64,000 nt of DNA from an uncultured Acidobacteriota bacterium (GTDB taxonomy: Bacteria > Acidobacteriota > Vicinamibacteria > Vicinamibacterales > SCN-69-37). Positions within the stretch are counted from its first letter, which is position 1; every line of letters starts with the position of its first letter. The notes under the pieces were generated by a model. The model ran no database searches. It was not told the DNA's origin and saw only the letters and a program-made list of their open reading frames with translations. Positions 1-64,000 of this stretch are shown here, one piece after another. The stretch is taken from assembly GCA_963738485.1 (NCBI GenBank), contig CAVTWK010000005.1, positions 388,690 through 452,689 of the forward strand. The letters are read 5' to 3'. Position numbers and translations under genes: made by a program.

Positions 1-537
1 CGTCTGATAGCCCGACGGCTGCGGGTTGCTGTCGGGACCGCTCACGCCGGTGTGCGACGCGTTCAGCTCGCCGATCATTTCATTGGCCAGGTCGTAGACG
101 TCCTCGTTGGCGCCGACGTACTTGAGCAGGGGCTCGTACTTGGCCCGGATGGCGGCCCAGTCCTTGCCGTGCATCTTCTCGTCGTAGAAGCGGTACTTCA
201 TCACGCGCCACGACTCGTCGAGCACCTGGGCCCATTCCTCGCGTTCGTCCACGCGGACCGTGACCGCGACGGGGACCCGCGTGCGGCGCCGTTGTCCGGT
301 GAGTTCGAGTTGCCAGAGCTCGTTCGCCTCGGTGAAGAAGGCGCGCCGGCGATCGGTCGTCGGGGTCAGGCCCGCGAGCACGCCTGGGACCAGGCGCTGC
401 CGATCGCGGCCGTCGATACCCACAGAGAACAGCGCCGGGCCCTGATCGTCGCGCGATCGGAAGAACACCGTCCGCCCATCCTGCGAAAGAAAGTAGCTGA
501 GCACCGGCTGCGAGCCTGACGTGATGGCGACGGCGCG
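1..537 (-). CDS. tricorn-protease-like protein, C-terminal continuation (3'-partial, runs off window)
   Basis: The minus-strand frame is open from 537 to base 1 and is the same frame as the ORF ending at TGA 538-540. It translates RAVAITSGSQPVLSYFLSQDGRTVFFRSRDDQGPALFSVGIDG...WRVMKYRFYDEKMHGKDWAAIRAKYEPLLKYVG...ELNASHTGV, like the post-propeller core of tricorn/S41-type proteases. It is absent from the ORF track because it has no ATG and no stop within the window. Confidence 0.7.
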
Positions 538-2283
538 TCAATCGATGCCGTTGGTGTCCGGCACGGTCAGCGCGGCGGGCGGCTGGTTCTGGCCGCCGCG
601 TCCGCCGGCCGCCGGAGCGGCTCCGCCGCCAGCGGGATCGGCGCCCGGGCCCGCGCCGCCGCCTCGTCCGCCTGTGGCCCGCCGTTGACGCTCGCGGACG
701 AGTGGGTCCGTCGGATCCTCGGTCTGACGCGCCAGCGGCACCGCGAAGAGCTGCGTGACGCCGTCATTGCGATCGGACAGGAACAGCACGCGTGTCCCAT
801 CGGGCGCGACCATCCCCTGCGTTTCCGTCCAGGGGCTCGCGGTCACGTTGACCTCACGCTTCGTGGCGACCTCGAACAGGAACACGTCGGCATTCTGGTC
901 GGCGTCTCGCTTGGTGAAGACCAGCCACCTGCTGTCGGGTGACCAGCCGGTCACCGCATACCCACCGGCCTGGTTGAACCCGAGTTCGGTGGTCTCGCCG
1001 GTCTCGGCCACGGTCACGAACAGACGGTTGTTCCCGGTCCACGCGATCCGCGACGAATCCGGCGCCCAGCCGTCGATCGACTTGAAGGACGCGTGCGTCG
1101 TCAGCTTGCGTCGAGCACCCGTCTCGCGGTCGAAGAGCCAGATCTCCTCCTCTTTCGTCTCGTCGGATCGGTAGGTCAGCCACCGGCCGTTCGGGGAGAA
1201 CTCCTGGCCGCGCTGCCGCCAGGCGCTCGACGTCACCTGCCGCTTCTCGCCGACTTCGGGATCGGTCGGCACGAGGAAGATCTCGCCGTGGAAGTCCACG
1301 CCTGCGTAGTCGCCGTCCGGCGAGATCGCGAAGCCGTCCACGCGGTTCTGCGACGGCAGGAAGCTGACGAGGTTGGTGTTGGGATCGAACGCGAGGTCGA
1401 TCGTCACGCGCGTCGGTGTGCGCGAGCCGCTCTTGAGCGTCCAGATCTCGAACTCGTTCTCGTAGGCGATCGTGCTGCCATCCGGACTCATCGACGGAAA
1501 CTGCACGCCGTCGTCCTTGTGCGACGTGACCTGCTGCGGTTGCCCGCCCGTCGCGGCGATGCGGTAGATGTTGAAGATGCCAGACCGCTCCGACGAGAAG
1601 TAGATCTGCCCGTCATTCCCCCACATCGGGTAGACGTCCTGCGTGAAGGTCTTGTACTGCTTGAGGTCCGTGTCGGTCAGCCGCGTGATCCGCTTCGTCT
1701 TCAGGTCCTGCAGCCACACGTCATCGGACCGGTTGCCGCGATAGCCCTTGCGCCAGTAACTGCCGCCCATCCGGTTGAACACGAGGGCGGAGCCGTCCTG
1801 CTTCACCATGCCCTGCACGCCGCTGTCGATGTCGAGCGGCGTCGGCAGGCCGCCATCAATCGGCACAATCGCCAGTGGGCTGCGCCACGGGCTGATGCCG
1901 GACTGCGTGGTGATCAGGATGCCCTGGCCGTCGGGTGTCCAGTTGAGGACCGTGTCCGCGGCCGTCGAGAAGGTGAGCTGCTTCGGCTCGCCACCCGACG
2001 CGGGGATCAGGAAGACGTCGGTGTTCCCGAAGCGGTCGCTGGTGAACGCGACCCACCGCCCATCGGGCGACAGGCGCGGGAACGTGTCGCGCGCCACGTG
2101 CGCGGTCAGTCGCACGGGACTCGATCCGTTCTCGTTCGCGATCCAGATATCGCCGTGGTAGCTGAACACCAGCTTGCCCTGGCTGACGTGCGGGTAGCGG
2201 GCAAACTTGATGGGCTCGGCCGTAGCCGGAACGGCCGCCAGGGCGGCCAGAACGAGGGACAGCAGCAGGGCAGGGATGCGCAT
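538..2283 (-). CDS. periplasmic TolB/tricorn-type beta-propeller protein (N-terminal part of a tricorn protease homolog, ends at an in-frame TGA)
   Basis: ATG at 2283 gives the signal peptide MRIPALLLSLVLAALAAVPATA. Propeller-blade motifs repeat (SPDGRWVAFTSDRFGNTDVFLI, SPDGSTIAYE, SPNGRWLTYRSD, SPDSRWLVFTKRD). The upstream 95 codons of the ORF-track call look non-coding. Confidence 0.85.
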   Translation of the reverse strand: MRIPALLLSLVLAALAAVPATAEPIKFARYPHVSQGKLVFSYHGDIWIANENGSSPVRLTAHVARDTFPRLSPDGRWVAFTSDRFGNTDVFLIPASGGEPKQLTFSTAADTVLNWTPDGQGILITTQSGISPWRSPLAIVPIDGGLPTPLDIDSGVQGMVKQDGSALVFNRMGGSYWRKGYRGNRSDDVWLQDLKTKRITRLTDTDLKQYKTFTQDVYPMWGNDGQIYFSSERSGIFNIYRIAATGGQPQQVTSHKDDGVQFPSMSPDGSTIAYENEFEIWTLKSGSRTPTRVTIDLAFDPNTNLVSFLPSQNRVDGFAISPDGDYAGVDFHGEIFLVPTDPEVGEKRQVTSSAWRQRGQEFSPNGRWLTYRSDETKEEEIWLFDRETGARRKLTTHASFKSIDGWAPDSSRIAWTGNNRLFVTVAETGETTELGFNQAGGYAVTGWSPDSRWLVFTKRDADQNADVFLFEVATKREVNVTASPWTETQGMVAPDGTRVLFLSDRNDGVTQLFAVPLARQTEDPTDPLVRERQRRATGGRGGGAGPGADPAGGGAAPAAGGRGGQNQPPAALTVPDTNGID

Positions 2284-2371
2284 CGGGGCTCCTCGCGTCG
2301 GGGACGTGGCGCAGAGTGTAGCAGGAGGCCCGGTATACTGAAGTCCTCCCGTTCGTGCCATGGAGGACCGT

Positions 2372-2575
2372 ATGGCTATCGCCAAAGTGACCGAGATCAT
2401 CGCCTCGTCCGAGAAGAGTTTCGAAGACGCCGTCCAGCAGGGGATCGCGCGCGCCAGCAAGACGCTCAAGGGCATCAAGGGCGCCTGGGTGGACAACCAG
2501 AAGGTGATCGTCGACAAGGGCAAGATCGTCGAGTACCGCGTGAACCTGAAGATCACCTTCGTGCTCAAGGACTAG
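2372..2575 (+). CDS. dodecin-family flavin-binding protein
   Basis: The 67-aa product MAIAKVTEIIASSEKSFEDAVQQGIARASKTLKGIKGAWVDNQKVIVDKGKIVEYRVNLKITFVLKD fits the dodecin length and pattern. The alternative start at 2360 is also possible. Confidence 0.8.
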   Translation: MAIAKVTEIIASSEKSFEDAVQQGIARASKTLKGIKGAWVDNQKVIVDKGKIVEYRVNLKITFVLKD

Positions 2576-2588
2576 GACAACGCTGCCC

Positions 2589-3194
2589 GTGCGCCCGCGC
2601 GTGCTGATCCCGCTCGCCTGCCTCGTGCTCTTCGCGGCCGCTGATTCCTTCACGCGGTCCGCGAGGCGCGAGGCGGCTGCGCGTCGGGCGGCCTCTCCCG
2701 AGGCGGCCTCGGCGCGGTGGCTCGCGCAGCCGTACCCGCTCTCGGATTTTCCAGCCACCGATCTCGACGGGCGGGACTGGTCGCCATCCACCTGGCGAGG
2801 CAAGGTCGCGGTGGTCAACTTCTGGGCGACCTGGTGCGGGTCGTGCACGGTCGAGATGCCCGACCTTGTCGCGATCCAGCGCCGCCACGCCGACGACCTC
2901 GTGGTGCTCGGCATCGCCCAGGACGAGTCGCCTGTCGAGAACATCCGCCGGTTTGCCGCAGCCATGCGTGTCAACTACCCCGTCGTCCTGGGGCGATGGG
3001 AGATCGAGACCGCCTTCAGCGAGGTCCTCGTGCTGCCGACCACCTACCTGGTCGATCGCGCGGGTCGCGTGATGGTGCGGTATACGGGCCGGTTCGACGC
3101 GGAGGCTTTCGAACGGGACGTCGAGCGCCTCGTGGCTGACCGAGACGTGGCGGCCGCTGAGTTGCGCTCGTCCGGACTTCCTGCACCGCGCTGA
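2589..3194 (+). CDS. TlpA-family thiol:disulfide oxidoreductase (thioredoxin fold, secreted)
   Basis: Signal peptide MRPRVLIPLACLVLFAAA, plus a redoxin block VVNFWATWCGSCTVEMP with a CxxC active site. Confidence 0.85.
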   Translation: MRPRVLIPLACLVLFAAADSFTRSARREAAARRAASPEAASARWLAQPYPLSDFPATDLDGRDWSPSTWRGKVAVVNFWATWCGSCTVEMPDLVAIQRRHADDLVVLGIAQDESPVENIRRFAAAMRVNYPVVLGRWEIETAFSEVLVLPTTYLVDRAGRVMVRYTGRFDAEAFERDVERLVADRDVAAAELRSSGLPAPR

Positions 3195-3214
3195 ACGCTG
3201 CTCTACCGCCACAC

Positions 3215-6200
3215 GTGTTGGGGTCACCTGCCCTGACACAGGCGACGGTTATGCTACTAGCCGAGATGCGGTTCCTTGGCGAAGCGGTCGCCCTTTCCCC
3301 GTCTGACATCTCGAACTTTCTCTCCTGTCGCCATCGCGCCGGGTTGGACCTGGCAGTAGCGTCCAGACAGCTTGTGAGGCCGGTCTCCGATGACCCCTAT
3401 CTCGCGCTGTTGCGCAAGCGCGGGGACGATCACGAGCACGCTTACGTCGCATTCCTCCGCGCGCAGGGGAAGGGCGTGATTGACCTGAAGGACGTCGACG
3501 ATGCCGCGGAGCGAACGCGCCAGGCAATGCGAGGCGGCGCCGAGGTCGTCGTTCAGGCCCGCTTCGAGCAGGCAGGCCTGGCCGGCTTCGCGGACATTCT
3601 GCTGCGCGTCGATCGTCCCAGCGATCTTGGGACGTGGTCGTACGAGGTCCAGGACACGAAGCTCGCGAGAGACACGAAGGGCGGCACCGTCCTGCAGCTC
3701 TCGGCCTATTCGGCCCTCCTCGCGACGACTCAAGGTCTGGTGCCCGAACGATTTCAGGTCGTCACGCCCGGGATTGGCGAGGCGTTTGCCGTTCACGACT
3801 ATCGCGTCGAGCAATATGCCGCCTACTACCGCATGGTGCTGGCCGTTCTTCGCGCAGAGCTGGCGCGAGGGCAGGAGGCGATCCTCGCGGCGTACTACCC
3901 AGAACCTGTCGAGGCGTGCCCGCTGTGCGTGTGGGAAGGGCGCTGCGTCGGCATTCGCCGCAAGGACGACCACCTGTCGTTCGTCGCCGGCGCGGCACGC
4001 ACGCAGCGCGTAGAACTAGTCTCGCAAGGCTACGGCACCTTGGCCGTGGCCGCGGCCATGCCGGTCCCCGTGACCTTCACGCCCGCCCGCGGCGCTCGGC
4101 AGACCTACGACCGTCTCGGCCATCAGGCGCGCGTGCAGCACGTCCAACGCACTACCCGAACGCCTGTGGTTGAACGCCTGCCTGTGCAGCCGACCGAGGG
4201 GCTTGCCCGCCTGCCGCTGCCGTCGAGGGGTGACGTCTTCCTCGATCTCGAGGGCGCGCCATTCGCCCGCGACGACGGACGTGAGTTCTTGTTCGGCGTG
4301 TGGAGCAATGGAACCTATCGCGCGTGGTGGGCCATGGACGACATCGAAGAGCAGGCCGCCTTCGAGGCCGTGATCGATCTGATCATCGACGGCTGGGCCC
4401 GCGAGTCTGACATGCACGTCTACCACTTCAACCACTACGAGCCGACCGCCTTCAAGAAGTTGATGGGTCGGCATGTGACGCGCGGACCGGAGCTCGACCG
4501 CCTGCTTCGCGCGGACCGATTCGTCGACCTCTACCCGATCGTGCGTCAAGCCGTGCGCGCCGGCGTGGAGAGCTACTCGATTAAGCAACTCGAGCAGTAC
4601 ACGGGCTACGTCCGGCGCGTCTCGCTCGATCGCGTGCACCACGCGCTGTTCGCCGTCGAGCAGGCATTCGACGCGCGTGTCGCCGCGGCCCTTCCCGACG
4701 AGATCAAGAACCTGGTCCAGGGCTACAACGAGGACGACTGCCGATCGACGGAATCCTTGCGGGACTGGCTCGAGCGGCTGCGCGCCGAATGCGAGCGCGA
4801 GGGCATCCCGGTGCCCAGGCCCGGGGCCGCGCCCGAGGCGGCTGACAAACCGGTGCCCCCGGTCCAGCAACAGGCGCTCGCACAGCGCGGCCGACTGCTC
4901 GCGGCGGTCGAGCCCGGAGCCAGCGATCCGGGTCACCCGCAGCATGTCACGTGGCTGTTGGCCTACCTGATCGACTGGCACCGCCGTGAAGTCAATGCCG
5001 AGTGGTGGGAGTATTTCCGCCTGAAGGATCTGCCCGAAGACGAACTCCTCGATGAGCGGAAGGCCGTCTCTGGACTTCAGTTCGTCAGCCAGGTCCTTGC
5101 CGTAACCAACAAGAAAACCGGCAAGCCTACCGGTTCAGTGATTCATCGCTACGCCTATCCCGCGCAGGACTTGGAGCTCAAGGCCGACGCGACGTTGAAG
5201 CTCCAAAGTGACGAGACGTTCGGCACAGTCGATCGCCTCGATCGGGGGGCCCGGACGATCGACATCAAAAAGGGCCGGGCCATGGTCGATCGTCACCCGT
5301 CGTGTGCCTTTGCGTCAGAGGTCCGCTCCATCGACGAGTTGCAGACGTCGGTTATGCGCCTGGCAGAGCGGACGCTCGAAGGATCTGACGAGTGTGCGCT
5401 GGCGCTCCTTCGTCGCCAGGGGCCGCGGCTGCGTGCCGGCGCCTTCGCGCCCGCCGCGGGCGAGACCGCGCAGGAGTTCGCCATCCGGGTCGCTACGCAA
5501 TTGGACCGCACGACCCTGGCGATACAAGGCCCCCCGGGTGCCGGTAAGACCTTCGTGGGTGCCCAGATGATTCTCGCGCTCGTGAGGGCGGGGAAGAAGG
5601 TGGGCGTGGCGGCGACCAGCCATAAGGTCATTCGCAACCTGCTCGACGAGATCGTCACGCAGGCGGGCGCCACCAGACAGGTGGTCAGCGTTGGTGTCAA
5701 ACCGGGGGAGCCGAGCCCCGATGCTGGCGCGGTCCTCGAGTTCCACGACAACCAGACGCCCCTGGCCGCTATTGCGAGCGGTCAGATCGACGTGTTCGGT
5801 GCCACGAGGTTCTTCTGGGGACGCGAGCAATCCGCCGGTGCGGTTGACGTGCTGTTCATCGATGAGGCGGGGCAGGTGTCGCTTGCCGATGTCCTTGCCA
5901 TGGCAGCGGCAGCCGACAGCCTGGTGTTGCTCGGTGACCCGCAGCAGCTCGATCAACCACAGAAAGCCAGCCACCCCGACGGCGTCGGCGTCTCGGCACT
6001 GGAACACGTGTTGGGCGGTTTCGAGACCATGCCCCTGGACCGCGGCATCTTCCTGCCGACCACATGGCGCATGTCACCCACACTCACGGCCTTCACGTCG
6101 GAGGTGTTCTACGACCGCAAGCTCGTCGCCAAAGCGGGACTCGAGAGGCAGGCACTGCACGGGACCAGCCGGTTCGATGGGTCAAACTTGTGGGTGCTGC

Positions 6201-6673
6201 CCGTTGAACACGAGGGGAACCAGAGCGCCTCGATGGAAGAGGTCGAGGCGATCGGCGCCCTGGTCGATGAGTTGATCGCCGATGGCGCGCAGTGGATCGG
6301 GCCAGACGGCGTGGCCAGACCGCTGACCGGCTCCGACCTTCGCGTCGTGGCCCCGTTTAACGCGCAAGTCAACCGTCTCGCCGAGCGGCTGGCTGGCAAG
6401 CATGTGCCTGTCGGAACAGTTGACAAGTTCCAGGGGCAAACGGCCGCTGTCGTGATCTATTCGATGACGACGTCGCGGGCTGAGGACGCGCCGAGGGGCA
6501 TGGAGTTCCTGTACAGCTTGAACCGGTTGAACGTCGCGACGTCACGCGCGCGCTGCGCAGTGTTCCTTGTGGCGGCTCCGAGGCTCTTTGAACCGGCCTG
6601 CCACACGCCTCGGCAGATGCAGCTTGCCAGCGCGCTCTGCCGCTACCGCGAGCTGGCTACCGTCGTCCGTTGA
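3215..6673 (+). CDS. RecB-like (TM0106-type) nuclease fused to an SF1 DNA2/Upf1-like helicase
   Basis: The N-terminus is a PD-(D/E)xK-like region with a Cys cluster (CPLCVWEGRC) and an RNase-H-like block (VFLDLEGAPF...YHFNHYEPTAFKKL). The C-terminus carries helicase motifs GPPGAGKTF, VLFIDEAGQ and DKFQGQTAAVVIYS. The start may be the internal ATG near 3266. Confidence 0.85.
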   Translation: MLGSPALTQATVMLLAEMRFLGEAVALSPSDISNFLSCRHRAGLDLAVASRQLVRPVSDDPYLALLRKRGDDHEHAYVAFLRAQGKGVIDLKDVDDAAERTRQAMRGGAEVVVQARFEQAGLAGFADILLRVDRPSDLGTWSYEVQDTKLARDTKGGTVLQLSAYSALLATTQGLVPERFQVVTPGIGEAFAVHDYRVEQYAAYYRMVLAVLRAELARGQEAILAAYYPEPVEACPLCVWEGRCVGIRRKDDHLSFVAGAARTQRVELVSQGYGTLAVAAAMPVPVTFTPARGARQTYDRLGHQARVQHVQRTTRTPVVERLPVQPTEGLARLPLPSRGDVFLDLEGAPFARDDGREFLFGVWSNGTYRAWWAMDDIEEQAAFEAVIDLIIDGWARESDMHVYHFNHYEPTAFKKLMGRHVTRGPELDRLLRADRFVDLYPIVRQAVRAGVESYSIKQLEQYTGYVRRVSLDRVHHALFAVEQAFDARVAAALPDEIKNLVQGYNEDDCRSTESLRDWLERLRAECEREGIPVPRPGAAPEAADKPVPPVQQQALAQRGRLLAAVEPGASDPGHPQHVTWLLAYLIDWHRREVNAEWWEYFRLKDLPEDELLDERKAVSGLQFVSQVLAVTNKKTGKPTGSVIHRYAYPAQDLELKADATLKLQSDETFGTVDRLDRGARTIDIKKGRAMVDRHPSCAFASEVRSIDELQTSVMRLAERTLEGSDECALALLRRQGPRLRAGAFAPAAGETAQEFAIRVATQLDRTTLAIQGPPGAGKTFVGAQMILALVRAGKKVGVAATSHKVIRNLLDEIVTQAGATRQVVSVGVKPGEPSPDAGAVLEFHDNQTPLAAIASGQIDVFGATRFFWGREQSAGAVDVLFIDEAGQVSLADVLAMAAAADSLVLLGDPQQLDQPQKASHPDGVGVSALEHVLGGFETMPLDRGIFLPTTWRMSPTLTAFTSEVFYDRKLVAKAGLERQALHGTSRFDGSNLWVLPVEHEGNQSASMEEVEAIGALVDELIADGAQWIGPDGVARPLTGSDLRVVAPFNAQVNRLAERLAGKHVPVGTVDKFQGQTAAVVIYSMTTSRAEDAPRGMEFLYSLNRLNVATSRARCAVFLVAAPRLFEPACHTPRQMQLASALCRYRELATVVR

Positions 6674-6834
6674 ACGCGAGGTTCGACACCTGGCCGGTCG
6701 ACACATCGAACTCGGCGCCCCTCAGGCGTCTGCGCGGCCGCACGGGCGACAACGACCCAGCCGGCGATCAGCAGGAGTGTCAGCGAAGAGCGGCGAGGTG
6801 TCGGCATGTCAGGCCGTATCTATCCCGGAACTGC

Positions 6835-7569
6835 CTACCGGACCGGCTTCCGGAACCCCGCCTCGTCAACCGGCGCGTTGTGCTTCACCTCGGCGAACTG
6901 AATCACGGCCGTGAAAGTTGCGGTGAGCTGGCGGATGTTGAAGGCGCGCTTGACCCCGTCGACCACGCGATAGTCGGTGAAGTACGCATCGACTTCGGTC
7001 GGGCCCTGCGGGGTCGTGCGCGTTGTCACCTGGCGTAACAGGAGACCGGTCTCGGTGTCGAAATACATCCGCACGGGCGTGCCGTTGGGCGAGGTGGCCT
7101 CGAGGACGTCGGCGTCGCGAGTGGCGACCTTCTCCCGAGGCTTGAGGACGATGGACGGGTAGATGGTGGCGAGCCGCAGTTCGCGCGGGAAGACGGCGGC
7201 CACGCGCGCCTCGGCCAACTCGGGCCCGGCACGCTCGCGCAGGCCGGCCTGCGGGTTGTCCTCCCAGGCGGTCGTCCCGTCGAAGCCTTCGCGCGTGGTG
7301 CCGATACCGGCCAGCTCCACGATGCTGGCGTAGAGCGCCGGCGACTTCTGCGTGATCTGGATCGTGCCGGAGATGCCGAAATCGGCGATCTCAATCGTGC
7401 CGCGCCCAGTGGCTGAGGTCAGCTTCCCGAGGGCGTCGCGTCCGCCGACGGCCGCGATGTAGCGCTCGAGCACGGCCGTCGCCGTTCCCGGCGCCGGCGT
7501 TTGTGCTGAGAGCCCCAGATGCGCCACCACCGCCACGACCAGCGCCGCCCCCGCAAGACGTGTTCGCAT
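6835..7569 (-). CDS. secreted hypothetical protein (LolA/lipoprotein-sorting-like by pattern)
   Basis: Signal peptide MRTRLAGAALVVAVVAHLGLSAQ. The frame is intact and high in GC3. The functional label rests on general resemblance only. Confidence 0.6.
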   Translation of the reverse strand: MRTRLAGAALVVAVVAHLGLSAQTPAPGTATAVLERYIAAVGGRDALGKLTSATGRGTIEIADFGISGTIQITQKSPALYASIVELAGIGTTREGFDGTTAWEDNPQAGLRERAGPELAEARVAAVFPRELRLATIYPSIVLKPREKVATRDADVLEATSPNGTPVRMYFDTETGLLLRQVTTRTTPQGPTEVDAYFTDYRVVDGVKRAFNIRQLTATFTAVIQFAEVKHNAPVDEAGFRKPVR

Positions 7570-7577
7570 GACCCAAG

Positions 7578-7648
7578 TCTAGAATCACCTCGGAGGTAAT
7601 TGCTACCAAGGTTGTCATCGTCGGCCCGACCACCTCCGAGGTCCTAGA
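7578..7648. promoter_or_regulatory. inverted repeat in divergent intergenic region (possible operator or structured leader)
   Basis: TCTAGAATCACCTCGGAGGT ...34 nt... ACCTCCGAGGTCCTAGA. It shares the ACCTC(C/G)GAGGT 11-mer with 35378 and 37901/37967. Confidence 0.35.
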
Positions 7649-7656
7649 ATGGAGGG

Positions 7657-8297
7657 ATGTCGAAGGCACTGCTGCGGCTGTTCGTCATCCTTGTCGCCCT
7701 TGGCGGCTTCGCGTACCTGTTCCTGCGGTCCGCGACAGGGAAGCCGTGCGGAGCCCTACACGGTCACGCAGGCGGACCTCACGGGATGGAAGCTGGAGGC
7801 GGTGCCCGACGGCGACCGGCGTCGAGCCGGTGCTGACGCTGCGGCACTCGGGAGACTTCGTGCAGCGGTTCTTCCAGCAGATGTTCAAGCGTGCGATGGA
7901 GTCCCTGAGCGCGCCGCCGGCGACCGGACTGCCCCTGCTGCTCAGGAGCGAGTTCGATCAGGCGTTCGCGAGTCGGACCACCCTCGAGGCCCTGCTCGGG
8001 GTCGCGCGGGATGCGGGCCTCGGACAGGCCCGGATCGAGCCGCGATGCGTCGCGTATCGTCGCATCAGCGAGCCGGGCGCGACGCGCCAGCTCTACGTCG
8101 CGTCCTTCGACGTCCCGGGGTTCTCGCGATTCCGCCAGGCGCTCGCCGCGATGCTCGATGGCGCCTCAGGCACTGGCTACGACCCCGCCGCCCTGAGTCC
8201 CGTGGTGCTCGTCGCCACGACGCACCCCGAGCTGGCCCGCTGGCTGCCACTCCGGCTGGCCGACGAGGACTGCGTCGCGCCGCTGCAGGTCCAGTAG
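7657..8297 (+). pseudogene. membrane-anchored hypothetical protein, frameshifted as assembled
   Basis: ATG 7657 gives the TM anchor MSKALLRLFVILVALGGFAYLFL. Protein-like sequence continues in the next frame (AEPYTVTQADLTGWKLEAVPDGD), then in the next (VEPVLTLRHSGDFVQRFFQQMFKRAMESL... to the stop at 8297). It needs 1-nt corrections near 7746 and 7816. Confidence 0.6.
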
Positions 8298-8453
8298 GGT
8301 TAGACCGGGGGCTGACCCCATGGTCCGGCGACTTCAGCGTTTCTTCAGGCGGCGCTCACGACTCGACCCGCGGGCAGGTCCTACTGTGCACCGAGAGGTG
8401 CCCAATGTCCCTGATTCCCCGTCGTCTCACCCGTTCCGTTCGCCCCGTCTGTC

Positions 8454-8978
8454 TTGTCGCTGACCGGCCTCACGCTGCTCGCGTCCAGCCTCGCCGCACC
8501 GGCGGCGGCCCAGACTTCCGGGCCCGCGCCCATTCCGCCCCGCGTCACCCGGACCATCGACTTGTCCGGGCCGCGATTCGGGTTGACCATGCTCAGTCCC
8601 GGCAATGTCGAAGCGCTCAAAGAACGCGGATACGTCGTTCGCCCGCTGATCTCACAGTTCGGCTGGCAATTCGAGCGTCGGTTCTACACCAATGGTGACG
8701 GCGTCACCGTCCTCACCGAGTGGGTCCCACTCCTCTCTGGTCTCGAGCAGGGCGTGGCACTGCCGAGCCTGAACTGGATCGTCGGTATGCGGACGGCGAC
8801 CGGCACGGAGTTCGGCATCGGGCCCAACATCACGCCAATGGGAGTGGGGCTGGTCGTCGTTGGTGGCGTGACCGTCCGATCGGGGGCGATCAACGTGCCG
8901 CTGAACTTCGCCGTAGCCTCGTCGAAGTCCGGCGCGCGCGTGACGATCCTGACGGGCTTCAACCTGCGGCGACGTTGA
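8454..8978 (+). CDS. secreted/outer-membrane hypothetical protein
   Basis: A TTG start gives LSLTGLTLLASSLAAPAAAQ. An ATG at 8405 in the preceding frame (MSLIPRRLTRSVRPV) would supply a proper charged n-region if one base near 8450 is extra. The C-terminal half is rich in Gly/Val beta-strand-like sequence. Confidence 0.6.
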   Translation: MSLTGLTLLASSLAAPAAAQTSGPAPIPPRVTRTIDLSGPRFGLTMLSPGNVEALKERGYVVRPLISQFGWQFERRFYTNGDGVTVLTEWVPLLSGLEQGVALPSLNWIVGMRTATGTEFGIGPNITPMGVGLVVVGGVTVRSGAINVPLNFAVASSKSGARVTILTGFNLRRR

Positions 8979-9020
8979 CCCGCCTTCGCAGGGCTGCTCG
9001 CGCCCTGCTTCGGCGGGCAA

Positions 9021-9086
9021 GCCCGCCATGCCGGCGGTTCGGCCGGCTTCGGCGCAGAGGCCCGTCATGCCGGCGGTTCGGCCGGC
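9021..9086. repeat. 39-bp-spaced direct repeat (2 copies)
   Basis: gcccgccatgccggcggttcggccggc and gcccgtcatgccggcggttcggccggc. Confidence 0.7.
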
Positions 9087-9103
9087 GAAGGCGGGCACGC
9101 CCG

Positions 9104-9820
9104 TCAGGCCGGCCGGACGAGCATCTCCTCGACGATGACTCGGGCCGGGAGCGTGAGGCAGAAGAGGACACAGTCGGCGACGTCGTCTGGCTGCATCATC
9201 CGCTCGCGGGCCTCGGCTGAGGGTGGCTGCGGCCGTCGTTCCAGAAGGGGCGTATCGATGTCGCCGGGGAAGATGGCGCACGCGCGAATGCCGCGGCCGC
9301 GTTCCTCGGCGTTGATGCTCTGCGTCAGACCGGTCAGGCCGAACTTGCTCATCACGTAACCGGGACCGGACTTGGCCGAGGCGATCTTGCCGGCATCCGA
9401 GATGATGTTGACGATGGTACCCGCGCCGGCCGCGCGCATGTGCGGGAGGACGGCCTGGGCGCAGTAGTAGGCCCCGTGCAGGTTGGTGCCGATCATCGCG
9501 TGGTAGTCGTCGAGCGAGAGCACGTCGAGTGAACGGGCCGGGACGTTGGTGCCGGCCGCGTTGACGAGGGCGTCCACGCGGCCAAAGGCCGCGTGGACGT
9601 CCTCGGCGGCGCGCGCGACGGCGGCCGCGTCGGTGATGTCGCAGGGATATGCCCGCAGCTGGCCGGCCGGTCGGCCGGCCAGCGCAATCGTCTCCGCCAG
9701 TGCGTCGGCGCGTCGCCCGAAGAGGGCGACGCGCCAGCCGCGCTCGGCGAGTTTCAGGGCGACGGCGCGGCCGACGCCGCTGCCGGCGCCGGTGACGAGA
9801 GCAGTGTGGGACTCAGACAC
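9104..9820 (-). CDS. SDR-family oxidoreductase
   Basis: Rossmann motif TGAGSGVGRA, the NAAG motif, and catalytic YVMSK (YxxxK). Confidence 0.9.
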   Translation of the reverse strand: MSESHTALVTGAGSGVGRAVALKLAERGWRVALFGRRADALAETIALAGRPAGQLRAYPCDITDAAAVARAAEDVHAAFGRVDALVNAAGTNVPARSLDVLSLDDYHAMIGTNLHGAYYCAQAVLPHMRAAGAGTIVNIISDAGKIASAKSGPGYVMSKFGLTGLTQSINAEERGRGIRACAIFPGDIDTPLLERRPQPPSAEARERMMQPDDVADCVLFCLTLPARVIVEEMLVRPA

Positions 9821-9829
9821 GGGACGATG

Positions 9830-10175
9830 ATAAACGGGCTACGGGAAACAGCCTACGGGAGACGGGCTACGGCGGACGGACGACGGGAAACAGCCTACGG
9901 CCTACGGGAGACGGGCTACGTCAGACGGCCTACGGCCTACGGCAGACGGCCTACGGCCTACGGTAGACGGCAGCCCGCGCGACAGCAGACGGGCGACGAA
10001 GCAAGGTACACGCACAGGGGGCCGGCTCGTCGAGCCGGCCCCCTGTCGTTTCCGCTGTTCCGCTGTCGATGGCCGTAGCCTGTAGGCCGTGAGCCGTCGC
10101 CCGTGGCCCGTCTGCCGTAGGCCGTAGGCCGTCTGCCGTAGGCTGTAGCCCGTAGGCGGTCTGCCGTCTCCCGTC
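9830..10175. repeat. inverted pair of heptanucleotide arrays (ACGG-type then CCGT-type) around a GC hairpin
   Basis: 9833-9985 reads ctacggg aaacagc ctacggg agacggg ctacggc... 10066-10175 reads ccgtagc ctgtagg ccgtgag ccgtcgc ccgtggc ccgtctg... The central hairpin is CAGGGGGCCGGCTCG/CGAGCCGGCCCCCTG at 10015-10045. Confidence 0.9.
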
Positions 10176-13100
10176 CTACCGTCCCAGCCAGATGTCTTCG
10201 AGCACGTTGAACGTCTGTGTGCCCACTTCGCGGCCGGCGATCGCCAGTGAGACGCGATAGACGCCCACGCCGATCCCGCCTCCGCCGCCCCCACCGAAGC
10301 CGCCGCCTCCGCCGCCACGGCCGCCACCTCCGGCGCCCGCCGTGCACGACGTCGGCGTCGCCGGTGCGGCCGGTGTCGCCGCCGGCGCGGGCGCCGCAGC
10401 CTGGCCACGACCTCCGCCGGCGCCGCCGCCTGCGCGACCCCCGCCCCCGCCGCCCGCAGGGTCGCCGGCCAACGCCCACTGGAACCGGTTGAGACCGGCG
10501 TTGCCCGTGCCGACGCACGTGCGGACGGCCTGTCCGGTCGCTGTGTTCGTGATCGTCACCCGCACTTCACCAGGCGCCGCCGCCTTCAGGTAGTAGGCGA
10601 TCGCCGTGCCGCGCGGCGCGACTTCGCCTGACCACCACTTGTCACCCGGGATCTCGGTGACGTTGAGCCGGTCGGCCTTCCACAGCACGGCCTCGCGCGG
10701 CGCGAACAGGACGTTGTCCTTGGCTACGTTCTCCGCGGTCATCTGCTGCAGCGGGGAGATGTCGTCCAGAATCCACACGCCGCGCGAGTGCGTGCCGAGA
10801 ATCAGGTCGTTGTCGCGCGGATGCACGACCACCTCGTCGATGCGGCCCTGCGGCAGGTTCGGCATGAACGATTCCCACGTCTTGCCGTCGTCGAGCGAGA
10901 CGTAGAAACCGTACTCCGTCGGCGCGTAGAGCAGGTTGCGGTTCTTCGGGTCCTGCCTGATCGAGTTGACGTTGCCCTGCGGCAGGTTGCCGGAAACCGA
11001 CGTCCACGTCGTGCCGTAGTCGGTGGTCTTGAAGATGTACGGCTTGAAGTCGTTGTTCCGCTTGCCGTCGAGGGCGATGTACGCGGTGCCCGCGTCGTAC
11101 CAGGACGCCTCGAGGCCCGAGACGTAGGTCTCGTGGTTGACGCCGGGGATGTTCTTGCCGACCTCGGTGAACGTCAGCCCGTTGTCCTTGCTCACCTGGA
11201 TGTTGCCGTCGTCAGTGCCGGCCCAGACGATGCCCGGCAGGACGGGGGACTCGGCCACCTCGGTGATCGACCCGTACTCGTTGGCGACGTAGCCGTCGTG
11301 GCGCGAGAGGATGCAGGGCTTGCCCCGATTCTGCCCGCCGCCGCCACGTCCGCCGCCCCCGCAGGCAGGCAGCCCGTACGACTGTTCGAGAATCGTGCGC
11401 TGCGTGATGTCGATGCCCTTGCCGATGTTCTGCGACATCATCCAGGACTGTCCACGATCACGCGAGATGAACAGCTGACGCCCACCCACGATGACGGTGC
11501 TGGGATTGTGGGGCGACAGCCGAATCGGCGTGTTCCAGTTGAACTGCATGATGGCGTCGGCCGGCGGCGTGTTGATCACGTTGCCGCGCCCGCCGCCACC
11601 CTGTCCGCCGCCCCCACCGCCACCGCGCCCGGCGAGACTGGGCCGGATCGACTGCGTGACGCCGGTCGAGACGTCGTACCGGTTGATGTTGCCGTTCTGC
11701 GACTCGGTGTAGAACACGTTCGGGTTGGTCGGATCGACCTGCGTCTGGAATCCGTCGCCGCCGCCCACGCTGATCCAGTTCCACTGGTGGATGCCGCCCG
11801 TTCGCGTCGAACTCGGTCCGCACCACGACCCGTTGTCCTGCAGACCGGTGCAGACCCAGTAGGGCCGCCGCATGTCGTGCGAGACGTGGTAGGACAGCGC
11901 CACGCCCCACATGCGGATCGACTCCCACCGGAGGCCGCCGTCATAGGAGACGTCGATGCCGCCGTCGTTGCCGTACATCACGTGATTGCTGTTCTGCTGA
12001 CTGATCCAGATCGCGTGGTTGTCCACGTGGCCCTGCCCGACCAGTGTCGTGAACGTCTTGCCGCCGTCCACCGACTTGCGCGGGTTGACGCCACCGACGT
12101 AGACGACGTCGGCGTTGGTGGGATCGACCCGGATCTGGCTGTAGTACATCGGGCGCTGGTTCTCGTTGGACATGAACGTCCAGGTCTTGCCCTTGTCAAT
12201 CGACCGCCAGACGCCGCTCGACTGCGGATCGGGCGCCGCGGCGGCCGCGCCGCCAGCGCGGCCGCCCCCCGCCTGCCCGCCCGCCAAAGCACCACCCCCC
12301 GCTGCCGCTGGTGCGGCGGCGGGGGCATCGGGATCCGCCTGCACGGCCGCTGATTCCTTGTCGGGCGCCACTTCAATCTGCGCGTAGATCACGTTGGGGT
12401 TCGACCGCGAGATGTCCAGGCCGATGCGCCCCATGGTGCCGCGCGGCAGACCGGTGCCCGTGACCTTCTTCCAGGTCTTGCCGCCGTCGGTGCTCTGGTG
12501 GATCCCGCTGCCGGGACCTCCGCCGACGTAGCCCCACGCCGTGCGGCGATGCTCGTACATCGCGGCCCACAGGTTGTTCGGGTTCGACGGGTCAATGACC
12601 AGGTCGGTCGCGCCCGTGTCGGGCGTGACGAACAGCGTCTTGGTCCACGTCGTGCCGCCGTTGGTGGACATGAACACGCCGCGCTCGTCGTTCGGACCAT
12701 ACAGGTGGCCGTTGGCCGCGACCCAGACGATGTTCGGGTCCTTCGGGTGGACGACAATCCGCGAGATCGACTGCGTGTCCTTGAGGCCGATGTTGACGAA
12801 CGTGATGTCCTCGGCGTTGGCCGTCGAGGCGTTCGTGCTCTTCCAGACGCCGTTGCCGAAGGAACTCGACTGCCGGTTGTTGGGCTCACCCGTGCCGACG
12901 TAGAGGATGTTGGGGTCGGTCGGCGCGAGCGCCAGATCGCCGATCGAACTGGTGCCGTGGCTGTCGAAGATCGGGTCGTAGGTCGTGCCGTTGTTGACGG
13001 TCCGCCAGATGCCACTCACCGCGAACCCGACGAAGTAGGTGAATGGCGCCTTCTCGTTGACCGCGAAGTCGTCGATACGCCCGCCCTGTCCGGTGGGACC

Positions 13101-13283
13101 AATCTCCCGCCAACGGAATCCCTGGAGGTTGGGATTGGTCGGGGCGTTCAGCATCCGCGCGGCCGGCTGCGCGGCCGGTGCCTGGGTGCGGGCCATCAGC
13201 CCGGCGACGAACGGCGAGGCCAGCACGGCTGCCCCCGCGAGAAATGCCAATCTGCTTCGATGCCGCCTTCGATCCGTCCGCAT
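10176..13283 (-). CDS. VPS10/sortilin-like BNR (Asp-box) repeat beta-propeller protein with Gly-rich inserts
   Basis: 1035 aa with a signal peptide. Asp-box-like S.DGG.TW motifs repeat (STNGGTTWTK, STDGGKTWKK, SIDKGKTWTF, SVDGGKTFTT, SYDGGLRWES, SLDDGKTWES). The frame is intact. Confidence 0.85.
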   Translation of the reverse strand: MRTDRRRHRSRLAFLAGAAVLASPFVAGLMARTQAPAAQPAARMLNAPTNPNLQGFRWREIGPTGQGGRIDDFAVNEKAPFTYFVGFAVSGIWRTVNNGTTYDPIFDSHGTSSIGDLALAPTDPNILYVGTGEPNNRQSSSFGNGVWKSTNASTANAEDITFVNIGLKDTQSISRIVVHPKDPNIVWVAANGHLYGPNDERGVFMSTNGGTTWTKTLFVTPDTGATDLVIDPSNPNNLWAAMYEHRRTAWGYVGGGPGSGIHQSTDGGKTWKKVTGTGLPRGTMGRIGLDISRSNPNVIYAQIEVAPDKESAAVQADPDAPAAAPAAAGGGALAGGQAGGGRAGGAAAAAPDPQSSGVWRSIDKGKTWTFMSNENQRPMYYSQIRVDPTNADVVYVGGVNPRKSVDGGKTFTTLVGQGHVDNHAIWISQQNSNHVMYGNDGGIDVSYDGGLRWESIRMWGVALSYHVSHDMRRPYWVCTGLQDNGSWCGPSSTRTGGIHQWNWISVGGGDGFQTQVDPTNPNVFYTESQNGNINRYDVSTGVTQSIRPSLAGRGGGGGGGQGGGGRGNVINTPPADAIMQFNWNTPIRLSPHNPSTVIVGGRQLFISRDRGQSWMMSQNIGKGIDITQRTILEQSYGLPACGGGGRGGGGQNRGKPCILSRHDGYVANEYGSITEVAESPVLPGIVWAGTDDGNIQVSKDNGLTFTEVGKNIPGVNHETYVSGLEASWYDAGTAYIALDGKRNNDFKPYIFKTTDYGTTWTSVSGNLPQGNVNSIRQDPKNRNLLYAPTEYGFYVSLDDGKTWESFMPNLPQGRIDEVVVHPRDNDLILGTHSRGVWILDDISPLQQMTAENVAKDNVLFAPREAVLWKADRLNVTEIPGDKWWSGEVAPRGTAIAYYLKAAAPGEVRVTITNTATGQAVRTCVGTGNAGLNRFQWALAGDPAGGGGGGRAGGGAGGGRGQAAAPAPAATPAAPATPTSCTAGAGGGGRGGGGGGFGGGGGGGIGVGVYRVSLAIAGREVGTQTFNVLEDIWLGR

Positions 13284-13347
13284 ACACCTCTCCTTGACTC
13301 GGTCTTCCCGCTGAATTGGGGTGGGTGGCCGCTTAAGGGGCCCTCCG

Positions 13348-13374
13348 GGTGGGCTGATATTACATCAGCCCACC
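13348..13374. other. perfect 11-bp stem / 5-nt loop hairpin
   Basis: GGTGGGCTGAT attac ATCAGCCCACC, between the BNR-gene start and the heptamer arrays. Confidence 0.6.
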
Positions 13375-13583
13375 GGCTACGGCAGACAGACGACGGTCTA
13401 CGGGAGACGGTCTACGGCACGGGGCCGACAGCAGACAGGCGACGGCAGAACACGGGAGATGGCTGGCGACTGGCGGCCGCAGGCTGTTGCCGCTGTAGGC
13501 CGTGGGCTGTTGTCGCCCGTTTGCCGTCGCCCGTCCGCCGTAGCCTGTTGGCTGTTTGCTGTTGCCCGTTTGCCGTCTGCCGA
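13375..13583. repeat. inverted pair of heptanucleotide arrays
   Basis: 13375-13470 is ACGG-type (ctacggc agacaga cgacggt ctacggg agacggt ctacggc). 13490-13583 is CCGT-type (ccgctgt aggccgt gggctgt tgtcgcc cgtttgc cgtcgcc...). The pair abuts the M23 stop codon. Confidence 0.85.
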
Positions 13584-14956
13584 TTACTGTCCGCGCAGCT
13601 TCCGGATGATGCGGTCTTCGATCCAGTGCGAATCCCACCACTCGATGGGGTTGACCATCCGGCCGTTGACCAACATCGTGAAGTGGAGGTGGTCGCCGCC
13701 GGCCATGCCCGTCATGCCACTCCTCCCCAGTGTCTGGCCTTTCTCGACCATGTCTCCGACCTTCACCCCGATGCTCGAGAAGTGGGCGTAGAGCGATTGC
13801 ACGCCCATCCCGTGGTCCACGATCACGCAATTGCCGTAGATGCCGAGCTCTTCGGCCATGAGGACCTTACCTCGATTGGCCGCGACGACAGGCGTGTTGG
13901 CATAGGACGCGAGATCGAAGCCCAGATGGACCTGCTTGTCTACCTCCTTCCCCTGATAGAGGTAGGTGCGCTGGTCGGCGAACGCGGACTCGGCCGACGA
14001 GTTGGTGAACGGATGGAAGACGGCGCCCTGCCAGAGCATCTCGGGGGCCGTCTGCGTCGCGAAGGACGCGATCTTCGCCGCGTTCTTCTTCCGCAGGTCG
14101 CTGTTGATCGCGACGAACTGCTCGATGAGCGTGCCGGTGGGCTTGATCTCGGTGGTTCCCGCCAGAATCGCTGGCACCACGCGTTCGATCAGCTTGTCGG
14201 TGATCTCGATCCGGCTCTGCTTGAACGGCTTCGGGAAGGTGCGGTAGTCGAAGCTCGCGCGCGCGGTGTTGCCGGCCTCGTCCCGCGCGAACAGGTGCAT
14301 CGACGCCGTCGACGGGCTGGTCGTGCAGCAGCGCGAAGAAGGCCACGCGCAGCGTGGCATCGGACACGTCGATCCCGGGGACCGTGGCTCCGGCGACGGG
14401 GAATCCCGGGTACTCGACGTCACCGACGACCACCCCTGATTGCACATCCGCCGGCGAGACCCGGTAGACGACCATCTCGGCCCCGCCAAGGTTGACGTAG
14501 TGATGGGTGGAGTGCACCGACACCCGCGGGGGATCGAGCCGGACGACCACGTCGCGCGTCGTCGTTGACTCGATCTGGCGAAGCCCGTAAAGGACCGGTC
14601 GCGACGCGGTGACGATGAGGCGGCCGGGGCCGTTGGCCAGACCGGGGACCTGCTCGCGTCCCACGGGACGCGTCAGGGTGATGCGGTTGGGATGGGCCGG
14701 ATCGGTCAGTCCGGCCGTCGTCGCGCCTGCCAGGGAGAAGACCGGCGTGCGCGCTGCCGTTCTGCTCGAACGCAATGGTCAGTGCGGACACCGCGGCCCC
14801 AGGCGCCTCGACCCAGACTTCCACAGGGGTCGTGGTGCCGACGAAGCGTTCGGGTCTGGCCAGGGTGATCGCCGGAGGCGCCAGGAACCCGGCGCCGATG
14901 TACGTACCGAGGGCGGCGAGCAGGAGGACGACGAGCAGCACGACGAGCTTGCGCAT
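13584..14956 (-). pseudogene. M23-family metallopeptidase, frameshifted as assembled
   Basis: N-terminal anchor MRKLVVLLVVLLLAALGTYIGAG. C-terminal LytM motifs VIVDHGMGVQSLYAHFS and GMAGGDHLHFTMLVNG. Coding signal moves through three frames, with joins near 14760 and 14301. Confidence 0.8.
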
Positions 14957-15003
14957 CCAGTGATCATATCTTTGCTAGAGTGGGTCCCACACGAGGGCTC
15001 CCT

Positions 15004-16323
15004 ATGGTCTCGACGCCGGGTACGTCCAGGTTGTCTCCGAATACCAGCACCGTTCTGTCGATCATCATGGGCGGCGGGGCCGGCACGCGCCTGTTTCCGC
15101 TCACCAAGGAACGCGCCAAGCCCGCGGTGCCGCTCGCCGGCAAGTACCGGCTCGTGGACATCCCGATCTCCAACTGCATCAACTCGGATCTGCGGCGCAT
15201 CTACCTGCTGACCCAGTTCAACTCGGCGTCCCTGCACCGGCACATGGCGCAGTCCTACAAGTTCGACCATTTCACGAGCGGGTTCGTCGAAATTCTCGCG
15301 GCCGAACAGACGCACGGCGACACATCCTGGTACCAGGGCACGGCCGACGCCGTCCGCAAGAACCTCGTCCATTTCCTCGACCACGACTTCGAGTACGTGC
15401 TCATCCTGAGCGGCGACCAGCTCTACCGCATGGACTTCCGCGAGGTCATCGGCCAGCACGTCGCGAGCGGCGCCGAACTGACGGTCGCGACCATCCCGGT
15501 GATGCGCCGCGAGGCGTCGCAGCTCGGCATCATGCAGATCAATCGCGATCGGCGCATCACGCGCTTCGTCGAGAAACCCAAGGACGAAGCCTTGCAGGCC
15601 AGCCTCGCCCTGCCCGAGGACATGTACGCGCCGCTCGGACTGGCGCGCGACAGCGAGGACCGCCTGCTCGCCTCCATGGGCATCTACGTCTTCAACCGGG
15701 ACGTGCTGCTCAAGCTCCTCGACAACGATTTCACCGATTTCGGCAAGCACATCATCCCCGGGGCCATCGACACGCATCGCGTGTTCTCGTACGTCTTCCA
15801 CGGCTACTGGGAGGACATCGGGACCATCCGGGCCTTCTTCGAAGCCAACCTCGATGTGGCTTCGGACCTGCCGCGCTTCAACTTCTTCGACATGTCAGCG
15901 CCGATCTTCACCAGGCCGCGCTTGCTGCCGGCGTCGAAGATCAACGGCGCCCAGATCGACCACGGCGTGATCTCGGACGGCTGCATCCTGAGCCAGACCG
16001 TCATCCAGCAGTCGGTCGTCGGCATCCGCAGCGTGCTCTCGCCCGGGAGCAAGCTCTACCGGACCATCATGCTCGGCAGCGATTTCTACGAGTCAGAGTG
16101 GTCGATCGCCGAACACGAGGCCGTCGGCGCGCCACGGATCGGCATCGGCAGCAACACGCGGATCGAGAACGCCATCATCGACAAGAACGCCCGCATCGGC
16201 AACGACGTCGTCATCACGCCGAACGGCAAACCCGAGAACATGGACGCCGCGTCCTTCTACATCCGCGACGGCATCGTCATCATCCCGAAGAACGGCGTGG
16301 TCCCTCACGGGACGGTGATCTGA
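15004..16323 (+). CDS. glgC: glucose-1-phosphate adenylyltransferase
   Basis: IIMGGGAGTRLFPLTKERAKPAVPLAGKYRLVDIPISNCINS, followed by a left-handed beta-helix C-terminus. ATG at 15004. Confidence 0.9.
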   Translation: MVSTPGTSRLSPNTSTVLSIIMGGGAGTRLFPLTKERAKPAVPLAGKYRLVDIPISNCINSDLRRIYLLTQFNSASLHRHMAQSYKFDHFTSGFVEILAAEQTHGDTSWYQGTADAVRKNLVHFLDHDFEYVLILSGDQLYRMDFREVIGQHVASGAELTVATIPVMRREASQLGIMQINRDRRITRFVEKPKDEALQASLALPEDMYAPLGLARDSEDRLLASMGIYVFNRDVLLKLLDNDFTDFGKHIIPGAIDTHRVFSYVFHGYWEDIGTIRAFFEANLDVASDLPRFNFFDMSAPIFTRPRLLPASKINGAQIDHGVISDGCILSQTVIQQSVVGIRSVLSPGSKLYRTIMLGSDFYESEWSIAEHEAVGAPRIGIGSNTRIENAIIDKNARIGNDVVITPNGKPENMDAASFYIRDGIVIIPKNGVVPHGTVI

Positions 16324-16420
16324 CGACGGGCTACGGCAGACGGGCTACGGTAGACGGGAGACAGCCCACGGCCTACGGCCGACAGGCCCACGGCCCCCCG
16401 GCCACGATAACGGGGCGACG
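16324..16420. repeat. heptanucleotide array, ACGG-type, about 12 units
   Basis: gacgggc tacggca gacgggc tacggta gacggga gacagcc cacggcc tacggcc gacaggc ccacggc. It fills the gap between the convergent glgC and kinase stop codons. Confidence 0.8.
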
Positions 16421-16422
16421 GC

Positions 16423-17412
16423 TTAGCCCGGTGTGACGGATGGCAACGATAGCCGCGCCTGCGCGCCACCCAGCGGGCTCAGGCCGATCGTGATGGATCC
16501 GCCGTAGAGTTCGGCGAGGTCGCGGACGATGGCGAGGCCCAGGCCGGAGCCGGGATGGACCTGGTCGGCGCGGACGCCGCGTCCCAGGACCGCTTCGCGC
16601 AGCGCCGGTTCGATGCCGGGGCCATCGTCGTCCACCTCGATCAGGACCATCGCGCCAGCAGCAGCAGAGGACACCGTGACCTGGCTCCGCGCCCACTTGC
16701 AGCCGTTGTCCAGCAGGTTGCCCAGCATCTCCTCGAGGTCGGCGCGCTCGACCCGTACGACGAGTCCGCGATCGACGCTGACCTCGACCCGCAGTTGGCG
16801 CTCGGCATAGAGGCGACGCAGGGTCCGTGCGAGCCCCTCGGCGGCCGAGAGAACGTCGGCGCGCGCGTTGAGCGTGGCCCCGGAGGCGCCGGCGCGCGCC
16901 TGGGCCAGCTGGTAGGTGATCTGGCGCTCCATGCGCGACACCTGCTGCTGGATCGTCTCGGCCAGTGCGTGCTGGCCAGCCTCCGAGGCGCGACCAGCCT
17001 CCTGGGCCAGCACGGCCAGCGGGGTCTTCAACCCATGCGCCAGGTCGCCGGCGCGCGCCTGGGCTCGCGCCACGGCCGAGGCCTGATGTTCGAGCAGCGC
17101 GTTCAGGTCGTCGATGACAGGCTGCACTTCGAGCGGATAGGTGCCGTCCACGCGCGGCGCCTCTCCGGCCCGGACCGCCCGTAAACGACGGCGCAGTTCA
17201 TCGAAGGGCGAAAGGCTCCGACGCAACTGCGTGAACCCGACGACCATGAGAATGGCCGCCGTGAACCCGATGATCGTCCAGTGCACCTCCCAGGCCGCGT
17301 GTGGCGCGTGGTTGATGACGACCATGGCGATTAGAACGGCCAGCGACAGCAGGCCGATGGTCCAGAGCGCAGACCCGACGACGAGTCTCGAGCCCAGCGA
17401 TCGTTGGGCCAT
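16423..17412 (-). CDS. two-component sensor histidine kinase
   Basis: Two N-terminal TM helices, H-box DLAHGLKTPLAVL, and ATPase boxes LLDNGCKWA, DDGPGI and GSGLGLAIV. The start overlaps the regulator stop (TGATG). Confidence 0.9.
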   Translation of the reverse strand: MAQRSLGSRLVVGSALWTIGLLSLAVLIAMVVINHAPHAAWEVHWTIIGFTAAILMVVGFTQLRRSLSPFDELRRRLRAVRAGEAPRVDGTYPLEVQPVIDDLNALLEHQASAVARAQARAGDLAHGLKTPLAVLAQEAGRASEAGQHALAETIQQQVSRMERQITYQLAQARAGASGATLNARADVLSAAEGLARTLRRLYAERQLRVEVSVDRGLVVRVERADLEEMLGNLLDNGCKWARSQVTVSSAAAGAMVLIEVDDDGPGIEPALREAVLGRGVRADQVHPGSGLGLAIVRDLAELYGGSITIGLSPLGGAQARLSLPSVTPG

Positions 17413-18074
17413 CAGGGCATGCTCGTCATTCGATAGCCCAGGCCGCGCACGGTCTCGATCGTCTGGGCCCCGACCTTCCGGCGAAGGCGGGCGATGAAGA
17501 CTTCGACGGTGTTGGAGTCGCGGTCGGCGTCCTGCGCGTAGATGTGTTCGCCCAGCTCGGCCTGTGAGACGAGGCGATCACGGTGGTGCATGAGGTACGA
17601 CAGGACGCGAAACTCATGGCTGGTCAGTCGAATGGGCTTCCCCTCGACCGTCACCCGCGCCAGTCGGGCATCGAGCGCGACCGGTCCGCACTGGATCTCG
17701 GGTGTCAACGACCGGCTCGCCCGGCGGATCAGCGCGCGCAGCCTCGCGAGCACCTCTTCGATCTGAAACGGCTTCGCGAGGTAGTCGTCCGCTCCGCTGT
17801 CGATGCCCTGGACCTTCTCATGCCAGCTGCCACGTGCGGTCAGCACCAGCACCGGCGTGAAGCATCCCGCCTCGCGCCAGCGCCGGACGAGCGTCAGGCC
17901 GTCCACGCGCGGCAATCCCAGATCCAGGAGAATCGCGTCGTACGGGGTCGTGCCTCCCATGAAGTCCGCGCGGGCGCCGTCTGTGGCGACGTCCACGACA
18001 TAGCCCGCGGCGGTCAGCGCATCTTCGAGCTGACGCGCCAGCAACGGTTCGTCCTCGGCCACGAGTACCCGCAC
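17412..18074 (-). CDS. OmpR-family response regulator
   Basis: Receiver domain (MRVLVAEDE, ILLDLGLPRVDG, YLAKPF) plus a winged-helix C-terminus (EFRVLSYLMHH, VEVFIARLRRKV). Confidence 0.9.
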   Translation of the reverse strand: MRVLVAEDEPLLARQLEDALTAAGYVVDVATDGARADFMGGTTPYDAILLDLGLPRVDGLTLVRRWREAGCFTPVLVLTARGSWHEKVQGIDSGADDYLAKPFQIEEVLARLRALIRRASRSLTPEIQCGPVALDARLARVTVEGKPIRLTSHEFRVLSYLMHHRDRLVSQAELGEHIYAQDADRDSNTVEVFIARLRRKVGAQTIETVRGLGYRMTSMP

Positions 18075-18161
18075 GGGGTCCGTTATAGCCCAGTTCGCTG
18101 AATGACAGATGAACGGTGGCGTTCAGGGCCTGTTCAGCCTGTCGGCGCTAGAGTAACTCCC

Positions 18162-18299
18162 ATGCGCAAGCGATCGTCGTCCTGGGTGGTGTTCGCCGTG
18201 GTCATCCTCGTCCTGGCCATCGTCGGCCTGGGCCTCCACTTCATGGGAGCGGACCTGACGGGCTGGACCGCCGGCATGCGGGCGTTGCACGGTGGGTAG
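18162..18299 (+). CDS. small single-TM hypothetical protein (45 aa)
   Basis: MRKRSSSWVVFAVVILVLAIVGLGLHF... overlaps the start of the downstream permease. There is no homology argument. Confidence 0.35.
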   Translation: MRKRSSSWVVFAVVILVLAIVGLGLHFMGADLTGWTAGMRALHGG

Positions 18300-20721
18300 C
18301 CTCGCGCGCGACGTCCGCCACGCGTGGCGGGCCATCCTGCGCATGCCCGTGCTGGCCGCGGTCATCGTGGCGTCGCTCGGCGCCGGCATCGGCGTCAATA
18401 CCACCGTCTTCTCGTGGATCCAGGCGGTGGTGTTCAATCCGTTGCCGGGCGTCGCCGACAGTGGCCGCCTCAGCTTCATCGAGGCCGTCTCGGGCGGTGG
18501 ATATCCCAGCTCGTCGTGGCTCGAGTACCGTGACCTGGCGGCGCGTGTGCAGTCGTTCGAGTCACTGGGCGCGTCCCGCATGGCACCGCTGCAGGTGGGG
18601 GAGACGGGTCGGACCGAACGGGCCTACGCCCAGCTCGTGTCGGGCAACTTCTTCGACGTCCTCGGCATCCGGCCCGCCCTCGGGCGTCTGTTGACCGACG
18701 CCGATGCGGCGCAACCGGGGCAGGCGCCGGTCGCGGTGATCTCCTACGACTATTGGCAGGCGAATCTCGGCGGGACACCCGACGTGCTGACGCGGACGCT
18801 GCGCGCCAACGACGTCATGCTCACCGTGGTGGGCGTCGCCCCGCGCGAGTTCCAGGGCTCGGTGCTCGGCCTGAGCTTCGACATCTGGGTTCCAGCCACC
18901 CTCGCCCCGGCCCTGAACCGGGGATCGAGCGAACTCGACGACCGACGTCAGCGCGGGTACTCGGTCTTCGGGCGGCTCCGGCCCGGCGTGAGCGAAGCCC
19001 AGGTGCAGGCCGAGGTGTCGGCGGCGATGCGCGACCTGGCGGCGATGCATCCGGCCAGCAACACCGACGTGAACGCGGAGGTCCTGACGTTCTTCAACGC
19101 CCCGCGGGGGCCGCAGCGCTTCTTCGCGAGTGCCCTGTGGTTCCTCCAGGTGGTGATGCTGCTTCTGCTGTTCACCGTCTGCGGCAACACGGCGAACCTG
19201 GTGCTGGCGCGGGCCAGCGCGCGTCAGCGCGAAGTAGGGGTGCGTCTGGCCCTCGGAGCACGACCGTGGCGGATTGCGAGCCTCCTGGTGACCGAGCACG
19301 TTCTCCTGGCCACCGCAGGGACCGCGCTCGGCGTGCTCATCGCGATGTGGGGCACGACGGCGCTGCGGGCGGTCCCTGTGACGGGCGCGTTCCCCGTGAA
19401 GTTTCAGACGCAGATCGATCTGGTGACGTTGATGTTCGCGGGCGGGTTGGGCCTGCTGTCCGCCCTGGTCTTCGGTGTGCCGGCAGCGGCGTATCTGTCG
19501 GAGACGGATCCCATGGTGGCGCTCCGCGCGGGCTCGCGAGGCAGCGGTCGCAGCGGGCTGCGCAGCACGCTCATGGCGGTGCAGGTGGGACTCGCGGTCG
19601 TCGTCCTCATCGCGGCAGGGCTCTTCTATCGCGGCTTCGAGGACAGTCGTGTGATCGACCCAGGCTTTCAGACCGATGGCGTCCTGTTGGCCGCCTACGA
19701 TCTCTCGGGGCGCCTCACCGCCGGCGGTGTGGACCAGGGGCGCGCAGCGCGCGTCTTCGCCGACCGCCTGTTGACGGATCTGCGGGCGATCCCTGGCGTC
19801 GAGGCCGCCGCGATCGCCTCGGCGGTGCCGCTCGACATCCACGGTCTGCCCACGCGGCCCTTCCAGGTCGAGGGGCGCGCCAGGGCCGACGGACAACTCG
19901 AGCGCAGTTCGTCCAACATCGTGACGCCGGGGTACTTTGCGACGCTCGGTATTCGACTGCTGCAGGGCCAGGACTTCAGCAGCCTGGCCGATACCGGTCC
20001 GGCCCCGCAGGCGATCGTCAACGAGGCCTTCGCGCGCGAGTTCCTGCAGGGCGTCGAGCCCCTCGGTCACCGTCTCGATTCGCGTGGTCGCCAGTACACG
20101 ATCGTCGGGGTGGTGCAGACCAGCACCGCCAACGCGTTCGGCGAGGCGCCGACGCCCATGCTGTACCTCTCCTACCGCGACATCACGCCCGGCGCCGGCG
20201 AGATCCACGTGCGGACGTTCCCTGGGCGCGAGGAGGCGCTCGCAACCGCCGTGCGCGGGGTCATCCGAAATCTCGACCCCGAACTGCCGGTCTACAACGT
20301 GCGGACGATGGCCGAGCACATCGATCGCAACCTGGTCCTGCGCCGCATCCCGGCCCGGATGTTCGTCGTGCTGGGGCCGCTGCTGTTGCTGCTGGCGGCG
20401 ATCGGCATCTACGGCGTCGTCGCGTTCTCGGTCTCACAGCGCGCCAAGGAGATTGCCGTTCGGCTGGCGCTGGGCGCGACATCGCAGCGCGTCGTGCGCG
20501 GCATCGTGCGTGACAGCCTCCGGCCGATCTGGGTGGGAGCGATCACGGGCTGGGTGGTGGCGGTGTTCGTGGACATGCACCTCGTGCGCGGCGGTGTGCG
20601 CGACGTGCCCGTCCTGCTGGCCGTGCCGATGGTGCTCATGCTGGTGGCGACGGTGGCGTGCTGGATCCCTGCGCGCCGGGCCTCGTCCATGGCATCGGCG
20701 CGTGTGCTGCGACAGGACTGA
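18292..20721 (+). CDS. ADOP-family duplicated FtsX/MacB-type ABC permease
   Basis: 809 aa. The N-terminus LARDVRHAWRAILRMPVLAAVIVASLGAGIGVNTTVFS is followed by two MacB-periplasmic/FtsX modules. The frame is intact. Confidence 0.85.
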   Translation: MGSLARDVRHAWRAILRMPVLAAVIVASLGAGIGVNTTVFSWIQAVVFNPLPGVADSGRLSFIEAVSGGGYPSSSWLEYRDLAARVQSFESLGASRMAPLQVGETGRTERAYAQLVSGNFFDVLGIRPALGRLLTDADAAQPGQAPVAVISYDYWQANLGGTPDVLTRTLRANDVMLTVVGVAPREFQGSVLGLSFDIWVPATLAPALNRGSSELDDRRQRGYSVFGRLRPGVSEAQVQAEVSAAMRDLAAMHPASNTDVNAEVLTFFNAPRGPQRFFASALWFLQVVMLLLLFTVCGNTANLVLARASARQREVGVRLALGARPWRIASLLVTEHVLLATAGTALGVLIAMWGTTALRAVPVTGAFPVKFQTQIDLVTLMFAGGLGLLSALVFGVPAAAYLSETDPMVALRAGSRGSGRSGLRSTLMAVQVGLAVVVLIAAGLFYRGFEDSRVIDPGFQTDGVLLAAYDLSGRLTAGGVDQGRAARVFADRLLTDLRAIPGVEAAAIASAVPLDIHGLPTRPFQVEGRARADGQLERSSSNIVTPGYFATLGIRLLQGQDFSSLADTGPAPQAIVNEAFAREFLQGVEPLGHRLDSRGRQYTIVGVVQTSTANAFGEAPTPMLYLSYRDITPGAGEIHVRTFPGREEALATAVRGVIRNLDPELPVYNVRTMAEHIDRNLVLRRIPARMFVVLGPLLLLLAAIGIYGVVAFSVSQRAKEIAVRLALGATSQRVVRGIVRDSLRPIWVGAITGWVVAVFVDMHLVRGGVRDVPVLLAVPMVLMLVATVACWIPARRASSMASARVLRQD

Positions 20722-20868
20722 TGGTCACCGCAGAGGGGCAGGCCGCGTGCGCGGCAGGCATCGCGGGCATGACCGGCTTCGATCGACGGTCGCTCGCCGT
20801 GACGCGAACGGCTCCGCCTCGGCAGCCGCGTCTGTCTGACGTCGCCACGGAAGACGTTACACTGGCTG

Positions 20869-22002
20869 GTGCGAAACAGGAATCTGATCGACCATCCCGA
20901 CCAGCTGGCGGCAGCGGTCGTGCGCTGGCAGTCGGCGCCGTACGTCGCCCTCGACACCGAGTTCGTGCGCGAGACGACGTTTCGTTCCAGGCTTGGCCTC
21001 GTGCAGGTCGCCGTGGCGGACGAGGTGGCCTTCGTAGATGCCGTCCGGCTTCGCGACCTCTCGCCCCTCGCCCCCATCGTCAGCAGCCCCCGCACACGGA
21101 AGATCCTGCACGCCTGCTCGGAAGACCTGCCCGGGCTGCGCCGGGCCACCGGTGTGTCGCTCATGCCGCTTTTCGACACGCAGATCGCGGCCGCGTTCGC
21201 CGGACTTGGTCCGGCCCTGTCCTACGGTGCCTTGATCCTCGGGCTGTTCGGGGTGCAACTCGACAAAGGCGAGACGCGTACCGACTGGACGCGCCGACCG
21301 CTGTCACCCGAGCAGCTGCGCTACGCGGCCGACGACGTCGACTATCTGCCTGAGGCCGCGGCCGAACTGGAGCGCCGGCTGCTGGCGCTCGGTCGTCTCG
21401 ACTGGGCCCTCGAAGACTCAGCGACGCTGGCCGCAACCGATGCGGACGGTCCGGCCCCGGCTGACGCGTGGCGCAAGGTGAAGGGGCTGGATGGATGCCC
21501 GGCCGGCGTCCAGGCGGTCGCACGCGAGCTAGCGGCATGGCGGGAACGAGAGGCCGCGGGCCTCGACGTCGCCCGGCCCTTCCTGCTCCGGGACGAGACG
21601 CTGCTCGCCCTCGCGCGCCGCGAGGAGGTCTCGATGCACGAGGTGGTTCGACTCCCCGGTTACGACGAGCGACGGCACCGCGCTCATGCCGCGCGGTGGC
21701 CCGAGGCGCTGGCCGTCGCGCGCCTGGCCGTTGAAGCCAAGGGGACATCCCCGGTAGCGCCCGTGCCCTCCGCTGCGAGTGTCGAGCGACGCGTCGAAAT
21801 CGAACGGGCGATCACTGCGCTCGTGGCCCGCCGCGCCCGCGAGCTCTCGCTGGCGCCAGAACTCCTGTTGTCGCGCCGACAGCGAGATCGTGCGCTCGGC
21901 GCTTGGGACGAGCGCGGACTGCTTTCGGCCTCGATCGGCGGCTTCCGCGCCGCGCTGCTCGGCGCGGAACTCGACGCACTCGCGGAGGGGGCTGCGGGCT
22001 GA
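20869..22002 (+). CDS. rnd: ribonuclease D
   Basis: DEDD exonuclease motifs (VALDTEFVRE, HACSEDL, YAADDVDYL) and an HRDC-like C-terminal region. Confidence 0.85.
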   Translation: MRNRNLIDHPDQLAAAVVRWQSAPYVALDTEFVRETTFRSRLGLVQVAVADEVAFVDAVRLRDLSPLAPIVSSPRTRKILHACSEDLPGLRRATGVSLMPLFDTQIAAAFAGLGPALSYGALILGLFGVQLDKGETRTDWTRRPLSPEQLRYAADDVDYLPEAAAELERRLLALGRLDWALEDSATLAATDADGPAPADAWRKVKGLDGCPAGVQAVARELAAWREREAAGLDVARPFLLRDETLLALARREEVSMHEVVRLPGYDERRHRAHAARWPEALAVARLAVEAKGTSPVAPVPSAASVERRVEIERAITALVARRARELSLAPELLLSRRQRDRALGAWDERGLLSASIGGFRAALLGAELDALAEGAAG

Positions 22003-22119
22003 CCGGGTACGCGGCGCCCGGTAGGCGTGCACGTCAGTCAGACGTGTTTCCGGTTCTCGAACCGTGACCCCTCCGCGTCCGGTCAACCCCTGGTCGCTGA
22101 CGCTCACGCGTGATTCCGC

Positions 22120-22290
22120 ATCCTCGCGTCGAGCTTCGCCCCACGTCGGCTCCGCGGTGAGCCCAGCCCTACTTCCTCCGAGGCCTCCGTGGTGAGCCCC
22201 GTGTCTGGCTCTGCGTGCTCCGTGAGCTCCGCGGTGAGCCCGTGTTCTGCTCCGCTCGCTCCGTAATCCCCGCGGTGAACCCGAAGGGCT
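22120..22290. repeat. CTCCG(C/T)GGTGA(G/A)CCC repeats x4
   Basis: gctccgcggtgagccc, cctccgtggtgagcccc, gctccgcggtgagcccg and ccccgcggtgaaccc at about 35-40 bp spacing, between the convergent rnd and permease stops. Confidence 0.7.
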
Positions 22291-23738
22291 CAGTCGTGCC
22301 TGAGCGCCTGAATGGGATCGAGCTTGGCCGCGCGTGACGCCGGGTAGCTGCCGGCGACGAGGCTGATGAGCAGCGAGAAGCCGATGGCACCGGCAATCAG
22401 CCACCAGGGCATCGAGAAGAGCGTGGCCGCGGTGCCGCCCTGGCGCTCGATGTAGATGTTGGCACCGAGGTTGATGACCTGGCCGACCGCCCAGCCCAGG
22501 GCGATGCCGGCCGCGCCGCCGATCACGCCGATCGTGGACGCTTCCACGAGGAAGATCCCGCGGACGTCGCCGTCGCTGCCGCCGATCGCCTTCATGACGC
22601 CGATCTCGCGCGTGCGCTCCAGGATCGACATCACCATCGTGTTGACGATGCCGAGCGACGACACGGCCAGGGCGATCGACCCGACGAGACCCAGCACGAT
22701 GTCGAGGATGATGAACGCGCGCTTGGCGCCCTCGAGCGCGTCGTTCAGCGAGAACGCCTGATAGCCCATCGCCTTCACCTGGGCCTGCACGTCCTGCGTG
22801 AACTGCGAGCGCGTCACCTTGACCGTGACCGACGGATACCCGGCGCCGCGGTTCGGCATTGGCGGTCTGGTTCAGCATGGACGCCACCGAGTCGGCGTCG
22901 ATCGCGCGCGCCTGGGCCATGGGAATCATCACGCCGGCGACGAGCGTCTGCATGCCCATGCCCGGTGACGGGTCGCGTTCGACGACGCCGATGATGCGGC
23001 AGGTGATGGGCGTGCGCCTGACCTGGCCGGGCGCTCCGGGAACGGGCACGCTCGGCTGACCAGGGCGGGGCCGCGACGGATACGCATAGGTCAGTTCCTT
23101 GCCGATGAGCGCGGCGGTGTCGCCCTCGACCATGCGCGCCGCGAGGTCGAGGCTCAGGATGCAGACGCGGTCCGTCTCGTTCTCGAAGAACGTGCCGGCC
23201 GTCATCGTCTGAAAGGCGCCCTGGCCCCGCGTGGACAGGGGGACGCCGACGAGCGTGTTGAACTCCGTGCGGCCATCGAACGTCAGTTGGACGCCCATCC
23301 GGATATTCGGGAAGACGTCCTTCACCTGGGGGAGCGCCGCGATGCTGGCGAGCGCGGCGTCGTCGAGGGCCGGCAGGGGCGGGTCGGGCGTCGGGGGCGG
23401 CGCGGCCGGGTCGGTCGGCCCGCCCGCGGCCGGTGCCCGGTCCGGTTCCCGCGAACCGCGGTCGGGCCCTGGCCGAACGGCACCGGTCCGCGTCCACGTC
23501 CGCCACGGCCGAACATCTGCCCGCCGATGCCCGTGCGCGTCGAGGTCACCGTAATCACGTCGAACAGGCCAGCGTTGGTGAAGCGACCGACGAACTGCTC
23601 CTGCAGGCCGACGCCGAGTGAGACCATGCCCGAGAGGGATGCGATGCCGATCGAGACGCCGAGCGTCGTCAGCGCGGTCCGCAGTTTCGCCTGACCGAGG
23701 TTCCGCACAGCGAGCGAGACGGTGTCGCCGAGCTTCAT
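22290..23738 (-). pseudogene. MacB/FtsX-type ABC permease, frameshifted as assembled
   Basis: N-terminus [35 protein letters not shown]. The middle (PQVKDVFPNIRMGVQLTFDG...) lies in a second frame. The C-terminal FtsX domain (ILERTREIGVMKAIGGS...SYPASRAAKLDPIQALRHD) lies in a third. Joins are near 23467 and 22848. Confidence 0.8.
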
Positions 23739-24433
23739 GCGTGCGCCTCCGTGCCCGTCTCACTGATGATGCGTCCGTCCAGCATCGTGATCGTCCGGCG
23801 CGCGTAGGTGGCGGCGAGGTTCGCGTCGTGCGTGACCATGATGACGGTCTTGCCCTCGCGTTCGTTGAGTGTGGTCAGCAGCGCCATGATCTCGCGCGAC
23901 GTGCGGCTGTCGAGGTTGCCTGTCGGCTCGTCGGCGAGCAGCAGCTGCGGGTTGTTGGCGAGGGCGCGCGCGATGGCGACGCGCTGCTGCTCACCGCCGG
24001 AGAGCTCCTTCGGCCGATGCTTCTGCCGTCCGCCCAGGCCGACCGACGTCAGCAGGTCTTCGGCGCGCTTCGCGCGCTCGGCCTTCGGCATCTCGGCGAA
24101 GACCATCGACAAGGCCACGTTGTCGGTCGCGCTCATCGTCGAGATCAGGTTGAAGGACTGGAAGATGATGCCGACGGCGTGCCGGCGATACAGGCTCAGC
24201 GCCGCGCTGGGCAGCGTCGCGAGATCCTGCCCGGCGACTTCGAGCGAGCCCGACGTTGCCCGGTCGAGACCCGCGAGCAGATTGAGGAGCGTGGACTTGC
24301 CGGATCCGGATGTGCCGACCAGGGCGATGAACTCGCCCGGCTCGATCGTGAACGACACGCCGTCGAGGGCACGGACGGTCGTCTCGCCCATGCGGTAGTG
24401 CCGAGTCAGGTCGCGCGCGGCCAGATGCGGCAC
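23735..24433 (-). CDS. ABC transporter ATP-binding protein (MacB/LolD type)
   Basis: Walker [10 protein letters not shown], signature [15 protein letters not shown], Walker [14 protein letters not shown] 4-nt overlap with the permease start indicates an operon. Confidence 0.95.
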
Positions 24434-24435
24434 CG

Positions 24436-24526
24436 ACAGAGCATACAGCCTACGGGAGACGGTCTACTGCCTGCGGTAGACCGTCTACAGCCTACCGTAG
24501 CCGGTAGCCCGTTGACCGTCTCCCGT
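24436..24526. repeat. short heptamer-family segment with internal hairpin
   Basis: cagcctacgggagacggtctac tgcctgcg gtagaccgtctacagcctaccgtagccggtagcccgttgaccgtctcccgtc. The stem is GAGACGGTCTAC/GTAGACCGTCT. Confidence 0.7.
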
Positions 24527-24919
24527 CTAACGCACTCGTCTGTCCGACTCGACGAGGATCACCGCGCCGGTGATCGGCAGCTTGATCAGCGCGCCGAGCG
24601 GGCCGAGGTTCAATGCGTCGCGCACCGTGCCGACGACGCGCACGTCGGCGCCACGGCGCGGCACGCCGCGTTCGGAGACGACCCAGATCTGCGCCGGATC
24701 GATCGCCACCCGGTAGGCGCCGCGATTGCCGACCGAGTAGCTGTCCACGACGCGGCCGCTGATCTGAACGTCGCTGTTCCGGTAGCGATACGGATCGTCG
24801 AGGACATGCGAGATGCGCCGGCTGGCGCAAGCCGTCGCGCCCAGCGCCACGAGGAACGCCAACGTGGTGAGACCGACCGCACGCCTGAAGGGCGAGGAGG
24901 CAATCGAAGGGGCTGACAT
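24527..24919 (-). CDS. small lipoprotein, hypothetical
   Basis: ATG 24919 gives MSAPSIASSPFRRAVGLTTLAFLVALGATAC, which is lipobox-like. The rest is beta-rich sequence, possibly OB-fold-like. Confidence 0.6.
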   Translation of the reverse strand: MSAPSIASSPFRRAVGLTTLAFLVALGATACASRRISHVLDDPYRYRNSDVQISGRVVDSYSVGNRGAYRVAIDPAQIWVVSERGVPRRGADVRVVGTVRDALNLGPLGALIKLPITGAVILVESDRRVR

Positions 24920-25027
24920 GACCTTCGCTATTGCGGAAATCGTGCCAGCCTCATCGGCCATCTCCGGCGCGTTGTGCTGGCCCGCGCCACGTGACAACAC
25001 CCCTGGATTGCCTAACTTGTCCTCGCC

Positions 25028-25465
25028 CGGGGACGTCGTGGACTTCTGCGACGCTCCGGGACTGCGGCGTGATTGCCGGGGTCTCCAGCGTCCGTGCAGC
25101 CCGTCGGCACCTCAAGTCTCTTTCACTCCCGCACTTCGGCGTCAATGCCAGCACTTGAGCGACAGTTCCCGCACCTCTGCGCGAACTCCAGCACTTCAGG
25201 CGCGGTCCCGGCCTCCAGCGTCAGTTTCGGGACCTGAGCGTCAGCCTGCACCTCAGCGTCAGGTCCAGCACTTCTGCGTCAGGACCAGCACTTCAGCGCC
25301 GGCCCCGGACTAGGGCGTCAGCCTGCACTTCACCGTCAGGACCAGCACATCAGCCGCGGTCCCGGACTTCAGCGTCAGCCCTGCACTTCACGTGCTTGTC
25401 AGGCCAGCACTTCGCGCGGAGCGCGAAGCACTTCGAGCCCTTTTCACCCAGCACTTCCCGCGTCA
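25028..25465. repeat. array of about 21 units at about 20-bp spacing, core (C)CNG(C/G)AC(T/C)TC(A)GCGTCAG
   Basis: ACTTC-type cores fall at about 25042, 25061, 25109, 25133, 25153, 25173, 25193, 25211, 25232, 25250, 25270, 25290, 25309, 25327, 25347, 25366, 25385, 25409, 25430 and 25454. Confidence 0.8.
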
Positions 25466-25469
25466 GCGC

Positions 25470-28258
25470 CTATTGTGCCGGCCGATAGATCCGCACGTTC
25501 TGAATCTGCAACGGTCCGAGTCCTGCCGCCGCCGCCGTCAGCGTGATGCGCACGAACTTCGCGTTCGTCGGTGAGAACGAAGCCGTCGTGATCGTCGAGA
25601 CCGTGCCTTTCGAGCAGCGGCTGACTCCAGGTCTTGCCGTCCGTGGAGGTCTGCACCTGGAACTCGCGCAGGACCGACGGGCGCGGCGGGTGCCGCCGGT
25701 GGTGCCCCCGCGGCTGGTGCCCCCGCCGCCGGTGGCGCGCCACCACCACGCGCACCGCCCCCGCGACCGCCGCCCGGGGCGTTGAACTGCACCTCCGAGA
25801 TGCGCATCGCCTGCGGCAGTTCGACCTGCACCCACATGCCCGGCACCTGCGGCTCAGCCGACGTCCACCCGATGATCGTCAGCGCCCGGTCGGCCGCCGC
25901 CGTGTTGTGGCTGGCGGACGCCTTCCACGTCTGCTCGATCGGCAACAGCACCGGCAGTGCCGTCGCGATTTCCGGCGCCGTCCACGGCGTCTTGCGATTC
26001 ACGCTCGCGGCCCGCACACGCGCGACGTCCTCCGGGGTGACGAAGGACCCGGTGTTGCCGAAGTCGTTGCGCACGTAGGAGGCGATCGCCGCGACCCAGT
26101 CGTCCTTCTGCGCGCCCATCGGCACCATGACGTTGGTGAACGTCTTGTCGTCGAGCGGCCCGGTCAGGCCGTGCAGCAGCACCTTGATCACATAGTCGCG
26201 ATGGCCCTGCACGCGTGGCGAACCGGCGAGCGACGGACCCATCATCGTGCCCGGCGCCGCGCCGGCCATGGGCGCGCCTCGGCCATCATCGCCATGGCAC
26301 GAGAAGCAGACCTCGCGGTAAATCGTGCCGCCGCGCTGCAACTGGTCCTGCTCGGCAGGGTTGATGCCTGCCGCGCCGCGTCCGCGCGCGCCGGCCGCGA
26401 GCATCAGCTTGCCGATCTCCTGGATCCCGCGCGACTTGTTGGCCTCCATCGTCGCCTGGATGACGGCGGGCGCATCCGCGACCTTCAGCACGTTGATCGT
26501 GAGGATGCCCTGCAGCGCGACGTCCACGTCGCTGTCCTTCGTCGCCGCGCGATAATCGGCGTCGAACGAGCGGTCGCCCTGCTTGTACAGCGTCTCGCTG
26601 GCGCGGATCGCCTGGATGCGCATGCGTGGATTCGGGTCCTTCATGGACGCGCGGACCAGCGCGGCGTCGAGTGCGCCCAGGCCTTCGAGCGTCCACATCG
26701 CGTGGAACCTGGCGAGCAGATTGGTCGATGACGTCGCCATCGTCCGCAGCGCCGGGACGACGGACCTGTCCTGTCGCAAGACGAGCGTGCGCTGCGCGGT
26801 GTCTCGCCACCAGCCGTTGGCGTGGGTGAGGTGCTGCACGAGCTGCGTAGGCGTCTCGCTGTACATCCTCGGCTTCGTCATGTCGAGCGCGATGGCGGGG
26901 AGCGCGGGCTGTCCGGGAATCGGCCGGCTCGCCGCGGGGCCAACCGGGATGCCGGGGAACTCGGGCGTGCCGTCGAAGCGCAGTCGCCAGATGCGGCCGT
27001 GGTGAATGACTTTGTCGAGCTGGTACTGGAAGATCTTGTGGCGCAGATACGAGTTGGCGCGCGTCCACTCGCCTTCCTGGATGATGCCGCGATACATGTC
27101 CGCGATGTAGACGGTGCCATCGGGCGCCGTCTTGATGTTCACCGGCCGGAACAGCGGATCGGAGCTGAGGATGAACTCGGACTTCGGATACACGTTCTTG
27201 AGCTGGGTCAGCCCGTCGGTCTTCACGATGTCCGTGCGCCGGATCAGCCGACCGACCGGCTCGGTGTAGAGCAGGTCGCCGATCAGATCCTCGGGGACGC
27301 GGTGGCCACGCACCATGTCCTGACCGCCGGTCGCGGTTGCGTGATTGACCACGCCTGTCGGGACGCGCACGCGGCTCATGCCGCCCTGCATGTCGCCCAG
27401 GCCGACGATCGGCCAGACGATGTCGAACTCGGGTTCGTATTCGTCGGCGATGCGGTAGGCGCCGTACTGGATCGGCACCTGGAAGTTCAGCGGGCCGCGC
27501 TCGCAGCCCGCGCACGTGAACCACATCTTGCCGTCGTCGTCCTGCGTCAGGCCCCACTGGCCGCCGTTCGAGCCGGTGGCTTCGCGGATGATGCCGGTCG
27601 GCGTCCAGCGGAAGCGGAACGAGTTGTAGGTGCTGTAGATCCAGTTGTCGAGGCCCCAGACGAACCCGCTCTGTTCGTGCTCGAGGTTGCCGTCACGGCC
27701 GATGCCGACGCCGCTGTAGAAGATCTCGCGCTTGTCTGCCACGCCGTCGCCGTTGGTGTCCGTCAGCTTGATCACGTCGTCGGACGCGGTCTCGTTGGTC
27801 AGGATGGAGTTGGCGTCGAGCGGCAGCACCATCCGCGGCAGCACGAGCTTGTCGGCGAAGACGACCTTCTTGTCGAACGTGCCGTCGCCGTTGGTATCTT
27901 CCCAGCGGCTGATGCGGCTTTCCGGCGCGTGCTGGTTGGTGCCCTCGACGTCAGGCATGTAGGTGACGAACTCGCAGATGTACATGCGACCCAGGCCGTC
28001 GAACTCGATGACCGCGGGCGTATCGATGTCCGGGTCGGAGAGGACCAGCTCCATGCGGTAGCCCGGCGGGAGCAGGAACGTCTTCGCCTGCTCGGCAGCG
28101 GTCTTGGCCTTGATCGGATCCTTCGGGCCGAAGTCTGCGCGCGTGGACGGAATCAGCGGGTAGGGCTGCGACTGACCGAGCATCGAGATGCTCGCGACAC
28201 TGACCAGGCCAAGGGCCAGCATCCAGACACGGGGGCGCGACGAGGGGCTGAGGCGCAT
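25470..28258 (-). pseudogene. PVC-type membrane-bound-dehydrogenase-like heme-binding protein with C-terminal discoidin-like domain; 3' end frameshifted
   Basis: Signal/anchor MRLSPSSRPRVWMLALGLV. It has a dehydrogenase-like propeller region, HEAT-like repeats and the cytochrome c motif CFSCHGDDG. The last ~70 codons (SVLREFQVQTSTDGKTWSQPLLE, then GTVSTITTASFSPTNAKFVRITLTAAAAGLGPLQIQNVRIYRPAQ*) sit in two other frames, with joins near 25683 and 25609. Confidence 0.75.
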
Positions 28259-28330
28259 GACTGCACGTCTCCTAGAGGAATCCGATCGAACAGGATTCGA
28301 TATGGAACCGATTCCATCAAGTTCTAGCAC

Positions 28331-29030
28331 AACAGACGGCGGACAGCCTACGGTGGACGGCTCACGGACGACGGCTCACGGGCTACGGCGGACAGGCTAC
28401 CGCCGACGGCCTACGGGCCACGGCTCACAGGCTACGGCAGACAGACGACGGCTCACCAGCTACGGCCTACGGCAAACAGGCTACAGACGACGGACGACGG
28501 ACGACGGGGGACGGCAGACAGAACACGGCTCACCGGCTACGGACGACGGCCAACAGGCTACGGACGACCGCCTACGGCCTACGGCCCACAGATACGGACG
28601 ACGGACCACCGCAGACGGGCTACGGTGGACGATCGCGGCTCACTGGCTACTGCCTACGGCTCACGGGCTACCGCAAACAGGTTACAGACGACGGACGACG
28701 GGAGACCGCAGGCCGGCTCCGGTGGACAGCAAACGGCTCACGGGCGACGGCAGACGGACGACGGCTCACGGGCTACTGCCGACAGAACACGGCAGACAGG
28801 CTACGGACGACGACGGACGACGGGAGACAGCCTACGGCGGACGGCTCACGGGCTACTGCGGACAGCAGACGGCTCACGGGCTACTGCCTCACGGCAAACA
28901 GGCTTCGGACGACGGACGACGGACGAAGGACGACAGGCTACCGGGGACTACGGCAGACGGGCCACGGCGGACGGGCTACGGCCTACGGCACACAGGGTAC
29001 GGACGGGAGACAGACGACCTGCGGTTCACG
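28331..29030. repeat. heptanucleotide array, ACGGNNN orientation, about 100 units
   Basis: It parses in register as acggcgg acagcct acggtgg acggctc acggacg acggctc acgggct acggcgg... with only occasional 1-nt register slips. Confidence 0.9.
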
Positions 29031-29039
29031 GCATAGGTG

Positions 29040-29160
29040 TGGACCTGGACGTCAGCTCCGGGACTTGCGCGAGCGTAGCGAAGCTGCGGGACTTCAGCGT
29101 CAGTTCCGGGACTTCTGCGAAGCCTGAGAAGTGAGGCGAAGCCCCCGGGACTTCTGTCCC
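29040..29160. repeat. GGGACTTC-core repeat cluster (4 units)
   Basis: ctccgggacttgcgcgagc..., gctgcgggacttcagcgtcag, ttccgggacttctgcgaagcc, cccccgggacttctg. It lies directly beside the big heptamer array. Confidence 0.75.
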
Positions 29161-30954
29161 TACACATCCAGCCCGATCGATCGCATGAGCGCCACGGCGT
29201 TGCTCGTCTGCACGACGCCGGGACGAAGGCGGTAATCGAATGTCATCACTCCGTCGCTGAACTGGTCTTCGAGGTGCATGTTCGTCGCCTTCTCGCCGAG
29301 TTGATCTGCGATGGCGCCGAGCGCCAGATCGTGGGTGGTGACGATGCCGACCGCGGCCTTCGCAATGAGGCCGGTGAGGAGCGCGGCAGCACCCTGGCGG
29401 CGATCGTGGGAGTTGGTGCCCGAGAGGATCTCGTCGAGCAGGAACAGCGCGTGCCCATCGTGCGCGTCCACCAGATCGACGATGGCCTTGAGGCGTGTGA
29501 TCTCTGCGTAGAACCGCGACTTGCCATCCGTGAGCGAGTCGTTCACGCGGATGGACGCGCCGATGGCCAGCCGCGTGAGCGTGAACGAGGAGGCCCGCAC
29601 CGGCGCACCCATCTGGGCCAGCACGACATTCAGCCCGAGGGCGCGCATCAGCGTGCTCTTGCCAGACATGTTGGATCCACTCACGACGAGCAGCTGCGGA
29701 TCGGCGCCGCGACCGCCGAGGCTGACGTCATTGGCGACCGCCGACCGCGGCAGCAGGGGATGGGCCATGCCCAGCGCCGCCACGTGGGCGGGGCCGTCAA
29801 CGATCGTCGGATAGACGTGATCCGGATGCTCAGCCGCGAAGGCCCCGAGCGCGAGGAGGGCGTCGAACTCGCCGATGACGTCGAGCCAGCGGGGCACGTC
29901 GGTTGAGAGCCGCGTGCGCCAGGCGTCGATGGCCAGCGCCATCTGCGTGCCCCAGAAGACGATGGCCGCCGGGATGGCCACGATGATGTTGCTGCGCGAG
30001 GCGAGGAGCGCGCCCAACTGGTCGAGTCGTCCGATCTCAGCGGACGCGGGACGATGCGTACGCGCCAGCGCTTCCCGCAGCGCCTGCAGCCGCGGGCTCG
30101 TGAAGTGCTCGTGTTCGACGACGCGCAGCAGCGAGGCGAAGAGATCGAGGTCATGGGCTGCTTCGTCCACCGTGCCGATGATGACGGACACGCGCGGGCG
30201 CAGGAACAGCACCCAGGCGATCTGGATCACGAGCAGCACCGCGACCGATCGCGCGAACCAGACCGGCAGGTCGCCGTAGTACCAGGCCGCGAACGACCGT
30301 GGGGAGCACCACGGCCGACGCGAGCGCCATCGCGACGCGCGGCCACGGACGCGCCAGGATCGGCGGGGCCGCGGCCCAGGTGCGGAGCCGCGCCGCGTCG
30401 ATGCCGGCGCGCGGCAGGCCGTCGCCGGCCACCGCCATCGCTTCGCGCAAGTCGTGTCGCGCGGTGAGCTCGCGAACGGCCGCCTGCCGCTCCAGCAACT
30501 GGGCCGGGTCGGCCGGCGCAAGCAGCCAGCGTGTCAGCGTCTCCTGGCCCGCCTGCGTGCGCGTCGTCGCCAGCAGCTCAAACAGGCTGCCGCGGCCGAA
30601 GAGGTCGAGGTCCTCGGAGTAGAGATGCGCCTCGGGCCGGAAGCGCTCCCCGGGGTCCCCGTGGCCGATCCAGTCGTCGCCGATCCGGCGCAGGCCGCGC
30701 TCGTAATAGGTCGCGGCTGAACGCGCGCGGTCGCGCGCGGCGAGGACCCTGGCATGGTAGACCGCGATGACGATGAACGCCACGGCTGCGGCGAGGGCGA
30801 CCGGCAGGCCGCTCCAGCCTGAGATGAAGAGCGCGGCGCCCGCAAGGCCGACCAGCCCCAGGCGCAGGTACGCGACCTGGCCATGACGCCGATCCCGCTG
30901 GGCCGCCACCTGCCGAAGCTCGGCGAGCCGGGTTTGATATTGGCGCTCAATCAA
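29160..30954 (-). pseudogene. membrane-associated MutS-related protein (MutS domain V ATPase), frameshifted as assembled
   Basis: The C-terminus has Walker A SGSNMSGKSTLMRALG, Walker B LFLLDEILSGTN and TTHDL. The N-terminal half has TM helices (VAYLRLGLVGLAGAALFISGWSGLPVALAAAVAFIVIAVY). The join is near 30293. The start is either TTG 30954 or the upstream ATG 31068 inside a repeat element. Confidence 0.75.
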
Positions 30955-30955
30955 C

Positions 30956-30995
30956 GGGGTCGTACCTCGAGTATGGAAAACTCCATCGCCCTTCA
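30956..30995. repeat. half copy (single arm) of the GGGGTCGTACCTCGAG... palindromic element
   Basis: ggggtcgtacctcgagtatggaaaactcc matches the arm of the full elements at 31021 and 31125. It abuts the TTG 30954 start of the MutS-related gene. Confidence 0.7.
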
Positions 30996-31020
30996 CTCTG
31001 ACGCATTCGGCGAGTGTCCA

Positions 31021-31103
31021 GGGGGCGCACCTCGTCTGTGGAAAACTCCGGGGACCTCGATCACCCATGTCCCCGGAGTTTCCCACAGACGAGGTGCGAC
31101 CCC
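31021..31103. repeat. REP/MITE-like palindromic element, 35-nt arms, 13-nt loop
   Basis: GGGGGCGCACCTCGTCTGTGGAAAACTCCGGGGAC ctcgatcacccat GTCCCCGGAGTTTCCCACAGACGAGGTGCGACCCC, with two arm mismatches. Confidence 0.85.
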
Positions 31104-31124
31104 TTAGTCTGTGACAGTGTCTAG

Positions 31125-31207
31125 GGGGTCGTACCTCGAGTGTGGGAAACTCCGGGGACATGGCAGAACGAGGTCCCCGGAGTTTTCCACACTCGAGGTA
31201 CGACCCC
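31125..31207. repeat. REP/MITE-like palindromic element, 35-nt arms, 13-nt loop (opposite loop orientation)
   Basis: GGGGTCGTACCTCGAGTGTGGGAAACTCCGGGGAC atggcagaacgag GTCCCCGGAGTTTTCCACACTCGAGGTACGACCCC, with one G:T mismatch. Confidence 0.85.
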
Positions 31208-31927
31208 GTCGCCGCGATCTTCGATCTCGATGGCACCCTGACCGACAACATGCCCTGGCACGCACGCGCCTTCGAGGTCTTCATGCGCCGGCACGGGCTG
31301 CCTCCGCTGACGATGGAGCTACGGCGCCGGCTCGACGGCAAGCGCAACGACGAGATCATGCCGGTATTGTTCGGGCGCGATCTCACGGCCGACGAGCAGC
31401 GCGATCTCGCGCACGAAAAGGAGACGCTCTACCGCGAGACCGCCGCGGGCCAACTCGAGCCGATGCCCGGGTTGCTGGCGTTGCTCGACGCGCTCGAGGC
31501 CCGCGAGATCCCCGTCGCGGTCGCGACATCCGGCCCCCGTGAGAACGTCAGCTACTCCCTGCGCGAGATCGGTCTGGCCGATCGCATCACCGTCATCGTT
31601 CGTGGCGACGAGGTGCCGCACGGCAAGCCGGCACCGGACATCTATCTGCGCGCGGCTGAACTGCTCGGCGTCGATCCGGCGCGCTGCCTGGGCTTCGAGG
31701 ACGCCCCAGTCGGCGTCGAAGCCATCGTCCGCGCCGGTATGCGCTGCGTGGCCCTCACGACGTCCTTCGACGCGGCCGTCTTCTCTCAGGCGGCGGTGCC
31801 GCCGCACGTGATCTATCGCGACTTCGACGGTTATCTGGCGGCCGAAGGTGCGTGGCTACGGGCGCTCGCGGGCACGGCGCCCCTCACCAGCAGCGCGCGT
31901 CGCGCTTCCGAGAAGACGCTAGACTGA
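31160..31927 (+). CDS. HAD-superfamily hydrolase (beta-phosphoglucomutase-like)
   Basis: Motif I FDLDGTLTDN, motif II VATSG, and motifs III/IV GKPAPDIY...GFEDAPVGVEA. The only canonical in-frame start is ATG 31160, in the loop of a palindromic element. Confidence 0.85.
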   Translation: MAERGPRSFPHSRYDPVAAIFDLDGTLTDNMPWHARAFEVFMRRHGLPPLTMELRRRLDGKRNDEIMPVLFGRDLTADEQRDLAHEKETLYRETAAGQLEPMPGLLALLDALEAREIPVAVATSGPRENVSYSLREIGLADRITVIVRGDEVPHGKPAPDIYLRAAELLGVDPARCLGFEDAPVGVEAIVRAGMRCVALTTSFDAAVFSQAAVPPHVIYRDFDGYLAAEGAWLRALAGTAPLTSSARRASEKTLD

Positions 31928-31953
31928 TCGCACGCGATCCACCCGGAAGACAC

Positions 31954-32796
31954 ATGGCCCGACTGCGTCTGGTCCTTGCTGCTGCGGGAGCCATCTCGAT
32001 CTGCGTCGTCGCTGTATCAGTCTGCGCTGCGGAGCGTGCGCCTGCTCAATCAGGTCGCGGGCTGGCGACGCCGACCGTCACCGGAACCGTCGCCTATCGT
32101 GAGCGCATCGCGCTGCCCCCGAACGCCGTCGTCGAGGTCACACTCGAAGATGTGTCGCGCGCCGATGCGCCGGCCGAGGCCATCGGCCGAGCGCGCATAC
32201 CTTCACCTGGCCAGCTGCCTGTTGGCTTCGTGATTCCCTACCAGTCGGCGGACATCGTGGCGAGCCATCGATACGTCGTGCGCGGACGGATCACGGTCGA
32301 CGGGAAGTTGTTGTTCACGTCCGATCGGGTCACACCGGTGCTGGGACCGAACCCCACCTCCGGCGTCGCGCTGGTGCTCGTCCGCGTGCCGCCGCCCCCA
32401 CCGCCCCCTCCGCCCGCGCCGCCCCAGGCGCCGACACCGCCGGCCATGCCGCCCCCGCATGAGAACCGCGACTGGCGCGCCGTGCGTATCGGCGACCGCG
32501 TGCTCGGCCCGAAGGACACGCTCAATCCGGTCACGCTGATGCTGGACGCGGCCACGAGCCGCGCGAGCGGCGGGTCGGGATGCAACCGCTTCACGGGTCC
32601 GTATCAGACGCGGAACAACACCCTGACCTTCGGCGCGCTGGCCGGCACGCGGATCGCGTGCCCGTCGGGGATGGATGTGGAGTCCGCGTTTCTGAAGGCG
32701 CTCGAGGGCGTGCGCCGATGGCGCATCGTCGAGGGGCACCTGGAGTTGCTGACCCAGACGGGGACGCGCCTATTGGTCTTCGAGGCGGCGAAGTAG
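31954..32796 (+). CDS. YbaY-like lipoprotein domain + poly-Pro linker + META/HslJ domain protein
   Basis: Signal MARLRLVLAAAGAISICVVAVSVCAA. YbaY-like VTGTVAYRERIALPPNAVVEVTLEDVSRADAPA. Linker PPPPPPPPPAPPQAP. META block GGSGCNRFTGPYQT...GTRIACP. Confidence 0.75.
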   Translation: MARLRLVLAAAGAISICVVAVSVCAAERAPAQSGRGLATPTVTGTVAYRERIALPPNAVVEVTLEDVSRADAPAEAIGRARIPSPGQLPVGFVIPYQSADIVASHRYVVRGRITVDGKLLFTSDRVTPVLGPNPTSGVALVLVRVPPPPPPPPPAPPQAPTPPAMPPPHENRDWRAVRIGDRVLGPKDTLNPVTLMLDAATSRASGGSGCNRFTGPYQTRNNTLTFGALAGTRIACPSGMDVESAFLKALEGVRRWRIVEGHLELLTQTGTRLLVFEAAK

Positions 32797-32805
32797 GCGG
32801 GCGCG

Positions 32806-33804
32806 GTGGACAGGTATCCGCCCATGCCTGCCGGGTATCGCGCGCATGTCCTGACGCTGCTGGCCGCCGGTGCTGTCGCGTACGCCATCGGCATCCCTGC
32901 CGCGCAAGAGCCACCGCAGATTCAGCAGACCTTCCGAGCGGGCGTCGAACTCACCGTCGTCGAAGTCACCGTGCGCGGTCGCGAAGGTCGGCTCCTGACC
33001 GGCCTTGGTCGCAGTGATTTCCAGGTCAGCGAACGAGGGCGCACGCTCGAAGTGGAGCAGTTCTCGATCGATCGCCAGCCGGTCTCAGCCGTCCTCATGG
33101 TGCAGACCGCCGGCGAGCTTGATCTTCATCGCGATGTCGCGACCACGTTCGTGGACGCGCTGGGAGAGGGCGACCGACTCGCGATAGGCACCTACGGGCT
33201 CGAGGTCTCGGTCAGTCCGCACCTGACGGCGGACCGCACGATCCTGCGTCGAGTCCTGGCGGAGGAGCTCTGGCCGGGTTGGTGGCTGGACACCTTCCCG
33301 ACCGCTGTCGTTCGCAGTGTCGCAGCCCTGCCGGTCGCCGCGCGCCGTCGTGCCGTGATCGCGGTCGGCCTGACCTCACTTGCCGTCGCTCGCGACGGCT
33401 GGCTGCGACATGTGTCCGTCGGCGACGCGAGGCAGGCGGCGATCGACGCCGAGACGATGGTGTACGGCGTTGCCACTGGGGCGGGCTACGACCGGATACA
33501 GGGACGATTCGTGGACACCTGGGAGCCGAAATCGCCGGGTCCCGAGACGCGCTTCTTCACGGACGGCGTCATGCTCGATCTGGCCAAGGAGACCGGGGGC
33601 GGGTACGTCCGTTCCAAGGACCTGACGCCGGATCCGGCCTGGCCTCGGGTCGCGGCCGACGCGCTCGACGAAGTCCGGACACGCTATGTCGTCGGGTTCC
33701 GTCCCGCCGTGGCAGGTGATACGAAGGACGTGCGCATCCGAGTAGGAATTCCGGGCGCGTCGGCGTATGTCATCAGAACTCGCGCGAGCGGAGGCGGTCG
33801 GTGA
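32806..33804 (+). CDS. VWFA-related acidobacterial-type domain protein
   Basis: FRAGVELTVVEVTVRGREGRLLTGLGRSDFQVSERG is the typical N-terminal module of this family. It overlaps the next paralog by 4 nt. Confidence 0.75.
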   Translation: MDRYPPMPAGYRAHVLTLLAAGAVAYAIGIPAAQEPPQIQQTFRAGVELTVVEVTVRGREGRLLTGLGRSDFQVSERGRTLEVEQFSIDRQPVSAVLMVQTAGELDLHRDVATTFVDALGEGDRLAIGTYGLEVSVSPHLTADRTILRRVLAEELWPGWWLDTFPTAVVRSVAALPVAARRRAVIAVGLTSLAVARDGWLRHVSVGDARQAAIDAETMVYGVATGAGYDRIQGRFVDTWEPKSPGPETRFFTDGVMLDLAKETGGGYVRSKDLTPDPAWPRVAADALDEVRTRYVVGFRPAVAGDTKDVRIRVGIPGASAYVIRTRASGGGR

Positions 33805-34784
33805 GGGCGTTGGCGGTCGGCGCCGCGGCGCTCATGGTGCTGGGCTGGCAGCAGCCGCCGGGCCAGTCGTCGAACGACACCCGGACTGTTGAGATCATCG
33901 TCCACGACGACCAGATGCGTCCCGTGACGCAGTTGCGGTCAGACGACGTCACGCTCGCGGTGGATCGCGTACCGCGCGTCGTCGAGGCCATCACGCGCGC
34001 CGAAGACCCCCTGTCGATGGTCCTGCTCGTCGATATGTCACAGAGCATGACGTACGGAGCCGACCTTCCCGAGTCCCGAGGGTCCGATTGGTGGGGCACG
34101 GGCGTGCTAGCTCTCTTCGATGGCATCGAGGGCGCGTTGCCCAGACGCCTGCCGTCTGGAGACCGTGCACGCATCGGCCGGTTCGCTGGAGGCATGCTGG
34201 CTTTGAGCGAAAGACTGACCGCGGATCCCGACGAGCTGAAGCAGGCCGCCCGTCGCGTGCTGACGCTCTCCGACATCGATGTTGACGATCGCAAGGGACC
34301 CTCACCGACGATGGACGCGGTGGCTCGTACGGCGGCGACACTGGCGAACGAGCGGGGCCGGCGCGCGGTCCTGCTCTTCACGGATGGCGAGTCCTCAGGC
34401 AATCGTCGCAGCCTCGAGAACACCGCGCGCGAACTGGCTGCACTCGGGGTGCCTGTGCACGTGATGATGGAGGTCTTCGGCGGCACACAGGATCGGGGGG
34501 TATTCAATCGCAGCAGATTCCCGTCGGACTATCAGCCCGATCGGTTGATGCGTCCGCTTGCGGCGATGACCGGTGGGCTGCTGCTTCAGGACGATCGGCA
34601 GACTCGCACTTCCTGGGGCTTCACGACCCCGGCGCCGCCGTTCGAGCGGCTGTTCGCCGTCCTCCACAGCGCCTATCGCCTCAGCTTTTCTGCCGCCGGC
34701 GTCAGCGACGACGCGACGGTTGAAGTGACGTCGAAGAATCCGAAGCACCGCGTGCACGCCGCGCGGTGGCTCCGAGCGCGGTAA
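33801..34784 (+). CDS. VWFA-related acidobacterial-type domain protein (paralog)
   Basis: VEIIVHDDQMRPVTQLRSDDVTLAVD, then a VWA-like MIDAS region LLVDMSQSM and LLFTDGESSG. Confidence 0.75.
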   Translation: MRALAVGAAALMVLGWQQPPGQSSNDTRTVEIIVHDDQMRPVTQLRSDDVTLAVDRVPRVVEAITRAEDPLSMVLLVDMSQSMTYGADLPESRGSDWWGTGVLALFDGIEGALPRRLPSGDRARIGRFAGGMLALSERLTADPDELKQAARRVLTLSDIDVDDRKGPSPTMDAVARTAATLANERGRRAVLLFTDGESSGNRRSLENTARELAALGVPVHVMMEVFGGTQDRGVFNRSRFPSDYQPDRLMRPLAAMTGGLLLQDDRQTRTSWGFTTPAPPFERLFAVLHSAYRLSFSAAGVSDDATVEVTSKNPKHRVHAARWLRAR

Positions 34785-34807
34785 GGGCTGGAGCGCGACG
34801 CTCTGCG

Positions 34808-34993
34808 TCAGGGCTCTGGTACTCCAAGATCCCGACAGATCTTGCGCGCGAGGCTGTCGTTGATTTCGGCGTGGCGGGGCACGGTCGAGCTGCGACGGAG
34901 AGCGGGATTCACGTACACGGAATGTCGGGCCCCTTCGCGCCGCAGCAAACACTTGTGCTCCTCGAGGTGCCGCACAAGCGCCCGTCGCTTCAC
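34808..34993 (-). CDS. hicA: HicA-family mRNA-interferase toxin
   Basis: The 61-aa product MKRRALVRHLEEHKCLLRREGARHSVYVNP...VPRHAEINDSLARKICRDLGVPEP fits the HicA pattern. Local GC is lower than in the flanks. Confidence 0.85.
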   Translation of the reverse strand: MKRRALVRHLEEHKCLLRREGARHSVYVNPALRRSSTVPRHAEINDSLARKICRDLGVPEP

Positions 34994-35211
34994 GCGCCGA
35001 CCTTGATTGGCTCTCGAATGACCTCGCTGCCGCTGGAGGTTTCTTCAATCAGATCGCGATTAGCCTCCAGGAGCAGGGCGATGGCGTCCTGGAGGTTCTC
35101 TCGGGTCTCCTGGAGCGTCGCACCTTGCGTATTTGCCCCTGGCAGCTCCTCGACGAAGCCGATGTAGCCTTCCGGCACCTTCTGGAATACCGCCGTCAGT
35201 TCTAGGGCCAT
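34990..35211 (-). CDS. hicB: HicB-family antitoxin (UPF0150 fold only)
   Basis: MALELTAVFQKVPEGYIGFVEELPGANTQGATLQETRENLQDAIALLLEAN, with a 4-nt overlap with hicA. The ORF-track start at 35253 is less likely. Confidence 0.8.
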   Translation of the reverse strand: MALELTAVFQKVPEGYIGFVEELPGANTQGATLQETRENLQDAIALLLEANRDLIEETSSGSEVIREPIKVGA

Positions 35212-35301
35212 GCCACTATCATACGGTCCGATGTAACTGCCGAACGCGGTCACCTCGCCGTTGCCCTCGGCGTCAAGCGGGTCGCCCCCTGCGTCGATCT
35301 T

Positions 35302-35347
35302 GGGGTCAGACCGGGGTCAGACCATGGTCTGACCCCGGTCTGACCCC
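35302..35347. repeat. perfect 46-bp palindrome (2x GGGGTCAGACC, AT centre, 2x GGTCTGACCCC)
   Basis: ggggtcagaccggggtcagaccatggtctgaccccggtctgacccc, in the divergent hicB / ECF sigma intergenic region. Confidence 0.85.
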
Positions 35348-35417
35348 AGCCGGATGACAACCGCGGTTTCCCAATACCTCCGAGGTATTTGCCCGAGGGG
35401 TTACCATCGCCGCGACC

Positions 35418-36008
35418 ATGACCGACGCGGACGCGACCTGGGACTCGACGCTCACGCTGCTGACCCGGGCGCGGTCTGGCGACCAGGATGCCCTCAGCGA
35501 TCTCTTCGCCCGCTATCTCCCTCTCCTGCGGCGCTGGGCGCGCGGCCGTCTGCCCCGGTGGGCCCGCGATGTGACCGACACGCAGGACCTTGTGCAGATC
35601 ACCTTGCTCCAGACGTTTACGAAGATGGACGGCTTCGAGCATCGAGGCGAAGGGGCATTTCAGGCGTACCTGCGGCAGGCGCTGATGAATCGGATTCGCG
35701 ATGAACTGCGGCGCGCCGGCCGTCGGCCGGCCCCGGCGCCGCTCGACGAGGAGGCGGCCGATCCCGGCCTCTCGCCGCTCGAGGCCGCGATCGGCGCCGA
35801 GGCCGTCGAGCGCTACGACGCCGCGCTCGAACGGTTGACGGCCGCCGAGCGCGAGCTCATCGTCGCGCGCGTCGAGCTGGGGCTGACCTACGCCGAGGTG
35901 GCCGCGGCCACAGGCAAGCCGTCACCGAACGCCGCCCGCATGGCCGTCGTGCGCGCGCTCATGAGACTGGCGGAGGAGATTCGTGACCCAGGCACCCTGG
36001 CTGAATGA
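35418..36008 (+). CDS. ECF-type RNA polymerase sigma factor
   Basis: Region 2 (DTQDLVQITLLQTFTKMDGFEHRGEGAFQAYLRQALMNRIRDELRR) and region 4 (ERELIVARVELGLTYAEVAAATGKPSPNAARMAVVRAL). Confidence 0.9.
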   Translation: MTDADATWDSTLTLLTRARSGDQDALSDLFARYLPLLRRWARGRLPRWARDVTDTQDLVQITLLQTFTKMDGFEHRGEGAFQAYLRQALMNRIRDELRRAGRRPAPAPLDEEAADPGLSPLEAAIGAEAVERYDAALERLTAAERELIVARVELGLTYAEVAAATGKPSPNAARMAVVRALMRLAEEIRDPGTLAE

Positions 36009-37913
36009 CATCGCGGTCGCCCTCGCCGATGGACGGCCCATCGACTGGGCCTCCATCGACGCGCGTCCGCTCACCGAGAGCGAGCGCGGGATGGTCGCGC
36101 GCTTCCGCCTCATCGAGCGTGTCTTGCAGGCGCACATCGGGCCGGATGGGGAGCTGTCGGTCGATTTGCCCAGCGCCCTTGCGACCGCGGACCGCATCGC
36201 AGCCGTGGCCGGGTCGGACGAGGCGGTCGGTGCCACCTGGGGGCCCCTGACGATCCTGGAGCGCATCGGCCGAGGCACCTACGGCGATGTGTATCGCGCG
36301 CACGACCCGCGTCTCGACCGGGTGGTGGCGTTGAAGCTGCTCCGGCGTCGAGAGTCCGGCGGGGACGCGCGCGAATCGGCGGTGATCGAGGAAGGGCGGC
36401 TGCTCGCCCGCGTCCAGCATCCGAACGTCGTCACCGTCCACGGCGCGGAACGGATCGACGGGCGCGTCGGTCTGTGGATGGAGTTTCTCGAAGGCCACAC
36501 GCTCGCCGAGGAAGTGCGCCTGGGCGGACCGCGGTCGGCGCGCGCAATTGCCCGGATCGGCCGCGACCTGTGCAGCGCGCTCACGGCGGTGCACCAGGCT
36601 GGCCTGCTTCACCATGACGTGAAGGCACAGAACGTGATGCGGACGCAGGACGGACGCATCGTCCTGACCGACTTCGGCGCGGGTCACGATTCGCGTGGGA
36701 ACGGCCACGGCGCGGCACCGCAGCCGCTCACCGGCACACCCGCTTATCTGGCGCCCGAGGTCCTCGCGGGCCAGCCCGCGACGGCGCAGAGCGAGGTCTA
36801 CAGCGTCGGCGTGCTGCTGTACCACCTGGCGACCGGGACATTTCCCGTGCGTGGACGCAGCCTGCAGGAGTTTCGCGACGCGCATGCGAGTGGCGCCAAC
36901 GTCGAGTTGCTCGCGGCGCGCGCCGACATGCCGCCGGCGCTCGTCGCCGCGATCACGCGATGCCTGGCGCCGGCGCCGGCAGATCGGTTTCAGAACATGG
37001 ACGATCTCGCCGATGCGCTCGCTGCGGGGGTCGAGGTGCCGGCGGCGCACGGCGTCGCGGCGGCGGCGATCCTCGCACCGCGCCGCGCGCGATTCACCTG
37101 GCGCGCGGCGGGGATCGTGCTGGCGTCGGTTGGACTGGCCGGCGCCGCAGGCTGGGCGGCGTCCTACACGCAGCCCGAGATCTTCGAATCAAGGGCTTTG
37201 ATCTACGTCACGCCTCAGCAGGTGTCGCCGGTCTATGTCGGCGCAGAGGGGACGCTGAGGATCGCCGATCGTGTGAACAGCCATCCGCAACAGGATAATG
37301 AGCCGAACGAGATTGGAGATGTTGATCACGGAGCTCAAGCTGTACGAGCCCGAGATGAGCGGGCGGCTGATGGAGGACCGGGTTGAGCGAATGCGTGGCG
37401 AGGTGTCGATAGGGCCGCCCGAGCCGGATCCTGGAAAATCCGTCGACGAGCTCGTTGAGGTGCGCTACATCTCGTCGGATGCGCGCACGGCACAGAAGGT
37501 GACCGACCGTGTGGCCGATCTTGTGATCAACGAGAGCGCCCGCGATCGCGAGAATGCCACCGCGGGAACGGATCAGTTCCTGGAGGCGACCCTGGAGGAA
37601 CTGTCACGCCGCCTCTCAGAGTACGAACAGAAGCTGCGCGTGGCAGGTCGGGGGCGGTCTCCAGATCATGCTTCGAGACCACGAGGAACTGCAGGCGCGC
37701 TACAAGAAGATGTTCGATATGCGGGAGGAAGCGAGGACACGGGCCAATCTGGAACGACGCCAGCTCGGCTCGCAGTTCCGGCTGATCGATGCGGCGCGCC
37801 TGCCCACCACGCCGATCAGCCCGAACCGGCCGCTCTATGCCGGCGCCGGTGCGCTCGGCGGGCTGTTCCTCGGGCTGGGGATCGTCGCGGTGCGCCGACG
37901 ACCTCGGAGGTAA
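35983..37913 (+). pseudogene. Hanks-type Ser/Thr protein kinase fused via TM helix to a Wzz/PCP-like (chain-length-determinant-like) ectodomain; distal part frameshifted
   Basis: Kinase motifs GRGTYGDVYRA, VALK, HHDVKAQNVM, LTDFG and GTPAYLAPE. TM helix FTWRAAGIVLASVGLAGAAGWAA. In the same frame follows YTQPEIFESRALIYVTPQQVSPVYV. SRTRLEMLITELKLYEP... and the PCP C-terminal motif LERRQLGSQFRLIDAARLPTTPISPNRPLYAGAGALGGLFLGLGIVAV are recovered by frame changes near 37281 and 37650. Confidence 0.7.
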
Positions 37914-37985
37914 TTCCTACGAAAACTGTAAGGCCACGCCGCGGCCTTACAGTTTTCGTAGGAATTACCTCCGAGGTGGTTTTCA
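37901..37985 (+). terminator. perfect 35-bp-stem hairpin + GGTTTT between convergent stops (terminator-like; also a repeat-family member)
   Basis: ACCTCGGAGGTAATTCCTACGAAAACTGTAAGGCC acgccgc GGCCTTACAGTTTTCGTAGGAATTACCTCCGAGGT, then ggttttc. The TAA stop of the kinase-PCP gene (37911-37913) lies inside the left arm. Confidence 0.6.
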
Positions 37986-38693
37986 CACGCTCGCCAGCAG
38001 CTCGATCCACCCTTGCGGCAGACGCTCGAGCACGGCTGCTTCGATGATCTTGTCCGTGCCCGTGAGCACGAACAGGCCCATCAGCACGAGCGCCGCGCCG
38101 AACACGACTTTGCCCCGCGAGGCGGCCGCGAGCAGCCGGGGGCGCGCCGCCATCACTCGACGCGACGCATAGGCCGTCACTAACAGCGGCAGCGCCGATC
38201 CGACGCCGAAGGCGAACATCATCACGGCCGCGCGTCCGATCGTCGCGCTCGACGAGGCCAGGCCCACCGCGGCGCCGAGCGTCGGGCCGACGCACGGACT
38301 CCAGATCGCGCCGAGCATCGCGCCGACGCCGAACTGGCCCGCCAGCCCGCGTCCCGCGCCGGCGCTCGACCGTGCCGCCGCGGACGCCAGCGGCGAGAGC
38401 AGCGCCGACAGTCGATCCTGAAGTCGTGCGCTCAACATCACGACGCCCGCCAGCACGAGCATCAGCGCGGCAGCGCGACGAATCCACACATCCGTGAGGC
38501 CGATCGCCGGCCCGAGCGACGCGAGCGCGAGGCCGACGACCGTGAATGACACGACGAGTCCAGCCGCGAGTGCCAACGGCCCGTGCCGCCGGTCCGCCGC
38601 GGCGCTCCCGACGATGATCGGGAGCGCCGGGAGGACGCACGGCGAGAGCGCGGTCAGCAGCCCCGCGACGAAGCTGAGCCCGACCGCGATCAC
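37983..38693 (-). CDS. ccdA: cytochrome c biogenesis CcdA/DsbD-type thiol:disulfide transporter
   Basis: A multi-TM protein with the two conserved Cys motifs LSPCVLPALP and WSPCVGPTLG. Confidence 0.85.
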   Translation of the reverse strand: MIAVGLSFVAGLLTALSPCVLPALPIIVGSAAADRRHGPLALAAGLVVSFTVVGLALASLGPAIGLTDVWIRRAAALMLVLAGVVMLSARLQDRLSALLSPLASAAARSSAGAGRGLAGQFGVGAMLGAIWSPCVGPTLGAAVGLASSSATIGRAAVMMFAFGVGSALPLLVTAYASRRVMAARPRLLAAASRGKVVFGAALVLMGLFVLTGTDKIIEAAVLERLPQGWIELLASV

Positions 38694-38694
38694 G

Positions 38695-39168
38695 CTACTT
38701 CCCGCCCACCATCGGCATCGCGTGCGCGAACAGCTCGTTGATGGACGCGTCGTCGCTCATGTAGCTGAGGCGCGCCACCTCCTTCGTCCCCTTGTAGAGG
38801 ATGACCGTGGACTGTTTCGTGACGCTGAACGCCTTGCGCAGATCGACGTTCGAGTCGTAGTCCACCTTGAAGGCCACGATGTCCTTGTGACCGCCGTTGA
38901 GGTGCGCCATCAGCTTCGGCTCCTGCGCACGGCACACCGGACACCACGGCGCGTGAAAGAAGACGATCGTCGTCTTGCCCGCATCCATCGCGGCCTGATG
39001 GGCGGCCTTGGTGTAGGGCTTGAACTCGTTGGCCATCATCGGCGCAGCCATGGACGTCGCGGGCATCGCCGCGCCGCTCGACATCTGTCGGGCATCGAGT
39101 GCGGAAACCGCGGAAAACAGCGCGAGCGCGGCGATCGCCCCGGCGCAGGTGGTGATGGAAATCTTCAT
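38695..39168 (-). CDS. secreted thioredoxin-family protein
   Basis: Signal MKISITTCAGAIAALALFSAVSA and thioredoxin block IVFFHAPWCPVCRAQEP. It lies directly upstream of ccdA on the same strand. Confidence 0.85.
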   Translation of the reverse strand: MKISITTCAGAIAALALFSAVSALDARQMSSGAAMPATSMAAPMMANEFKPYTKAAHQAAMDAGKTTIVFFHAPWCPVCRAQEPKLMAHLNGGHKDIVAFKVDYDSNVDLRKAFSVTKQSTVILYKGTKEVARLSYMSDDASINELFAHAMPMVGGK

Positions 39169-39265
39169 GTCGTGAGGACCTCGGCGAGGAGTCGGACACC
39201 GCATGTGCCCGCTCATAGGGATTCGCGCGGTCCTACGGGTTCGAAGCCACCGGGGTTACAGGGGG

Positions 39266-39503
39266 CTCCCGTCTCCCGTCGCCATAAGGTCGCCCGTTGG
39301 CGGTTGCTCGTGTAGCCCGTCGCCCGTGGGCTGTGGTCTGACCCTGGTCGTCCGTCGCCCGTTTGCGGTACCCGGCAGCCCGTCGTCCGTCGTCCGTCGT
39401 CGGTCGTGCGTGGGCCGCAGGCCGTCTCCCGTGGGCCGTCTTCCGTAGCCCGTCTGCCGTCTCCCGTCTCCCGTCCGTAACCACCCTCCGTCACCGCCCG
39501 TAG
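39266..39503. repeat. heptanucleotide array, CCGT-type, about 34 units
   Basis: ctcccgt ctcccgt ... gcccgtc gtccgtc gtccgtc gtcggtc gtgcgtg ggccgca ggccgtc tcccgtg ggccgtc ttccgta gcccgtc tgccgtc tcccgtc tcccgtc. Confidence 0.85.
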
Positions 39504-39509
39504 TAGGGT

Positions 39510-40106
39510 GTGAACGCGCGCGCTGTGACGCCCGATCAGGAACACCAGTTTGCCGGTCTCATGCGGCTGGCTCAGGGCGGGGACCAGATCGCTTACGCCG
39601 ATCTGCTCTCCGCGCTGACGCCGCTGGCCCGGAGGTACGCGCGCGCGAAACTCGGCGACGTCCCGTGGGTGGACGATGTCGTCCAGGAGACGTTGATGTC
39701 CCTGCACCGCGCGCGGCACACCTGCGACACGACCCGCGCGTTCGCGCCATGGTTCTACGCCGTCGCCTCGAGTCGGCTGATCGACGCCGTCCGCCGCGAA
39801 CGCCGCATCGGATCGCGCGAGCAGGCGTCGGGCACGGCGGGGGAGTTGGCCGCCGCGACGCCTCCCCGTGCGGCTGCGTCAGCACGCGACGAGGTAGACG
39901 TCGAGGCCGTTCGGGCCGCGATGGCCGCGTTGCCCTCGCGGCAGCGCGAGATCATCGCGGGCATGAAGTTCCGGGACGAGTCGGTGCGCGAGGTCGCGTC
40001 GCGTCTTGGCATGAGCGAGTCGGCCGTGAAGGTCACGGCGCATCGGGGCTACCAGGCGCTGAAGCGCCTGCTGCATCGGCCCAGGGGGACGGGACGTGCG
40101 GACTGA
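39510..40106 (+). CDS. ECF-type RNA polymerase sigma factor (NrsF-partnered)
   Basis: Region 2 VDDVVQETLMSLHRARHTCDTTRAFAPWFYAVASSRLIDAVRRERR and region 4 QREIIAGMKFRDESVREVASRLGMSESAVKVTAHRGYQALK. GTG start. Confidence 0.85.
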   Translation: MNARAVTPDQEHQFAGLMRLAQGGDQIAYADLLSALTPLARRYARAKLGDVPWVDDVVQETLMSLHRARHTCDTTRAFAPWFYAVASSRLIDAVRRERRIGSREQASGTAGELAAATPPRAAASARDEVDVEAVRAAMAALPSRQREIIAGMKFRDESVREVASRLGMSESAVKVTAHRGYQALKRLLHRPRGTGRAD

Positions 40107-40753
40107 GGAACTGATCGGGGCCCTGGCCAGCCATGCGACGCCCGTGCGTGTCGTCGCGCCGTGGGGACGACGGCTGGCGGCCTGGTCACTGCTGGCGATC
40201 GGCCTCGCCGGCACGGCGCTTCTCGTCAAGGGCCCCCGGGCGGATTCTGGCGGCCGCCTCGTCCACTGCGCGCTGGCTCGTCGAACTGGTCGTCACGGCC
40301 GGCGTTGGGTTGGGCGCGGCGGGTGCGGCGCTGACGCTCGCCGTACCTGGCCGCGAGCGCGGCGCGGCGACCCGGTGGCTGCCCGTGGCCGCCCTCGCGC
40401 TCTGGACGGGAATCCTGCTCCAGGCCCTCTTCGCGGCCGGGGGGCCGTGGGCCCAGCTGACCGCCGAACCGGCGTATCTGGCGTGCCTGTTCAAGAGCGT
40501 GCTGGTCGGGGCCGTGCCGGCCATCGCAATGCTCGCGATGGTCCGGCAGGCGGCGCCGATTCGGCTGGGATGGACGGCTGGTCTAGGGGCCCTGGCCGCC
40601 TTTGGCATCGGCGCGGCGGCGGCGCAGGTGCTGTGCCCCATCGATCGGCCGGCCCATCTGATCCTCTGGCACCTCCTGCCCGTGGTGGGCCTGTCCGGGC
40701 TGGCCGCCCTGGGCGCCCGACGGCTCCTCGGTTGGAATCACCCCCGATCATGA
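40096..40753 (+). pseudogene. NrsF-family (DUF1109) membrane anti-sigma factor, frameshifted as assembled
   Basis: N-terminus MRTEELIGALASHATPVR, then six TM-like segments. The frame changes near 40246 (LLVKGPRAD | LAAASSTARWLVELVV...). It overlaps the sigma gene by 11 nt. Confidence 0.75.
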
Positions 40754-40792
40754 GAGAATAGAGGCCAACGCCCGTCTAGACCCCAGCAGTTC

Positions 40793-42433
40793 GTGGCCGA
40801 CCGTCGGCCGCTGCGGGAGACGAGCGATGCGCCCGACCGGCCTGGCGCAACGACCAAAACGACCGCGAGCTGCGCCCGTCGAACGCCAATCGACTCCGTC
40901 ACGGGCAGCCAGGCTCGCTCACTCAGAAAGGTTTCTGTGCCCGCCGACGACCGCCTCCGTATTGCCGTTTTCATTGATTTCGACAACATCGAAATTGGCG
41001 TCAAGAACACGATGAACACCTCCTTCGATGCCGGCCTCGTGCTCGAGGCCCTCAAGGAGCGTGGGGACGTCGTCTCGAAGACCGCCTACAGCGACTGGCA
41101 GCGAGCCGGCGGCTACAGCCGGGCGCTCACGCAGCACGCCATCAAGATGGTGCAGCGCAACCTGACGCCGGGGGGAGACAAGAACGGCGCGGACATCAAC
41201 CTCGCGCTCGACGCCCTGGAGATGGCCTTCACCCACCCCCACATCAACGCCTTCGTCATCGTGGGCGGCGACAGCGACTTCATCAGCCTCCTCGAGAAAC
41301 TCAAGCAGTACGACAAGAAGGTCTTCGTGGTCGGTGGGCGCCAGTTCACCAGCGCGATCATGCAGCGCAACTGCCACGAGTTCATCGCGTACGAGAACCT
41401 GGTCGGCGCCAGTCCGCGGCGCGACGCGGCCGGACCACGGCCCCGCATCGACCGGCTGCCCATCGAGCAGTCGATTCCGCTGGTCACGCGCGGCCTGAAG
41501 GTGCTGGCGGACCGCGAGGTCACGCCGCAGCTCGGCCTCCTCAAGTCCACGCTCATCCAGCTCGACTCCACGTTCTCCGAGCGGACCTACGGGGCCGGAT
41601 CGTTCCGCGACTTCGTCGAGAAGCTCGCCAAGTTCGGCGTCGTCTCCCTGCAGCAGGGCAAGGGGGGCTGGCTGGTGAGCGCCGTCGAGGGCGCGCCGTC
41701 GGTCATCACCGAGACACCGGGCCTCCCGGGCGACCTGTCTGAGAATGTCGGCCTGCCGCCCTTGAATGGCGACGGCGTGTCCGAGGGCTCGGTGCCCTCG
41801 CTGGTGGCGTCTCCGTCCTACGGGTCGCCTGTGGAACAGGCGCCGCCGCGCGCGCAACTGGGCACGACCGAAGACGGCGTTCGCGAGTTCGGTCGCCTGC
41901 TGGCCTCGACCGAGGTCCGGCGCTGGCCCATGTATCTGCGCAACGTCAAGCAGGTGCTGCGACAGGCGGACGCGACGTTCGACGAACGTGCGTACGGCTT
42001 CGGTCACCTCACCGATCTGCTTCGCGCCGCGCAGAAGGACGGCATCGTCCGCCTGGATCGCGACCGGCAGGGCGTCGTCCGCGTCTTCAAGGGCACCGCG
42101 TGGCCGGGTCCGCAGGGCCTCGTGACGCCCGGCGCGCCGGAGCTGGCCGATCGCCCGCTGCCGAGCGACATCGATCCGGACGACATCGGCAACGTCGCCG
42201 TGGCGATGCCCGCATCGGACATCGGCGTGCCGCTGATCGTTCCCGCGGCCATTCTGGATGAGCCGGAAGATGTGTCCCAGCAGCCGCACGAAGATCCGAC
42301 CGCCGTGCGCCTGGGCACCGTCGCGCCCAAGAAGCGCCGGACGCCGGCGCGTGTCCGCGAAGCGGCGGCCCCGGCGGCTCGCGAACCGCGCGCCCGCGCG
42401 CCTCGCGGCCGGGCGCCCCGCAAGCGCGGCTAG
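40793..42433 (+). CDS. NYN-domain (LabA-like) protein with OST-HTH/LOTUS-like repeats
   Basis: NYN core IAVFIDFDNIEIG...GADINLALDALEMAF...FVIVGGDSDFISLLEKLKQYDKKVFVVG. Two later blocks resemble OST-HTH (GAGSFRDFVEKLAKFGVVSL; YGFGHLTDLLRAAQKDGIVRL). The true start is probably GTG 40937, preceded by GAAAGG. Confidence 0.8.
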   Translation: MADRRPLRETSDAPDRPGATTKTTASCARRTPIDSVTGSQARSLRKVSVPADDRLRIAVFIDFDNIEIGVKNTMNTSFDAGLVLEALKERGDVVSKTAYSDWQRAGGYSRALTQHAIKMVQRNLTPGGDKNGADINLALDALEMAFTHPHINAFVIVGGDSDFISLLEKLKQYDKKVFVVGGRQFTSAIMQRNCHEFIAYENLVGASPRRDAAGPRPRIDRLPIEQSIPLVTRGLKVLADREVTPQLGLLKSTLIQLDSTFSERTYGAGSFRDFVEKLAKFGVVSLQQGKGGWLVSAVEGAPSVITETPGLPGDLSENVGLPPLNGDGVSEGSVPSLVASPSYGSPVEQAPPRAQLGTTEDGVREFGRLLASTEVRRWPMYLRNVKQVLRQADATFDERAYGFGHLTDLLRAAQKDGIVRLDRDRQGVVRVFKGTAWPGPQGLVTPGAPELADRPLPSDIDPDDIGNVAVAMPASDIGVPLIVPAAILDEPEDVSQQPHEDPTAVRLGTVAPKKRRTPARVREAAAPAAREPRARAPRGRAPRKRG

Positions 42434-42448
42434 CGGCTCGCGCGCGTC

Positions 42449-43810
42449 ATGATTGAGAGACACGCACGGGGGCCGGCGCCGGTTGGCGCCTTCCCCGTGC
42501 GTGTGGCACGCTCGCGCGTCGTCTCCGCCATTCTCGTCGCCGCCCTCGTCAGCCTCACATCCCGTCCGCACGCCCAGCGCACCACGATCGCGCCAGCCGA
42601 CCTGTCAGGCCAGTGGGAGACCGAGCACGTCTCGGCCCCTGTCTCGGCGTTGTTCGACCACGCCGCCCTGAAACAGATCATCGCTGCCCTGCCGTCCTCC
42701 GGGCCGATTCGTACGACCCAGGTCGGCTCGTCGCTCGAAGGACGCGAGATCTGGGACGTCACCTTCGGCACCGGCGCCACGACCGTGTTGATGTGGTCGC
42801 AGATGCACGGCGACGAGGCCACGGCGACCTCGACGCTCATCGACCTCTACGCCTGGATTGGGCGCCATGCGGCCGAGCCCGCTGTGCGCCAGCTCCTGGC
42901 TGCCCTCACCGTGCACACCGTGCCCATGCTCAATCCGGACGGCGCCGAACGCTGGCAGCGCCGCAACGCCCAGGGGCTCGATCTCAACCGCGACGCCCTG
43001 CTTCTGCAGGGCCCCGAGTCGCAGCTGCTGAAGGGGCTGCGCGATCGCCTGGAGCCGGCCGTCGGCTTCAACCTCCACAACCAGAACTGGCGCACCTCGG
43101 TCGGCGATCCACCGCAGGCCGCGGCGATCTCGCTGCTCTCGGTGGCCGGCGACGAGGCGCGGACGATGACGCCTGGCCGCGTCCTGACGAAGAAGCTGGG
43201 GGCGGTCATCCGCGACGCGCTCGAACCATGGGCGGCCGGGCGGATGGGCCGCTACGACGACAGCTTCGAGGTGCGCGCCTTCGGCGACAACCTCACGAAG
43301 TGGGGCACGCCCGTCCTGCTCATCGAGACAGGGCCCTGGCCGGCCGTCGATCCCGACCCGATGCTCGTGAAGCTCAACTTCATTGCGCTCGTCACGGCCC
43401 TGCAGGCGCTGGCCGACGGCGGGCCCGGCGGTGCGCTCGACCGCGCGGACCCGGCCCGCTACGACTCGCTGCCCGAGAACGACTCGCGCCTGCTGCACAC
43501 GATCATCCGGAACGTGACCATCATCACGCGCGAGGGCGCGGCGCCCTTTGTCGGCGACGTGGGCCTGATCGCGACGCGCCGCGTCCGGACCGACGACGGC
43601 GTGCGGCGGCTGGCGCAGTCGTTCGCGATCGATGACCTCGGCGACCTGCGCACGCTGGGTGCGCTCTTCGAGGTGGACGGCACCGGCCTCCGCCTTGCGC
43701 CTGCGGGCGCCACGCCGTTGCTGCCCAGCCAGCCCGCGGACCTGGTCCTGACGGGCCCCGACGGCACGGTGGTGCGCCGGTTCCAGGCCGAGACGGTCTC
43801 ACGGCCTTAG
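42449..43810 (+). CDS. M14-family zinc carboxypeptidase
   Basis: WSQMHGDEATAT (HxxE zinc motif), VPMLNPDGAERWQRRNAQGLDLNRD, and a signal-like N-terminus. Confidence 0.8.
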   Translation: MIERHARGPAPVGAFPVRVARSRVVSAILVAALVSLTSRPHAQRTTIAPADLSGQWETEHVSAPVSALFDHAALKQIIAALPSSGPIRTTQVGSSLEGREIWDVTFGTGATTVLMWSQMHGDEATATSTLIDLYAWIGRHAAEPAVRQLLAALTVHTVPMLNPDGAERWQRRNAQGLDLNRDALLLQGPESQLLKGLRDRLEPAVGFNLHNQNWRTSVGDPPQAAAISLLSVAGDEARTMTPGRVLTKKLGAVIRDALEPWAAGRMGRYDDSFEVRAFGDNLTKWGTPVLLIETGPWPAVDPDPMLVKLNFIALVTALQALADGGPGGALDRADPARYDSLPENDSRLLHTIIRNVTIITREGAAPFVGDVGLIATRRVRTDDGVRRLAQSFAIDDLGDLRTLGALFEVDGTGLRLAPAGATPLLPSQPADLVLTGPDGTVVRRFQAETVSRP

Positions 43811-44265
43811 CGCCCGGGACCTGGCCGAAAGCACCGGGACTTCGCGCGGAGCCGGGCGGGGCGAGGCGAAGCCTCCGGGACTTGAGCGAGCGAAGCGAGC
43901 AGCCGGAACCTGGGCGAAGCACCGGGACTTCGCGCGAAGCGAAGCGAAGCCTCCGGGACTTCAACGAGCGCAGCGAGCGCCCGGAACCTGGGCGAGAGGC
44001 ACCGGGACTTCCTGCGGAGCCGGGCGAGGTGAGGCGAAGCCTCCGGGACTTCAACGAGCGCAGCGAGCGCCCGGAACCTGGGCGAGAGGCACCGGGACTT
44101 CCGTGCGGAGCCGGGCGAGGTGAGGCGGAGCCTCCGGGACTTCAACGAGCGCAGCGAGCACCCGGGACCTGGGCGAGAGGCGCCGGGACTTCCGTGCGGA
44201 GCGGGTTGGCGAGGCGAAGCCTCCCCGACTTCCGCGGTGCGGGACCGGCTTTCCGGCCTCGGGTT
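43810..44265. repeat. tandem repeat, about 90-bp unit x about 5
   Basis: The unit is GCCCGGAACCTGGGCGAGAG GCACCGGGACTTCCTGCGGAGCCGGGCGAGGTGAGGCGAA GCCTCCGGGACTTCAACGAGCGCAGCGAGC. CCGGRACCTGG anchors fall at about 43813, 43903, 43980, 44070 and 44161. Confidence 0.85.
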
Positions 44266-44425
44266 GATTGCAGCCGGCCAATGGGATACGGTCAGCTGAA
44301 ATTGGCATGAACAGCATGCTCTTTGCAGGTTGAAGAGATCTGTCCACTGTCAGATGGCGTCCCCCCGGGCTGTGCCCGGGGCCGTCACGTACGGACGTCT
44401 GTCGTGGTCGTGTTGGAGGAACCGA

Positions 44426-47400
44426 ATGATCAATGTACGTCGTGTTCGAACCCTGCTCGTGGCGCTGTGCCTCGTCGGGGTGGCCCCGCTGTCGGCGGCG
44501 GCCCAGGTCACTACCGGTACCGTGCTCGGGTACCGTGCTCGATCAGCAGGGCGGCGCCATCCCCGGCGCGACTGTTGTGCTCATCAGCGAATCGCAGAAC
44601 ACCAAGTCCGCGCCCGTGGTGACCAGTGCCACCGGTGACTTCATCTTCCCGAACGTCCGACCCGACGTCTACGCCGTCGAGATCTCGATGTCGTCCTTCA
44701 AGACGCTTCGAACGGTCCGGTGTCTCGGTCAGCCCCGGCACCCGCGCCGCCCTTGGCAGCTTGACGCTCGCCGTCGGCGGCACGACCGAAGTGGTCGATG
44801 TGCGCGGCGAGGCGCCGCTGATCCAGTCCACGACCGGCGAGCGCTCGTTCACGGTCGCGACCGACGCGGTGGCGAACCTGCCCATCGCGAGTCGCAACTT
44901 CACCGAGTTCATCAACCTCGTGCCGGGCGTCATCGAGGGCAACCGGGCCGGCGATTCGGCCTCGACTGGCGGCGGCTCGAACAACTTCATGATGGACGGC
45001 GTCGGCACGATGGAACCGGGCAGCAACCGCCTGATGGTCGTCGCTCAACGTCGAGTCGATCGCGGAAGTGAAGGTGCTGACCTCGAGGCTACCAGGCCGA
45101 GTACGGCCGCTCGAGCGGTCTGCAGGTGACCGCGACCACCAAGAGCGGCACCAACCGCTTCCGCGGCTCGCTCTACGACGTCGAACGCAACTCGGACTGG
45201 AACGCGAACACGCAAGACCAACATCCTCAACGGCGATCCGAAGACGACGAGCAAGCAGCGCGACTGGGGCTTTTCGATCGGCGGACCGGTCGGCAAACCG
45301 GGTGGCAGCAACAAGCTGTTCTTCTTCTTCGCGCAGGAGTTTCAGCCGCGGGCAACCGGCAACAACGTCGTGCGCTACCGCATGCCGACCGCGCTCGAGC
45401 GCGCTGGTGACTTCTCGCAGACGACCGACAACAACGGCAACCCGTGGCCGTACATCCGCGACTACCGCGCGACCGGCACGTGCAGCGCCACGACCCAGAC
45501 GTCCTGCTTCGCGGACGGCGGCGTCCTCGGCCGGATTCCGGCGGATCGGCTCTACGAGACCGGGCTGAACATCCTGAAGCAATACCCGCTCCCGAACCTG
45601 ACGAACGTGCCAGCGGGACAGAATTACAACTTCCAACTGACGCGGCCCACCCAGCGCATCACGGCCTCGAAGCCAGTGCTCAAGCTCGACTACCAGGTGA
45701 ACCAGGCGCTGCGCACCTCGTTCAAGTACGCGTCCTGGTCCCAGCCGAAGGTGGCCGTCCTCGGATCGCTCCCGGGCTTCAACGACACCATCATGAACAG
45801 CCCGGTGGTGCCGCTCTGGTCCCTGTCGGTGAACTACAGCCTCACGCCGACGATGTTCCTCGAGGCCAACATCGGACACACCGAGCACGACCAGGCCGGC
45901 TGCGGTCTGAACGGTGACGGCGCCAGCTTCTGCACGGCCGGTTTCCCCGTCAACAGCGTGGCGAGCCGCGCCAACACCGGGCTGCTCAACCTGCCTTATC
46001 TCTTCCCGAACGCCAACATCATCGACCCGTGCGTACTATCAGTACAAGGCGCTCAACCAGGTGGAATCGGCGCCGTGGGACGGCACGCGCATGCTGTTGC
46101 CGCCCAACTTCGGCTTCGGCGGACGGGTCACCAACGCACCGCCCAACAACAGCTACCCGGGCTTTGCCGACCACTCATCGGTCAACGACTACGCGTTCAA
46201 CATCACGAAGCTGGCCGGCCGCCACACGCTCAAGTTCGGCTACTACCAGCAGCGCGCCATCAAGCAGCAGAACCAGGGCGCGCCGTTCGGCACGCTGAAC
46301 TTCAACAACGACGTCAACAACCCGCTCGACTCGCAGTTCCCGTACGCGAACGCCGCGCTCGGGATCTTCCAGTCGTTCGCGCAGTCGTCGAAGTTCATCG
46401 AAGGCACGTGGATCTACAACAACAACGAGTTCTACATCCAGGACAACTGGAGGGTCACCAGCCGACTGACGTTCGACTACGGCATGCGGTTCGTGCACCA
46501 GCAGCCGCAGTACGACACGACAGGGCAGTCGGCCAACTTCATCGCCGACCGTTGGACGCTCGGCGCCGCGCCGGTGCTCTACGTGCCGGGCTGCGTCGGC
46601 GGTGTCTATCCCTGCTCGGGCAGCAACCGTCAGGCGATGAATCCGGTCACCGGCCAGCTCCTCGGTCCGAACACGACGCTGGCGATGGGCGCGCTGGTGC
46701 CCGGATCGGGCAGCACCACCAATGGCCTGTTCCTCTCAGGACAGGGCATCTCGGAAGACCACGTTCGACTTCCCGGCCCTTGGTTATGCGCCCCGTTTCG
46801 GCGCGGCCTGGGACCTGACCGGCCGGCAGCGCTGGGTCATCCGCGGAGGCGGCGGCCTGTTCTTCGACCGTCCGAGCGGCAACTCGGTGTTCGCCCAGAT
46901 CCTCAACCCGCCGACGCTGCAGAACGTCACCGTCCGCTACGGTGAACTGCAGACGCTCGGCAGCGGTGGGCTCTCGACGACGACGCCCCCGTCGCTCAAC
47001 GTCTACGAGCCCGACGCGGCCCTGCCGTCGTCATTCCAGTGGAACGCCGGATCGCAGATGGCCCTGCCGTGGGGGATTGCGCTCGACGTCTCCTACGTCG
47101 GCCAGCGTGGCTACAACATCGTGCAGCCGGTCAACCTGAACGCGGTGGACTACGGCACCGCGTTCCTGCCGAAGTTCCAGGACCCCACGCTCACGCCCAG
47201 CACGACGCCGGGGGCGACGGCGGTCTCGCAGGACCTGATGCGGGCGATCCGCGGCTACAGCTCGATTACGCAGAACCAGGGCTACCTGACCCGCACGTCG
47301 CACACGCTCCAGGTGTCGTTCCAGCGTCGGCTGCGCAACGGCTTCTCGTTCGGGTTCAACGACGTGATCGGTCTCTACGACCGCCAGAACCTGGCGCCCC

Positions 47401-48129
47401 GCCTGCAGCACGACGCCGACGGGACCTTCTTCACGCGCGACGACCAGGACGAGGCCGAGAAGCTCCTGGGCAACAACAACCCGCGCGCCCACGTGATGAA
47501 GGCCAACTTCATCTGGGACCTCCCGGACCTGCGCAAGGAGGGTGGCGCGATGAAGGCGCTGGGACTGGTGATCAACGACTGGCAGCTCTCCGGCATCTGG
47601 ACGGGCGCGACCGGCTCCGCGTACACGGTGTCGGCGTCCTACCAGAACGGCGGCGGCAACGTGAACCTGACGGGGTCGCCCGACTACGGCGGCCGTGTCT
47701 ATGTGGTCGGTGACCCGGGAGAGGGGTGCAGCAGCGATCCGCTGCGGCAGTTCAACCAGCTCGCGTTCGAGGGGCCGATGGTCGGCAGCGTCGGGCTCGA
47801 GTCCGGGAACGGCTACCTGCGCGGGTGCTTCTCGAGCGTGCTCGACATGTCGATTCAGCGGAACATCCGCCTCGGTGGCGGACGGAACATCCAGCTGCGC
47901 GTGGACATGTTCAACGCGCCGAATCAGGCGCGGATCACCGGCCGGAACACGGCGCGTCAGCTTCCCGAATCCCAACACGAACCGGACCACGCCGCAGAAC
48001 CTGCCGTACGACCTGACCACGGGCGACGTGGTGGTCGCGCGGTCGCTGCCGCGCGGCGCCGGCTTCGGCGTGGCGAATGCGTACCAGAATCCGCGCTCCA
48101 TCCAGATGCAGGTGCGCTTCTCGTTCTGA
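44426..48129 (+). pseudogene. Oar-like TonB-dependent receptor (CarboxypepD_reg + plug + barrel), 8 frame disruptions as assembled
   Basis: RBS GGAGGA plus ATG 44426. Signal MINVRRVRTLLVALCLVGVAPLSAAAQ. N-terminal domain GAIPGATVVLISESQNTKSAPVVTSATGDFIFPNVRPDVY. The C-terminus ...NPRSIQMQVRFSF* is the typical TonB-dependent receptor ending. Coding signal hops frames at 44516-44541, and near 44709, 45041, 45087, 45213, 46030, 46754 and 47951. Confidence 0.8.
44516..44541 (+). repeat. perfect 13-bp tandem duplication inside the TonB receptor gene
   Basis: ggtaccgtgctcg ggtaccgtgctcg. Removing one copy restores ...QVTTGTVLDQQGGAIPGATVV... Confidence 0.9.
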
Positions 48130-48190
48130 GTCTGGGGTCAGGTCTTGAATTGACGGTTGGGGTCAGGTCTTGGCCCCGAACGTGACGTCG

Positions 48191-48230
48191 GAAGAGCGGG
48201 TGGGCATGTCCCACCCGCTCTTCTTCTTTG
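48191..48230 (+). terminator. rho-independent terminator after the TonB receptor gene
   Basis: GAAGAGCGGGTGGG catgt CCCACCCGCTCTTC followed by TTCTTTG. Confidence 0.7.
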
Positions 48231-48290
48231 TGGGCGTTCTTTGCAGGCGCTGTGTATGCCCTAGACTCGTCGCGCGCGTGGGGCATCCGC

Positions 48291-49375
48291 TCAGCGCCCG
48301 CCGGAGAGCGCCTCGCGCATCTTCTCGGTGTCCACCCCGCCGAACCCGTCCACGCCCTTGAAGCTCCACGGCCAGGCGCCGACGTATCCGCCTTCGTCGG
48401 CGAACACCAGATAGTCCGTCATCGACCACGGGGGCGGCCGTGCCTCGGGCGGATGCTGCGCGTCACCATTGGCCGGGAACTCCCCAATCACGACTGGCTT
48501 CGACACGCCCAGAGCCGAAGCCCGGTGCCCGATCAGCGTGCGGTCGCGCCGCGGATGGCGCACGTCCACATAGAGATGGAGCTGGATGAAGTCGAGGTCG
48601 TAGGCCGGGTCGTCCCATTCATCGGCATACCGCACGCGTGCGCCGCCCACGGTGACTAGACTGCGCGTCGAGGCACGTGCGCCGGTCGGCGACGTGACGC
48701 ACGAATCGACGAAGGCTCGCCCGCGAGAACGGCGCCGGCACGTGACCGCCGAGCCACCCGGGCCGTCGCCATCGGCGAAGCGCCAGCCCGTGAGTCACCC
48801 AGTCGGGTTCGTTCATGACGTCGAAGGAGTGGATCGCCGCGCCCAGATCCGACCTCGCCCCGCCGACGCCATAGCGCGCGAAGAACGGGTCGAGCAGGCG
48901 GGTGCCGATCTCGATCGAGGCCGGTGTCGCCGACGAGCAGGTGCGGTGCCGTGCGAAAGAGGCGCCGGCCCTCCGCGTCGCGCTCCTCGCGATGCACCAT
49001 CCAGGAGAAGTCGAACAGCACGAGGCAGAGCCGGAGGCCATGGTCTCGCGCGGCAGCGAGGGCGGCGTCCATGTCGTCGAAGAAGTGCGCGGCCAGCCCG
49101 CGGATGGTGCCGTCCAATCCCCAGTCGATGCCACCCCGTCCATCGGTGAAGACGAACCACCGCACGATGCGCGCGCCGGCGGCCGCCATGGCGGCGAAGT
49201 CCTGCCGCACCACGTCGAGATGCGCGGTCACCCCAGAGTGGCTCTGCCAGATGTTGGCGCCGAAATCGCAGCCGTAGTTGGGCTTGCCGTGGAAGACCGT
49301 CCACGGGTAGTTCACGCCAGGCAGGGGAGTATCCGGGTCGGTCACAAGGGGTGGTCCCGGCCGGGCATACGACAT
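48291..49375 (-). pseudogene. TIM-barrel glycoside hydrolase (GH5/cellulase-like), frameshifted as assembled
   Basis: GVNYPWTVFHGKPNYGCDFG...RIVRWFVFTDGRGG, the acid/base-like motif DVMNEPDW, and C-terminus PVVIGEFPANGD...GAWPWSFKG. Joins are near 48927 and 48684. Confidence 0.55.
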
Positions 49376-49525
49376 TTTCGTCGATCCCCGGCGCTGCTGT
49401 CAGCCGGCTGATGCATCGACGTGGCGCGAAGGGGCCATGCCTGTGACGAATGCATGGCGGGCGAGGGCGGAGAGCCCCCACAACGCGGGTCATTTCGGAT
49501 ATCGTTGTGCCAGAAACGTCGAGCC

Positions 49526-50877
49526 GTGACGCATCCGCCCTCCACCGATCACCTCATCCGGGACGTCGTGACTTCCGCCGATCAACGGCGCCGGTCTCGC
49601 GAGGCCGTGCGTCTGGTCGCCCGGCTCGCGCCGTTCGCGGCCGGGCTCGCGCTCGTGGTGGCCCTCGTCGCGCGGCTGGCCGGCTGGCGGCCCGCCGTCG
49701 CGCTGCTCGTGCTCGGCGTCTCCGGCGTGGCGCTCCTGACGGTCATCCTGATCGCCCGGCGCGCCCGTGCGGCCACCGATGCCATGGCGCGGCGCGTCGA
49801 TGCCGACGCGGGGCTCGCCGGTGAACTGCACAGCGCGCACTGGTTCGAAGCGCGTGAAGGGGCCACGGCAGACGCGTGGACCGCCTACCACCTCGGGGAG
49901 GCGACCAGGCGCGCCGAGGCCGTCGCCTGGGATCGCCTCTATCCACCTGTCGCGGCGCAACGCGCGTGGGTCACGAGCGGGGCGCTGGCTGCGGCCGTGA
50001 TTGCCGTCTCGATCGTTCTGCCCGGTCGTTCTGCCCGGGCCGTGACGCCGACCGACCAGTTGGCCGCGACCGTCCAGGCGGTGCTGCCCACGCTCTCGCC
50101 TGAGATGCAGCGCCAGCTCATGGCCCTGATGGGCGATCTCCAGAGCGGCAAGCTCACACCGGAGGAACTCGCGGCGGCCCTCGAGGGGATGAAGAAGCTC
50201 GACCCGCTCGACCCGGCGCTCCAGAAGGCGCTCGCCGAGCTGGCCAAGGCGGCCAAGGAAGCCCCGAAGGACCAGGCGAGAAACGCGCTGGATCCAAAGG
50301 ACCTCAAGAAGGATCTGAAGAAGGACGCGCCGAAGGACGATGGCAGCGCGGAAGATTCGCGGTGGGCCGAGGAAGAGCAGGCGTCGAAGTCCGCCAACGC
50401 GGCGGCGAACAAGTCCGACGCCCAGGAGAAGAGCGGCGACGGCCAGGAGAAGTCCAAGGACGCGGGCGATGAAGCCGCGTCGGCCTCGACGTCGATGTCG
50501 ATGCAGATGGTCCGCGAGTCGGCCAGCCAGGCCGATGCCAGCCAGGCCATGATGATGGACGGCGGCGGTGGGGCCAGCGGCGACAGCACGCCGGGCGCCG
50601 GCGGCAATACCGGCGACAAGCCGAACCAGGCGCTGGCAGCGCTGCTGGCGCAGGCGCTGAAGAAGGAAACCGTCGAGGCGGCCGCGGACAACGCGGGCGA
50701 GAACATCGACAAGGAAGACATTCGCCGCAAGACCGAGGCGGGCCGGTCGGCCATGGGCTACAGCAAGGCCGCCGCCGCCGCGTTCGACAAGAGCCGCGCC
50801 GCGGCCCCACCCGCGGTGCCCGAAGCCCGTCGCCCGCTCGTGCAGAGCTACTTTGTCAGGAAGCCCGGAGACCGTCA

Positions 50878-50881
<4 letters not shown>
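49526..50881 (+). CDS. membrane protein with Lys/Asp/Ala-rich low-complexity C-terminal half (first gene of MoxR cluster)
   Basis: There are two clear TM helices (FAAGLALVVALVARLAGW, VALLVLGVSGVALLTVILIA) and a third hydrophobic stretch (GALAAAVIAVSIVLPG). These are followed by KDLKKDLKKDAPKDD...-type sequence. Its stop overlaps the MoxR start (TTGA). The start is uncertain (GTG 49526 or ORF-track 49421). Confidence 0.6.
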
Positions 50882-51873
<992 letters not shown>

Positions 51874-51877
51874 CAAC

Positions 51878-52744
51878 GTGCGTTTCGAGGACGACTTTCT
51901 CAAGAAGCTCGAGTATCTGCACGTCGTCTCGCGTCGTGCATTCGCCGGGCAGAACCGCGCCGATCGGATGGCGCGCAAGCGCGGCCGCGGCCTGGAGTTC
52001 GCCGACCATCGGCAGTATTCGGCCGGTGACGACTTCCGCCACATCGACTGGAAGGCCTACAAGCGGCTGAATCGCCTGCTGCTGCGGCTGTTCGACGAGG
52101 AACAGGATCTCCCGATCTATCTCTTCATCGACGCGAGCCAGTCGATGGCTCAGCCCGAGAAGTTCGACCAGGCCCGGCGCATCGCGGCGGCGCTCTGCTA
52201 CATCGGCCTCGCCCACCTCGACCGCGTCACGATCCTGCCGTTCGGCAGCGCCATCGGCGACGAGACCGTGGCGGGTCGCGGCAAGGGCCGCATCTTCCGG
52301 GTCTTCGACATGTTCGAGCGGCTGCAGGCGCGCGGCCAGACGGACCTGAAGGGTACGTTCACCAAGTTCGCGTCGCGAACCCGACAGCAGGGCGTGGCCG
52401 TCGTCATCTCCGACTTCCTCGACCCCGCAGGCTTCGAGCCCGGCCTGAAGCTGCTGGCCTCGATGGGCCACGACGTCTTCGTCGTCCATATTGCCTCGCA
52501 GGCCGACCGTGATCCCGGCGCGCTCGGCGAGGTCCGGTTCGTGGACGCCGAGACGGGCGAGATGCGCGACATCGACGTCACGGCCACATTGGCCGACGCC
52601 TACCGCAGCGCGTGGCTCGCGCACGCCGAGGAGCTGCAGGCGTTCTGCGGCCGGTACAACCTCGGTTTCATCCGCGCCGATGCGGAGGCCCCCTTCGACG
52701 AGATCATCCTGAAGACGTTCCGCCAGGGGCGGTTCCTCGCATGA
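51878..52744 (+). CDS. DUF58 domain protein
   Basis: FADHRQYSAGDDFRHIDWKAYKRLNRLLLRLFDEEQD and LFIDASQSM. Confidence 0.85.
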   Translation: MRFEDDFLKKLEYLHVVSRRAFAGQNRADRMARKRGRGLEFADHRQYSAGDDFRHIDWKAYKRLNRLLLRLFDEEQDLPIYLFIDASQSMAQPEKFDQARRIAAALCYIGLAHLDRVTILPFGSAIGDETVAGRGKGRIFRVFDMFERLQARGQTDLKGTFTKFASRTRQQGVAVVISDFLDPAGFEPGLKLLASMGHDVFVVHIASQADRDPGALGEVRFVDAETGEMRDIDVTATLADAYRSAWLAHAEELQAFCGRYNLGFIRADAEAPFDEIILKTFRQGRFLA

Positions 52745-54495
52745 GCTTTGGGGCGATGGCCGCATGGCAGGCGTGGCTGCTGATCGCGACGGCCGCGGGC
52801 GTGGCCACATGGCTGTTCTACGTCAAGGTGCGACCGCCGAAGATCGCCGTCCCGTCGCTGCTGCTCTGGCGGCGTGTGCTCGACCAGTCGCGGACGCTGA
52901 CCTGGTGGGAGCGTGTGCGCCGCGCCGTGTCGCTTGCCCTCACCATGCTCGTCGCCGTGGCGCTGGCCCTCGCCGTGACGCGTCCGGCCCCGCGCGTCTC
53001 GGCCTCCGCGCGCGGACGGCTGCTGCTCGTGCTGGACTCCTCGTGGTCGATGGGCGCGCGCATGGCCAACGGCCGCACGCGCTGGCAGACGGCCGTCGCC
53101 CAGGCCCGCGCGATGGCGCAGTCGGCCGGTGAAGACGTGGCCCTCGCCACCACGGCCGACGGCCTGGTGGAGGGCCCGACCTCGGACATCGCCCTGGTCG
53201 AGACGGCACTCGAGCGGCTGTCGCCCTCGGGGGGCGATGGGGCCGCCTGGCCGCGCATCGGCGAGGCCGGCGCCGTCCACTTCTTCACCGACGGCGCGAT
53301 CGCCCGCGCGATCGATCCGGCCGTCGTCGTCCATTCCGTGCACCAGCCGGCCGGCAATGTCGCGATCACGGCCTTCAACGTGCGGGCCGCGACGTCGGCG
53401 GCCGGGAAGGCCGAGGCCTACCTCGAGTTCGCGAACTACGCCGTCGGATCGCAAGACGCCAGGTTCACCCTCACGCGGGGGACGGCCGTCGTGCTCGATC
53501 AGCCGGTGACGCTCGCGCCGGGCGAGACAATTCGCCAAGTGGTCCCGCTCGACCTGGCCGGCGATCCGCGATTGCGCGTGCGGATCAGCGCGCCCGAGAA
53601 CGCGCTCGAGGCCGACGACGAGGCCGTCGCCTGGGTCGCGGCCTCGGAGGTTCTGCGCGTCGCGGTCGTGAGTGCTGATCCAGGCGCCCTGGCGACGCTG
53701 CTGCAGCGCGAGCCCGGCGTGCGCGCGACCGTCGTGCCGCCGGGCGGCTATCAGCCCGGCAACGAGGACGTCGTGATCTTCGACCGCACCGTGCCGGATG
53801 CGGCCCCTGGCAAGCCCGCGCTGTTCATCGCGCCGCCGTCGTCGGCCTGGCTGGCGGAGCTGACCGGCGAAGAGCGCACACCGCGCTGGACGACGGCCGT
53901 GGGCCACCCGACGCTCGCGGGCGTCGATCCCCTCAGCGTGGATATTCGCCGCGCGCGGGTCTACCGAGGGGCTCTCACAGCGGTGGCGTCCACCGAAGGC
54001 GGCACCACGCTCGTGGCGGTGGCCGATCGGCCGGACGCCCGGCTCGTGCTGTTGAGTTTCGCGCTCGGCGAGTCGAACCTGCCGATGTCGCCGGTCTTCC
54101 CGGTGCTCATCGGCAACACGCTGGAGTGGTTGGCCAGGCCCGCGCTCGCGTCAACCGGCCGCCCGGGACCCGTCGAGGTGCCGGCGAGCACTCGTCGCGT
54201 GATCGGTCCCGACGGCGCCAACGTCGAGATCATGCGCGCGGGCGAGCGAGCCGTCGTCACGTTGCGCAGTCCAGGCCTCTACCGGGTCGAGGCCGCTGGT
54301 TCGCACAGCGTGGTGGGCGTCAATGTCGGCGCGCCGGACATCTCGAATCTGCAGAAGTCCTCGCTCACCACCGCCTCCGGCATCAGCTTCGCGGGGCAGG
54401 TGACGGGTCGCCCCTGGTGGTGGTACGCCGTGGTCATCGCGTTCGTTCTCGCGGCCATCGAGTTCGCCACCTGGCAACGCCGGATCACGGTCTGA
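52741..54495 (+). CDS. BatA-like protein (N-terminal double-TM aerotolerance-regulator-type segment + VWA-like domain)
   Basis: ATG 52741 overlaps the DUF58 stop (ATGA). AWQAWLLIATAAGVATWLFYVKVRPPKIAVPSLLLW is followed by LLLVLDSSWSM and a C-terminal TM helix. The upstream extension in the ORF track (52612) is spurious. Confidence 0.75.
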   Translation: MSFGAMAAWQAWLLIATAAGVATWLFYVKVRPPKIAVPSLLLWRRVLDQSRTLTWWERVRRAVSLALTMLVAVALALAVTRPAPRVSASARGRLLLVLDSSWSMGARMANGRTRWQTAVAQARAMAQSAGEDVALATTADGLVEGPTSDIALVETALERLSPSGGDGAAWPRIGEAGAVHFFTDGAIARAIDPAVVVHSVHQPAGNVAITAFNVRAATSAAGKAEAYLEFANYAVGSQDARFTLTRGTAVVLDQPVTLAPGETIRQVVPLDLAGDPRLRVRISAPENALEADDEAVAWVAASEVLRVAVVSADPGALATLLQREPGVRATVVPPGGYQPGNEDVVIFDRTVPDAAPGKPALFIAPPSSAWLAELTGEERTPRWTTAVGHPTLAGVDPLSVDIRRARVYRGALTAVASTEGGTTLVAVADRPDARLVLLSFALGESNLPMSPVFPVLIGNTLEWLARPALASTGRPGPVEVPASTRRVIGPDGANVEIMRAGERAVVTLRSPGLYRVEAAGSHSVVGVNVGAPDISNLQKSSLTTASGISFAGQVTGRPWWWYAVVIAFVLAAIEFATWQRRITV

Positions 54496-54496
54496 C

Positions 54497-57088
54497 ATGA
54501 CGATATCGCTCACGGCCCCCGGTGCTCTCTGGCTGCTCGCCGTGATTCCCCTGGTGTGGCTGGCGCGCGCGTATGGCCGCACGAACTTCAACCCGCGACA
54601 GCAGGTGCTCCAGGCCGTCGTCCGGTCGCTGCTGCTCGCGACCCTGGCCATCGCGCTGGCCCGGCCGGTGATCTCGTGGGGATCGTCGCGTCTGTCAGTG
54701 GTCTATCTGGTGGACGTTTCGCACAGCGTGGCCAGCGCCGCCATCACGGGCGCGGCCTCGCGGATCGACGACTTGACGGCCTCGGTGCGACCCGACCATT
54801 CGCGCGTACTGGTGTTCGGCGCCGAGGCCACGGCCGTGGAGAACACCGCGGCGCTGCGCGCCCTGGCGGATCCGGCCACGGCGGCTGATCCGGCCCGGTC
54901 GCCGGTCCCCCGAGAGGGCTCGGACCTCGAGCGTGCGCTGGCCGGCGCCCGCGCGGAGCTTCGGCCCGGTCACCTGCAGCGCATCGTCCTGTTCAGCGAC
55001 GGCCGCGAGACGTCGGGCGACGTGAAGCGCGCGGTGACGCAGCTGGCCGCCGACGGCATCCCCGTCTTCGTCGAACCGATGACGGTGCGTGACCTGGGAG
55101 ATACCTGGGTGGACTCGGTGCAGTTGCCCGCACGCGTCTCGGCCGGCGGTTTCACCGTGGCCAACGTCGTCATTGGCAGTCAGCGAGAGGCGTCGGCCCT
55201 CGTCGAAGTCCGCGATGGCACGCGCGTGCTCGGGACCAAGCAGGCCGTGGTCCTGGCTGGGGCCACCACCGTGCCGGTCGAACTGGCGTTCGATGCGGCC
55301 GGAGCACGCGCCATCGAGGCGACGGTCACCGTGAGCGGCGATCCGCTGGCGACCAACAACACGCTCTCGCGCGAAGTGATCGTGCGGCCCAGTGCAAGGG
55401 TGCTCTACGTGGAGGGCTCGCCTGGAAGCGCGCGCTATCTGCAGGGGGCGCTCACGCAGTCCGGGTTCGACGTCACGGTCGATACGCCAGCGCGCTTGCC
55501 GACGACGCTCGAGCAACTCGATCCGTTTGACGTGGTGATCCTGAGCGACGTCGCGCGCGCCTCGATTTCCCAGGCCGCGATGGTGGCCCTGGCCTCGTGG
55601 GTGGAGGAAGAGGGCGGAGGCCTGCTGGTGGCCGGCGGTGATTCGGTGTTTGGCGAAGGCGCGCCGGGGGATCCGGCCGGGTATCGCAACACCGAACTCG
55701 AACGGCTGACGCCGGTGACGTTTGAGCGCAAGGACCAGCCAGAGGTGGCGCTCATCATCGTGTTCGACAAGTCCTGGAGCATGGCCGGCCAGGTGATGGA
55801 ACTCTGCAAGGCGGCCGCGCAGGCGGCGATTGACGTGCTCGAGGACGAGCATTCATTGGGGGTCGTCACCTTCAATGATGGGCTCACCTGGGACATCACC
55901 CTTCGGAACGTCGGGAAGAATCGCGAGGCGATCCGGAAGACCGTGGCTGCGATCGAGCCGAGCGGCCACACGCTGATCTACCCAGCGGTCGAACAGGCGT
56001 ATCTCGCCCTGAAGGACGCCAAGGCGAGAGCCAAGCACGTCATCCTCATGTCCGACGGCCGCTCCTATCCCGACGACTACGAGACGCTCCTCAAGAAGAT
56101 GGTGGCGGCCAAGATCACGGTGTCGTCGATCTCGGTCGGGCCGGCGGCGGACGCCGAGTTGCTGGGCAACATCGCCAAGTGGGGCAAGGGCCGCGCCTAC
56201 GTCGTGATGGACGCGAAGGAGGTCGCGCAGGTCTTCGTGAAGGAAGCGAAGAACGCGACGACCCCGTCGTTCGACGAGGGCAAGACGATCAAGCCGCTGC
56301 TCAAGGTCAGGGGCTTCTTCGAGGGTGTGGATTTCTCGCGCATGCCCGGCCTGCGCGGACGGACCGCGACCGTGGTCAAGGACAACGCGGTCGAGCTGAT
56401 GGCGACCGAGGAGGGCGATCCGCTGCTGGCCTTCTGGCCCATCGGACTGGGCCGCACCGCGGTCTTCGCCTCCGACGTCAAGGATCGATGGGCCGCGGAC
56501 TGGCTCAAGTGGCGCGGCTACGGACCGTTTTTCTCGGCGCTCATCCGCGCCCTCGAACGGCAGCGACCGCCCACACGCGCGATTGACGTGTCGGTCGGCC
56601 CGTCGCGAGCTGGCGCCCAGTCGGTGGTCGTCGGGCTCGAGGCGCGCGACGGCAAGGGCCAGTATCTGAACCTCCTGAAGCCCGTGCTCGAAGTGCGGTC
56701 GGGCGACGCGGCGCCGGTCACGGTGACCGCTCGCCAGGTCGCCCCGGGTCGATACGAGGCCTCGGTCATTGCCGACGCGAGCCGGTCCCTGGCCGTAACG
56801 CTGGCTGGCGCGACCGGCGCCGACGCGGCGGCGACGTCGCGACTCGTCTTGCCGGACCCCTTCGTCGAGTACCGCTTCCGCGACACCGACGCGACGATGC
56901 TGGCGTCGATTGCGGAATCGAGCGGCGGCAAGATCGCGCCCACGGCTGAGGACGTGCGACGCGAGACGGGCGGTCAGCAGACCGCGCGCCGCGCGCTCTG
57001 GCCGTGGCTGGTCGCCGCCGGGTTCGCGCTGTGGCTCGTCGATGTCCTCCTGCGCCGGGTCCGCGTCTTCGAAGTCGCGTCGGCGTAG
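54497..57088 (+). CDS. large VWA-domain membrane protein (Bat-cluster type)
   Basis: N-terminus LTAPGALWLLAVIPLVWLA, two VWA blocks (VVYLVDVSHSV; LIIVFDKSWSM...ILMSDGRS) and a C-terminal TM helix LWPWLVAAGFALWLV. Confidence 0.8.
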   Translation: MTISLTAPGALWLLAVIPLVWLARAYGRTNFNPRQQVLQAVVRSLLLATLAIALARPVISWGSSRLSVVYLVDVSHSVASAAITGAASRIDDLTASVRPDHSRVLVFGAEATAVENTAALRALADPATAADPARSPVPREGSDLERALAGARAELRPGHLQRIVLFSDGRETSGDVKRAVTQLAADGIPVFVEPMTVRDLGDTWVDSVQLPARVSAGGFTVANVVIGSQREASALVEVRDGTRVLGTKQAVVLAGATTVPVELAFDAAGARAIEATVTVSGDPLATNNTLSREVIVRPSARVLYVEGSPGSARYLQGALTQSGFDVTVDTPARLPTTLEQLDPFDVVILSDVARASISQAAMVALASWVEEEGGGLLVAGGDSVFGEGAPGDPAGYRNTELERLTPVTFERKDQPEVALIIVFDKSWSMAGQVMELCKAAAQAAIDVLEDEHSLGVVTFNDGLTWDITLRNVGKNREAIRKTVAAIEPSGHTLIYPAVEQAYLALKDAKARAKHVILMSDGRSYPDDYETLLKKMVAAKITVSSISVGPAADAELLGNIAKWGKGRAYVVMDAKEVAQVFVKEAKNATTPSFDEGKTIKPLLKVRGFFEGVDFSRMPGLRGRTATVVKDNAVELMATEEGDPLLAFWPIGLGRTAVFASDVKDRWAADWLKWRGYGPFFSALIRALERQRPPTRAIDVSVGPSRAGAQSVVVGLEARDGKGQYLNLLKPVLEVRSGDAAPVTVTARQVAPGRYEASVIADASRSLAVTLAGATGADAAATSRLVLPDPFVEYRFRDTDATMLASIAESSGGKIAPTAEDVRRETGGQQTARRALWPWLVAAGFALWLVDVLLRRVRVFEVASA

Positions 57089-57100
57089 GGGGCCGCGCCG

Positions 57101-58072
57101 CTACTTCGGCCAGATCCAGCGCAGGATGTCGGGCAGGAGCGATCCGCCGTGCGCATCCGAGTGCGCGCCGTCACCCCATTCGTGCTTGACCTCGTAGCGT
57201 GGCCCGGTCGATTTGGCGCTGTCCGCCGTGCGGTTCGCGAAATTGAGGGCCGACAGCATCTGCTGGTTCGCGAGGAACCAGTTGCCCTGGTTGTTGTCCA
57301 GATCCCCCGACCCGTCCTGCAGGAAGATCTTGATCGGCTTGATCGGGTTCTTGCGAATCAGCGTCGGGTAGAGATCACCGCCGGGAATCATCGGTTGCCC
57401 GTCGCGCGCCGGACGGTAGCCGATCGACGTGTAGCTGCCGATCATGCTGATGACGTTCTTGAACTGATCGGGCCGATGCCACGCGACCGTGAACGCGCAA
57501 ATGGCGCCGCTGCTCGTGCCGCCGATGGCGCGGCGCGCCGGGTCCGAGGTGAGGGTGTACTTCTTGCCGACTTCCGGCAGCATCTCCTCGATCAGGAAGC
57601 GGGCGTAGGCGTCGCTGAGTGAGTCGTACTCCTGCGCCCGGTTGTTCGGGTTCCCCGTGCCGAGGTTGTCCGGATACACCTCGGCCCGATGGCCCGGCGT
57701 GATGAAGATGCCGATGGTGACCGGGATGTCGCCCTTGTGGATCAGGTTCTCGAGCACCTGGGGCACCTGCAGCACGCCCGTCGGATTGGTCGCCCGTTGT
57801 CCATCCTGGAAGACCAGCACGTTGGCGGGCACGCCCGCCTTGTACTGCGCCGGAACGTAGATCCAGTAGCGGCGCACCGTGCCGGCGATCACCTGGCTCT
57901 TGAACTCGAACGGCCCCTCGAGCGTGCCCTTCGGGACGCCGGGTTGCGGCCGCGAGTCGGGCCCGAGCGGATAGTCACCCGGCTTGCGGTCGGCCGCCTG
58001 TTGTGCTGCCGCCGCGACCGGCAGCAACAGGGCGAGGAACATGGCGATGAGGGGGTCAGATCTCTTTTCCAC
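57101..58072 (-). CDS. secreted esterase (putative-esterase / enterochelin-esterase-like alpha/beta hydrolase)
   Basis: Nucleophile region AIGGTSSGAICAFTVAWHRPDQF plus a signal peptide. The GTG 58072 start lies inside a repeat element. An internal ATG at 58042 is the alternative. Confidence 0.75.
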   Translation of the reverse strand: MEKRSDPLIAMFLALLLPVAAAAQQAADRKPGDYPLGPDSRPQPGVPKGTLEGPFEFKSQVIAGTVRRYWIYVPAQYKAGVPANVLVFQDGQRATNPTGVLQVPQVLENLIHKGDIPVTIGIFITPGHRAEVYPDNLGTGNPNNRAQEYDSLSDAYARFLIEEMLPEVGKKYTLTSDPARRAIGGTSSGAICAFTVAWHRPDQFKNVISMIGSYTSIGYRPARDGQPMIPGGDLYPTLIRKNPIKPIKIFLQDGSGDLDNNQGNWFLANQQMLSALNFANRTADSAKSTGPRYEVKHEWGDGAHSDAHGGSLLPDILRWIWPK

Positions 58073-58110
58073 AGTTTTGGGTTCTCCGGTGACAGATCTC
58101 CGAACGTGAC
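58051..58110. repeat. GGGGGTCAGATCTCTTTTCCACAG... element
   Basis: gggggtcagatctcttttccacagttttgggttctccggtgacagatctccgaacgtgac. A near copy lies inverted at 60998-61054. Confidence 0.75.
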
Positions 58111-58114
58111 AGCC

Positions 58115-58876
58115 TCAGCCGATGTGCGCCCCACGGCGCACCCGGGCGGGAGAGAAACGCGGCAGCGGCGCGAGCAGGCCCCGGCCGGCGAATCCGGTCA
58201 TCCGATCCAGCTTCGCGAAGAAGTCAGTACGCAGGACCGGCAGCGCCCGTAGCGCCCACAGGACCTCGAAGTGGGTCCACGCCGCGTCGCGGGCCGCGCC
58301 GACCTTCCACATTGCGAGCCGGTCGTCGATCTCCCCGGCCTGCTGGTCGAGGTGGACAAGCGCGTCGTTCACGAGCAGCTCGGCCTTGGCCGTTTCTTCG
58401 ACGCGCGCGAGCACGTCGTTGACGGCGACATAGGCCGCGTGCCGCGCGTCGCCGCGTCGCGGGGCGCCGCCGAGGCCGGCGTACGTCCGGCTGAGCGCCT
58501 CGGGGAGATCGCGGTTGATGTGCGCATTCATGCCGGCAAGGGCGAACTGCAGACGCGCGAGCGGCTGTCGCCGGCATTCGAAGAGCGGCCGCCAGGCCGG
58601 CGGGGCCAGCCTGGGCGTCCGATCGCCGGCCGCGGCCGCGTCGAAATACAGGTTGGCGAACTCCACGTCGAGGCGCGCCAGAAAGTCATCGTCGCCGGAG
58701 GGCGCGGTGCCCGCGACGGCCAGTTCGGCCGCCACCGCCGCCGTGACCCGCAGATAGAGGCGGTTGAACCATTTCACGCCGTCATCGTCGGGCAGGGCCG
58801 CGTCGATCGCGTGCATCAGGGCGAGCACCTCCGCCACCGACCGCGCCGGCCGCCCCGTCAGCACCGATTCGAGCAT
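58115..58876 (-). CDS. DUF5995-like hypothetical protein
   Basis: WFNRLYLRVT, LDVEFANLYFDA and the GMNAHINRDL motif pattern I associate with DUF5995. The frame is intact. Confidence 0.55.
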   Translation of the reverse strand: MLESVLTGRPARSVAEVLALMHAIDAALPDDDGVKWFNRLYLRVTAAVAAELAVAGTAPSGDDDFLARLDVEFANLYFDAAAAGDRTPRLAPPAWRPLFECRRQPLARLQFALAGMNAHINRDLPEALSRTYAGLGGAPRRGDARHAAYVAVNDVLARVEETAKAELLVNDALVHLDQQAGEIDDRLAMWKVGAARDAAWTHFEVLWALRALPVLRTDFFAKLDRMTGFAGRGLLAPLPRFSPARVRRGAHIG

Positions 58877-58924
58877 GCGGCAGTATAGGGCTGAGCGACC
58901 CGATCCGCGGCTAGAATGCCCCCG

Positions 58925-59752
58925 ATGTCCCGCAAGACCTGGGCTGTCGTCCTGGCTGTCCTCGCGAGCGTGCCCACGGCCGTCTTGCCCGCGCAGACGC
59001 CGCAGACACCGCAGACACCTCCGACGTTCCGTACCGAACGACGCCGCGCGTCGTCGAGGTGCGTGTGCTGGACGAACGCGGCCGACCCATCACAGGATTG
59101 CAGCAGGGCGACTTCACGATCACTGAGGGCGGCAAGCCTCAGCAGATACGCCAGTTCGCGCCCATCGACCGCACCGCGGCAGCTGCCGAGAGTGTCCGCC
59201 CCGGCGTTGTTGTCGGCCGGGACGCGACCGCCGGATGGGGCCGGCTCGTCACGACGCACCTTCCTGATCGTGCTGGGCCGGGGCAACCTCCAGGCCCCGT
59301 CGAAGGGCATCGACGGCATGATCCGGCTGGTTCGCCGGTTGCTGCCCCAGGACCTGGTGGCGGTGCAGGCCTGGAACCGCGCGACGCCGTTCACGACCAA
59401 CCACGCCCAGATCGTGGCGATGCTCGAGCGGTATCGCTCGGACCATCTTCATATCGAGTCGCTGCTGGCGCAGCACTTCAGCGGCCTGGCCGCCATCTAC
59501 GGCGGCCGAGACCTCCCCGAATGGGTTCACAGGGAGATTGACGCCGTGCTGAGCGGACCCGAAGGGCTTCACACCCGGACGGCCGTCCCGGCGCCAGTCT
59601 CGAGCGACGCGACGGACGCGCGATTTCGCCGCGGCCTCGATGCGCTGCAGCCGGCTTCCAGCCTCGATCCGTTCCAGGCACTCGAGGCGGCGCGCATCGG
59701 CATGTCGCTCGACGAGGTGTCCACGTTCAGCCCGCCGATCGTTCGGGGCTGA
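58925..59752 (+). pseudogene. VWFA-related acidobacterial-type domain protein (third paralog), frameshifted as assembled
   Basis: Signal MSRKTWAVVLAVLASVPTAVLPAQ. VEVRVLDERGRPITGLQQGDFTITEGGKPQQIRQF lies in another frame. The first frame resumes at RRTFLIVLGRGNLQAPSKG. Joins are near 59037 and 59251. Confidence 0.7.
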
Positions 59753-60150
59753 TACAAGGCCTCGACATAGATGTTGACGTCCTCGCGGCTCGCAAACCGG
59801 GCAGCCTCGACGTAGGCGGACACGCAACTGTGTCCGAGGCGGATCGCGTCGCCGGGCAGGACGGAGCAGGCCACGCGGTTGGCATCGGCGGCGAACAGGC
59901 TCGCGCGGGAGATGTGCACGACTGACACCGCCGACAGCACCAGGAAGAGCGCGATGAGCCACGTGCGGCCTTCGCCGATGACGGGCGACAGTGCCTGCGC
60001 GACGAGCCGGTTGAGCCCTGCCGACGTCGCGGCGGCCAGAACAGCTCCGAGCGCGACGGCGGCCGAAAAGGGCAGTCCGCCCGAGAACGCCGCGACGGCC
60101 ATGACCGGCGTGAGCCACGCGGTCACGACGTAGAAGACGGCTCGAGGCAT
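59569..60150 (-). CDS. hypothetical membrane protein (3' end uncertain)
   Basis: MPRAVFYVVTAWLTPVMAVAAFSGGLPFSAAVALGAVLAAATSAGL...WLIALFLVLSAVSVV has three TM helices. Sequence below about 59755 looks non-coding and overlaps the convergent VWFA gene. Confidence 0.5.
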   Translation of the reverse strand: MPRAVFYVVTAWLTPVMAVAAFSGGLPFSAAVALGAVLAAATSAGLNRLVAQALSPVIGEGRTWLIALFLVLSAVSVVHISRASLFAADANRVACSVLPGDAIRLGHSCVSAYVEAARFASREDVNIYVEALYQPRTIGGLNVDTSSSDMPMRAASSAWNGSRLEAGCSASRPRRNRASVASLETGAGTAVRV

Positions 60151-60180
60151 CCGCGCAGTATAGTCACCCTGCGTTCAGCC

Positions 60181-60985
60181 ATGTCACTCGTGCGCGACCG
60201 ATCCACCCTGGTTGAACTGCTGCGTCATCGCCTGACGACCCAGGGCTTCCCCCGGCTGCAGATGCTCGGATTGCTGGCGACCGCCGGCGGCGGCGCGTTC
60301 CTGATCTCGGTGCTCGGCAAGCGCGCAGGGCATCGACCACCTTGGCCTCCGATACAGCCTCGCGACATTGGCTGGGTATGCGACCTTCCTTGCGCTGCTT
60401 CGCCTGTGGATCAGCTGGCAGCGCGGCCGACGGGAGCAGGAGGCTGACCTCGATCTCACGTCAGCCTTCGATGCAAGTGACCTTCTGGTTTCGGGCGATG
60501 CGCCCGACGCGGCGCCGTCCGTCTTCGGATCCGGGCGAAGCGGGGGAGCCGGCGCCACTGGCGAGTGGGGCCGCCCTGGACCGGCGCAGCACGCCCGCAC
60601 CGCGGTCGAGGCGCAGGTCCGGAGCACGGCCGGAGACGTCCGCGGCGGCGCGAGTGACGCGGCATCGCTGGACCTCGGTGACCTCTGGCCCGTGGTCGTC
60701 GCCGCGCTGTGCGCCACCGGCGGGCTGGTGATCATCGGCTACACGGTCTACATGGCGCCCATTCTCCTGGCCGAGGTCGCCCTCGATGCCGCAGTCGTGA
60801 CGACGCTCTACCGGCGACTCCGGAGGGAGGACGCTGGCACATGGGTGGGCGCCGCGCTGCGGCGCACGTGGGGCGCGGCGTTGGCGATCACGATCCTGAT
60901 GGGAATAGCGGGGACGGCCTTGCAGATCGTGGCGCCGGACGCCAAGTCGCTCGGCGAGGTAGTCAGTCACTTGCGAAGCCGATAG
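60181..60985 (+). pseudogene. hypothetical membrane protein, frameshifted as assembled
   Basis: MSLVRDRSTLVELLRHRLTTQGFPRLQMLGLLATAGGGAFLISVLG, then after a frame change near 60320, GIDHLGLRYSLATLAGYATFLALLRLWISW... with two more TM helices. Confidence 0.55.
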
Positions 60986-60997
60986 TCGGGCAGTTCC

Positions 60998-61054
60998 CAG
61001 AGGGAGATCTGGCACCGAAGCGGCTAAATCTGTGGAAAAGAGATCTCGACCCCC
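60998..61054. repeat. inverted copy of the GGGGGTC(G)AGATCTCTTTTCCACAG... element
   Basis: The reverse complement reads gggggtcgagatctcttttccacagatttagccgcttcggtgccagatctccc. Confidence 0.75.
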
Positions 61055-61738
61055 TACACGCTTGGCCGTGCGGAACACGGCGCGCAGCATGGGCGGTGTC
61101 AGGCGGCCGGTGTGGGTGTTCTGGCGGCTGGGGTGGTAGGAGCTGACGATCGTCGGGCCGCCGGCGATGCGGACGACGCCGTCGTGCTCGAACAGCGGTC
61201 GGCGTTTCGGTTTCAGCCCGCGCGCGGCGAGCAGCCGCAGGCACGAGTCGAACGCGATGCGTCCGAGTGCCACGAGCACACGTGCGTTCGGCAGCGCGTC
61301 CAACTCGCTTGCCATGTGCGCGCGGCACGTGGCGATCTCGCCGGGGGTCGGCTTGTTGTCGGGCGGCGCGCACCGCACGGCGGCCATGATCCACGTGTCG
61401 ATGAGCACCAGACCGTCGTCGGAAGCCCGTGACGTCGGCTGGTTGGCCAGCCCGTTGGCATGCAGGGCCGCCATCAGGAAGTCGCCCGACCCACCCACGC
61501 CGTCGCCCGTGAAGTTGCGCCCCGTGCGGTTGGCCCCATGCGCGGCCGGCGCGAGGCCGACGAGGACGATGCGGGCCGCCGGGTCGCCGAAGCCCGCCAC
61601 GGGGCGTCCCCAGTAGGTGTCCTGGCGATACGCGGCGCGCTTCTCGCGGGCCACGCGGCGACAGTAGTCACGCAGGCGCGGACACCGCTCGCAGGTGATG
61701 ATGTCGCGCCGGACGTCGTCGAGAGTGGCGATGGCCAA
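61054..61738 (-). CDS. family-5 (UdgB-type) uracil-DNA glycosylase
   Basis: Fe-S Cys motif CERCPRL..C, motif GLAPAAHGANRTGRNFTGD, and HPSRQNTHTGRLT. The conserved sequence ends at ...AVFRTAKR. As assembled, the ORF reads on to 60461 because TAG 61056-61054 is one nt out of frame. Confidence 0.8.
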
Positions 61739-61758
61739 GCAGGCGTCCGACGGTCGCG

Positions 61759-62685
61759 CTACCTGCTGCGGTCGTAGCTGTCAGCTTGTTCGTGCGCGTG
61801 GTAGGAGGACCGGACGAGCGGGCCCGACTCGACGTGGCCGAAGCCCAGGTCGAGACTGATGCGCTTGAGTTCGGCGAACTCCTCAGGCGTGTAGTACCGC
61901 GACATCGGCAGGTGCGCGACCGAGGGTCGCAGGTACTGCCCGATGGTGAGGATCTGGCAGTCCACCTGGCGGAGATCGCGCAGCACCTCGACGAGTTCCT
62001 CGAACGTCTCTCCGAGCCCGACCATCAAGCCCGTCTTGGTCGGGATCTCAGGGGCGTAGCGCCGCGCGCGGTCGAGCAGTTCCAGGCAGCGCGCGTAGCG
62101 GCCGCCGGGTCGCGCCTGCCGGTAGAGCCGCGGCACGGTCTCGGTATTGTGATTGAGCACATCCGGACGGGCGTCGAGCACCGCGTGCAGCGCGGCTTCG
62201 TGGCCCTGGAAATCCGGAATCAGGACTTCGACGCGGCACGCCGGCCGGCGGCTCTTGATGGCGCGGATGGTCTCGGCGAACACGCCCGCACCAAAGTCCT
62301 GCAGATCGTCCCGATCCACGGACGTGACGACCACGTACGCCAGTTCCATGGTCTCAACGGCCCGGGCCAGCTTGGCGGGCTCATCGAGGTCGAGCGCCTT
62401 CGGCGCCCCGTGCGTGACATTGCAGTAGCCGCAGGCGCGCGTGCAGACGTCGCCCATGATCATGAACGTCGCCGTGCCATGGTGCCAGCATTCGCCGATG
62501 TTCGGGCAGTGCGCTTCCTCACAGACCGTGTGCAGGTTCAGCTCACGCATCAGGCCGCGCAGATGCAGGTAGCCGGCCGAGCCGGGCGCCCGCACCTTGA
62601 GCCATTCCGGCTTGGGATCGCGCGAGAGCGCGTGGTCCTTCACGCGACGGCCACGGTGGAACTGCAGGGGCGCAACGACGGACAT
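61759..62685 (-). CDS. lipA: lipoyl synthase
   Basis: CEEAHCPNIGEC auxiliary cluster motif plus the radical-SAM motif CTRACGYC. ATG at 62685. Confidence 0.95.
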   Translation of the reverse strand: MSVVAPLQFHRGRRVKDHALSRDPKPEWLKVRAPGSAGYLHLRGLMRELNLHTVCEEAHCPNIGECWHHGTATFMIMGDVCTRACGYCNVTHGAPKALDLDEPAKLARAVETMELAYVVVTSVDRDDLQDFGAGVFAETIRAIKSRRPACRVEVLIPDFQGHEAALHAVLDARPDVLNHNTETVPRLYRQARPGGRYARCLELLDRARRYAPEIPTKTGLMVGLGETFEELVEVLRDLRQVDCQILTIGQYLRPSVAHLPMSRYYTPEEFAELKRISLDLGFGHVESGPLVRSSYHAHEQADSYDRSR

Positions 62686-62703
62686 GAACGTTACTATTAT
62701 CCC

Positions 62704-63411
62704 ATGTCCGCGCTGTCGTTCACCTGGCTGGGGCACTCGGCGTTCCTCATCACCCTGCCCACCGGGCAGCGGATGCTGACGGACCCCTGGCTCAGCAGTC
62801 CCACCTGTCCGCCGGCGTGGGCGAAGCCTGAGGCGCTCGCGCCCATCGATCTGATCCTGGTCTCACACGGCCACAGCGACCATGCCTCGGACGTGCCCCG
62901 GATTGCGCGCGCCACCGGAGCGCCGGTCGTCTGCCTCTTCGAACTCGGGCAGTTGTTCGCCGAGAAGGGGCTCCAGGACGTGCGCGACATGGGCAAGGGC
63001 GGCACACAGGAGATCGCCGGCATCCGGATCACCATGACCGATGCCGTGCACTCGGGGTCCACCGTCGAGGACGGCCGCATCGTCTACCTCGGGGGCGCCG
63101 CCGGGTATGTGATTCGCGCGCCGGGCACACCGACGATCTACTTCGCGGGCGACACCGCGCTCTTCGGCGACATGAAGGTCATCGGCGAGATCTACCGGCC
63201 CGAGATCGCGTTCCTGCCGATCGGCGATCACTACACGATGGGACCCGACACGGCGGCCATCGCGGCGCGCTGGCTCGGCGTGCGGCAGGTCGTGCCCATG
63301 CACTGGGGGACGTTCCCGGTGCTGCGCGGGACGCCAGCCGCGTTGCGCGAACACCTGACCGGATCGGGGATCGAGGTCCTGGACCTCGCGCCCGGAGACA
63401 CGACCGTCTGA
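62704..63411 (+). CDS. UPF0173-type metal-dependent hydrolase (metallo-beta-lactamase fold)
   Basis: MSALSFTWLGHSAFLI, the HGHSDH motif, and PMHWGTFP. Confidence 0.85.
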   Translation: MSALSFTWLGHSAFLITLPTGQRMLTDPWLSSPTCPPAWAKPEALAPIDLILVSHGHSDHASDVPRIARATGAPVVCLFELGQLFAEKGLQDVRDMGKGGTQEIAGIRITMTDAVHSGSTVEDGRIVYLGGAAGYVIRAPGTPTIYFAGDTALFGDMKVIGEIYRPEIAFLPIGDHYTMGPDTAAIAARWLGVRQVVPMHWGTFPVLRGTPAALREHLTGSGIEVLDLAPGDTTV

Positions 63412-64000
63412 TGCCCATGCCGACACCTCCCGTTCGCTCGACCGACCCGCTGCTCGCGTGGCGTGCCGAGTTCCCGATTCTCGACACCTGCACCTATCTG
63501 GTCAGTCACTCGCTCGGCGCGATGCCGCGGCGCGCACGGACCTACCTCGAGCAGTTCGCCAATGAGTGGGACGGTCGGGGCGTCCGCGCGTGGCACGAGG
63601 GTTGGTGGGAGATCGGCCGGGAGACCGGCAACCTGCTGGCGCCGCTTCTGGGTGTGGCCCCAGACACGATCACGATGCATCAGAACGCCACCGTGGCCCA
63701 GGCGATCATCGCGTCCTGCTTCACGTTCGACGGACCGCGGCGGCGTGTGGTCATGCAGGATCTGGACTTTCCAACGAACCACTATCTGTTCGAGGCGTGG
63801 CGGCGCTACGGCGCCGACGTCGTGCTGGTGCCCTCGGACAACCTGATGCAGGCCCCGATCGATCGGCTGGTCGAGGCCATCGACGAACGCACCGTGCTCG
63901 TCCCGTTGTCGCTCGTCCTGTTCCGCAGCGCCTGCCTGCAGGACGTCGCGCCGGTCGTCGCGCGCGCGCACGAGGTAGGGGCGCGCGTGATTCTCGATGT
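63411..64000 (+). CDS. kynureninase-like class-V PLP-dependent enzyme (5' part, runs off window)
   Basis: ATG 63411 overlaps the preceding stop (TGATG). The frame is open to the window end and translates MPMPTPPVRSTDPLLAWRAEFPILDTCTYLVSHSLGAMPRRARTYLEQFANEWDGRGVRAWHEGWW... It is absent from the ORF track because there is no stop in the window. Confidence 0.55.
   Translation, partial: MPMPTPPVRSTDPLLAWRAEFPILDTCTYLVSHSLGAMPRRARTYLEQFANEWDGRGVRAWHEGWWEIGRETGNLLAPLLGVAPDTITMHQNATVAQAIIASCFTFDGPRRRVVMQDLDFPTNHYLFEAWRRYGADVVLVPSDNLMQAPIDRLVEAIDERTVLVPLSLVLFRSACLQDVAPVVARAHEVGARVILD

Follow-up and report, generated by a model that had tools for sequence, protein, structure and literature searches.

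A palindromic repeat of Acidobacteriota as the probable 5' coding end of a HAD-family phosphatase gene

In the 64-kb window, by which I mean the whole stretch of acidobacterial DNA that was analysed, the gap between a MutS-related gene and a divergently oriented HAD-family phosphatase gene is made up of two 83-nt palindromes and a truncated third arm. The first palindrome, E1 (31021-31103), has its arms at 31021-31055 and 31069-31103 and its loop at 31056-31068, and the second, E2 (31125-31207), has its arms at 31125-31159 and 31173-31207 and its loop at 31160-31172; in both elements, arms of 35-36 nt each that are 94-97% complementary enclose 13 nt. The E2 loop reads ATGGCAGAACGAG on the plus strand and the E1 loop ATGGGTGATCGAG on the minus strand, and 10 of the 13 positions match once E1 is inverted. 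The original prediction, two full elements with loops in opposite orientations, is borne out by the complementarity of the arms and by this inverted match. Of the third arm only the outer 31 nt are present (30954-30984), abutting TTG 30954, the called start of the MutS-related gene; they are 97% complementary to the right arm of E2 (31179-31209), and nhmmer with an arm profile matched them at 30956-30984 (E = 2.6e-6). E1 and E2 are separated by a 21-nt spacer (31104-31124), in which a TGA (31112-31114) ends the HAD frame on its upstream side.

A 16-mer core of the arms occurs four times in the window against 0.49 occurrences expected, and a profile of the family described below detects exactly five arms there, those of E1 and E2 and the half-arm, and nothing else. 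Folded as RNA, the two elements form hairpins of -68 to -77 kcal/mol, E2 reaching -77.3 kcal/mol as plus strand RNA with 35 pairs, one of which is G-U. An assembly artefact as the source of the elements was considered and ruled out, as the family is present in many independent assemblies. Eight nucleotides to the left of E1 (AGTGTCCA, 31008-31020) and of E2 (AGTGTCTA, 31112-31124) match as direct repeats. These matching left flanks, together with loops that are alike only when one of them is inverted, suggest a tandem duplication, after which one loop may have flipped between its inverted arms.

The window contains other repeats as well. A different palindrome, with 41-nt arms that are 95% complementary and 1 nt between them, lies at 37898-37980 amid two converging open reading frames, and no copies of it were found in the fetched loci; it has the motif ACCTC(G)GAGGT in common with a short palindrome at 35375-35392. 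At 35301-35348, 70 nt upstream of an open reading frame that begins at 35418, a perfect palindrome of 24+24 nt consists of two GGGGTCAGACC units and their inverse, and this unit resembles the outer arm of E2, GGGGTCGTACC. Between the gene for a haem-binding protein and the MutS-related gene, about 650 nt (28336-28982) are occupied by degenerate tandem repeats with a base period of 7 nt (CGGACGA-like units) and further periods of 14, 21, 28, 35 and 49 nt, which contain long Arg/Thr/Gly-rich open reading frames in several frames. Rfam gave no match at gathering thresholds anywhere in the window; below threshold there were only generic long-hairpin (miRNA precursor) matches, all of them far below it.

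The MutS-related gene lies on the minus strand in two frames. Its N-terminal part of 267 aa (30151-30954; Pfam MutS_III) is the open reading frame that the source calls from TTG 30954, and the database protein P0121 is identical over this span, the next closest database homolog having 51% identity. Its C-terminal part with MutS domain V (29160-30304; Pfam MutS_V and tblastn) is in another frame. The switch falls between 30304 and 30287, near a CCCC run, and tblastn with the full-length homologs P0151 and P0156 passes from frame -1 upstream to frame -2 downstream. The gene is either a pseudogene or affected by an indel error in the assembly. Several database homologs of the protein also end in tails that look off-frame.

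As had been claimed, and as the reading frames confirm, the ATG at 31068 in the E1 loop (minus strand) is in frame with TTG 30954 with no stop between them, and the half-arm abuts that TTG. Both flanking genes could thus be thought to use loop ATGs, in which case the MutS-related protein would begin at 31068 with a 38-residue extension from element and spacer. Two further observations fit such a reading: in another copy of the family (L123, see below) reading in the same arm frame (RGTTP) runs through a full element and then a partial arm into a permease, and TTG 30954 leaves 4 residues before a conserved Tyr, which is fewer than in any homolog. However, the frame is open over about 480 nt up to the stop at 31431, overlapping the beginning of the HAD gene in antisense, and it offers further in-frame starts at 30996, 31086, 31161 and beyond; because a frame is so long open here in 68% GC DNA, the phase of the loop ATG is uninformative. 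In homologs the conserved EYxxRL motif is preceded by 10-19 residues, which agrees with GTG 30996 (18 residues) and not with ATG 31068 (42 residues), whereas TTG 30954, the start called by the source, gives 4. Moreover, the gene is frame-switched and may be a pseudogene, and with a best homolog at 51% identity it has no close ortholog. The in-frame loop ATG on this side is coincidental, and of the candidate starts it would be the least likely one; a loop-coded 5' end of the MutS-related gene, which had been part of the original prediction, is not borne out, and that both genes begin in loops appears quite improbable.

The HAD gene shows a different pattern. It lies on the plus strand (31160-31927), and encodes a beta-phosphoglucomutase-like protein of 255 aa with Pfam matches to Hydrolase and HAD_2 and with 5005 homologs in the protein database. 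From the stop at 31112 to the DLDGT motif, the only ATG, GTG or TTG codons in frame are GTG 31142 in the left arm and ATG 31160 in the loop of E2, and the right arm of E2 ends exactly five codons before the first catalytic Asp. It was correctly claimed, therefore, that this gene is devoid of a canonical start outside the repeat and that the arm ends five codons before the motif. The database protein P0001 (NCBI/ENA) is identical to the open reading frame from ATG 31160, which is the source's own gene call. The element-coded start and first 16 codons (MAERGPRSFPHSRYDP) occupy 31160-31207 on the plus strand, and a start at 31160 predicts the N-terminal peptide (M)AERGPRSFPHSR.

The native N-terminus in orthologs, proposed earlier as a means of judging this start, is MxxLxxFRPxAVVFDLDGT in 17 of them, with an invariant Pro whose codon, in the window, is formed by the final three bases of E2. 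Two loci with closer relatives, on contigs that both end inside the repeat, are particularly useful. In L121 (69% aa identity) an E1-like arm is followed by 19 nt and then by a native ATG. In L120 (77% aa identity) the order is E1 arm, E2 and HAD, element and gene are joined identically, and the loop ATG keeps its frame. The left arm of E2 is there without its outer 15 nt, the 21-nt spacer is gone as well, and the hairpin has decayed. Since the codon of L120 that corresponds to GTG 31142 lies in another frame, both lineages share a single start, the loop ATG, which alone is conserved in frame. The E2 arrangement is common to one close ortholog only, namely L120; the distant orthologs P0004 and P0009 are without the element and without a MutS-related neighbour, and they confirm the native N-terminus only. 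From these comparisons I infer that translation of the HAD gene would start at 31160. If the frame switch in the neighbouring gene is an assembly indel error, local frames call for caution, but the HAD frame is corroborated by L120.

A rival reading is that the insertion killed the gene. Its native start is gone, long accidental open reading frames are common in this 68% GC sequence, and the hairpin would make the start site inaccessible, so that the frame from the loop ATG could be a high-GC accident in a pseudogene. However, over the 210 codons of the core compared with L120, which has the same insertion, dN/dS is 0.12 at a dS of about 1.05, and the gene body is under purifying selection. 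No catalytic motif has been lost, the Pfam domain aligns over its full length, and AlphaFold, given the ortholog alignment, predicts a confident fold (mean pLDDT 88.7). The ATG and its frame are kept in L120, where the 16 element-coded codons have acquired neither an indel nor a stop despite 21% nucleotide divergence. A dead gene is accordingly highly improbable. The element-coded residues themselves, with dN 0.27 and dS 0.17 against L120, are free of protein-level constraint. In the model, residues 1-17 are coil, with pLDDT below 50 for residues 1-8, and strand beta-1 begins at residue 18.

The two elements and the half-arm belong to a family of interspersed palindromic repeats that occurs in soil Acidobacteriota, in Vicinamibacterales-like genomes. 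Scanning species-representative genomes with a 16-mer pattern gave mostly chance matches, with true copies in Acidobacteriota / Vicinamibacterales MAGs, at four loci only (L003, L084, L099 and L101), and in metagenome contigs a 19-mer picked out 41 stretches. The sample that resulted from MAG and metagenome loci comprises 28 unique full copies. A copy measures 83-100 nt, with mutually pairing arms of 35-40 nt around a variable loop of 12-27 nt. The outer terminus is (A)GGGG(A/T)CG in 28 of 28 copies and the inner arm, TGTGGAAAACTCCGGGGAC, is almost invariant, with variable positions in mid-arm; the loops show little conservation except for an A(T/C) beside one arm. Among the aligned arm cells, 97.1% are paired, against 31-56% in slid registers. 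Fourteen of the 36 pairs have changed on both sides, a degree of co-variation reached by none of 500 shuffles. The mismatches (G-T, A-C and transversions) are mixed within single copies and show no strand-specific signature of G-U versus A-C, so that pairing at the RNA level cannot be told apart from pairing at the DNA level.

The copies sit between tandem, convergent and divergent genes, and the genes beside the repeat clusters in four loci are ordinary housekeeping genes, not transposases. A stop codon is often found within a few nucleotides of the element edge or overlapping it, and the next start is often 0-30 nt away. GAGG in the outer arm was considered as a Shine-Dalgarno sequence for such downstream starts, and rejected since the spacing is too long in most copies. 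Direct repeats of 2-5 nt at offsets 0-3, which would point to a target-site duplication, were not above shuffled expectation among 30 copies, and the flanks merely extend the palindrome (A...T). In some places the repeat is extended in tandem by 1-3 extra units of arm and loop-like spacer, with a 53-54-nt or a 93-nt period, into small arrays (L138 2297-2490; L150 1830-2105; L158 1025-1165; L145 729-862). Full-text literature searches for the core sequence and for palindromic repeats of Acidobacteria found no paper. A word-indexed protein search for the element-coded peptides gave no candidates, and an exhaustive search of representative proteins gave one chance match to an unrelated repetitive protein.

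An ATG in the loop immediately after the arm is found in 3 of the 28 unique copies, and it is not a defining feature of the family. Nevertheless, by their reading frames five of the 28 sampled copies are read as protein: the one at the HAD gene and those in L123, L134, L145 and L124. In L123, the only in-frame starts upstream of an amino-acid permease domain are in the element (loop ATG 1202 and GTG 1226), and the Pfam permease model begins to align, with its position 1, seven residues upstream of the first ATG that lies beyond the element. In L134, the last two bases of the loop and the first base of the arm form an ATG in frame with a membrane protein resembling spermidine synthase, and the next start would remove its first transmembrane helix. 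Other copies contribute internal segments. A penicillin amidase gene contains a copy with an extra arm (L145, 729-862) that is read in its frame; the insert directly precedes the SNNW nucleophile, in the region that in this enzyme family is the excised spacer peptide, and a single Pfam stretch spans the whole amidase with the insert included. In L124 (5849-5938) a 90-nt copy, again in frame, forms part of the linker that joins a winged-helix (wHTH) domain to a transmembrane helix. Further in-frame copies inside conserved genes were seen in L144 and L153. On a reading of the consensus, the arms have a stop codon in no frame, and insertions in frame can therefore be survived.

These observations can be combined into a history of the locus, to which I assign a probability of roughly three in four: repeat-family copies came to lie here, E2 replaced the 5' end of the HAD gene, and what is seen today is the survivorship of a tolerated insertion, not a built-in device. 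E1 would be an old resident upstream of the HAD gene. E2 would have landed later on the 5' end of that gene, in the common ancestor of the source organism and the L120 organism, and would have replaced the native start together with about nine codons (MxxLxxFRP). That the gene survived would be owed to chance: the E2 loop contained an ATG in phase with it, and the right arm could be read through without a stop. The resulting protein would begin with MAERGPRSFPHSRYDP, an unconstrained and unstructured tail, and its native sequence would resume at the invariant Pro, before beta-1 and DxDGT. That a repeat has been exapted to code for the 5' end, as originally suggested, is thus well supported for the HAD gene by the lack of another start, the source's gene call, the retention in L120, the native start in L121, the purifying selection and the predicted unstructured tail, and it is not supported for the MutS-related gene. 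An event of this type would be the same as the insertions of RPEs or REPs in coding regions, and of a kind already known from other bacterial repeats.

The right arm of E1 (31067-31103 in the window) is identical at 36 of 37 positions in L120 (1-40) and at 20 of 22 in L121 (1-22), in comparisons in which 52-59% of the synonymous sites of the HAD gene differ and are saturated. This would point either to constraint on the arm or to homogenisation among copies of the family. E2 in the window is still a near-perfect palindrome, though its insertion appears to predate a dS of about 1, and its persistence requires selection on pairing, gene conversion or an independent insertion.

The start codon in the loop poses a problem for the expression of the gene. 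In a transcript that contains the complete hairpin, opening the region from -12 to +13 around ATG 31160 was computed to cost 32.8 kcal/mol, compared with 9.1 kcal/mol if the transcript begins with the ATG itself, 11.0 kcal/mol for L120 downstream of the E1 arm, and 7.2 and 10.3 kcal/mol in two native HAD orthologs. On reading the sequence, no Shine-Dalgarno-like sequence was seen at a normal distance from ATG 31160, and a scan of the region for promoter and terminator consensus sequences found nothing. Because the complete hairpin would bury the start site, transcripts may start inside E2 with a short leader or none, or translation may be weak, or some factor may open the hairpin. That the hairpin has decayed in L120 is consistent with relief from the burden of a buried start.

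Alternatively, translation may be gated by the structure, with a hairpin that displays or hides the start, in the manner of a thermometer or in dependence on a helicase or RNase III, and with the head-to-head pair co-regulating both genes. In favour of such a device, the start codon is enclosed by a 35-bp stem (-77 kcal/mol), with an opening cost of 32.8 kcal/mol where native orthologs need 7-10, and both the compensatory changes that maintain pairing across the family and the conservation of the E1 arm far above neutral expectation at this locus are in line with it. However, the mixture of mismatches within copies shows no strand-specific RNA signature, and the hairpin has decayed in L120, where the HAD gene is still under purifying selection. 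Most copies lie beside stop codons, between convergent genes or inside open reading frames, where gating of a start is inapplicable, the loop ATG follows the arm directly in just 3 of 28 copies, and the phasing on the MutS side is uninformative. I therefore regard gating as unlikely.

A somewhat different possibility is that the repeat acts as a portable expression module. The inner arm contains an extended -10-like motif, TGGGAAACT or TGGAAAACT, that ends 8 nt before the loop and matches the consensus weakly. With this motif facing outward, transcription could start from the loop and yield a leaderless mRNA beginning at the loop AUG, and E1 and E2 together could form a compact bidirectional unit of promoter and start for the divergent genes. 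If true, such a module would explain a start that is not buried, a dispensable Shine-Dalgarno sequence, and the 36/37 identity of the E1 arm where synonymous sites are saturated; the promoter scan found nothing here, and I consider it unlikely. The hairpin-buried start constitutes a concrete and testable question on the transcription and translation of such genes.

The locus provides a clean case, supported by an ortholog, of a repeat that would have donated a start codon and an N-terminus to a gene under purifying selection. It also records an apparently undescribed palindromic repeat family for the Acidobacteriota, a poorly studied phylum, and annotators of these genomes should expect element-coded N-termini and linkers.

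The family resembles the Rickettsia palindromic elements (RPEs) in its behaviour, as RPEs are small palindromes found in frame in genes, where they add a peptide at permissive places including N-termini and leave their hosts functional (PMC10969869, PMC3733652). Proteins of Rickettsia conorii with an N-terminal RPE-1 are expressed in vivo (PMC3733652). Residence in frame inside conserved and intact genes is likewise observed for the HAD gene, L145, L124, L123 and L134, and this is a likeness of behaviour and not of sequence family. RPEs occur in an unrelated phylum, whereas the present family belongs to Acidobacteriota and the genome is of high GC; they measure about 100-150 nt, against 83-100 nt here, and they add an internal segment, whereas E2 replaces the native start codon.

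The mycobacterial MIRUs offer a second parallel. These intercistronic repeats contain short open reading frames that overlap the stop and start codons of the flanking genes, much as many copies of the present family occupy the whole space from one gene's stop codon to the start of the next. However, MIRUs are direct tandem repeats and not palindromes.

REPs and REPINs are similar to the family in being GC-rich palindromes among housekeeping genes, often a few nucleotides from stop codons, and in forming head-to-head dimers and clusters with co-varying arms and without target-site duplications. REPINs are reported to persist vertically for long at orthologous sites, as E1 does here. The differences lie in their anatomy. 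Tagged REPs carry GTAG or CGTC at one terminus (PMC3733652), whereas the 28 copies of the present family are without a terminal tag, and CGTC occurs only in mid-arm, in E1 and in L120. The stem of a REP has 5-13 bp, with 8-9 bp as a second published value, and encloses a small loop (PMC3733652), compared with stems of 35-40 bp here, where the loops have 12-27 nt. In a REPIN, two REPs face each other in inverted orientation and each can fold by itself; a single arm of the present family has no such hairpin, as the only internal inverted repeat seen on inspection of the arm sequences was a TCGA/CTCGAG site of 4-6 nt, and the element is not a REP doublet. REPs and REPINs are mobilised by a RAYT (Y1 transposase), whose single-copy gene is flanked by the repeats, and none was among the neighbours of the repeat clusters in the four loci.

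Bacterial MITEs such as Correia/NEMIS and ERIC are, like the family, short, non-coding and multi-copy, mostly with long terminal inverted repeats and long RNA hairpins. The family has terminal inverted repeats, small size, many copies and no transposase gene. However, the target-site duplication of MITEs was not found in the 30 copies examined for it, and in contrast to MITEs almost the whole element is inverted repeat. The family thus stands outside the tagged REPs, as it has no tag and a 35-bp stem, and outside the classical MITEs, as it has no target-site duplication. In-frame fusions of MITEs with host open reading frames have been called not unusual in a 2024 review (PMC10969869), and many REPs have been reported at the amino-terminal ends of open reading frames (PMC3733652). 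It is with the RPEs and with these coding REPs that the behaviour of the family matches.

Follow-up and report, generated by a model that had tools for sequence, protein, structure and literature searches.

A putative ECF sigma factor/Hanks-type kinase signalling module with a polysaccharide co-polymerase-like ectodomain in an uncultured Acidobacteriota bacterium

Organisation of the locus

The window analysed here is a 64,000-nucleotide stretch of DNA from an uncultured Acidobacteriota bacterium (GenBank assembly GCA_963738485.1, contig CAVTWK010000005.1). A gene on its forward strand at positions 35418-36008 encodes a sigma factor of 196 amino acids, with matches to Sigma70_r2 (1.3e-10) and Sigma70_r4_2 (1.5e-7) that both exceed the Pfam gathering scores. 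A match to TIGR02937 (80.3 bits, NCBIfam cutoff 42.9) places the protein among the ECF (group 4) sigma factors, while its best NCBIfam subfamily matches (ShbA and Sig-70_plancto1) fell well under their cutoffs.

The sigma gene overlaps a kinase gene, as had been proposed in an earlier reading of this DNA made without database searches (the sequence-only reading). The overlap was found to be 26 nt on the + strand, from the GTG start codon of the kinase gene to the stop codon of the sigma gene (35983-36008), and is identical at six homologue loci; a GGAGGAG Shine-Dalgarno sequence sits within the sigma codons for AEE. This overlap implies that the two genes are likely to be translationally coupled. 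No anti-sigma factor gene is co-encoded at the window locus, where the gene overlapping sigma is that of the Hanks kinase. The pair is preceded by HicAB and followed by DsbD_TM and thioredoxin genes; neither a phosphatase gene nor a recognisable target gene for the module was present.

Reading frame of the kinase gene

The kinase ORF as assembled (35983-37386, + strand, GTG start) encodes 467 amino acids. Three peptides quoted in the sequence-only reading were located in three different + frames, namely PEIFESRALIYVTPQQVSPVYV in the kinase frame (position modulo 3 = 1), SRTRLEMLITELKLYEP in frame 2 and LERRQLGSQFRLIDAARLPTTPISPNRP in frame 0, the last of which runs up to the stop codon at 37911-37913. 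The two frame corrections invoked in that reading are therefore needed, both of them +1, and together they give a protein of 642 amino acids with no internal stop. The first frameshift is one extra base at 37279 on the + strand (GTGAAC-A-GCC), seen as a one-column DNA gap against both ectodomain copies of the closest homologue locus (L002); with the base near 37279 removed, the protein alignment crosses this junction without a gap. The second, also on the + strand, lies at 37649-37654, at or beside a run of five G residues (37650-37654), in the turn of a helical hairpin. As this junction falls within a linker that is variable in the homologues, with indels in their alignment, its exact base cannot be fixed.

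The corrected protein was found to be collinear over its full length with seven intact homologues (P0002-P0007 and P0022), which are single ORFs of 595-648 amino acids with 41-71% identity to it. Taken as assembled, the frames form distinct ORFs (35983-37386, 37298-38047 and 37554-37913), which would suit two or three independent genes, one for a kinase and then one or two small ones for polysaccharide co-polymerase (PCP)-like proteins, rather than a fusion. Such an arrangement is very improbable and is effectively refuted by the homologue alignment, in which kinase and ectodomain share one uninterrupted ORF in all seven proteins; the breaks, moreover, fall in the middle of secondary-structure elements within one domain (AF2), and there is no start codon or RBS logic in favour of separate genes. 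Programmed frameshifting was likewise rejected because the homologues are read in a single frame.

A TonB-dependent-like outer-membrane protein gene in the same window (44433-48185) contains at least five further frameshifts, all +1, which brings the count to at least seven over two genes, always in the same direction. The frameshifts in this second gene were counted by Pfam mapping of adjacent ORFs, which replaced a window-wide GC3 frame-switch scan because antisense signal made the counts of that scan too noisy. Given this second affected gene, the two frameshifts in the kinase gene are probably consensus or assembly errors rather than real mutations, and the common +1 direction is more readily explained by a technical bias towards insertions than by natural mutation. 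If they were real, the sensor would be dead in this genome, and the gene would be a recently inactivated pseudogene yielding either nothing stable or a 467-residue kinase with its first transmembrane helix (TM1), about 35 native ectodomain residues and about 35 out-of-frame residues. This is possible but doubtful. Two frameshifts do lie inside 370 nt of one gene while most long ORFs of the window are intact (many of them of 800-1150 amino acids), the first is away from any long homopolymer, and the exact 467-residue product is present in the database from the source assembly (P0001). Nevertheless, the gene looks undecayed in all other respects, its corrected frames being free of stops with a GC3 of 0.78-0.82, as in intact homologues, and with all conserved motifs kept; the single direction of the frameshifts across two genes also speaks against inactivation. 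When metagenomes were scanned with the full protein, all matches were unrelated kinases of about 34% identity, and no near-identical strain turned up for comparison at the frameshift sites.

Domain layout of the corrected protein

The order of domains in the corrected protein is an N-terminal helical module, a Hanks-type kinase domain, TM1, a periplasmic domain of PCP fold and a second transmembrane helix (TM2). The cytoplasmic N-terminal module (residues 1-50; 35983-36132, + strand) was modelled as three helices in the AF2 full-length model (pLDDT 79-96) and is joined to the kinase domain by a disordered linker (pLDDT below 50 for residues 59-80). It carries the motif ADGRPIDW; of 120 acidobacterial kinase paralogues, 93 have this motif. 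The protein is one of a large acidobacterial kinase family in which the ectodomain can be exchanged (TPR, TolB/PD40 propellers and others), while the helical module, in the form ADGxxxDW, is common to its members.

The kinase domain (residues ~85-350; 36235-37032, + strand) matches Pkinase with E = 6.6e-42 and a score of 144.2 bits, against a Pfam gathering score of 31.7, and is thus of the Hanks type. All of the expected motifs are present (GxGxxG, VALK, a non-RD HHD-x-K-xx-N, DFG and APE), and GRGTYG, VALK, HHDVKAQN, DFG and APE are invariant across the homologue alignment; with its catalytic motif set intact and invariant, the domain is predicted to be a competent kinase. Among the 120 acidobacterial paralogues, the HHD form is limited to the PCP-fused clade.

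TM1 (residues 373-396; 37099-37170, + strand) comprises the hydrophobic stretch FTWRAAGIVLASVGLAGAAGWAAS, and TM2 (residues 615-637) is encoded, together with a short basic tail (RRRPRR) and the stop codon, at 37827-37913 (+ strand); both helices were recognised in AF2 models. The protein ends five residues past TM2 and gave no match to a P-loop (BY) kinase. The layout first read from the letters of the DNA, a Ser/Thr kinase followed by a transmembrane helix, a PCP-like ectodomain and a second transmembrane helix, was therefore recovered by the Pkinase match, by the NCBIfam model TIGR03007 and by AF2.

A shortened polysaccharide co-polymerase fold in the ectodomain

PCPs are obligate membrane oligomers. 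The ectodomain is encoded on the + strand in three pieces. Piece 1, in the kinase frame (37171-37278), runs from PEIFESRALIYVTPQQV to ADRVN and is matched by the TIGR03007 model from its position 11. Piece 2, in frame 2 (37280-37648), runs from AIRNRIMSRTRLEMLITELKLY to EYEQKLRVAG and forms the alpha/beta base along with the long ascending helix. Piece 3, in frame 0 (37650-37826), supplies the descending helix and the final beta strand along with the Pro-rich LPTTPISPNRP; it matches GNVR (8e-6), and its identity to a full-length PCP (residues 369-427) is 42%.

The AF2 model of the ectodomain (pLDDT 91.7, pTM 0.82) shows a soluble domain of about 200 residues flanked by TM1 and TM2, which is the topology of PCPs. 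When the model was compared with the PDB using Foldseek, the top 50 matches were all to Wzc, WzzE, WzzB or KpsE (best E = 3.4e-11, probability 1.00), with E-values of about 1e-10 to 1e-11 for the Wzc, Wzz and KpsE matches, and the alpha/beta base with its long antiparallel helical hairpin corresponds to the PCP fold. In addition, the Pro-rich motif (PxxPxxSP...) is followed by a Gly-rich TM2, as in PCPs, this region reading LPTTPISPNRPLYAGAGALGGLFLGLG; P242, P245 and G258 (ectodomain numbering) are nearly invariant over 57 sequences.

At the sequence level, the ectodomain matched TIGR03007, the chain-length determinant of XrtA systems, with E = 1.4e-27. The score of 96.1 bits was obtained in two stretches and lies far under the equivalog cutoff of 278.85, model positions ~185-420 being absent. 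Identity to a 510-residue XrtA-type PCP is 41-42% on either side of a deletion of about 180 residues, and a profile of the ectodomain family matched Wzc (7e-9). The Pfam scores of the window protein for Wzz (PF02706; 17.0, gathering 25.5) and GNVR (PF13807; 26.1, gathering 27.7) were under the gathering scores, while relatives with the same ectodomain (P0122-P0124) exceed that for Wzz (27.8-31.8). Profile searches thus bore out the PCP-like ectodomain through TIGR03007, with both Pfam models below gathering. The Pkinase, TIGR03007 and Foldseek matches all lie well outside what chance would give. The ectodomain is a "mini-PCP", a PCP fold derived from determinants of the XrtA/PEP-CTERM type that has lost about 180 distal coiled-coil residues. 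The comparison with PCP-2a proteins in the sequence-only reading holds in so far as Wzc is the top structural match, but the nearest relatives are the XrtA/PEP-CTERM-type PCPs, minus those residues.

Conservation of the sigma/kinase pair

The same sigma gene was present at all six interpretable homologue loci. The closest homologue locus, L002, was left out of this count because its contig looks chimeric; it starts with a second, diverged copy of the ectodomain, after which come just the final ~45 codons of the sigma gene. Conservation is highest in sigma (75%), ahead of the kinase (64%) and the ectodomain (34-39%), and the identity of the window sigma to the sigma factors of two homologue loci is 74-75%. 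Since the pairing is kept while the flanking genes differ, the pair is predicted to be a self-contained, autonomous two-gene module. PCP homology, single-ORF homologues and the retained sigma pairing all agree, at least in spirit, with what the sequence-only reading had led one to expect.

The combination of this kinase with a PCP-type sensor appears to be rare but conserved in Acidobacteriota. A GTDB pattern scan with ectodomain alignment A4, used because alignment A3 was too divergent for such patterns, recovered nine full-length XrtA-type PCP loci only and no kinase fusions. Known full-length homologues escaped a word-index search in which the ectodomain was the only query, and an exhaustive profile search was needed to recover them. 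The literature covered, which included few subscription-journal papers, contained no paper on a Hanks kinase fused to PCP, Wzz or GNVR. Iyer et al. (2020) are said to have surveyed the ectodomains of ECF43-associated kinases.

Comparison with known systems

Pairs of a sigma factor and a Ser/Thr kinase without an anti-sigma factor make up an established class whose ectodomains vary (PMC7826278, PMC13147305). The existence of the class had been stated in the sequence-only reading, and the window protein is a new ectodomain variant within it. The ECF43 pairs EcfP-PknT of Vibrio parahaemolyticus and EcfK-PknS of Xanthomonas citri also have sigma beside a transmembrane Hanks kinase with no anti-sigma gene, and, like the window protein, the kinases of this type carry a conserved extension N-terminal to the kinase domain and have a variable extracytoplasmic sensor (PMC13147305, PMC8999054, PMC7826278). 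The window kinase differs from them in having two transmembrane helices around a PCP-fold loop, where ECF43 kinases have one transmembrane helix and a C-terminal TPR or other domain, and in being non-RD (HHD).

In ECF43 sigma factors, the DAED/DxxD motif of region 2.2 is replaced by uncharged residues with a conserved phospho-acceptor Thr (QTTA/STTA), and phospho-Thr provides the missing negative charge; no other phosphorylation mechanism has been worked out for such pairs (PMC8999054, PMC13147305). Unlike these, the window sigma reads DTQD-LVQ in region 2.2 in place of QTTA/STTA, although it does have an adjacent kinase and no anti-sigma factor, and the acidic DxxD motif is kept as DTQD in all three orthologues compared (the window sigma and two others). 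Because the acidic motif is kept, the ECF43 mechanism is not simply transferable, and the manner in which this kinase acts on its sigma factor may differ from the ECF43 paradigm.

Among polysaccharide proteins, the TIGR03007 family of XrtA/PEP-CTERM determinants contains the best sequence relatives of the ectodomain and has the same two-helix membrane topology; compared with that family, the window protein is without a cytoplasmic tail after TM2, carries an N-terminal kinase and lies outside a polysaccharide locus. Wzc (PCP-2a; top structural matches 9r62 and 7nhr) likewise has a PCP periplasmic fold between two transmembrane helices and a cytoplasmic kinase on the same chain. Its kinase, however, is a C-terminal P-loop BY kinase rather than an N-terminal Hanks Ser/Thr kinase, the hairpin of the window protein is much shorter, and the partner of the window protein is a sigma factor, not a Wza/Wzb/Wzy cluster; with neither a C-terminal BY tyrosine kinase nor a separate BY partner, the window protein falls outside PCP-2a. 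PCP-1 (Wzz) and PCP-3 (KpsE) proteins resemble the ectodomain in size, two-helix topology, alpha/beta base and helical hairpin, KpsE being the best size-normalised structural match (Foldseek TM-score on target 0.53-0.57), but their identity to it is only 12-21%, they have no cytoplasmic signalling domain and their genes accompany those for O-antigen, ECA or capsule.

The same ectodomain on other cytoplasmic heads

Relatives of the mini-PCP with 36-37% identity over the full length were found fused to HAAS heads (27.4 bits, Pfam gathering 27), and in one locus such a gene directly follows a PadR gene. Other N-terminal heads on the mini-PCP resemble PadR-linked permease prefixes; in addition, a stand-alone mini-PCP occurs among housekeeping genes, and tandem and multi-copy mini-PCP proteins were identified (P0128, P0132 and P0161). 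HAAS and PadR have been described as a dyad of sensor and regulator (bioRxiv 10.1101/2020.09.24.301986). This dyad is similar to the window pair in that an ectodomain is tied to a cytoplasmic head controlling a dedicated transcription factor, the difference being that its head is helical and non-enzymatic and is partnered by a PadR wHTH protein, where the window has a kinase and a sigma factor.

The mini-PCP is thus a reused module; its occurrence alone and on HAAS heads beside PadR supports a sensor or transducer role, and its presence on HAAS/PadR heads suggests that Acidobacteriota have repeatedly turned PCP-derived domains into sensors. This reuse is an addition to the sequence-only reading, as is the pattern of +1 frameshifts elsewhere in the window. 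A wider proposal is put forward tentatively and is judged doubtful: the mini-PCP may be a hitherto unrecognised but widely reused bacterial sensor, which would pass the state of envelope glycan assembly on to transcription through at least three interchangeable kinds of cytoplasmic head (Hanks kinase with ECF sigma, HAAS with PadR, and permease-prefix-like). In that case, the kinase-fused form would be a Ser/Thr-kinase counterpart of the coupling between PCPs and BY kinases, wired straight to a sigma factor.

Proposed function of the module

The explanation favoured overall, and considered somewhat more likely than not, is that the pair forms a transmembrane signalling module, in which a two-pass receptor Hanks kinase would display the mini-PCP as its periplasmic loop. 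The mini-PCP would self-associate, or dock on the envelope glycan-assembly machinery or on a lipid-linked glycan, and a change in its state would affect how close the cytoplasmic kinase domains lie to one another and lead to autophosphorylation. The kinase would then act on the cognate sigma factor, as its putative substrate, by phosphorylation and/or by release from the N-terminal module, and a presumed regulon would be switched on. No polysaccharide, Wzx/Wzy, ABC, XrtA or export genes were found beside the module at the window locus or the six homologue loci, and for this reason the suggested link between ectodomain and polysaccharide status is drawn from homology. What the sequence-only reading had proposed was a route from polysaccharide status to sigma phosphorylation: its anatomy and its sigma pairing (6/6) stood, while the route itself is weakened by the lack of polysaccharide genes nearby and by the retention of DTQD.

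Known PCPs oligomerise and contact their partners through the base next to the membrane and the Pro-rich/TM2 region (as seen in Wzz and Wzc structures), and in Wzc-type systems the distal coiled coil reaches the outer-membrane export partner. Exaptation could instead have made the mini-PCP a generic scaffold for membrane oligomerisation or a sensor of envelope stress, with its polysaccharide connection gone; it would simply assemble kinase, HAAS or other heads into rings or sense perturbation of the membrane or periplasm. The loss of the distal coiled coil, the tandem and multi-copy proteins, and the fact that kinase-fused, HAAS-fused and stand-alone forms all occur without polysaccharide context would be in keeping with exaptation, which we nonetheless judge rather unlikely, two hallmarks of working PCPs, the Pro-rich motif and the base domain, being strongly conserved.

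It was also considered whether the Hanks kinase replaces the BY kinase of PCP-2a systems, so that the mini-PCP would join a ring of full-length XrtA-type PCPs or Wzy and the kinase would phosphorylate polysaccharide-assembly proteins directly, sigma being only co-expressed or secondary. Wzc offers a precedent for a kinase and a PCP on one polypeptide, and the PCP fold and pair of transmembrane helices are kept, with 41-42% identity to XrtA-type PCPs in the two parts that serve oligomerisation and partner contacts, the base near the membrane and the Pro-rich/TM2 region. Such a replacement is decidedly improbable, however, as sigma is the most conserved component and always translationally coupled, no polysaccharide gene cluster lies near any locus, and the same ectodomain is found on the non-enzymatic, transcription-coupled HAAS/PadR heads, from which it is argued that the output is transcription.

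As a class of signalling systems, sigma/kinase pairs are recognised but poorly understood; to our knowledge, only two of them have been studied by experiment, and the inputs of their kinases are mostly unclear. Under the favoured signalling-module reading, the PCP-fold sensor supplies a concrete, testable hypothesis for one such input, the state of envelope polysaccharide assembly. Acidobacteriota are a dominant, little-studied soil phylum known to invest heavily in exopolysaccharide.

Downstream inverted repeat

A scan of 35000-38200 for sigma-70 promoter and terminator consensus sequences found nothing. The stop codon of the kinase gene is overlapped by an inverted repeat (37898-37980) with 41-nt arms that are 95% complementary (dG -76.5 kcal/mol, z = -15.7), and UUUU comes after it on the + strand. 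The REP-like motif ACCTCSGAGGT was counted five times against 0.05 expected. The repeat is probably an operon terminator built on this motif; in the corresponding repeat of L002, the outer arms are the same and the inner stem is different.

Gene organisation and frame correction

In the ORF list, a 196-aa ORF (35418-36008, forward strand) overlaps by 26 nt a kinase ORF which, as assembled, encodes 467 aa from a GTG start (35983-37386, +); after it come two more forward-strand ORFs, one in each of the remaining frames (37298-38047 and 37554-37913). The product of 35418-36008 is an ECF sigma factor, as both Sigma70_r2 and Sigma70_r4_2 exceeded their gathering scores and it scored 80.3 against TIGR02937 (cutoff 42.9). 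The sequence-only reading had described a kinase gene with a polysaccharide co-polymerase (PCP)-like ectodomain spread over three frames, and three-frame translation found its quoted peptides at exactly the positions claimed: PEIFESRALIYVTPQQVSPVYV in the kinase frame, SRTRLEMLITELKLYEP in the next frame and LERRQLGSQFRLIDAARLPTTPISPNRP in the third frame, which closes at the stop codon 37911-37913. The corrected protein, a join of 35983-37278, 37280-37648 and 37650-37910, is 642 aa long with zero internal stops.

The joined protein matched Pkinase at 6.6e-42 with a complete set of catalytic motifs, and its ectodomain matched TIGR03007, the polysaccharide chain-length determinant of the XrtA system (E = 1.4e-27), in two segments, leaving the central part of the model uncovered. 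The Pfam families named for the ectodomain beforehand were detected below their gathering scores (Wzz, 17.0 versus 25.5; GNVR, 26.1 versus 27.7).

Used as a database query, the joined protein retrieved the truncated 467-aa product of the window itself (P0001) and seven intact single-ORF relatives, with identities to the joined protein of 71% (P0002, 635 aa), 66% (P0003, 648 aa), 46-48% (P0004-P0007, 625-638 aa; P0006 is from a Vicinamibacterales MAG) and 41% (P0022, 595 aa). All seven aligned with the corrected protein from end to end, with the first junction gapless and the second inside a short variable linker, and they bear out the fusion of kinase and PCP-like ectodomain in one gene. A reading of 35983-37913 as two or three separate genes was rejected on the same grounds. 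The fragments P0121 and P0276 are also members of the PCP-fused kinase clade, and the sigma-kinase module is rare, with about ten distinct sequences, all apparently from Vicinamibacterales-like Acidobacteriota.

Origin of the frameshifts

Both frameshifts in the kinase gene are +1 shifts on the forward strand; the first, at ~37279, is one extra base relative to both ectodomain copies at the locus of P0002 (L002), and the second lies at or beside a G5 run where the helical hairpin turns. GC3 in the corrected frames was 0.78-0.82, which is coding-type and similar to that of the intact homologues. The kinase gene could be a recent pseudogene carrying genuine frameshifts, a possibility we regard as the less likely one, as at least seven shifts in the window, falling in two clusters, share the +1 direction. 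This uniformity favours local consensus insertion errors over natural decay, and insertion errors are the probable source of both kinase-gene frameshifts. The other cluster lies in a TonB-dependent-like outer-membrane gene (CarboxypepD_reg and OMP_b-brl_4; 44433-48185, +), which is read in the frame order 0, 1, 2, 0, 1, 2, 0; Pfam model positions run consecutively from piece to piece, giving at least five frameshifts, all +1. Many window ORFs of 800-1150 aa are uninterrupted.

Predicted structure of the ectodomain

AlphaFold2, supplied with a 57-sequence alignment with the corrected ectodomain of the window as target, gave a model (pLDDT 91.7, pTM 0.82) in which TM1 is followed by an alpha/beta base, a helical hairpin (H132-185, H191-226), a last strand and TM2. 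When this model was searched against the PDB using Foldseek, the top matches were polysaccharide co-polymerases only: Wzc (9r62, E = 3.4e-11), WzzE (8p3p, 8bhw), KpsE (8tsh, target-normalised TM-score 0.53-0.57) and WzzB (6rbg). Wzc was also matched at the sequence level by the ectodomain family profile (7e-9). Taken with the TIGR03007 match, the model and its PDB matches uphold the proposed PCP-like ectodomain, which is predicted to have the PCP fold.

P0281, a full-length 510-aa XrtA-type PCP, was aligned to the window ectodomain by BLASTP in two parts, residues 14-188 with 2-183 (41% identity) and residues 369-427 with 191-249 (42% identity). It follows that ~180 residues of the P0281 distal coiled coil are missing from the window ectodomain, which has a short Gly turn instead; the Pro-rich/Gly-rich motif that precedes TM2 and runs into it is kept. 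The full-length protein model (pLDDT 87.1) comprises a confident three-helix N-terminal module (residues 1-50), a disordered tether (59-80), the kinase domain (about 85-350) and a disordered juxtamembrane linker (356-370).

Conservation of the sigma-kinase pair

The pairing with a sigma factor is kept at the loci of P0003-P0007 and P0022, where a gene for a 196-227-aa ECF sigma lies directly upstream of the kinase gene and the overlap, as in the window, is 26 nt (6/6). Flanking genes differ between loci (CarboxypepD_reg proteins and an integrase; peptidase M29; a beta-helix protein and PilZ; pyrH/frr and PFK), which makes the two-gene module the conserved unit. Compared with either of two homologue loci, L001 or L003, the window sigma is the most conserved part (75% identity), ahead of the kinase (64%) and the ectodomain (34-39%). 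The seventh locus, L002, the closest homologue contig, was left out of the count as a chimeric or tandem-looking assembly. Ahead of its kinase (1-1060) lie an additional, diverged copy of the ectodomain, a ~290-nt gap and no more of the sigma gene than its last ~45 codons; the arrangement could reflect a chimera of the assembly or a rearrangement that placed two copies of the module in tandem. A TA[TC]CAT hexamer was observed 8-9 nt 5' of the sigma ATG, with no Shine-Dalgarno sequence, in the window (35400-35420), L001 (7415-7438) and L003 (1593-1616), which suggests a -10 box positioned for a leaderless sigma mRNA.

An N-terminal ADGxx[IVL][DNE]W motif was present in 93 of the 120 best kinase matches, with other ectodomains (e.g. 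TPR, TolB/PD40 propellers), and the PCP-fused proteins thus constitute one ectodomain variant of a large acidobacterial kinase family. The catalytic loop (36610-36633) of the PCP-fused clade reads HHD (non-RD) and not the usual HRD; HHD was found in no other clade and occurred in only 9/120 of the closest kinases, including all eight PCP-fused proteins of that set.

In ECF43 sigmas (EcfP, EcfK) uncharged residues stand in place of the acidic DAED/DxxD motif of region 2.2, and phospho-Thr restores the missing charge (PMC8999054, PMC13147305). In contrast, region 2.2 of the window sigma and two orthologues carries an acidic DTQD preceded by Ser or Thr; as the defining ECF43 feature is absent, the kinase-sigma mechanism may differ from that of ECF43. 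Other kinase-associated ECF groups with acidic motifs retained are already known (PMC7826278, PMC8999054). Inside the established sigma/Hanks-kinase class, the present module constitutes a variant with a new ectodomain. No polysaccharide genes were found near the module in the window. The sequence-only reading was right about the observed architecture and its architectural interpretation, while its route from polysaccharide status to sigma phosphorylation, weakened by the lack of polysaccharide context and the non-ECF43 motif, is plausible but unproven.

The mini-PCP in other proteins

When 1.84 billion representatives were searched exhaustively with a profile, 20,039 relatives of this shortened ectodomain (mini-PCP) were identified at E <= 1e-3. 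The best 150 of these fell into four classes: stand-alone proteins (270-310 aa), proteins with an N-terminal head (340-395 aa), full-length PCPs matched in two stretches (about 510-560 aa) and the kinase fusion, represented by P0003 alone. Many heads are HAAS domains, as in P0123 (27.4 bits, gathering score 27), whose gene has a PadR gene directly 5' and a second HAAS-Wzz gene 3'; HAAS/PadR has been described as a sensor-regulator dyad able to substitute for two-component systems (bioRxiv 10.1101/2020.09.24.301986; 10.1101/2025.01.14.632903). Other heads resemble PadR-linked permease-prefix domains at sub-threshold scores. The occurrence of the same ectodomain on different heads, each with a dedicated transcription factor, is the strongest argument for a sensor/transducer role of the mini-PCP, and PCP-derived domains as interchangeable sensor modules are the most interesting lead from this work. 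The stand-alone P0348 is encoded between glyA and a helicase gene, outside any polysaccharide cluster. An unusual repeated-PCP architecture was seen in P0128, P0132 and P0161 (654-952 aa), which carry at least two mini-PCP units in tandem and up to 9 matched stretches.

Surrounding genes and repeats

Directly upstream of the sigma gene lies a divergent HicA toxin/HicB-like (UPF0150) antitoxin pair (34808-35253, -), and two VWA-like genes are also upstream. Downstream are a convergent DsbD_TM gene and a thioredoxin gene, a second ECF sigma followed by an NrsF-family anti-sigma (39510-40753, +) and a NYN-LOTUS protein. The second sigma, 1.6 kb away, belongs to a classical sigma/anti-sigma pair and is unrelated to the kinase-coupled sigma (29% identity). 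Genes for a MoxR AAA ATPase, DUF58, BatA and a large VWA protein (50878-57088, +) resemble a Bat/aerotolerance-type operon.

An inverted repeat with 41-nt arms (37898-37980) overlaps the stop codon of the kinase gene and is followed by UUUU; its predicted folding energy was -76.5 kcal/mol (z = -15.7). The hairpin at the matching place in L002 has identical outer arms and a different inner stem. The palindromic ACCTCSGAGGT (often ...GGAGGTAATT) was observed 5 times versus 0.05 expected, always in intergenic positions (7587-7642, 35376-35386 and 37901-37977); in two cases a pair of copies makes up the outer arms of a long hairpin, L002 has those arms after its stop codon, and the sites look like a REP-like element family. 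Finally, a perfect 46-nt palindrome (35302-35347), a candidate operator or terminator, separates the start of hicB from the sigma gene; it is built from a tandem pair of GGGGTCAGACC units together with the inverted counterparts of both.

Follow-up and report, generated by a model that had tools for sequence, protein, structure and literature searches.

A heptanucleotide repeat array located between two predicted divergent sigmaF-type promoters in an uncultured Acidobacteriota bacterium

Tandem repeats drive phase variation of promoters in host-adapted pathogens, in which they are near-perfect, and reside between the -35 and -10 boxes or within reading frames. Heptameric repeats have been described in Xanthomonas (GGGAATC) and Nostoc (GGGGA(C/T)T) genomes (Rehm et al. 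2015, PMC4692102). In that report, the G-rich strand of these repeats is described as the antisense strand ahead of ORFs and as the sense strand past stop codons, and the context between divergent ORFs is under-represented. In Caulobacter crescentus, the site recognized by the ECF sigma factor sigmaF, GTAACC-N16-CGAA, has been defined by 5'-RACE and reporter assays; nrsF comes after the sigma gene, and a YedY-type Oxidored_molyb gene is among the members of the regulon (Kohler et al. 2012, PMC3511200).

The window, that is the whole stretch of DNA analyzed, measures 64,000 nucleotides and derives from an uncultured Acidobacteriota bacterium. Unprefixed coordinates refer to the window. Two divergent operons are separated therein by a heptamer array. 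On the minus strand, a gene coding for a secreted thioredoxin-like protein (38695-39168; Pfam Thioredoxin 1.7e-11, NCBIfam thioredoxin) is followed by a second gene, coding for a CcdA/DsbD-type membrane thiol-disulfide transporter (37983-38693; Pfam DsbD_TM 1.4e-16). The likely start of the thioredoxin-like gene is the ATG at 39168, which opens a signal-peptide-like N-terminus and has a GAGG 10 nt upstream; an alternative in-frame ATG is found at 39216. On the plus strand, a gene coding for a sigmaF-type ECF sigma factor (39525-40106; Pfam Sigma70_r2/r4_2/ECF) is followed by an nrsF-like anti-sigma gene (40096-40753). The flanking genes named in an earlier note on this DNA, thioredoxin and ccdA on one strand and the ECF sigma gene on the other, are those recognized by Pfam.

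The longest sigma ORF opens at GTG 39510. Orthologous sigma ORFs start at a conserved V/M-T-P-D/E-Q-E peptide, 16–28 nt past the CGTA of the promoter described below, and the corresponding VTPDQE starts here at GTG 39525, 22 nt past CGTA. Because of this conserved N-terminus, GTG 39525 is the likely start of the gene, GTG 39510 being merely the start of the longest ORF. The nrsF gene is interrupted near 40236-40246, where a frameshift follows a conserved GPRAD peptide. In a tblastn comparison with an orthologue, residues 1–50 are encoded in the frame of 40096, the remainder in the frame of 40133, and the Pfam NrsF match (3.5e-24) covers 40133-40753. The frameshift reflects either a faulty assembly or a genuine inactivation of the gene, and in the latter case the sigma factor would be left unrestrained. 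An ECF sigma factor featuring regions 2 and 4 and an adjacent NrsF/DUF1109 gene, the hallmarks of sigmaF/NrsF systems, are both present. The DNA located after the sigma-nrsF operon (40793-42433) codes for a 546-aa NYN ribonuclease-domain protein carrying an OST-HTH/LOTUS domain.

Both operons are preceded by the exact motif GTAACC-N16-CGTA, in identical form and on opposite strands. In the motif facing the sigma-nrsF operon (39477-39502, plus strand), GTAACC is found at 39477-39482 and CGTA at 39499-39502; in that facing the thioredoxin-ccdA operon (39259 to 39234, minus strand), GTAACC spans 39259 to 39254 and CGTA 39237 to 39234. The motif on the plus strand had been viewed in the earlier note as a loose ECF-like signal set in the last units of the array; the motif on the minus strand had been missed. 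Five exact copies of GTAACC-N16-CGTA are present in the 4.46-Mb genome, each aimed at a gene start 7–65 nt away: two reside at this locus, the others precede a gene for a Spondin_N lipoprotein, a gene for a Pro-rich lipoprotein and a second, unrelated ECF sigma gene. This number is only modestly above the numbers found for other spacings (0–4), and is weak as a significance test; the promoter assignment therefore rests on conservation across genomes, measured against a coding control.

Related genomes and metagenomes yielded 26 distinct orthologous loci, encoding sigma factors 45–65% identical to that of the window, which were searched for GTAAC[CG]-N15-17-CG[TA]A. The motif is located directly upstream of the sigma gene in 23 of the 26 loci, and 20 of the 26 feature a divergent back-to-back pair. 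No match was found in the control, made by an equal length of coding DNA (310 nt) from each locus. In the 20 orthologous pairs the two -35 boxes are 2–72 nt apart (median 13.5). Among more distant sigma loci, mostly from Proteobacteria, GTAACC-N16-CGAA was found in 49 of 79, usually as a divergent pair; the -10 box is consistently CGTA in the Vicinamibacterales loci, one base apart from CGAA. In relatives, the motif also precedes genes coding for an Oxidored_molyb protein (YedY/MsrP-like), Spondin_N lipoproteins and a lactonase-type propeller. No sigma factor more than 65% identical was found in 40 related genomes, metagenome contigs and GTDB genome contigs.

The ECF promoter of the sigma gene can be assigned with near certainty to the motif at 39477-39502, on account of the conservation of this motif and of its match to the Caulobacter site. 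The conserved motif, the nrsF gene downstream and the Caulobacter match jointly assign the locus, on sequence grounds, to the sigmaF-NrsF systems, with a predicted autoregulated promoter and a predicted divergent target promoter. As in Caulobacter (PMC3511200), the ECF sigma gene is followed by an NrsF (DUF1109) gene, the promoters have an identical -35 hexamer and a 16-nt spacer, and an Oxidored_molyb gene (YedY/MsrP-like) is located behind the motif, here in the relatives. The locus differs from the Caulobacter system in the -10 box (CGTA, not CGAA), in the target, which is a thioredoxin-ccdA operon, and in the nrsF gene, which is frameshifted in the assembly. The divergent operon layout is widespread. 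The partner encoded on the opposite strand varies, being a Spondin_N lipoprotein or a Met-rich 210-aa protein in relatives, and thioredoxin-ccdA here. The thioredoxin-like gene shows no homology to the Met-rich partner, and a search of this genome, only 62% complete, revealed no homologue of that partner.

Since a second promoter is present at 39259 to 39234, the array is a spacer between two promoters firing outwards. The -35 hexamers are separated by 217 nt (39260-39476), 210 of which are array or decayed array. The array starts beyond the -35 box at 39259 and ends at 39475, just upstream of the -35 box at 39477, where the array-promoter junction reads CCGTAACC. The best conserved part (39315-39475) is made by 23 in-register units of the NNCCGTN type. 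The plus strand is C-rich, and the G-rich strand is thus antisense to the sigma gene. CCGT is exact in 15 of the 23 units and has one mismatch in 5; the remaining 3 correspond to the GGTCTGACC segment, which keeps the register. The adjacent part (39266-39314) is degenerate and shifted in register, as it consists of two CTCCCGT units (39266-39279) and about 5 decayed units (39280-39314) in other registers, with two indel breaks. Repeat-derived DNA at the locus hence amounts to approximately 30 unit lengths with two register breaks. Overall, 21 CCGT words are found in the interval 39259-39512, 15 of which fall in one of the seven possible phases. Tandem Repeats Finder detected periods of 7, 14 and 21 at 39380-39475, with degenerate units (67–82% matches), and a repeat search revealed a higher-order period of 35 nt (5 units) from 39289.

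The earlier note had reported about 34 in-register units, spanning 39266-39503 and ending a few nt from the start codon of the sigma gene. A period-7 CCGT array is indeed there, but strict register is confined to 39315-39475, and the interval 39476-39503 is not array DNA, as it contains the conserved promoter. The distance from the array end is 34 nt to GTG 39510, and 49 nt to GTG 39525. The GGTCTGACCC word said to be embedded in the array is present, at 39335-39344 instead of 39337-39346, and the 7-nt register is kept across it. It belongs to the GGTC[AT]GACC family, over-represented in this genome (156 copies versus 6–34 for control palindromes). Most GGTC[AT]GACC copies are found apart from heptamer arrays, and four tandem GGTCAGACCCC units of the same word family, with a period of 11, reside at 35304-35347 of the window.

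Neither the array nor the surrounding region contains inverted repeats detectable by repeat search, and the single-strand fold of the array is not unusual when compared to shuffled sequences (z = +0.98); a hairpin or terminator role of the array was accordingly rejected. A G-quadruplex reading was discarded as well, as motifs of the three-tetrad type (four G3+ tracts with loops of 1–12 nt) are absent from the G-rich strand of 39260-39480, which features two-tetrad motifs only. Rfam gave no match in the region at a permissive threshold. A sigma70-like promoter scan of 38900-39800 was empty, and leaves a housekeeping promoter in the array unsupported, with the proviso that acidobacterial promoters may differ from the consensus used. 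GTAAC-type -35 boxes are likewise missing from the array. The avoidance of GTAAC in arrays, considered as a sign of selection against spurious promoters, is uninformative because all A-rich units are rare.

The array, made by tandem 7-nt units with a CCGT core in a single register, is a member of a family spread throughout the genome. Upon merging, 209 NNNCCGT/ACGGNNN arrays were counted, covering about 26 kb and measuring up to ~98 units; 199 of the 209 are intergenic. Period-7 chains found in the 4.46-Mb genome number 158/177 for CCGT/ACGG, versus 1–70 for control tetramers, and a five-unit pattern has 606 matches, versus 3 for the reversed control; such arrays are thus far beyond chance. 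The five-unit pattern is abundant in this genome only, since 0–38 matches were scored in each of ~40 relatives.

The genomic context of the arrays was assessed with gene calls obtained by a crude ORF picker relying on GC3. Start codons assigned by it are unreliable, and array-to-start-codon distances were for this reason used non-quantitatively. Convergent intergenic regions host 57 arrays (511 regions at baseline), divergent regions 32 (513 regions), tandem regions 110 (1847 regions). Enrichment in divergent regions is absent (32 of 199 arrays versus 513 of 2871 baseline regions). Arrays are commoner at convergent ends than in divergent regions and hence are not promoter-specific; the copy at the sigma locus resides in a less favoured context. 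Polarity is marked. At gene 5' ends CCGT is found on the coding strand in a 68:15 ratio, whereas at gene 3' ends the ratio is 29:87 and ACGG is favoured (Fisher p = 1e-15). The rule that the CCGT strand reads towards the nearest gene boundary is followed by 155 of the 199 arrays, including the array at the locus, which carries CCGT on its plus strand and has the sigma gene, to its right, as the nearest gene.

Opposed arrays come in one arrangement only, with the ACGG array on the left and the CCGT array on the right (22:0; see for example 9830-10175 of the window), and many such pairs flank terminator-like centres, made by a GC hairpin and a T run. Several arrays stop right before TATGAT, TATAAT or TATCAT (TAnnnT-type) sequences, located 6–12 nt from putative starts assigned by the crude caller, as at G000:C1:493974-494882 and C6:572722-572872. 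This suggests -10-only promoters of leaderless mRNAs, with the array in the -35 region.

The family resembles the Xanthomonas and Nostoc repeats (PMC4692102) in the 7-nt unit, the hundreds of intergenic arrays per genome, the under-representation in coding DNA and the lineage-specific abundance. Strand polarity relative to ORFs, tested here, was found as well; as it occurs in Acidobacteriota with a different unit, polarity is taken to be a general trait of such repeats. The differences are that the core is ACGG/CCGT plus three free positions in place of a GGG tract, that arrays reach ~98 units without a peak at four, and that the copy at the locus lies between divergent ORFs and is probably untranscribed. 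The locus array also lacks the G3 tract per unit featured by the G-quadruplex repeats described there. The array itself belongs to a known kind of bacterial intergenic heptamer repeat.

We consider it probable that the array is a lineage-specific heptanucleotide repeat which expanded in an unconstrained gap between two sigmaF-type promoters, and most likely it is tolerated repeat DNA and not a promoter. The ancestral state would be a tight back-to-back promoter pair, such as those set 2–72 nt apart in relatives. The array may have grown by slippage and by block duplication, as hinted at by the higher-order period of 35 nt, up to the -35 hexamers, which are held by selection, and would have pushed the promoters 217 nt apart. 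Two comparisons fit in with this course. The left flank, GGTTAC|aggggg, resembles the short gaps of relatives, as that of locus L035 (GGTTAC|agggg|GTAACC), as expected for an expansion inside an old tight pair. In a related MAG (L116), the 72-nt gap is filled by a different short repeat, made by GGGACYYC-like units, which indicates that the inter-promoter gap tolerates repeat growth. Transcription of the sigma gene would start few nt past CGTA, at ~39508-39511 if the distance typical of ECF promoters in general applies, which would leave a leader of ~15 nt to GTG 39525. Being upstream of both -35 boxes, the array would hold neither the sigma promoter nor the leader. It is probably untranscribed, as both predicted promoters fire outwards and no gene points towards it. 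The array is presumably near-neutral and probably has little effect on expression; a modest functional role is conceivable.

Other readings of the array were weighed. The earlier note had placed the promoter and the 5' leader of the sigma gene inside the repeat, whose units would then supply promoter elements or be transcribed. CCGT words are in fact found, out of register, through the 16-nt spacer of the promoter (39488, 39498), and the most frequent array units, CCGT-AGC and CCGT-AGG, have a core identical to the -10 region, CCGTAG. However, relatives devoid of the array have conserved -35 and -10 boxes as well, in-register units end at 39475, ahead of the -35 box, and array DNA contains neither a GTAAC-type -35 box nor a sigma70-like promoter. 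The promoter lies in the 34-nt non-repeat segment between 39475 and the ORF, and since the array is located upstream of the -35 box, the leader does not include it. We regard an origin of the promoter within the repeat as very improbable. Hardly more credible is a phase-variation switch, in which changes in the number of units would toggle the sigma gene or the thioredoxin operon. Tandem repeats are prone to slippage, and as in phase-variable loci of pathogens the array adjoins promoters, in this case two. Unlike those repeats, it is found upstream of both -35 boxes, rather than between -35 and -10 boxes or in a reading frame. Changes in unit number therefore cannot alter promoter spacing or frame, and a classical switch is excluded by position. 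The degeneracy of the units, moreover, lowers slippage rates, and about 200 members of the family reside at all kinds of intergenic sites. The partner gene differs among relatives, and the wide gap could hence mark a rearrangement junction: thioredoxin-ccdA, along with its own sigmaF promoter, would have moved beside the sigma gene, replacing the ancestral partner. This event we deem rather unlikely, as we do the corollary that the array arrived with thioredoxin-ccdA or grew at the junction. In favour of a rearrangement, divergent partners of other lineages are non-homologous to the thioredoxin gene, and the Spondin_N gene that is the partner in two relatives is found at another site of this genome, with a sigmaF promoter and an array of its own. 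The ancestral-type left flank argues against it; besides, a rearrangement would alter the history of the locus only, leaving its present anatomy and function unchanged.

The Spondin_N gene bears also on the view that the array serves sigmaF-type promoters of this lineage as a functional module upstream of them. Such a module could insulate or space the two divergent promoters, decoupling them sterically or in supercoiling, or could tune sigmaF-dependent transcription as a binding platform or a non-B DNA element. The sigmaF-type promoter of the Spondin_N lipoprotein gene (GTAACC at C1:631917, minus strand), the 16-nt spacer of which is itself CCGT-rich, is adjoined by a same-oriented CCGT array of ~330 nt (L191:2393-2755; G000:C1:631892-632254). 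The array-promoter junction is identical to that found at the sigma locus, so that 2 of the 5 sigmaF-type promoters are abutted at the -35 box in the same manner. As only ~2% of the genes have a comparable upstream array, the occurrence of arrays at two of four independent sigmaF-type loci is unexpected (chance ~0.2–0.6%, a post-hoc estimate), and hints at a non-random link between arrays and sigmaF promoters. The strong polarity of the family towards gene boundaries, which is that reported for the Xanthomonas and Nostoc repeats (PMC4692102), points in the same direction. Against a functional module, all the 20 orthologous promoter pairs have short gaps (2–72 nt) devoid of the array, convergent gene ends host more arrays (57) than divergent regions do (32), the locus array has no three-tetrad G-quadruplex, inverted repeat or unusual fold, and its units are degenerate. 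On balance, a functional module is unlikely. A stronger version, by which arrays at sigmaF promoters would be a lineage-specific upstream module rather than neutral filler, and would buffer or tune ECF-dependent transcription, is more doubtful still; the arrays might act as insulators or structural elements, or their many -10-like CCGTA/CCGTC words might make them decoys or landing pads. The simplest reading of the shared junctions is that arrays grow until selection stops them, and for this reason end exactly at functional boxes.

If the array is tolerated repeat DNA, as preferred here, it may be regarded as a natural 'negative footprint', as it fills bases free of selection and stops at the -35 hexamers; we take this to mean that these ECF promoters require nothing upstream of the -35 box. 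A natural experiment on whether spacing matters is provided as well, since the same promoter pair is separated by 2–72 nt in relatives and by 217 nt in this genome. The analysis is of use chiefly for annotation: the locus reads as a putative sigmaF-NrsF stress module whose two outward-firing promoters are conserved, whose sigma start codon has been corrected and whose target is a thioredoxin-ccdA operon. There may be a sigma cascade, as one GTAACC-N16-CGTA copy (G000:C1:391692-391717; L193) precedes the unrelated ECF sigma gene mentioned above, which encodes a protein of 183 aa and is followed by the gene for a single-pass anti-sigma factor of the zinc-finger type, featuring an HxxxCxxC motif.

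Follow-up and report, generated by a model that had tools for sequence, protein, structure and literature searches.

The units of MIRU-VNTR loci, such as those of Mycobacterium tuberculosis, measure from tens of bp up to about 100 bp. MIRUs are minisatellites that lie mostly in intergenic regions and are thought to be transcribed within operons (PMC3635867). Dispersed non-coding satellite families were rare among the 119 reference bacteria surveyed by Subirana and Messeguer in 2019, where families of this kind were almost absent and the median density of satellites was 0-3 per Mb; the satellites of Leptospira interrogans are non-coding, longer than 30 nt and not a multiple of 3 in length, and a given repeat recurs at two or more intergenic sites of the genome (PMC6749651). 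Within a 64-kb stretch of DNA from a Vicinamibacterales-like soil bacterium, which we refer to as the window, we characterized a 90-bp tandem array that is closest in general nature to these two systems (PMC3635867, PMC6749651), and that by sequence and context can be assigned to no class beyond "non-coding tandem repeat." It resembles the MIRU-VNTR loci in unit size, in its intergenic position between co-oriented genes and in its high-GC genome, and it has the four properties listed above for the Leptospira satellites. The resemblance to MIRUs is one of kind, without a demonstrated sequence relationship. MIRU-VNTR comprises several intergenic loci prone to changes in copy number; here, we found two unit-level loci in the 64 kb covered. 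Unlike MIRUs, the repeat keeps no reading frame, has no small ORFs bridging the genes and occurs in a second copy that is antisense to both of its neighbours. The array differs from the Leptospira satellites in having only these two loci within 64 kb, in its irregular unit lengths, in phylum and in sequence.

The array occupies positions 43811-44262 of the plus strand and consists of five head-to-tail units, in agreement with the original prediction of a roughly 90-bp repeat in about five copies. TRF called a repeat at 43944-44232 with a period of 91 (3.2 copies, 93% matches, score 494), and splitting the array at its anchors yielded units of 89, 78, 90, 91 and about 74-100 bp. In each of them, a CCGGRACCTGG anchor is followed by two CCGGGACTTC cores, and three sub-motifs can be distinguished: A, the anchor (19-21 nt); B, a core plus a purine-rich linker (31-42 nt); and C, a core plus a linker (28 nt). 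With typical sub-motif lengths of about 20, about 41 and 28 nt, the array is indeed the higher-order repeat that had been proposed. CCGGRACCTGG occurs at five sites in the window, all of them in the array (43814, 43903, 43981, 44071 and 44162), compared with 0.18 expected by chance, and none of 100 shuffles reached five or more. Eight of the ten exact copies of CCGGGACTTC in the window are likewise inside the array, where this decamer recurs within 400 nt. The array also contains one core variant, CCGGGACTTG, and its last core, CCCCGACTTC, has two mismatches. Overall, we counted 15 cores on the same strand, spaced by 19-21, 31-42 and 28 nt. Purines predominate on the plus strand of the array (A 79, T 42, G 186, C 145).

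Unit 1 (43811-43899, 89 bp) carries the anchor CCGGGACCTGG, a CCGGGACTTC core and the CCGGGACTTG variant, and matched a profile built from the five units at E 2.7e-21 (nhmmer). Unit 2 (43900-43977, 78 bp) has a B sub-motif about 10 nt shorter, within which lies a (GCGAA)3.4 microsatellite (43934-43950). Unit 3 (43978-44067, 90 bp) is the top match to the profile (E 1.6e-25), and unit 4 (44068-44158, 91 bp) departs from it by a single substitution and a 1-nt indel. These two central units, described before as near-identical, agree at 89 of 91 positions, which is consistent with a recent duplication; the remaining pairs of units are 74-88% identical. Unit 5 (44159-44262) has a degenerate 3' end, and past its last core at 44223-44232 the similarity fades into unique sequence. 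All five units lie on the plus strand. The unequal unit lengths can be attributed to slippage or indels in the linkers, including the (GCGAA)n run of unit 2. With five units, the array has more than the minimum of four head-to-tail copies of a 10-260-nt unit by which a minisatellite is defined. Because its unit lengths are irregular, it would fail the SATFIND regularity rule, under which at least 60% of repeats are of identical length; this rule is a filter of one survey and not a biological definition (PMC6749651).

The gene upstream of the array, on the plus strand at 42449-43810, encodes an M14 zinc carboxypeptidase (Pfam E 6e-14), and the array begins one base past its TAG stop. The C-terminus of the peptidase is intact and aligns with its homologues to the end. 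On the other side, a unique spacer of 163-193 nt (44263-44425, plus strand), with a GC content of about 62-64% that is lower than that of the array, leads to the ATG at 44426 of a TonB-type receptor gene (44426-48129, plus strand; CarboxypepD_reg and OMP_b-brl_4 domains). The array had been placed upstream of this gene, ending about 160 nt before its start, and both statements hold: the distance is 161 nt from position 44265, or 193 nt from the last recognisable core (ending at 44232). The spacer contains GGAGG at 44415-44419 and a hairpin with an 8-bp stem at 44363-44381, and a receptor promoter, if there is one, would have to fall within it. The whole intergenic gap measures 615 bp, compared with about 140 bp upstream of one related receptor (locus L191). 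In a Pfam scan of flanking ORFs, those with a match comprise NrsF, NYN/OST-HTH, the M14 peptidase and fragments of the receptor, and no transposase was seen.

The reading frame of the receptor is interrupted by eight +1 shifts, near 44529, 44705, 45040, 45086, 45212, 46035, 46760 and 47957. What looks like a 13-bp duplication at 44516-44541 proves to be a natural repeat of 12 nt, encoding GTVL-GTVL, with one extra G, and an ortholog of the receptor has GTMVGTVV at the same place. Long ORFs elsewhere in the window (1152, 1035, 930, 863 and 809 aa) are unbroken, so the frame breaks are concentrated in the receptor gene. The receptor is either a true pseudogene or a stretch of locally poor consensus; all eight shifts run in one direction, and the receptor ortholog in a second ENA assembly from long reads (L191) is likewise split across frames.

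Several approaches were used to assess coding capacity, structure and transcription signals. Unit lengths of 89, 78, 90 and 91 bp keep no reading frame, GC content by codon position is flat across the array (0.69-0.76, compared with about 0.7/0.5/0.88 in the genes of the window), and the four ORFs that overlap the array had no Pfam match above noise; on these grounds, the array is not part of a protein-coding repeat. RNA folding of the whole array revealed no excess structure (z +0.35 and +0.15), and there were no inverted repeats within it. In Rfam searches, nothing in the window reached the gathering score and 43700-44500 gave no match even at E <= 1, a tRNA search found none, and the array has no canonical G-quadruplex motif. 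Neither a sigma-70-like promoter nor a T-run terminator was reported in 43600-44600; the best sigma-70-like candidate, TTGATT-17-TACGGT at 44263, agrees at 7 of 12 positions and was not reported by the scanner. Inspection of the units by eye revealed no correctly spaced promoter of the sigma-54 or ECF type. Variation is lower in the cores than in the linkers when gaps are counted (variable columns 2/30 and 25/62, respectively, p = 6e-4), and the contrast falls to p = 0.07 when only ungapped columns are used (2/30 and 12/48). This could reflect constraint on the cores. It may also reflect mutation bias rather than selection, since the linkers are simple, purine-rich and slippage-prone sequence, including (GCGAA)3.4.

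To characterize related repeats, we ran the profile of the five units over the window with nhmmer. A true sister copy, absent from the original prediction, is present on the plus strand at 29041-29155, 14.7 kb from the array. It comprises about 1.7 units (profile matches at 29088-29155, E 5e-8, and 29041-29099, E 4e-4), with the same order of anchor, core and core and a recognisable B linker. This 29-kb copy lies in another gene context: 5 nt separate its end from the stop codon of a gene on the minus strand (29160-30521), and it is thus antisense to its neighbouring genes. A link had also been proposed to a 20-bp-period family at 25028-25465, and here the result was divided. The 20-bp-period array, which we place at 25112-25470 on the plus strand and which has the repeat CCAGCACTTCAGCGTCAGG, has an xACTTC core and short words in common with the 90-bp array; the two have 19 same-strand 8-mers in common, a value reached by none of 946 controls drawn from random window segments (mean 4.0, maximum 15). 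The unit profile, however, misses the 20-bp array (E 2.7). The 20-bp array and the 29-kb copy also have a 13-mer, ACTTCAGCGTCAG, in common. These common short words tie the three loci into a loose repeat family with an ACTTC core, in which all members are plus-oriented and the 90-bp array and the 29-kb copy are close sisters. A heptamer origin of the unit, suggested by the spacings (21 + 42 + 28 = 91 = 13 x 7), was rejected on autocorrelation: at lag 7, the 90-bp array is at baseline (0.30), compared with 0.55-0.58 in true heptamer arrays, and this lack of 7-nt periodicity sets it apart from the heptamer arrays. The heptamer array at 28 kb and the 90-bp array have no 8-mer in common. Most long intergenic regions of the window are filled with tandem arrays, whether heptamer-based, 20-bp or 90-bp, and by a rough decamer rule there are five regions with intergenic arrays per 64 kb.

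Next, we compared the array with other genomes. The unit profile had no match among 190 loci fetched from collections, and blastn of the unit against plasmids and phages had none. The closest homologues of the M14 peptidase are 64-69% identical, have other gene neighbourhoods and almost no tandem repeats, and the closest homologues of the receptor have neither a peptidase neighbour nor an array; at the loci of both (L117, L118, L191 and L192), gene order is different and no such array is present. Because gene order around the M14 gene differs in relatives, they offer no counterpart of this intergenic region for comparison. The source name of one homologue, P0078, puts the organism in or close to Vicinamibacterales. 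Alignment of the region upstream of the receptor with that of its ortholog showed no convincing conservation. We also scanned a genome collection for two CCGGGACTTC cores within 45 nt, a loose criterion that returned at least 116 loci, mostly in unrelated high-GC DNA. Scans of metagenomes and viruses for the junction of anchor and core yielded 72 single matches, which we judged to be chance since none resembles the unit under the profile.

Among the matches listed, four Vicinamibacterales MAGs (L016, L040, L049 and L100) have tandem intergenic units of 27-39 bp that contain GCCGGGACTTCAGTCCCGGC, and in these relatives a strong GC hairpin takes its left arm and its loop from the 10-nt core. One such unit folds at -21.8 kcal/mol (z -5.3) and another at -14.6 kcal/mol; in L040 and L100, z is about -2. 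The hairpin repeat of L016 adjoins a stop codon. While the B and C cores of the 90-bp array are unfolded (z +0.36 and +1.5), the last core of the 29-kb copy still forms a short hairpin beside a stop codon (GGGAC-TTCT-GTCCC, z -2.5). Its retention points, short of proof, to a hairpin element located at the 3' ends of genes as the ancestor of the direct-repeat cores. The likeness to the relatives' repeats extends over 10-12 nt, and because these repeats were found by searching for the core itself, it is subject to strong ascertainment bias.

On balance, we think that the array is probably a lineage-specific, non-coding, unstructured minisatellite that arose from a dispersed, genome-specific repeat family. 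The gradient of identity, from 89 of 91 positions at the centre to 74-88% in other pairs and a degenerate last unit, supports this reading, and three observations argue against it: the lower variability of the cores than of the linkers, the recurrence of the 10-nt core in intergenic repeats of L016, L040, L049 and L100 (among the matches listed), which hints at more than drift, and the location of the array directly upstream of the expected site of the receptor promoter. That location was the basis of the earlier proposal that the array lies in a promoter or regulatory region. By position, a regulatory role is possible. This part of the original prediction found no further support, given the lack of a sigma-70-like promoter or terminator, of an Rfam match and of excess structure, the antisense orientation of the 29-kb sister copy, and the eight +1 frame changes that split the receptor to be regulated. 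Fine-tuned regulation by the array is hard to argue from the present sequence, because the receptor frame is broken whether the gene is a pseudogene or the consensus is poor. The heptads that precede the cholera toxin genes form a protein-binding array whose copy number tunes the output, and the 90-bp array could similarly be a platform on which the 15 cores bind a regulator or nucleoid protein and set the receptor promoter, with copy number tuning the output. The array resembles the TTTTGAT heptads of ctxAB and plasmid iterons in having short same-strand cores upstream of a gene at a spacing that is partly about 21 nt, and spacings of 20-21 and 41-42 nt are near two and four helical turns. 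It also lies immediately upstream of the only stretch able to hold a receptor promoter, with cores that are less variable than linkers and that recur in the relatives' intergenic repeats among the matches listed. The 28-nt spacing, however, breaks the helical phasing, and the core-linker contrast weakens to p = 0.07 without indel columns. Unlike the heptads and iterons, the array has mixed spacing and no cognate binding-protein, replication or partition gene nearby, and none of the Pfam-matched flanks (NrsF, NYN/OST-HTH, M14 and receptor fragments) is a linked regulator. The repeat occurs also at a non-promoter site, where the 29-kb sister array lies antisense, next to a gene's 3' end and not in front of a promoter, and the target receptor carries eight frame changes. 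We therefore regard a binding platform as unlikely. Nor does the array look like an iteron or centromere, with spacings of 19-21, 31-42 and 28 nt and an M14 peptidase gene and a receptor as neighbours, or like a CRISPR, in which identical repeats of 23-50 nt alternate with unique spacers, as here the whole 90-bp unit repeats, linkers included.

The array might instead be the amplified remnant of a hairpin repeat that sits at the 3' ends of genes; the right arm would have been lost, and the remnant could retain a role in the stability or termination of the peptidase mRNA. The folding of the relatives' units and of the last core of the 29-kb copy points in this direction, as does the fact that the 90-bp array and the 29-kb copy both adjoin the 3' end of a gene; in addition, the anchor CGCCCGG-AAC-CTGGGCG is able to form a 7-bp stem. 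Like REP/BIME, MITE and BOX repeats, the array is short, GC-rich, intergenic and modular (compare BOX A-B-C), and its core has a hairpin version in relatives, but unlike them it is free of palindromes, terminal inverted repeats and stable hairpins. In units 1, 2 and 5, the stem of the anchor is disrupted without compensation, the B and C cores and the array as a whole are unfolded, no T-run terminator was found, and the homology is the 10-12 nt of a motif-directed search with its strong ascertainment bias; decay from a hairpin thus seems doubtful as an account of the array. That the array, though real, owes its exact form to assembly, with a copy number and small indels made unreliable by a poor consensus, is quite unlikely. 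The eight same-direction frame changes in the neighbouring receptor, the split ortholog in the L191 long-read ENA assembly and the 1-nt indel between units 3 and 4 would fit this account; against it stand the uninterrupted ORFs of 809-1152 aa in the window, the many substitutions between units, which follow a consistent pattern, and the sister copy elsewhere in the window. The small RNA CsrB, which carries GGA motifs, soaks up an RNA-binding protein, and a sponge of this type, or a repeat protein, is a highly improbable product of the array. ORFs of 98-176 aa do overlap it, and it contains 20 GGA triplets compared with 13.4 +/- 2.9 in shuffles. This enrichment is only about 2 sd over shuffles and comes without supporting structure, and the sponge was rejected; moreover, no frame is kept across units, GC is flat by codon position, the overlapping ORFs are without Pfam matches and the array without an Rfam match, there is no fold excess, and no promoter and terminator bracket the array.

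If the array is a minisatellite, its history may have begun with a composite unit of about 90 bp, whose parts are an anchor and two cores, the first followed by a purine-rich linker and the second by a linker of its own. Slipped-strand mispairing or unequal recombination would have amplified this unit head to tail; units 3 and 4 would be the newest duplication, while the outer units would have decayed. The purine-rich linkers, of GCGAA and GCGAG types, are themselves simple sequence prone to slippage. One array starts 1 nt after a stop codon, the other ends 5 nt before one, and the M14 C-terminus is intact, as would be expected if coding sequence alone limits their spread. The array is probably transcribed as a 3' untranslated part of the peptidase mRNA, given that no terminator was found. 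It probably has no sequence-specific job and a passive effect only, in that it would widen the gap between the peptidase and receptor genes.

Taken alone, the array is of minor significance, as one more lineage-specific bacterial minisatellite, and it would serve at most as a marker for strain typing and as a warning of an inflated intergenic region. A more speculative proposal, which we consider improbable, is that CCGGGACTTC is a recognition sequence common to Vicinamibacterales, present as a hairpin arm in relatives and in direct arrays here, and that the repeats form a self-spreading, non-palindromic, non-coding satellite family in long intergenic regions, whose arrays are binding platforms or substrates of a copying mechanism. 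If this were true, the organism would join the very small number of bacteria in which non-coding satellites are dispersed. The abundance of repeats across the window is more notable than the 90-bp array, and if the full genome matches the repeat density of the window, it would be a good case for how bacterial repeats arise and persist.

The TonB-type receptor gene at 44426-48129, which lies downstream of the 90-bp-unit array, changes reading frame eight times, at approximately 44529, 44705, 45040, 45086, 45212, 46035, 46760, and 47957, and every one of these shifts is +1. A supposed 13-bp duplication at 44516-44541 consists of a natural 12-nt repeat encoding GTVL-GTVL plus one extra G. Because other long ORFs of the window are uninterrupted, the frame changes reflect either a real pseudogene or a consensus problem local to this gene. 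At 0.62-0.67, the GC content of the receptor gene falls below the 0.67-0.81 seen directly upstream. The closest receptor ortholog on a long contig (L191:6478-10166; 74% identity), which comes from another ENA long-read assembly, is likewise split, in this case over three frames. Calls for the MacB/FtsX genes near this ortholog also come as short fragments, which suggests that frameshift errors are frequent in that assembly series.

Within the presumed leader of the receptor gene, we read from the sequence a hairpin with a perfect 8-bp GC stem and a 3-nt loop (CCCCGGGC-TGT-GCCCGGGG, 44363-44381), with the ATG 45 nt downstream. Upstream of the 90-bp-unit array are genes for an NrsF-type anti-sigma factor (40133-40753) and a protein with NYN and OST-HTH/LOTUS domains (40793-42433); we found no link between the array and either of these genes. 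Separately, an exact 13-bp tandem duplication (TCGTTCTGCCCGG twice, 50013-50038) lies within a long ORF (49421-50881) that has no match in Pfam, and one frame passes through the duplication stop-free.

Other repeat families occur elsewhere in the window. Long intergenic arrays that repeat strictly every 7 nt, with a unit of the ACGGNNN type, were found at 28336-29030, 9839-10175, 13512-13582, 16325-16403, 24444-24505, and 39380-39475, with a lag-7 autocorrelation of 0.55-0.58 in the three tested (those at 28, 9.8, and 39 kb). The array at 9839-10175 comprises two halves in opposite orientations. The largest, at 28336-29030 (~700 bp), continues directly into the CCGGGACTTC copy at 29041 and has no 8-mers in common with the 90-bp-unit array. 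A further array, at 25112-25470, repeats CCAGCACTTCAGCGTCAGG with a 20-bp period and higher-order periods of 57 and 77 bp, and contains a perfect 8-bp-stem hairpin (CTTCGCGC-GGA-GCGCGAAG, 25410-25428).

Intergenic tandem arrays with the CCGGGACTTC core, mostly of 21-bp period, were retrieved from unrelated phyla (L101:866-1186, L053:7632-7851, L035:17-152, L006:2549-2588, and L067:16-40), with Thermoanaerobaculaceae (15 copies), Hymenobacteraceae, Chthoniobacterales, and others among the hosts in the matches listed. As these arrays were found by searching for the CCGGGACTTC motif itself without a control motif, their sharing of the core may be ascertainment only. In Vicinamibacterales or Acidobacteria MAGs, tandem units of 27-39 bp are built on a hairpin with the CCGGGACTTC core (L016:2848-2905, beginning ~40 nt after a stop codon; L040:7223-7301; L049:2818-2894; L100:1757-1858). 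The full hairpin form, GCCGGGACTTCAGTCCCGGC, an end unit of the L049 type, folds at -21.8 kcal/mol (z -5.3); folding is weaker in the variants from L040 and L100 (z about -2).
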